26,035 nucleotides of DNA. Origin: Octopus sinensis. Its lineage: Eukaryota. The notes below the pieces were generated by a model. It saw only the letters and a list, made by a program, of their open reading frames with translations. It was not told where the DNA came from and did not search any database. Location of the stretch: NCBI RefSeq assembly GCF_006345805.1, contig NW_021836754.1, positions 1 through 26,035 on the forward strand, read 5' to 3'. The translations under genes and the position numbers were made by a program. Positions within the stretch are counted from its first letter, which is position 1. Each line of letters begins with the position of its first letter. Shown here one piece after another: positions 1 through 26,035 of this stretch.

Positions 1-289
1 ACCGACAAATCGAAAAAACGAACCTGACGCGAGGCGCTGTCAGACAATAATGTGATAAATAAAAATATATGCATACATACAAACATATATGTTCGTACTA
101 CATCTACATGTATATACATGCATATATAAATAAATATCGTAAGTACAGGACGCCACAACAAGACGTAGAAACGGGAAAAACAAAAAAAAATTTACGACAA
201 GTACAGGACAGGCTACACAAGGAAAAACAAATGTATCTATATATAGATATATATAATATATATATAAATACTATACATATACACATCAT

Positions 290-835
290 TTAAATGATTA
301 TGTCCTCAATATAAGTATATATAATTTTGAGTTCTCTAGTAATTATATTTTGCTGCAGTACTATATTGAACCCGGCATGATTTCTGACATTAACTACATG
401 ACTGAGATGGGCGATTAGATATAATGTATACGCGGGAAATGCACGTATATATTGGTATATATACGCAGAAATTTATCCGCATGTATGTGTATTATTCGCT
501 AATATATTGTCTGTGTATCTCTACTGAAGAGTGTAAAGTGATTTTTATTACAGAACACGAAATATTAATATATAGTGTTATCCCCGAAATGTTTGTAAAT
601 CTTCCTGCCCATTATCTCGCATTCGGCCTTGTGTTGCAATTAAAATAGAGAAGAAATTTAGAGTGGCTTGTAGACATTTGACATGTACTTGTAGCCTATA
701 GGCGTTGGCACTCCAGTGCCCTTAATTATAATTATATTTCTATAATTATATACTTAAAAATTAATTTTACCGATATAGTGGTTTTTATGCGCTGGCCACT
801 GATATAATCATTTTAATGGTTATATTCTCAATTTA
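290..835 (+). mobile_element. Penelope-like pLTR fragment carrying a hammerhead motif (boundaries approximate)
   Basis: Contains the HHR at 516-580 and a short hairpin at 707-720; ends at a (TA)n run. The PLE call is inferred from the known association of type-I HHRs with palindromic stem III and PLEs. Confidence 0.5.
516..580 (+). ncRNA. Type-I hammerhead ribozyme motif (AUA site)
   Basis: CTGAAGA 524-530; stem II GTGT/ACAC; GAAA 559-562; palindromic stem III ATATTAATAT then A; stem I TATCTCTA/TAGTGTTA with 6 of 8 pairs. Confidence 0.7.
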
Positions 836-850
836 TATATATATATATTA

Positions 851-1156
851 TTAAACAAAGATAAATGCGATACAATAAAATTAATTATAATCGCCGGTGT
901 ACCAGTACACGCCATACATTATACATATATCATTACATTCAAGGCGAAGAGTGCACTAGATACACAATAGCTGGATAAATTTAGTGAGATGAAAATTAAA
1001 AAACTTTTACACTTAACTTTTCTTATACTGCAGTTTCGCCAAATTCAGTAATAAAAAAAGTATTTATTTACTCAGGCTGGCTCTTCAGTAAGATTCCTGT
1101 AATGATGGGGAAGACCATATCAATAGACCCATGTGCGTCTATCGAATCTCTTTCTA

Positions 1157-1160
<4 letters not shown>
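851..1160 (-). mobile_element. Penelope-like pLTR fragment carrying a hammerhead motif
   Basis: Lies between two (TA)n runs and contains the canonical HHR at 1021-1093. Tail-to-tail with the 290-835 fragment. Confidence 0.55.
1021..1093 (-). ncRNA. Canonical type-I hammerhead ribozyme (GUA site)
   Basis: Minus strand reads TCTTA CTGAAGA GCCA...TGGC GAA ACTGCAGT A TAAGA: perfect 5-bp stem I, G-C-closed stem II, intact core, palindromic stem III. Confidence 0.85.
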
Positions 1161-1191
<31 letters not shown>

Positions 1192-1544
1192 GTGTGTGTG
1201 TGTGTGTGTTGTTGTGTGTGTTGTGTGTGGGTGTGTGTGTGTGTTTATATATGCACACGCACATAGGTAAAATAAGGATAAACACTTATTTCATTTTGAC
1301 GTTCTTAGGTGCATTTCCCCATTACGGTTGTTTGGAAACCAGCAATGGAATTTCCAAATGCTGTTAATCACAGTTATGTATAAACTGATATAATAAAGTG
1401 TTCCCTGGGGTTCGTTTGTAGTTGAGTATCTATATGCAAATGGAACATCTGTCGCAAGGCCCCAAACAACCATAATGACGAAACGCGCGTAAAATTTTTA
1501 ATATGGAATAAATTTGTGTTCATCATTATTTCTCAGACATTTAA

Positions 1545-1930
1545 GGCGGCGAGCTGGCGGAAACGTTAGCACGCCGGGCGAAATGTTTAGCGGTATTTCG
1601 TCTGTTTTACGTTCTGAAATTCCACCGAGGTCGACTTTGCCTTTCATTCTTTCAGAGTCGATAAATTAAGTACCAGTTACGCACTTGGGGTCAATGTAAT
1701 CGACTTAATCCGTTTGTCTGTCCTTGTTTGTCCTCTCTGTGTTTAGCCCCTTGTGGGAAATAAAGAAATAGGTATTTCGTCTGTTTTACGTTCTGAAATT
1801 CCACTGAGGTCGACTTTGCCTTTCATTCTTTCAGAGTCGATAAATAAGTACCAGTTGCATACTGAAGTCAATGTGATCGACTGGCCCCCACCCCAAAAAT
1901 TGCAGGCCTTGTGCCTAGAGTAGAAGAGAT
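1545..1930 (+). mobile_element. Dimeric tRNA-derived SINE (family A; core resembles the MetaSINE central domain)
   Basis: Head GGCGGCGAGCTGGCGGAAACGTTAGC; the core GGTATTTCGTCTG...GGTCGACTTTGCCTTTCATTCTTTCAGAGTCGATAAAT..AGTACCAGTT occurs at 1592 and again at 1771; a diverged copy lies at 9816. The Meta-domain assignment is from memory. Confidence 0.8.
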
Positions 1931-2122
1931 CATTTCTCATACATTTGCTCTGCAGCTCATAACTAGAAAAATATTCCGTATCGAAGTTACTTAACAATTC
2001 TACAGAAAGTAGACTGGATTATGAAAATCTTTGTGGAGCTCTAAATATAACAGTAGCAGTTGTACGTCTATTTATGAACACAATTTCTAACACACACACA
2101 CACACACACACATGTACAACAT

Positions 2123-2433
2123 GGAGGCGAAATGGCCCAGTGGTTAGGGCAGCGAACTCGCGGTCGTAGGATCGCGGTTTCGATTCCCAGACCGGGCGTT
2201 GTGAGTGTTTATTGAGCGAAAACACCTAAAGCTCCGCGAGGCTCTGGCAGGGGGTGGTAGCGATCCCTGCTGTACTCTTTCGTCACAACTTTCTCTCACT
2301 CTTTCTTCTGTTGGCCTGCTCGCTTAGCCAGCGGGGTGGCGTCATTTGAAGGCTAAAACAATGCGAAGCGTATTGTGACCAGCGATGTGTAGCAACATCT
2401 GGTAGCCTGGGCGGTCACGTGACGTGACGTGAT
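2123..2433 (+). mobile_element. tRNA-derived SINE (family B), full length
   Basis: A box TGGCCCAGTGG, B-box-like GGTTTCGATTCCC, CACGTGA-type repeat tail; homologous to 13191-13505 and 20742-21047. Confidence 0.9.
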
Positions 2434-2489
2434 ATATGTACAACACACACATGATACACATGTATGTATACGTATATGCATATAACGAC

Positions 2490-2785
2490 AGTCTTTCATT
2501 GTCCGAGAAAGACGGTTCTGCAATTTCTTACGGAACACAAGCTGCACACATTATAAGTTTATAGTGATCAAATGAACGTGCTGTACATTGGCTCATTCAC
2601 TCCCTTCAAATTGACGTTGCCTGAACAGATACACAGTGTTACATATGTCAAATGCCGAGTGTGAGCGAAGAGCAACGTGAGATGAGGTGCTTTGCCCAAA
2701 ACACAACGCATCACCCGGTCCAGGAATTGAAACCACAATCTCGAAATCGTAAGTGTAATACCATAACCACTAGGCTATACGCACT
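2490..2785 (-). mobile_element. Old tRNA-derived SINE (family D)
   Basis: Minus-strand head TAGCCTAGTGG...GGTTTCAATTCCTGGACCGGG; the tail segment GAGCCAATGTACAGCAC..ATTTGATCACTATAAAC matches about 22379-22416. Confidence 0.7.
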
Positions 2786-3054
2786 TACACACACATTCAC
2801 TCACACGCATTCACACACACACACACACACACACGCGCGCGCGCACACACACCACACACACGCACACACACACACCACACACATACTTGATACAGTCACA
2901 ATGTGTAAAGATTCTTAAAAGTTATTAACCATTAAAACATTTAAGATTATTTTTGAAAAACTGAATGACACGAACCTTTTGGGAAAAGACGTTTTCGTAT
3001 TGTGTGGAAGCGCCTTCGTTGTTCAGCTTTTGAAACACACACGCGCTCTCATGA

Positions 3055-3086
<32 letters not shown>

Positions 3087-3126
3087 CTACGTATATATTT
3101 GTGTGTGTGTGTGTTTGTGCGTAAAT

Positions 3127-3325
<199 letters not shown>

Positions 3326-3334
3326 TCATATAAT

Positions 3335-3772
3335 CCTATGAACCCAGAAATTGAAAACAGAGGGTTACCCACTTGCAAACAAATGTGGTAACATATAACA
3401 ATATGGACCAAGGTTCGTGGTCTTTTTCGTAGGCTTTTCTTACCACGGATAAACCTTACTTGCTTTCCCCTTTACACCATACATCATGACACTGTTATAC
3501 ACGATCCCTATTGATCGTTTTTTTTCCTCTCCCTCTTTTTTTCCCTCTTTTTTCTTCTTTTTTCATTTTTCTTTTTTTTCCTTTTTTCTTTTTTGTCTTT
3601 TCCTTTTTTACTTCTTTTCCTTTTTTTCTTTTTTTCTTTTTTTGTTCTTTTTTCCCTTTTACGATCCCTTTTGATCGAAAACCTACGCCACTTTTTTTTT
3701 CTCCCCCAAAAGAAAAGCTCTACCTTGTAACTTGTCCCATCTGTGTGCAGCCCTGTGTGGTCAATAAAGAAA
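3335..3772 (+). mobile_element. 3' UTR fragment of a LINE (probably L1/Tx1 group)
   Basis: T-rich tract; duplicated CGATC-cctwtt-GATCG hairpin; ends GCCCTGTGTGGTCAATAAAGAAA at a microsatellite. No coding part is present, so the clade is inferred. Confidence 0.55.
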
Positions 3773-3775
3773 CTT

Positions 3776-3901
3776 ATCTATCTATCTGTCTGTCTGTCTG
3801 TCTGTATGTCTGTCTGCCTGCCTGTCTGTCTGTCTGTCTGTCTATCTATTTATCTATCAGTATGTCTGTCTGTCTGTCTGTCTGTCTGCCTGTCTGCCTG
3901 C

Positions 3902-3936
<35 letters not shown>

Positions 3937-4038
3937 TTTATCTATCAGTATGTCTGTCTGTCTGACTGTCTGTCTGTCTGTCGGTTCCTCCGTCCGCTGT
4001 CTGTTTGTCTGTCTGTTGTTTGTTTGTCTATATGTCTG

Positions 4039-4069
<31 letters not shown>

Positions 4070-4080
4070 ATCTAGCTATC
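3776..4080. repeat. (TGTC/TATC)n compound microsatellite
   Basis: Direct reading. Confidence 0.95.
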
Positions 4081-4651
4081 TGTCTACATATATTATATAT
4101 ATATATATATACATATCAAATTCCTGAATGTGTCTGTATGTATACCTGTATGTGACCAATATGACACTCGCTTATATACTATACCATGTAAATCGACCCA
4201 GCAGTTACCTTAATTATTCATGCCATATTACTTTCACATGTAACTTAACTCTTCAGTCACATTTTTCATACAGTATTTCTTTTAACAGTTGTTCCAACCA
4301 TCGCGTTACTAAATCTGTACCATTTCAATAGTTAATTTGATAGAGATTTTACACGATAACTTTAATATCTTATATGTTTATTGCTCCACTAGTCACATTA
4401 TTTTCGTATATTCTACTGGTAATTCTCTTTCATAGTATGTAAGTTCAAAGTAAATAAACAATTGCGATTTTTAATATGAGTATTAAGCCCATAAAGTTGA
4501 AAGGAAGGCTAAATGCCAAGTCATAGATATTCATAACTTCATCATCACTATATAAATTACACGTTATTAGTAATACTAGATACTGTGGACTAAATTATTG
4601 TTGAGAAAGTTGGGTTTGCCGTAAGGGACCTTCACACTACACCCAGAACAT

Positions 4652-4690
4652 CTATATCTATTTATCTCTCTCTCTCCTCTCTCTCTCTTT

Positions 4691-4726
<36 letters not shown>

Positions 4727-5105
4727 ATAAATATATATATAGATGAGATAGATAGATAGATATAGAATAGATAGACAGACAGACAGATAATAGATATGTA
4801 TATACATGTGTCTGTATATATGCATGTATGCATGGATGTATGTATATATATATATATGTTTATATATATAATGTATGTATATATGTATATATATGTATGT
4901 ATGTATTATATATTGTATATTATATTTGTATATACGTATGTATATAGATGTAATATGTATATAGTATATATGTGTATGTATGTAATATGTGAATATATAT
5001 ATATAACGGGAAGCTTTATGAAAATAAACAAAAGACGAAGGCAGGTGGAAAACAAACGAACAATTGTATTAGTATGGCGCTCAGGAAATAAAAAATAAAA
5101 CAAGT

Positions 5106-5176
<71 letters not shown>

Positions 5177-5195
5177 AGATAGATAGATTAGATAG

Positions 5196-5230
<35 letters not shown>

Positions 5231-5266
5231 TAGATAGATAGATAGAAGATAGATAGATATGGATAT
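4652..5266. repeat. Compound (TC)/(TA)/(GATA)/(TATG) microsatellite block, interrupted at 5004-5109
   Basis: Direct reading. Confidence 0.9.
5004..5109 (-). mobile_element. Short copy of the 3' part of the 6161-7055 repeat unit
   Basis: Reverse complement matches 6415-6579 (AAAGACTTGTTTT...CCTGAGCGCCATACTAATACAATTG...CCACCTGCCTTCGTCTTTTG...AAGCTTCC.GTTA); flanked by (TA)n. Confidence 0.9.
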
Positions 5267-6116
5267 AGAAACCCATTATCTGTCCGAAAATGTCAGAAAT
5301 GTTAAAATTCTAAAGAGACGACGGTGACATTACCGTAGAATAAAACTCCATTCGGAGTCAAAACTGTCCTTGTGGAAGTATTTCAAAAAATTACCCATGA
5401 AGCTAAGTAGCTTCGTATGTTTGAAAGCAAGGAAAGTTTGAAGAACATTCTAGTTAAATTCTCTATCAAATGCAGGAATAAGAAAAGAAATATTGTTGTC
5501 AAAAACAGAAAGAGAAAATGATACTGCGGTGGAAGTCAGTAGGCAAGTCAAAAATAAATGTCACATAAAATTTCACTGAAAATGAGAATATGAATGATTG
5601 AATGATGGAGCGCCTAGCACAATTATATGCAGAATATAAGTTTTCATTCATATATAATATCTTTTGGTACATGAGTATATAGATGAACGAAATTTCTACT
5701 CGGTAACCTCAAGGAAGTTGGTACTCTTATTGACAAAGAGCGAAATGACTCGTGCGAATTCTTCAACATTCACCCATTAGCGAGACACAGTTTATATATA
5801 AAACTTTCTGGAAAAATCTGATTCTGATTCTCTAAAGATTCTTTTTTTTTTTTTTGCGTTTGAATACAAAGGAATCTTGTCTCTTGTTCATTCGGATAGA
5901 CGCAGAGCTTAATAAAGAAACTTACTGTGGCCAAAATACATATACATTTCTGCATCAGATGTTATATATTGATTTCTTACATTGGCACAAACCGTCAGAT
6001 TTACATAGGAAATGAAGTTGCGTGACAATGATACTTTACAAACTTACACACAGCTATACGTATGAAGGTATTTGAATATCTATGTGTGTTTCTTTGTCTG
6101 AATAATACTCCCCACG

Positions 6117-6156
<40 letters not shown>

Positions 6157-6381
6157 ATACTCTGTATAGTTATTTATATGGGCCAACCTAGACACATACA
6201 TGTATACATATTGTATGTGTGTGTGTTTAGTTTTTCTTCTTGAAGTATGGCCACATCTTACGCCTCATACCTGGGAATTGGAAATACGTAGACGCACGAG
6301 TATGCTTATATATAAATACATGCAAAGTTCATACCCTTCCATTTTTTCTCTCCTTCTTTCTTTGTTTTTTTTCTCTGTGTA

Positions 6382-6419
6382 TCTTTCTGTTGAAGAGCGT
6401 AGGCTCGAAACGTTAAAGA
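6382..6419 (+). ncRNA. Variant minimal hammerhead-like motif, copy 1
   Basis: TCTTT CTGTTGAA GAGC-GTAG-GCTC GAAA CG T T AAAGA: 5-bp stem I, 4-bp stem II, ACGT palindromic stem III. The core differs from CUGANGA (A6 to U, plus an extra A). Confidence 0.55.
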
Positions 6420-6590
6420 CTTGTTTTATTTATATTTCCTGAGCGCCATACTAATACAATTGTTTGTTTGTATTCCACCTGCCTTCGTCTTTTGTGTATT
6501 TCCGTAACCTGCCTTCGTCTTTTGTGTATTTCCGTAAACCTGCCTTCGTCTTTTGTCTATTTTCATAAAGCTTCCGTTAATATATGCCTT

Positions 6591-6623
<33 letters not shown>

Positions 6624-6853
6624 ATATATACATCTGTGTAGTATTTATATGGGCCAACCTAGACACATACATGTAACATATTGTATGTGTGTGTGTTTAG
6701 TTTTTCTTCTTAAAGTATGGCCACATCTTACGCCTCATACCTGGGAATTGGAAATACGTAGACGCACGAGTATGCTTATATATAAAAATACATGCAAAGT
6801 TCATACCCCTCCATTTTTTCTCTCCTTCTTTCTTTGTTTTTTTTCTCTGTGTA

Positions 6854-6891
6854 TCTTTTTGTTGAAGAGCGTAGGCTCGAAACGTTAAAGA
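6854..6891 (+). ncRNA. Variant minimal hammerhead-like motif, copy 2 (C3 to T)
   Basis: Same as 6382-6419 except that the core reads TTGTTGAA. Confidence 0.45.
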
Positions 6892-7055
6892 CTTGTGTTT
6901 TATTTATATTCCTGAGCGCCATACTAATACAATTGTTGTTTTGTATTCCACCTGCCTTCGTCTTTTGTGTATTTCCGTAAACCTGCCTTCGTCTTTTGTG
7001 TATTTTCGTAAACCTGCCTATATATCTTTTGTCTATTTTCATATATATCATAAAG

Positions 7056-7099
<44 letters not shown>

Positions 7100-7699
7100 A
7101 TCAATCATATTATATGTATGTATGTGTATATTGTAAAAACGGGCGAGGAAAGCGAAGATCAGTTTAGTAAGAAGGTATGTGACGTTAGGAGAGTATGATG
7201 ATTACTTATCATCGTTTTTTCCAAGCTACCTTTGTATCTAAATACAAAATAATATTTCTAGAATACACTCAACGGAATTGGTATCCATTGCACAAACGTA
7301 ACCTTTCAACTCCTAGCAACTACAATTCACATTTAAGGACCACAAGGGTAACTTTAAAAGCAATTTCTCTATCTGGATCAGCATCACATTCAAATTGGAT
7401 ATGGAAACTATGCAAAAACATTCTAATCAAATTCAAACCTGAACTATAAGCAGCCGCCAATTTGTTTCTTTTGGATAGCATAAACAATCAGTCATTACAT
7501 ATCTTTATTTGTTTGTTCACATACACAAAGCCTATTTGCCCCAATTTGCTATAAATAACTACCACACCTCAATCTTCAAGCTGCTCCTCTTCAAAAGTTT
7601 CAGCCCACACGAGGTCTATCACCAATATCAGTGAAGAAATCATCATCAGCTTACTAGAGAGGAGAGAGAAAATCACTTATTTTTAAGTCCCAAAATATG

Positions 7700-9150
7700 A
7701 AAGAAAAAAAATCTTTCGATGACCCTTTCGATATCAGCCCCATGGATTTTCATTCTCTCCAAATTAAGTGAAGCTTATCATTCGTGGAAGGAAGATTATA
7801 CAAAAATGATGGCCTTGTGTTAAACAAAAACTATAATTCAACAATGACTAGAATCAGAAAGAACCTTCATTGCTTATTTAAGAATTATCGGACCCTACCT
7901 CGAAGTTTATAACCGTAGAAATATATATAAAAAAAGAAAAATTAATCCACCCTATAATCCTTCAGTAATCCCAGACATAACCAGAATATTCATTTCCTTA
8001 AGTGGCACTTTCCACCCAACATAATTAATATGAATATTTAATAAGAGTGTGATAAAACATCTTTGCGACCTCCGATCTTGACTAATGTATTCCTGACTCC
8101 AATATTTCTTATGTAATAAGTCTAAAGATACAACTAATTCCTCTTCAATGTCATCACAGCCAATTCTGTCAAGACTTATAAGTCTTCACTACCACTGACC
8201 TCAAAGTCAGACACGAGAAATATGATTTCTTTTAGATATAAACTTAGAAGAAAACAGCCCCCACCCTCTCTCTCTCTCTGTTAAAATATATTGAAACCTC
8301 AAATCCAACAATATAGCACACAGCTTTAACAGAACGATATTCACTAAAACCAAACCTTGTGATGGAGGTAAAGACGTGCGGACTGAATTTAGCAGAGATT
8401 TTTTGAATTCTACAAGGGATGGACCTTTATTCAACAGATGTTTCGAAAGTCTTATCTCATGCAACAGAAAAATCCTTAGAACCTACGATTGCTTCTATCG
8501 AGCATATACCAACGCCACCACATTTCCCTTAACCTAAATTTTCACACCCATACGCATTCTACCTTCGGGTTAAATACACACGTACAATTCCTCGAAAGAC
8601 GGCTTCCTCACCCGTTGTCTTGCAAACCTGTAGTTTTTTTTTAACCCTTCTACCCTTTTGACCCACTATGATCCTTAACCCACTCTACACGACACACAAA
8701 CCATACAACCTTATGTTTTCCCTTTGTATTTTTCACGTAATCTTCACATTTTTTTTTTTTTTGTTTTTGCTTGTGTCTCCACGTAATTTTTTTTACATCC
8801 TTTTTGTCCTTTTTGCCATATTTCTTAACGTCTTTCCCGGAAATTTTTCCATGTTTCTGCCTTGCAATTTTCTTAAACCTCTCGCATATTTCCCTTGCAT
8901 CCTTCTCGAGTTGTTATATACGATTACTTTCTTACGGTTTAATTATTTTAAGCATGTAATTTCTTTTCCTCATTGCCTCATATCTGCGTTCCTACTTTAC
9001 CGATTCCTCACATTCGTTGTTTTCCGTCTTACACATTTTATCGTACACTTCACCTCTTCTGCCATGCATTTCTCTCCACTTCTTAACAACCTCAAGCTTT
9101 TTGTGATCATGCTATTTATTCGCTGTTGTTTTTTAAAGAGTTGATATTTA
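7700..9150 (-). pseudogene. Possible heavily decayed LINE ORF1-like sequence
   Basis: Purine-rich minus strand with K/E-rich broken frames, then KFISKRNHISRV* at about 8207-8245, which could be an eroded CCHC knuckle. Weak. Confidence 0.25.
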
Positions 9151-9657
9151 ATTTTGGTTTTAATTTTTCACATCAACTCCAATATTATATTTTTTTATTT
9201 TATTATACTTTAATTTAAACTAATAATTTTCACTAATTAATAAATTTCAATGATTTTTGTCATCCTCACGAATTCTTTACATTTTACTTCCATTAACCTA
9301 CCACAATTTTGGTACTTTTATTTCATTTTTCTTTTTTTTGTTTGTTATGTATTCATTCTTATTAACACGACTATCCCTCCTCTACATCTAATCTACCCAA
9401 TTCAACATTTATTAAGAATATCAGATGCTACAATTGTCTTCCCTGACAGAAAGAACTAATTCTTACACTAGTCACACTTTTGCTGAAATTCCTATTGTTT
9501 CCATTACAATATTGAAGGATGGGTGGGGTAAGAGTGAATGGCTAAAAGAGGATAACTCCATGACCGGTTTTAACCATTCACTTACCCTACCCTTCCATAA
9601 CATCTTATCATGTCCCCCCAAATCTTTGCTTATCCCTCGACAGCCCTTCATCCCCTT

Positions 9658-9692
<35 letters not shown>

Positions 9693-9815
9693 CCTGTTAC
9701 TATTTCACCCACTCACGGTTACTCAGCTTTATCCTCTCTTCAGTATTCTTACTGTAAGCATAGTTATTATTATAGTATTTTTATCTTCGTTATTATTTCT
9801 ATTATTACAGTCGCC

Positions 9816-10007
9816 AAGACGGTGAACTAGCAGAAAAGAGAGAACGTCGGAAAATGTTTTGCACTATTTGCTCCAGTTCTTTACGTTCTGCCGTGGTCAA
9901 CTTTAACTTCCATCTCTCAACAGTCGATAAAATAAAGTACCAGTTAACAGTATCGACTAAGACCCTCTTTCTAAAATTACTGTGCCTGTGCAAAATTTAT
10001 AAGGATT
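9816..10007 (+). mobile_element. Diverged SINE, family A
   Basis: GACGGTGAACTAGCAGAA...TTTACGTTCTG...GGTCAACTTT...GTCGATAAAATAAAGTACCAGTT aligns to 1545-1930. Confidence 0.75.
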
Positions 10008-10034
10008 CACCTGATCGACTACTTTCTTCATATT

Positions 10035-10121
10035 GGACGACCGAGCTTCTCGACTGCATAGCTATTGATATTAGTCGAGAAACGGTTTCTGAAATGTTTA
10101 CATTTTCTTCATCAGGAGTCC
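10035..10121 (-). ncRNA. Hammerhead motif with long intramolecular stem III (GUC site), partly decayed
   Basis: Minus strand: GGAC TC CTGATGA A GAAAATG-TAAA-CATTTC A GAAA CCG T TTCTCGACT...AGTCGAGAA GCT CGG TC GTCC. Stem I pairs only with a 2-nt offset. Confidence 0.6.
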
Positions 10122-10767
10122 GAGGGCTTTGTTGTGTGTAGTGCTGGCACTTACATTATTCTTTCCTCTTAGCTTACATATGCAAGCAGAATACATGTCC
10201 CCGACTGTATTTCCTCTTTGCAGTACAGCGCAAGTGGCAATCAAAACCAGGTAGCAGACCGCGTCAATATGTTCTGGCCAATGAAATTACTCACAACCCA
10301 TCACTTCGAAACGCACTCACATGCACCCAACACACACTCTCTCTCTCTCTCTCTCACTCACACACACGCACACCACACAGAGACACACACACACAGAAAC
10401 AGCCGTAAGCAATATCATGATATAAAGACTTACGCTATTCACCCACTTCGATGGACAGATTATTTACAACAAAACAAAATAACGAAATAAAGACGAGAAA
10501 CATCAACAGTTTATAATTAAATAAGCTTAAATAGTCGCTGCTGTTGCTGGTACTGTTTAGGTCAGTGTCAACCAGGAACGACAAGACCACACGCTAAGAA
10601 ATGTATACAATGATACAAACACAAGCAGACTTACTTGACATTGGTAATACTAATAGTGTAGTGCATGGAAAAGAAACCGGATGGCAAAACCATATCTATG
10701 CTTTTCAGCCAATGAAATCACTCGCTGCGAATAAATTGTTTTTATTATAACTTGGCATAGAAATAGT

Positions 10768-10768
<1 letters not shown>

Positions 10769-10845
<77 letters not shown>

Positions 10846-11195
10846 TACACATACACACACACATACACATACACACAGTCATCCACACACACACAGACAA
10901 ACACACACACACACACAGTCATCCACACACACACAGTGTACTGTTCCGTTATTAGTGGGCTCAACCAAAAAAGTACTCCATCCAGCGAGAGATAAATATA
11001 TTTTAATAAATAATAAATACAGGATTAACTGTGAGCCACTATAAGCTGCATGCTCTGATAGTACAGTGATCATGTGTGTGTATACATACATACATACGTA
11101 CATACATACATACATACATACATACATACTACATACATACATACATACATACATACATACACACATACAGTCAGACAGATAGACAGACATACATG
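10769..11195. repeat. (CA)n and (TACA)n microsatellites around a ~130-bp unique insert
   Basis: Direct reading. Confidence 0.9.
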
Positions 11196-11702
11196 CATAT
11201 AAGCAAGAGATGTGAAAAATTTTAGTATAAAAATTATTGCACGTGTTTCATTTGCTAATGGGAGTTACAAAATTGTACATGTAAGATATCTATTAGAAAT
11301 TATTCAGACAGAACATCAAATAATAATGGGGAATGAATAATGCCAAAAACATCTCAAATTTTTGCAAAAAAAATATTTCCCAGAATTTTCAACTCTTATG
11401 CATACCCCAGACAGATATAAGATCTACATACATACAGATTTGGAAAACTGGAATAAGCAGAAATGCCTCAAGAGGACACAGCTTCTATTTTAACTCTAAC
11501 TACATAAAGGATTAGAAAGGTAATAATAAAGGACTGGTCAGCTACGAGACCGGTGTAAAAAAGAAAGAGAAAGAAAGGCTGGCCGCGGTCACGTGTCAGT
11601 AGAGGCAGAGGGGAAAGGAGGAAGAGAGAGAGAAAAAGTGGAGAGAAGAAAAGGGAGAAAGAAGAAAGAGAGAAAGAAGAAAGACAGGAAATAGAAATAA
11701 GA

Positions 11703-11737
<35 letters not shown>

Positions 11738-12131
11738 TTCGGGATTTCCCTCTAAGCGTTATCCACCAATCGTGCTTCTTGCCCTAAGGTTGTATTTTGT
11801 TCGTTTCTTATTTATTTCATCTTGTCTTTCGCCCAGCGTTTTGAATTACATTTATTCACTTTCGTATGTCTACTTCTCTATCGCCTGTATTCCAGGTATT
11901 GTTTGTTCTCGGTCCAATATTGTCCGCAACTTTCGCGGGCACTACCAGCATGGGAAGTATCTCAGTCATATCATTAGTGGTACCATCTGGTTGATGACTG
12001 ATGACTTATGTTTTTGTTTTCCGTCCATTTGTGCACTCAATATACGTTTTTCCGTTCGTCTGTGCATTCATTATCGTTTTTGTCGTGTGTGCATTACTAT
12101 ACATCTTTTCACTTATATATATGTAAACATA

Positions 12132-12186
<55 letters not shown>

Positions 12187-12190
<4 letters not shown>

Positions 12191-12417
12191 TGTAGTATGC
12201 TTGCATATCATGCCCAGTGTCAACATAGGTAATTTATACTGATAGTGATAACGGTTATTCCAACCGCTAACTCTACTTACCTATATATATAATATATATA
12301 GGTAAGTAGAGTTAAGAAGAAGGTAGGAATAGTTAGCGGTTGGAATAACCGTTATCACTATCAGTATAAATTACCTATGTTGACACTGGGCATGGATATG
12401 CAAGCATACTACACTCA
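12187..12417. repeat. 231-bp near-perfect palindrome
   Basis: Left arm 12187-12290 is the reverse complement of 12292-12417 apart from a 21-nt and a 1-nt indel; the centre is a TA run. Confidence 0.95.
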
Positions 12418-13170
12418 CAGGATACAGAATAAGAGAATAAGCAAGAGTTTATCAGGAATCAAATTTTAAATAAGCGGAAAATGGAAAAAACGTTTGATCA
12501 ACAAACAAATTGACTTCCATCGGTTAATTATTTTTTAATACAAAACTTTAACATAGCTTACAGCCGTTTCTGCTACCAATGTCAGTCGGTGCCTCCAAAG
12601 AAAATTATGAGAATAATATTCGTCATCTTTATAGCACATCCGATCTAGTACATGGAGCTTCATCAGAGTGAATACAAATACATAAAATAAAAGAAGAGAA
12701 GAGGGAAGAGGAAAGTAGGCTTAATGAATTAGAATCATACCATTTTGCAGTGTAAAGCTTGAAGTCGATGAGCTGAATAAACTAGCAAATAAACAATAAA
12801 AATAATTGATGGTTTAATCTTTCTTTAGGGGTACGAGGGTGTATAAATAATAAGAAAATAAACTAGTAGTTAGTTAAGTATAACAGGATTCGCTAATAAG
12901 CCTAGAAAAGAATAGTACTTATGATTTGGTAAATAGCGCTGATTATTGTTTATCCAAAAGCAAATCCGTAAAGTTATTGCAATAGTGTACTTACTGATAT
13001 ATTCTAAAGATCAACCACCTGATGTCCGTAATAAAAATGACCAAAGTTCAGCCATCTCTATAATTGGTCAGTTAAATTTAAAACAAAGGGCAAGCTAAGA
13101 TTGTTATAGGGGTAGATGGCAATAAAGAAGTAAATAGAACAGTAAATAAAGTGCGAGTGGGTAGTCTATG
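12301..13170 (-). mobile_element. Penelope-like pLTR fragment
   Basis: Bounded by (TA)n runs; contains the HHR at 12557-12668; its 3' end is duplicated in inverted orientation. Confidence 0.55.
12557..12668 (-). ncRNA. Hammerhead motif with ~90-nt extended stem II (GUA site)
   Basis: Minus strand: CT CTGATGA A GCT CCA TGT...ACA TTGG T AGC A GAAA CGGCTG T A AG. Stem III is one change from the ACAGCTGT palindrome; stem I has only 2 clear pairs. Confidence 0.6.
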
Positions 13171-13190
13171 TTTATATATATATATATTAT

Positions 13191-13505
13191 ATCACGTGAT
13201 CACGTGACCGACCAGACCATCAGATGTTGCCACACATCGCTGGTCACAATGCACTTCGCTTTGTTTTAGCCTTTAAATGACGCCACCCCGCTGGCTAAGC
13301 GAGCAGGCCAACAGAAGAAAGAGTGAGAGAAAGAGTGGTGAAAGAGTACAGCAGGGATCACCTCTCCCCCCCCACTGCCGGAGCCTCGGGGAAACTTTTA
13401 GGTGTTTTTGCTCAATAAACACACACAACGCCCGGTCTGGGGATCATAACCGCGATCCTCCGACCGCGAGTCCACTGCCCTAATCACTGGGCCATTGCGT
13501 CTCCA
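13191..13505 (-). mobile_element. tRNA-derived SINE (family B), full length
   Basis: Reverse complement of the 2123-2433 family, flanked by (TA)n. Confidence 0.9.
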
Positions 13506-13633
13506 TATATATATTATATATTATATATATTAACACACAACATATATATATATATATATATAATATATATAATATATATATATATTATAATATATATATT
13601 ATATATATATATATGTGTATGTATATATATATA

Positions 13634-13666
<33 letters not shown>

Positions 13667-14107
13667 ATTATATATATACATATAATATATTATTTTTTTT
13701 AGGGAATAAAAACTATATTTTAATTTTTTAAAGCCCTTAAGTATGTGTAAAATAGGTATGCTTAAATTAGTTTCGCTGGACTCTACAGTACAAGCCATAA
13801 TTCAGATAAAAATTCAAATAAAGATAAAAAGTTACAAAAATAAAAGTTACACAAATAAAGTAAGGAATAAAAAAGCTAAAAAAATAAAAAAATTTACAAA
13901 AAATAAAATTAAATACGAATAAAAATAAAAGGGATGGCAAGGAAAATATACACGAATAAAAATTAATAAACATGGAGGCAACGACGAAAAGATAATTTCA
14001 AATAAGAGGTATAGATCTAATTGCGAACTGCAAAATTTCCAAGTGATACGAATGGTAACTTTTAAAAATTTACAAAATGAAATAAAATAAAATAAAATAA
14101 AATAAAA

Positions 14108-14189
14108 TTATTTCACGAGCAAGCTATTCCGTTGATCGTATCTGCTGGGACCCTTGTCGCCGTAACCGACGGAGTGCTCCTCCTCCTCC
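14108..14189 (+). mobile_element. 3' tail fragment of a SINE/LINE with a (CTC)n tail
   Basis: GC-richer island TTTCACGAGCAAG...CGTAACCGACGGAGTGCTCC. Recognised from memory as a common octopus retroposon tail; no second copy in this window. Confidence 0.45.
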
Positions 14190-15277
14190 AAGTCCTTTCT
14201 CCACTTATCAAAATGGTAATATTAACCAATAACAGATCTGATGGATATCCCAATATTTTAAAATTTCATTTTGTTTTATTCTATTTTTTTTATCCCTTCA
14301 GAACATCCTATTGATTCTATTGGCTGCCACCCACCAACGTAAAACCTTAATATTTGAGATTAGTTAACCCTTGTATTTTTCCTAAACAGTTATTAAACTG
14401 TTGAACAGCATGATGTTTACAAACATTACACTATCAAAATTTCCTGTCCATGTGCTATGTACATACATTGGTCACCTTACTGTCATCTCTGTCTATTGCT
14501 AAACGTGTTACAGTATAGAGTGAGACTATCCCATCTACATTATTCTTTCGGATGTTTTTATGTTGCTTCTCGTCTCCTTCTCCGTATACACTTTTATACA
14601 TGTGTGTATAGTTGGATAGCTACATGTAGCAAATAAATTGTTGGATATGTTTTCACTGTACATGAGATTGATAAAGGCGCAGTACATTCCTCGTCTGACA
14701 TTTGCATGTTGATTTTAGTAGTTTTCAATATTGCTGCATGATAGTGGATCAATAATGGGTTAGCCGTCGGCTTCCTGAACAATACCGTAGACTACAGCCA
14801 TAGACATTGCTTGCTGAAGAAATGGCATGGACTGTAAGATAACAAGAAAGAGTGAGAAAATGTGATAGAGAGACCGAGGTGGGGTGAGGGTATACTACGC
14901 GGAAAATTAAAATGGTTCTGAACACAGACCAACCAATATATTACTACCGCCCCTCACATCACCATCACTCCCCAACACCATTACCACCACCACCACCACC
15001 ATCACTCCCCATTACTCATCACCCCTACCACCACACCATTCGCCCACAATACCCCATCACTTCCACCACCATTACCGCCACCATCAACCTACCATTATCA
15101 ACACTACTGCAATCACCATCATAACAACAACAGCAACAACATAATGAAGGGGATTGAGACGAGAAATTTTAATAAAGTGGAGAATCTCCCCCCCCCCAAA
15201 AAAAAGTGATGGAGAAGATAATCCCAAGAAATACTAGATAAACAAATAATAACCTTATTGCAGCCGTGTGATTGTAA

Positions 15278-15430
15278 GTAGGCATGGCTGCGAGGTTTAA
15301 GCATTCGTTTCGTAACTACGGGATTTTAGGATGGTTCCTACAGTATGACATCGTGAGCATGTGTCTTCCACAAGAGAATACGGATGACTTACGGGTGAAA
15401 TCCGACAGATGGTAACTGAGCGGAAGCACA
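15278..15430 (+). mobile_element. Highly diverged SINE, family C
   Basis: GTAGGCATGGCTGCGAGG...GTGTCTTC...AGATGGTAACTGAGCGGAAGC aligns loosely with the reverse complement of 23400-23530 plus 25815-25853. Confidence 0.5.
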
Positions 15431-16129
15431 CCCAGGAGACCGTTCACGTTTTCGAGTGGTAAACTTAATCCTTCTCACGAGTTAATAGCACGCATTGGCC
15501 CTTTGTATGTCTTTTGGGTCAGGTCTCCAGCCTCAGGGTAACTTTTTTTCTTCTTTCCCATAAATTTCTGAATCCCTGATCAAAGTCACCGGTACTGCCT
15601 CTCTCCTTTGATATAGAGACGTGGTAAAAAGATGACAAGGGTAGAGAGGGAGGTAGATTGACTAAGACTGATAGAGTATGAAGGTGTTGGTACGTTTCTA
15701 TGTGTAAAAGAGAGAGAAAAGAGAAACAGAGATAGTGAGTGAGTGAGTAAGTGAGTGACTGACAGAGAAAATATGAGAAAAATTCTCAACAGAAATATCT
15801 TCGCGAATCTGTGTGATTTGATCAACAACTGACTTCCAAAAGATACATTGAAGTAGAGAATCAGATTGGATGAAAGACTTCGGTATTTTATAAAAAGCAA
15901 TAACAATAGAGACTGTTATAAAAAAATATATATCAAAATAGATGTGATTATAACGGTATATGTTTATTTTTAAATGTCCAAAACGGTTCAGCCTCAATGT
16001 AATTATATGAGTTTCAACAAACTGTCAGAAGAAATCACTTTCAAAGCGACTGAAACAAGGCTATGGAATACAAGTTTAGTTAGTGCTAAAATATTAAATC
16101 TAACACACGGTCCAGTTCTCGTTGTGTTC

Positions 16130-16466
16130 TGATGGCGCGAATGCCTTAATGACCCTGAGCTCTATGTTAGTGGAGCACAAGCTCCACATAGGGCCTCTCA
16201 TTCTGGACAAGCCAAAGGACAGTGGCCAGTCTAATATGGACCGTCTTTTCCCAGAGGTAAAATGGGTTTACGTAGAGCCAATAACCCCTATGTAGAAAGA
16301 AAGCAAAGATACTGAAATATCGACGACAATTCAAAACCAACAAGACCTGAGAGAAGGCTTTCTTCGGGGACATGTCAGGCCCTGATCTGGAACCCACAGG
16401 GGAAGAGGCAGAAAAATCAGTCCAGAGTGGTGAACAATAATAAGATATCAATGGCCTCTTCTCCAT
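16130..16466 (-). pseudogene. Possible decayed L1/Tx1 ORF2 C-terminal (Cys-rich) fragment
   Basis: GC-richer block; stitched frames give W..RKPILPLGKR..HIRLAT..ACPE*, similar to the W...LP....C..C region. Needs several frameshifts. Confidence 0.3.
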
Positions 16467-16469
16467 AAG

Positions 16470-17120
16470 AAACGAAGGGCTTAACTATCAAAGTAACATA
16501 TTTAATATAAGGAACATAAAAAACAATATTAAACAATGACTAAGATATTTTTTCAAGTACAGGAATCAACATCAGACATGCTTCGGTCGTATTGTGAGCT
16601 CATCAGTGAAGCATTGACTTTACTGTTCATGCTGAAGTTCATGCTGGAACAATCCGCAAGAATAAGTATAATAAAGTACACTGGTTGGAATAATGAAGTA
16701 GAATTATTTAAAGAAGGAATCACTCTAAGAGCGTTATACACATGCTTGGATATAAGACATAGGTTGCAGTCTTGATGTTTAAACGAACGTCTCATCGATA
16801 TAAGTAAAATATTAAAACAAATTGTACGATTCCATGCTAACCTACACTAGCCAATGAAGAAGTCTTAACGCAGTCTATCAATATTTTAGAAATAGCAACA
16901 AAATAACCTCAGATTGCAGCCAACTATCTTATAAAATAAGGAATTAATTGTAGATATAATTTTAGACGTACAAAACACACGGGAGGGTCACGAGTGGAAT
17001 TTCCTATCGGCAAAACTACTAACCTAGACGAGACTAATATCTGACTGATCCACGACTGAGTCTCTACCTGGTCACTCGGTGTGGTAGAAATAGTAACTAT
17101 ATTGTCCTCAGCCCGCATCT
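16470..17120 (-). mobile_element. Decayed Penelope-like element 3' region
   Basis: Minus strand gives PPVCFVRLKL (linker-like), then ...RVIPSLN (like the P.LN ending of PLE GIY-YIG domains) about 100 nt upstream of an HHR. Confidence 0.4.
16570..16611 (-). ncRNA. Decayed minimal type-I hammerhead (GUC site)
   Basis: Minus strand: CTTCA CTGATGA GCTC-ACAATAC-GACC GAAG CATG TC TGATG. One mismatch each in stems I and II; A15.1 changed to G. Confidence 0.6.
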
Positions 17121-17212
17121 ATTGGTTATCGAAAAAGAGGCATGTCATAATTTGGTGCTAAGTTAACTGCACGTAAGAAAAAGGCTGGAGGCTCATAGTC
17201 GGAATGTCTTTA

Positions 17213-17988
17213 TGATGGTGGTAGTAGTAGTAGTAGTAATAGTAGTAGTAGTAGAAGAAGAAGAAGAAGAAGAAGAAGAAGAAGAAGAAGAAGAAGAAGA
17301 AGAGCAAGAGGAGGCGGAGGAAAAGAAAAGGTGGAAGAGAAAAGGAGGAAGAAGAGGAGAAGGAAAAAGAGAAGAAGAAGAAGATGATGATGAAGAAGAA
17401 GAAGAAGAAGAAGAAGAAGAAGAAGATGATGATGAGCAGGAGGAAGAGGAGAGGCAGAGAAAAGGGAGAAGAAAAAGATGAAGAAAACGAAGACCACCAG
17501 CAATAACAATAGATATTTGAGGATTTAATATTTCATGTAACTCTTTGCATTTGACTGTAAATAACAACAATAACGATAGTAACAACAAGCACAACAACAA
17601 CAGCAGCAGCAGCAGCTACAGCAACAACAACAACAATAACAACAACAGCAAAAACAGCTTGTCATTGAGGAACTCCTATGCAACGTGGAATAATTTATAA
17701 ACAAAAACATACAGTTGCCAGCACTTTAAAAACAACAGCAGCAGCAGCAGTTGCAGATATGCAACCTCTGTTGCAACCACACAGCAGTAGTAAACGTCAA
17801 GAAGAACACAAACAACAACAACAACAGCAACAACAACTACTACTACTACTACTACTTCAAAAACAACAACAATAACAACAACCACTACCACTACTACTAC
17901 TGCAAACTACGACTACGGCTACTATTGCTGCTGCTACTACTGCGACTACGATTACTACAACTACTACTACTACTACTTTTGCAACAAT

Positions 17989-18020
<32 letters not shown>

Positions 18021-18080
18021 CTGCTACGACAACGACGACGAATACAGCAACAACGACAACCAACAACAACAACAGCAACA

Positions 18081-18115
<35 letters not shown>

Positions 18116-18116
18116 A

Positions 18117-18162
<46 letters not shown>

Positions 18163-18590
18163 TTTCCGGCCAGCGATAATGATTTCTATGAAGAAGAGTA
18201 TTGCATCATAAGTATTCTATAAAGAACAACGAAAACAACAACAATGTACACACACACCATGGCCATCACCACAGACAAGAAGAAGAAGAAGTAATCAGCA
18301 ACTATAAACTAACACCACCATCACCACCACCACCACCACCACCATCACCACCACTAAAACTATTACCACGAACACAACCACCACTAAAACCATCACGCCC
18401 ACCTCCACGATCAACATCACCCTTCACCACCTACACCGCCACCACTACAAACACCAACGACACTATATAATCCGCGGCTTTGCATCTCTGTCACCACCAC
18501 TCCTACTATTGCCACCATCACCACCCACCACCACCACCACCACCACCACAACAACAACAACAACAACAACAACAACACCAACAAATCCCC
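17213..18590. repeat. Trinucleotide microsatellite mosaic (GTA, GAA, CAA, CAG, CTA, CCA)
   Basis: Direct reading; it explains the homopolymeric ORFs in all frames. Confidence 0.95.
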
Positions 18591-18934
18591 CAACTCCAAA
18601 GAAGGAAGTAAATATGGGATGTGACTGCTGAACTGGCACATACACCATTTCAAGGAATTTATGGTTGTTTACTGTTTTGTATTCAAGATCGATATACGTA
18701 GAAAGGGCCTGCAGGGTGAGGGCGGGGGAGGAGGAGGAGGAGGAAGAGGAGGTGGAGAGGGCAGTGTGAATACCGGGTGGTGTGGTGTTGCGGTGCTACA
18801 GGGGTTGTGCTGTAGTTAAAATGTGGTGGTGCAATAGAAGAGAATTTGAGTATGGTGATAGTGGTGGTCGTGGTGGTCGTGGTCGTGGTCGTGGTCGTGG
18901 CGGCAGTGCGTGTAATGAGTGCAGACATGCATTC

Positions 18935-19150
18935 ATATATATATATATATCTATATATATATATCTATATATATCTATATATATATATTATATATATATC
19001 TATATATATATATTATATATATATATATATTATATATACATATATATATATATATAATATATATATTATATATATATATATACATATATATATATCTATA
19101 TATATAATACATATTTATAGATATATAATATATATATACATATTTATATA
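18935..19150. repeat. Degenerate (TA)n tract
   Basis: Direct reading. Confidence 0.95.
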
Positions 19151-19308
19151 ATGAGCGCGCGCGCGTGTGTAGGCATATTCTTTCTTTTACTTGCTTCAAT
19201 CATTTGACTGCGGCTATATATATATTTAGATATATATATATATGTATATATGTATATATATACGTGTTATGTATGTATGTATGTATGTATGTATATACAT
19301 ACACGCAC

Positions 19309-19350
<42 letters not shown>

Positions 19351-19351
<1 letters not shown>

Positions 19352-19587
19352 ATTAACAGAATGAGATAAAAATCCAAGGCCGTGAAAGATTTCAGAATAT
19401 TTATAAAGAGAAGATCTTACAGCTGTTTCCGGGATATTTTATACATCCCTTCATCAGAAACGGCGTGTGAAAATGGTTAATCAATAGTTATTGTAGAGAA
19501 GAATGAAATAAAGAGTGAAGTGGAGGAAGGAAAACAGACGTGAAATAAATGTTCTGAAATCTGGATTTTTATCTCATCCTGTTAATT
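19351..19587 (-). mobile_element. 237-bp PLE-like insertion with inverted termini and an internal hammerhead
   Basis: 19351-19404 is the reverse complement of 19545-19587 with 2 mismatches and an 11-nt indel; TA runs on both sides. Confidence 0.75.
19414..19461 (-). ncRNA. Type-I hammerhead, variant core (GUA site)
   Basis: Minus strand: GTTT CTGATGA A GGGATGT-ATAAA-ATATCCC G GAAA CAGCTG T A AGAT: 7-bp stem II, ACAGCTGT palindrome, 4-bp stem I with two G-U pairs. Confidence 0.75.
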
Positions 19588-19769
19588 TTTTTTATATATA
19601 CGCATGCTGATATATGACCGTTGTTGGACTCCTCATTTGCATAATCACCGAGCCTGGAGGTTAACTATAGTTTATCCATAGCACTTACTCAGCATTACCT
19701 GACACCTTTGGGTCTTCTTGACACCATTACCTGTCATAAACTCAATATATATATATATATATATATATA

Positions 19770-20275
19770 CTAGCAGTATCGCCCGGCGTTGCTCGGGTTT
19801 GTAAGGGAAATAACTATATAAGCATTTTTAGAGAGTTACTTCCCTTATAAATTCGGGCTTTCTTAGCCATTTTTGTTTTGGTGTCTTCAAGCCATGAAGT
19901 CGTTGTTCTAAAAGAACGCTGGTCTCCTTCACAACGCATTACAACGTTGATTTCTTTACACCCTTCCCCACAGCTTCACGAGGGAGGGAAGGGGGAGAAG
20001 CAAACAGGTGCAGCTGTGAGCGTGGACGCCAACTCCGCCGCCATCGACACACGATGCATTTTATGCATAAAATGGAATAAAAAATGATGTTAAATTATTT
20101 TTAAAATCGTAGAATCATCGTTGACGCGCGCTAATAGTCAGACGGGCTCGATATGAATCCCGACTATAAGATACCCGAATTTGGTTAAACTGCACCGCAA
20201 AATGTGGGAGGAGTTAGGAATCTAAATCGAAGGGGACAGACACTCACACAACTAGAGTTTTATATATATATATAT
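19770..20275 (-). mobile_element. Non-autonomous Helitron
   Basis: Minus-strand 3' end is the hairpin CCCGAGCAACGCCGGG followed 8 nt later by CTAG and then T. The 5' end (..TATATAAAACTCTAG..) merges into (TA)n, so the 5' TC is not resolvable. No TIR or TSD. Confidence 0.8.
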
Positions 20276-20279
20276 ATAT

Positions 20280-20567
20280 GTTAGGGAAGTTATTTCCGAG
20301 TCCACGAGGGAGAGAAGTTCAATTTAGTGGTACTAAAATGTATTACTCACATATATATAGATAGTAGGTTTAAGACACAGAATCACCCTCGAGCAACTCA
20401 ATCATCATTGAAAGACATTATCCACGATAAGACTAAATATTAAAATTATCAAAATTAATACCTTCAATTCTTATTTTAAATCATATACTTTACATTATAT
20501 AGACTACGCACGTTTCATGACAACATATTCCTCGATATTGCTGAAATAGAAGGTCTCGAAATACAAT
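20280..20567 (-). mobile_element. Probable PLE fragment with the 3' half of a hammerhead
   Basis: Minus strand GAAA CGTGCG T A at 20505-20516; no CUGANGA before the adjoining SINE fragment; 3' end at (TA)n. Confidence 0.35.
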
Positions 20568-20636
20568 ATATAGCTTCAGGCGACCGACCAAAGCCTTGTG
20601 GGTGGTAGACGGAAACTGAAAGAAGCCCGTCGTATG
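20568..20636 (+). mobile_element. SINE family C internal fragment
   Basis: CCGACCAAAGCCTTGTG...GGTAGACGGAAACTGAAAGAAGCCCGTCG is the reverse complement of about 22184-22247 and 23398-23463. Confidence 0.8.
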
Positions 20637-20643
20637 TGTATAT

Positions 20644-21107
<464 letters not shown>

Positions 21108-21111
<4 letters not shown>

Positions 21112-21459
21112 AAAGTGTAAATAATTTTTCCGTGGTCTTTTAGACAACCAACAATTATTTACCGGTAAATTTCGTTATGTAAATATGACTTTTAGCGTCA
21201 GGAACTTCTGTAGAGTTCAGTATATATAGTAAATATAATTAAAGGGGCAGGCAACAGGTTGCTCTGCCGCATACCGAAGGAATTAGAAATGGCAGTCAAA
21301 GACTGTTTATTTACATTTTCTACAAGTGGAGACTCCATATACGACATAACCCTGCGATTCACATACGCAAAATCGGAGTAGCAAATAAACGAAAACAATA
21401 CCTTACCGTTAATGGTGAACATGTTTCAAGATCGTACGATCTAGAAACATGTTCACCAT
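21108..21459 (-). mobile_element. Probable PLE fragment ending in a 48-bp fold-back palindrome
   Basis: Starts at (TA)n; 21412-21459 is a palindrome containing GAAACATGTT on both strands. Confidence 0.45.
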
Positions 21460-21460
21460 G

Positions 21461-22180
21461 TCCGAGTCTAATCGCGGACAGAGAGTGAGTGTATACTCTT
21501 CTTTGCTGTCATGTCTCAACAATGAGCCTTTTTTGGACCAAATAGTGACTGGGGACGAGAAATGGGTTCTCTATAAAAATGACAAGCGCCAAAGACAGTG
21601 GGTAGGCAAAAGAGAAACACTGGCATCCCAGGTTAAAGAAGGTCTTCACCCACGTAAGTTGTTATTAGCTGTTTGGTGGGTTTAGTCCACTTTGAACTTT
21701 TAAATCCAAACCAAACGATAACAAAGTAGATCTACTGCGAGCAGCTTGAGCGGCTTAAGCCAGCGCTAGAGGGAAAACAACCATCTTTGGTTTCAAGACG
21801 AAAGGTGTTCTTCCATCAGGATAATGAGCAGTCACATACAGCGAGGATGGCATCCTAAAGGCTGGAATAGTTTGAATGGGAAACGATGCCACCACATTAG
21901 CCGGACATTGCTCCATCTGATTATCATTTATTCAGCCGTCTTTAGAATCATTTGGACGGGAAAAATACGAATTCTGCAGACGAGGTCAAAACAGTACTGG
22001 AAGAGTATTTTTTTTGTTACGGACAAGTGAATTTTGGAAGAGAAGCTAGATAGATGGAAGGGCATTGTACAAAGTGAAGGGGGGTATATTTTAGATTAAA
22101 AAAGGAATTTTGTTTATCTTAATTTTGAAAAGTAAAAGAAGTATAAAAAAAACCCACATTATCTATAAGATGACCCAATA
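21461..22180 (+). pseudogene. 5'-truncated mariner transposon (DDD transposase pseudogene plus right TIR)
   Basis: FLDQIVTGDEKW, LHPRKLLLAVWW, FFHQDN (D at 21820), PDIAPSDYHLF (D at 21919); stops and frameshifts; ends ...ATGACCCAA-TA. D2-D3 spacing is 32 residues here because two codons are missing relative to D34D. Confidence 0.92.
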
Positions 22181-22183
22181 TAT

Positions 22184-22301
22184 TCGACGGGCTTCTTTCA
22201 GTTTCTGTCTACCAAATCCACTCACAAGGCTTTCGTCGGCCTGAAGTTATAGTAGAAGACACTTGCCCAAGGTGCCATGCAGTGGGACTGAACCAGGAAC
22301 C
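22184..22301 (-). mobile_element. SINE family C fragment (B box and core)
   Basis: Matches about 23398-23511. Confidence 0.85.
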
Positions 22302-22480
22302 TAGCCTGCGACATTCCGACATTTGACGCGTGGTACACATTGCACTCGTTCATACAAGGTTGATTTGATGGAAGGAATGAGCTAATGTACAACGCATATA
22401 TTTGATCGCTTTAAACAAATCATTTGTCCTGGTCGTTGGCTAAAGCTGAACATACGTCATCTTCGATTGGAGAGTCCCTC
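22302..22480 (+). mobile_element. SINE family D 3' fragment
   Basis: GAATGAGCTAATGTACAAC..ATTTGATCGCTTTAAAC is homologous to the reverse complement of about 2560-2600. Confidence 0.55.
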
Positions 22481-22526
22481 TACCTCCCACCTTCATATGT
22501 GTGTGTGTGTGTGTGGTCTGTGTGTG

Positions 22527-22580
<54 letters not shown>

Positions 22581-23001
22581 TTATATTTGTGTGCGTGTAT
22601 GTAAAGTAGCGATTGATTACTTAGAAGATGTGAAACATCTCATCTTATGTAAAATGAAAACATCATTGGGTAACTGCTTCGAAACCGAAAACTGTTCACA
22701 GATTATAAATCTATATCTGTAACCATAAATCACTGATGCATTTGGCGAAGTTATTAAGTGTCTCAGTGACACTGTTGAGTGTTAAAGTAATAAAGTTAAA
22801 CAACGTTGTAACATGTAAATTCGCATATATTCAACGTTACGTTTTACTGTTGGTTTGATACATTAATTCCAATGCTAGAGCGTTGATTCTTAGGTGCCAG
22901 CCGCATCTTTAGAGGACGTTATCAAAGTACTGAACAGTGGAAGGAATGCAAATACACAGATGTACCAACACACAAAACACACACGCACGCACACACACAT
23001 A

Positions 23002-23054
<53 letters not shown>

Positions 23055-23141
23055 ACACACACACACGCACACATAGATGCCGGATCCCCGAGAACGATTT
23101 CAATAAAATATGATAAAAAAAGATAATATAGTATCTACTCA

Positions 23142-23531
23142 TTTACTTGTTTCAGTCATTTGACTGCGGCCATGCTGGAGCACCGCCTTTAGTCGAGCAA
23201 ATGGACCCCAGGACTTATTCTTTGGAAGCCTTATGCTACTTATTCTATCGGTGTATTTTGCCGAACCGCTAAGTTACGGGGACCTAAACACACCACCTTC
23301 AGTTGTCAAGCGATGTTGGGGGGACAAACACAGACACACAAACATATACACACATATACATATATATATATACATATATATATATATACATATATAGGAC
23401 GGCCTTCTTTCAGTTTCCGTCAACCAAATCCACTCACAAGGCTTTGGTCGACCCGAGGCTATAGTAGAAGACATTTGTCCAAGGAGCCATGCAGTGGGAC
23501 TGAACCCGGAACTATGTGGCTAGTAAGCAAG
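23142..23531 (-). mobile_element. SINE family C, body and 3' part (split by insertion)
   Basis: B box GGGTTCAGTCCC on the minus strand, internal (TA/TG) tract; breaks at AGTAAGCAAG and continues at 25815. Confidence 0.9.
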
Positions 23532-23864
23532 ATACTTTATTTCAAAGATTTTGCCATAAAGGCATGACACAGAGTAGTTTGGGGGCTGGACAAAAACACT
23601 GATGAGGTGAATGATGAAAAAAAGATGATATTAATGGGAGAAGACAAAAAAGGCCCGCCGATTTTTTGCTTCTCTAAAACATTATTCTCTTCTGTTAAAA
23701 GACAAAATGAGGTATTGAACATCTTACTTCAGCTTTACTATTATCGGACTTAATAGTCCATTTAAATATTGGGGTTTTAAGCCTCTTAAACACAATAACA
23801 TACAATAAACATTAAACATTATACAATAAACATTATAATACTGAGTCTTTTCAATCTCTTGTCA

Positions 23865-25111
23865 CTATTCCTCCCCAACATCGCTTGTGCCTGTATACTC
23901 CGCCATAACCCACGCCTCATTCAAGACCAAAGCGGGTTCCGAGTCGGCATCGCCAGGACACAAGCGATATTTCTCATTGAGTCCATACACATCACGGGTA
24001 ACATTATGACCTCCACATCTATCTGCGGAGGCCATTCGGGATCCTGTCTGAAGGTTAAAGGTACTCCCTTGTGGTGCTTTTCCATCGCCTTTTGTACCTC
24101 TCCGCCTCTGTAGAAAGAGACGAATAGCTCGTATTCATCCGGGTTCAGGTAGTCAATTCTACCGTTGGCGGCACAATTCCCCCCAACGGTGTCTCTTTCC
24201 CTGCCGGTGGCACAACCCCTACCGCCAAGGTTCCGGGACATTCAGGTGCTATATCCGGTGCTATTCCGGGACATTCCGATGCTATATCCCGTTTCTCTTC
24301 TTCTTCCTCTTTTTTTCTTCCCAACTGAGGGAGGGTGCGTCTCCTCCGTGACAAGGAGATTCAACTCCCCTGCCTCATCCCATTGTTGCTCACCTTCTTC
24401 CTCTTGCGGCCCTTCTTTGAGGAGTCCTCCGCCTTCTCGCCCGCCTTCGTTCCTTCTTTTACAGATGTCTCAACTGCTCCAGAACTTTGCTTTGTTCCTG
24501 AGGACAGTTTTTCTTTATATGGCCAGGCTCCAGGCACCGATGACACATGGGGAGGGGCGACCATCAAGAATCACCGGGTACTTGCACCCGGCCACTTTCA
24601 AAAGATCTGGCATAACCAGATTCATGGCTAATTGGTTCCACAGGGTCAAAATAGCTTTTGACCCAACCCAATCAGCCGCAGGAAGAATTTTCACATTGAG
24701 GAGCCTTGCTCCGCTGCCACCCAGACACCGACGGATAGTATCCTCTATTCACTCGGGTTCAATTCCGGGTGGCAAACCACAGACCCAAGCCCTCGTCAAC
24801 TTTTTCCCGCGATAAGTGGGAAGAAACAAAATTTCTCTACCATCAAAATGCTGACTCGTAAAACTGCGAGCCTCCTCTGGGATGTCAAATAGCAACCACA
24901 CTGTTGCATATTTGACGCTCCTAGAGATATACTTAATGGTTGGCTGATGCTCCGCCAACTCCTGCTCAATCAGCTGCTTGGAGAAGACGGCAATGGTGTC
25001 GAGAACCTTTGAATACGTTCTCAACACCACCCTCCTCTCTTCTTGCTGTCTGAACCACTCCTTAAGTGGGACAATCTCCCACTCTACAATATTATCCCTA
25101 TTTTTTGCCAT
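23865..25111 (-). pseudogene. L1/Tx1-type ORF1 (gag-like nucleic-acid-binding protein) with CCHC zinc knuckle; disrupted
   Basis: MAKNRDN...VCGLPPGIEPE*(TGA at 24749)IEDTI...MPDLLKVAGCKYPVILDGR, frameshift in a C run, then CHRCLEPGHIKKNC at 24545-24504, a basic KKGRKRKK segment and a C-terminal region in further frames. The stop position is approximate. Confidence 0.8.
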
Positions 25112-25311
25112 GTTTTAAATTAAAAAGTCAAAATAGTTCACAAATTTCAAAAAGAAAAGAGAGAAATCAAAAGGAAGCAAAAAAGAAGAAGAAAAAAAGC
25201 AACAGTTCAATAGAAGAAGAAAACAACAGTTCAACAAACTCAGAAAAAAAATCTTCTGGGCATTCAGATACTCCAAGCGCTATGATACTCCGATTAGAAC
25301 CTAAACTGATC

Positions 25312-25598
25312 CACTTGAAATACAGCTTTCCAATTATTGGCAAATGTAGTTGTAAAAACACACACTATTCACAAACAGCGAACAAGTTTTGGTGGCAGGA
25401 TACGCCACCAAACTATACTTCTCACAATGAGAAAAATATTTTCACTTAATGGGAACACTTGAAATACAGCTTTCCAATTATTGGTAAACGTTGTTGTAAA
25501 AACACACACTATTCACAAAAGGTGAACAACTTTTGGTTGAAGGATATGCCCCCAAACTAAACTTCTCACAATGAGAAAAAAATTTCACTTAATGTGAA
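25312..25598. repeat. Tandem 144-bp monomers (x2) in the element 5' UTR
   Basis: CACTTGAAATACAGCTTTCCAATTATTGG starts at 25312 and 25456; the copies differ by scattered substitutions. Confidence 0.95.
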
Positions 25599-25814
25599 CA
25601 ATATTGCTGAACTGCAAGCAGACCAACATCCTGAATCCACTGAGGGCTCCTTATTTGTAAAAATATAACCAGAGACAACAACCCCCACTGGACCCAAGAG
25701 ACAAGAGCCTTACCTTGCAGCACCTACTTTTTCGCTGGTTAAACACCGCCAGCTATCTTCCTCAGTGCACGACACAATGACGGATGCGTACACTGACAAC
25801 AAATACTCATGGGA

Positions 25815-25853
25815 AGTAAGCAAGCTACTTACCACACAGCCACTCCTGTGCCT
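25815..25853 (-). mobile_element. SINE family C 5' head (A box), separated from its body
   Basis: Minus strand AGGCACAGGAG TGGCTGTGTGG TAAGTAGCTTGCTTACT joins directly to 23521 once the insert and one TSD copy are removed. Confidence 0.88.
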
Positions 25854-26035
25854 ATATATACCGTATTTTAACGTGTATAAGGAACCCTTCTTTGTCAAAA
25901 ATTAAGTTAAAATGTAGGCGTTTCTTATACATGGATAGTATTATAATCCCTTACAAAACCTTTTTATCAAATTTGAAGCCAAAAAATTTGGGGTTCTTAT
26001 ACCGTTTAAAATAATACGGTACGTACATATATATG

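What the first reader, a model, noticed from the sequence alone, without database searches (positions are those of the whole stretch)
23522..25824. TSD-bounded retroelement that encodes only ORF1 (no RT): a possible cephalopod 'half-LINE' family
Seen: a 10-bp TSD (extendable to 16 bp with one mismatch, AGTAAGCAAG[a/c]TACTT) encloses 2283 bp holding a 5' UTR with tandem monomers, one L1/Tx1-style ORF1 with a CCHC knuckle, and a 3' UTR ending in a stem-loop plus AATAAAG. No ORF2 sequence is recognisable. Known: LINE copies usually lose the 5' end and keep the end of ORF2; ORF1-only non-autonomous elements (HAL1) are described mainly from vertebrates. Inference: this unit was retrotransposed in trans as an ORF1-only RNA.
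Basis: partly seen in the sequence, partly recalled or inferred. Interest (0 to 1): 0.8.

Follow-up and report, generated by a model that had tools for sequence, protein, structure and literature searches.

The report
SINE-targeting half-LINE retrotransposon in octopus
This is a decayed copy of a multi-copy retrotransposon, likely from an octopus, that encodes only one predicted RNA-binding protein and sits at one fixed base inside a very common short repeat, likely pasted there by a full-length LINE that shares its target and RNA tail, a pairing that would let one test why such half-elements keep that protein.

Summary
Confirmed and extended. The 2.28-kb minus-strand element is a dead copy of an ORF1-only non-LTR family: 18 of 29 other loci carry both ends over 1.85-2.66 kb, and no ORF2 follows ORF1 in 30 of 30 ORF1-selected loci. 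A 5.45-kb LINE with an unbroken 1,129-aa EN-RT-zinc-finger ORF2 uses the same base (27 of 30 loci), shares only the last ~40 nt (a covarying 4-bp hairpin plus AATAAA) and lies in tandem with an ORF1-only copy at L177. ORF1-only families form one long-stemmed clade, show dN/dS 0.10-0.27 in the two-RRM-plus-knuckle region, and made 23 of 30 sampled junctions against 6 autonomous. Works like HAL1/HeT-A/Ag-Sponge; the partner is Tx1-like, clade not formally shown. Trans mobilisation is inferred. Not found in the papers searched; Repbase and Dfam could not be checked. New variant of a known kind.

The parts
25816..25851 (-). 5' half of the host SINE-like repeat (first 36 nt; Pol III box-A-like motif at 25832-25842, motif recalled, not tested)
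   Evidence: 97% to nt 1-36 of empty copy L143; motif position
25816..25830 (-). 5' copy of the 15-bp target-site duplication
   Evidence: 15 bp in 16 of 50 junction pairs
23538..25815 (-). ORF1-only non-autonomous non-LTR retrotransposon, 2278 bp, dead copy
   Evidence: 18 of 29 other loci have both ends, 79-85% identical
25112..25815 (-). 5' UTR, family-specific; no match to the 5' UTR of the young sister family or of the autonomous LINE
   Evidence: blastn
25312..25600 (-). two tandem 144-bp monomers, 89% alike
   Evidence: one or two per copy
23865..25111 (-). ORF1 (about 415 codons), broken by one stop and several indels; N-terminal ~185 aa predicted as two RRM-like domains
   Evidence: model and fold searches on the unbroken sister ORF1 of L116
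24504..24545 (-). CCHC zinc knuckle (CX2CX4HX4C)
   Evidence: read directly; Pfam zf-CCHC in 11 of 13 aligned ORF1s at E<=1, best 4.9e-05
23538..23864 (-). 3' UTR, homologous among ORF1-only families; only the last ~40 nt match the autonomous LINE
   Evidence: (38 nt, 79%, E 0.01)
23552..23564 (-). 4-bp stem, 5-nt loop hairpin shared with the autonomous LINE; likely the ORF2p recognition signal
   Evidence: 98.9% of 88 cells paired, 7 double changes, 0 of 500 shuffles
23536..23541 (-). terminal AATAAA; its last AA is shared with the target
23523..23537 (-). 3' copy of the TSD (one mismatch to the 5' copy)
23136..23537 (-). 3' part of the host SINE-like repeat (box-B-like motif at 23496-23506, recalled; microsatellite; tandem 3' tail)
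   Evidence: 83% over 403 nt to nt 22-399 of empty copy L143

Best explanation
The element is a dead copy of an ORF1-only, non-autonomous LINE lineage whose copies sit at one base of an abundant SINE-like repeat, and it was likely inserted there in trans by the ORF2 protein of a Tx1-like LINE that uses the same base and ends in the same 40-nt tail. Shown: family structure, fixed site and orientation, shared tail, a partner with unbroken ORFs, selection on ORF1. Inferred steps: (1) the ORF1-only RNA is made, probably starting inside target-derived sequence; (2) it is translated into an ORF1p predicted to have two RRMs and a knuckle, which would coat its own RNA; (3) partner ORF2p would bind the 3' hairpin, nick the bottom strand of the target at a TT/AC step and prime on the terminal AA; (4) second-strand joining gives a 13-15-bp TSD, aided by the target-like leader; (5) the insertion lands between the putative A and B boxes and would silence that SINE copy, while regenerating the site so that tandem arrays form.
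For: Both ends in 18 of 29 loci; target follows the tail in 24 of the 26 that reach the 3' end and precedes the head in 17 of the 19 that reach the 5' end; 1 of 500 random windows passes. 25 of 30 loci chosen by ORF1 protein and 27 of 30 chosen by ORF2 protein have the same target at the same base. 236 exact filled junctions, 23,992 exact empty sites, controls 0; 1 reversed junction. 5'-truncated stubs of 110-720 bp sit between the two target halves with variable 5' joins (L034, L050, L060, L062, L070, L071, L083, L086, L087, L089), as expected from independent TPRT. Partner: L122 and L177, ORF2 with Exo_endo_phos, RVT_1 and zf-RVT, best PDB match L1 ORF2p, E 3e-65. L177 holds autonomous LINE + TSD + ORF1-only element between the two SINE halves. 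Hairpin covariation. dN/dS 0.10-0.27 for codons 1-215 in all 10 family pairs. 13 sister-family copies have an unbroken frame of 408 aa or more (picked partly for long frames). ORF1 fold: tandem RRMs, ZCCHC3-type RBD clusters at 0.91. Leader: the 5' TSD copy has a variant missing from the 3' copy in L122, L132, L182, L183; an extra target-like block precedes the element in L009, L013, L016, L027, L056.
Against: No experiment shows trans mobilisation. The ORF1s of all sampled autonomous families are only 27-40% identical to the ORF1-only ORF1, and with outside homologues the ORF1-only clade is not placed beside its partner, so origin by deletion from this partner is not shown. The dN/dS control (copy against its family's commonest codon) was 0.31-0.70, not 1, and the C-terminal part gave 0.37-1.05. 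5 of 30 ORF1-chosen loci (L091, L093, L104, L110, L120) and 3 of 30 ORF2-chosen loci did not pass the target test. The SINE head was not recognised as tRNA-like by ARAGORN or Rfam. The hairpin is short and not more stable than shuffles. L027 joins this ORF1 to the last ~60 codons of an ORF2 and an autonomous tail.
Confidence: 0.88

Rival explanations
1. One-off post-insertion deletion of ORF2 from a full-length LINE copy.
For: The window copy is decayed; internally deleted copies exist (L056, L030, L214, L216); L027 joins this ORF1 to an ORF2 end.
Against: The same ORF1-to-tail join in 18 of 29 loci with both ends and in at least five diverged families; no ORF2 in 30 of 30 ORF1-chosen loci; the 3' UTR differs from the autonomous one except for the last 40 nt.
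Confidence: 0.01
2. Hitch-hiking: one insertion into a SINE copy was amplified as a composite (by the SINE's own machinery or by DNA duplication), giving only apparent target specificity.
For: All TSDs are alike; L018/L019 are a duplicated pair; Kojima raises the same rival for SINEU-3 (PMC4494074).
Against: 5' junctions and truncation points differ among copies; unrelated families and the autonomous LINE use the same base; tandem arrays separated by a TSD (L005, L012, L177); 200-bp flanks upstream of the SINE head in 12 full-length copies shared only short low-complexity matches.
Confidence: 0.03
3. The ORF1-only lineage is mobilised in trans as described, but it did not arise from its present partner: it is a relic of another Tx1-like lineage that captured the partner's 40-nt tail (tail swap), and has since changed 5' UTRs and tracked the tail.
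For: Stem of 1.5 changes per site and no supported sister among 21 other ORF1s; weak grouping (80/90) with an unnamed outside protein P0232; no shared 5' UTR or inner 3' UTR with the partner; a real ORF1/foreign-tail chimera exists (L027).
Against: In the within-genome tree the split (ORF1-only + SINE-targeting autonomous | other-target autonomous) has 96/87 support, which fits descent from the partner's stem; long branches blur both trees.
Confidence: 0.4
4. ORF1 is kept because it helps the autonomous partner or the host (a helper, as HeT-A Gag does for TART), not because it serves its own RNA.
For: PMC5786205 says such proteins likely multimerise with the autonomous element's proteins and enhance transposition; one 3'-truncated copy is annotated as a gene (P0121 = L104).
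Against: Copies decay after insertion while master lineages show constraint, the pattern expected from selection on the element's own copying; the two ORF1s are under 30% identical.
Confidence: 0.15

Closest known systems
HAL1 (half-L1) of mammals
   Same: Non-autonomous, encodes ORF1p only, depends on an L1-group ORF2p (PMC5753468; PMC5786205).
   Different: Here the ORF1 has two predicted RRMs and a CCHC knuckle, there is no poly(A) tail, the tail is a hairpin shared with the partner, insertion is fixed to one base, and the host is a mollusc. HAL1 arose from mammalian L1.
HeT-A (Drosophila, Jockey clade) and Ag-Sponge (Anopheles, CR1 clade)
   Same: Invertebrate ORF1-only non-LTR elements (PMC5786205). 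HeT-A is also targeted and forms tandem arrays with its partner (PMC5537684, abstract start; arrays recalled).
   Different: Different clades; HeT-A targets chromosome ends, not a sequence in a dispersed repeat.
Tx1L of Xenopus (into Tx1D) and crocodilian Tx1-Mar with SINEU-3 (into Mariner-N4)
   Same: A target-specific LINE that inserts in another mobile element, with a non-autonomous rider sharing the target, a ~15-bp TSD and tandem insertions (PMC4494074).
   Different: The targets named in the passages read are DNA transposons, LTR elements, snRNA, 5S, satellites and microsatellites, not a SINE head; the rider there is non-coding, here it codes ORF1 under selection.
R2 and R2/R1 SIDEs of Drosophila
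   Same: Site-specific non-autonomous derivatives that persist for millions of years, keep a structured 3' end with compensatory changes, and rely on co-transcription with the target (PMC3414825).
   Different: SIDEs are short, non-coding and confined to 28S rDNA.

Membership tests
ORF1-only non-autonomous LINE (HAL1/HeT-A/Ag-Sponge kind) | multi-copy unit with ORF1 and no ORF2 | tested here: met
ORF1-only non-autonomous LINE (HAL1/HeT-A/Ag-Sponge kind) | TPRT marks: TSD, fixed 3' end, variable 5' truncation | tested here: met
ORF1-only non-autonomous LINE (HAL1/HeT-A/Ag-Sponge kind) | ORF1 intact in source elements and under purifying selection | tested here: met
   dN/dS 0.10-0.27 for codons 1-215; the commonest codon of the window family is a stop only at the terminal codon; 13 unbroken sister copies
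ORF1-only non-autonomous LINE (HAL1/HeT-A/Ag-Sponge kind) | mobilised in trans by an autonomous partner | not testable with these tools
   inferred from shared tail, shared base and tandem locus L177
ORF1-only non-autonomous LINE (HAL1/HeT-A/Ag-Sponge kind) | origin by internal deletion of the partner (5' and 3' parts shared) | tested here: inconclusive
   only the last ~40 nt and a remote ORF1 homology are shared; trees disagree or are unresolved
HAL1 in the strict sense | derived from mammalian L1, with L1-type ORF1p | tested here: not met
   no L1 ORF1 Pfam family in 13 ORF1s; the ORF1 has a CCHC knuckle and its nearest named homologues are octopod proteins
L1 group (L1/Tx1) for the partner | two ORFs; ORF2 = APE endonuclease, RT, C-terminal zinc finger; nearer L1 than other RTs | tested here: met
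   L1 ORF2p E 3e-65 against R2 E 6e-20
Tx1 clade for the partner | RT phylogeny with named Tx1 references | not testable with these tools
   no hit named Tx1; no named reference sequence could be fetched
Tx1 clade for the partner | target-sequence preference, with relatives on other repeats | tested here: met
   27 of 30; sister families on (TC)n and on another repeat, as described for Tx1 members in PMC4494074
tRNA-derived SINE for the target | tRNA-related head with A and B boxes | tested here: inconclusive
   box-like motifs read by eye from recall; ARAGORN 0 in 6 loci, no tRNA match in Rfam for L143
tRNA-derived SINE for the target | short, highly dispersed, fixed 5' end, tandem-repeat 3' tail | tested here: met
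   23,992 exact 33-mers; about 400-430 nt with a tandem tail in 4 of 6 empty loci printed
CORE-SINE / octopus OR2 for the target | CORE domain | not tested
   resemblance recalled only; OR2 is named as an octopus CORE-SINE in PMC4758252 but its sequence was not seen

The most novel reading that the evidence does not exclude
Octopods carry an undescribed three-tier retrotransposon system: a hyper-abundant SINE, a Tx1-like LINE whose endonuclease cuts one base inside the SINE's promoter, and an ancient, still recently active radiation of ORF1-only riders that outnumber the LINE about four to one, read its 40-nt hairpin code, keep their own two-RRM ORF1 under selection and start their RNA inside the target. 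It would be the first ORF1-only lineage of a Tx1-like LINE and the first LINE specific for a SINE head among the cases found in print.
Probability: 0.5. Interest if true: 0.75.

Novelty: new variant of a known kind. Interest (0 to 1): 0.62.

Why it matters
Why ORF1-only LINEs keep ORF1 is an open question, so far argued mostly from old mammalian HAL1 copies and from HeT-A. Here unbroken ORF1-only copies (97-99% alike) and an unbroken partner lie in one genome, share a 40-nt tail and a single-base target, so cis versus trans roles of ORF1p can be assayed directly. It adds a stringent, hairpin-reading member to the L1 group, and a LINE that uses another retrotransposon's promoter as a renewable safe site, which could shape SINE survival in octopus genomes. 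An endonuclease that hits one base of a defined sequence with a short RNA tag is also of interest for targeted insertion. For annotation: such copies are mis-called as genes (P0121) and are probably lumped under L1-Tx1 or Unknown in automated libraries.

Tried and rejected
Pfam on five ORF1 pieces of the window family: nothing significant; NCBIfam on both ORF1s: nothing. ARAGORN and Rfam did not see a tRNA in the target. Folding energy of the tail was not above shuffles. A symmetric-cut model (the site is a 7-bp inverted repeat around 7 bp, predicting a 13-bp TSD and both orientations) is mostly rejected: 1 reversed junction against 236 forward (different pattern lengths) and 13 bp in only 2 of 50 pairs; the one reversed stub, L197, does have a 13-14-bp TSD. 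The 50 pairs include at least two false pairs with an upstream empty SINE (L020, L123) and L120 twice; L001 and several others were missed by the pattern. No RNA holder listed for the young sister family; contigs of one run guessed to be RNA cover all 30 bins, which shows nothing about expression. No L1 ORF1p chain was among the listed fold matches; that does not exclude it. Three homologue searches and two cluster look-ups gave no name with Tx1. Bao and Jurka 2010 was not held. Earlier scan findings: none. Dropped rows: 10 duplicate loci before clustering; L005, L015, L019, L027, L028 were left out of the window family; L134 was dropped from alignment A2; loci with HSPs under 95 aa were left out of the tree.

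Full report
Observation. The described unit is real and lies on the minus strand: 5' UTR with two 144-bp monomers, ORF1 from 25111 to 23865 with a CCHC knuckle, a 327-bp 3' UTR ending in a small hairpin and AATAAA, and a direct repeat on both sides. ORF1 is broken here by a stop at codon 121 and several indels. The partner's EN and RT find nothing in the window (best E 0.18).

It is a family. A DNA search of the own genome G000 scored 40 of 2948 candidates and returned 60 matches. Of the 29 other loci fetched, 18 have both ends, spanning 1852-2663 bp at 79-85% identity (L018/L019 are one duplicated pair). An ORF1 protein search scored 150 of 9311 candidates, all matching at 63% or more. Of the 30 best loci none has ORF2 sequence after ORF1, and in 25 the tail comes 1.5-1.96 kb after the ORF1 start. 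Among 75 ORF1-bearing loci tested, only L016 (a neighbouring ORF2 piece) and L027 gave ORF2 hits; L027 is a chimera of this ORF1 and the last ~60 codons and tail of an autonomous element.

The missed feature: one target base. The flanks are the two halves of one ~400-bp dispersed repeat (nt 1-36 and 22-399 of empty copy L143). The target follows the tail in 24 of 26 loci that reach the 3' end and precedes the head in 17 of 19 that reach the 5' end, against 1 of 500 random windows. The empty site occurs 23,992 times exactly, the filled 3' junction 236 times, controls 0; the reversed junction once. The apparent TSD is 15 bp in 16 of 50 pairs (range 8-23). Short 5'-truncated stubs lie between the same halves with differing 5' joins, so these are independent insertions. 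[quoted passage not shown]

The partner. Of the first 30 listed junctions, 23 carry the ORF1-only type 3' UTR (16 with ORF1 hits), 6 an autonomous type (5 with ORF2 hits), 1 neither; exact-match junctions favour young copies. L122 and L177 are 5.45-kb two-ORF elements between the same target halves; L177 has an unbroken ORF1 and a 1,129-aa ORF2 with endonuclease, RT and zf-RVT, nearest to L1 ORF2p in the PDB. 27 of 30 loci chosen by ORF2 protein have the target at the same base; the youngest are 95-99% identical in protein. In L177 the autonomous LINE, a TSD and an ORF1-only element follow one another. Related autonomous families at 63-65% end on (TC)n or on another repeat (part of that output was cut). 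This matches what PMC4494074 (passages and section 15) describes for the Tx1 clade, but no named Tx1 reference could be obtained, so I say Tx1-like.

The shared signal. ORF1-only and autonomous elements share only their last ~40 nt (38 nt, 79%, E 0.01). In 22 tails that I picked across families (of 84 collected) a 4-bp stem pairs in 98.9% of 88 cells, with 7 double changes at 2 pairs, 0 of 500 shuffles as high, and slid controls at 12-50%; the tails are related and the structure was taken from them, so this is support, not proof. Folding energy alone is not significant. Such hairpins mark stringent-type LINEs (PMC3747384, passages).

ORF1. A model of the unbroken sister ORF1 (L116, residues 1-215, pLDDT 76.6) matches tandem-RRM proteins (Foldseek E about 1e-4 with low TM-scores; single RRMs Z 7-8.8, rmsd 2-3); the Atlas lists CCHC and ZCCHC3-type RBD clusters at 0.91-0.93. 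Between five ORF1-only families, counted column by column, dN/dS is 0.10-0.27 for codons 1-215 (window family against the youngest 0.22, interval 0.14-0.33), 0.40-0.59 in the middle and 0.37-1.05 at the C-terminus; the copy-against-family control is 0.31-0.70. 13 copies of the young sister families have unbroken frames of 408 aa or more, the youngest 97-99% alike (17 loci were fetched for their long frames). All 36 ORF1-only rows plus P0121 form one clade (100/100) apart from 14 autonomous rows. With 14 outside homologues the clade sits on a 1.5-substitution stem with no supported sister. Named homologues are from Octopus vulgaris, O. sinensis, O. bimaculoides and Argonauta; the young family is held in runs of four coded organisms, and three of these cover all 30 bins. 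The window family is 0.06-0.09 from its commonest codons, roughly 17-25 My at the rate used in PMC13282606.

How it likely works. Shown: structure, site, orientation, tail, partner, selection. Inferred: partner ORF2p binds the hairpin, nicks the bottom strand where the target's TT can pair with the RNA's last AA, and copies the ORF1-only RNA; the rider's own ORF1p coats its RNA. The RNA probably begins inside target-derived sequence: the 5' TSD copy carries a variant absent from the 3' copy in L122, L132, L182 and L183, and an extra target-like block precedes the element in five window-family loci. That would blur the true second nick and help 5' joining, as argued for R2 in PMC4494074.

Comparison with print. 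PMC5786205 (passages) lists three ORF1-only kinds: HeT-A (Jockey), HAL1 (L1), Ag-Sponge (CR1); none Tx1-like or molluscan. PMC5753468 (passages) defines HAL1. PMC3414825 (passages) covers SIDEs. PMC13282606 (parts 1-2 of 3 and a search of its one supplement) counts 80 L1-Tx1 families in O. vulgaris, 13 recently active with a mean of about 5.4 kb, and says nothing on targets or ORF1-only forms; its library on Zenodo was not seen and may hold these sequences. PMC9115989 and PMC4758252 (passages) do not describe it. Nine searches found no report of an ORF1-only Tx1-like element or of a LINE specific for a SINE; Bao and Jurka 2010, Kojima and Fujiwara 2004, Ohshima and Okada 1994 and Repbase Reports were not seen.

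Verdict. Interest 0.62; 0.75 if it proves uncatalogued and the Tx1 and SINE calls hold.

Noticed in passing
L177 (G000:C8:54102500-54111500), 399-8130: Autonomous LINE with unbroken ORF1 and ORF2 followed, after one TSD, by an ORF1-only element, all between the two halves of one SINE copy.
   Followed up: yes
L200, L202-L207: Sister autonomous family (ORF2 C-terminus about 64% identical) whose 3' ends lie on (TC)n microsatellites, like Kibi as described in PMC4494074.
   Followed up: partly
L198, L199, L201: Another sister autonomous family, all three followed by the same unidentified repeat: a third target.
   Followed up: no
L197: The only reverse-orientation junction: a ~25-nt tail stub with a 13-14-bp TSD in the same site.
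   Followed up: partly
L027: Chimera: 5' two-thirds of an ORF1-only element joined to the last ~60 codons of ORF2 and the tail of an older autonomous family; template switch or deletion between tandem copies.
   Followed up: partly
L104 (G000:C28:4511110-4514673): A 3'-truncated ORF1-only copy in the SINE site; its 281-aa frame has a zero-length branch to P0121, annotated as an uncharacterised O. sinensis gene with three accessions. Likely a mis-annotation; co-option not tested.
   Followed up: partly
L005, L012, L043, L108, L120: Tandem arrays of different ORF1-only families or their 3' ends at one site.
   Followed up: partly
proteins P0002-P0018, P0375-P0435: The closest non-cephalopod ORF2 relatives (39-52% identical) are unnamed ENA records in clusters of up to 732 members, closer than lancelet or fish hits; host unknown.
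   Followed up: no
window 21419-22030 (+): Broken frames that read like a mariner-type transposase (motif recalled, not searched).
   Followed up: no
window 6117-7096: 2.1 copies of a 472-bp unit, 91% alike, holding 31-bp tandem repeats.
   Followed up: no
window 22178-22301 and 20569-20719: Further fragments of the same SINE-like repeat.
   Followed up: no
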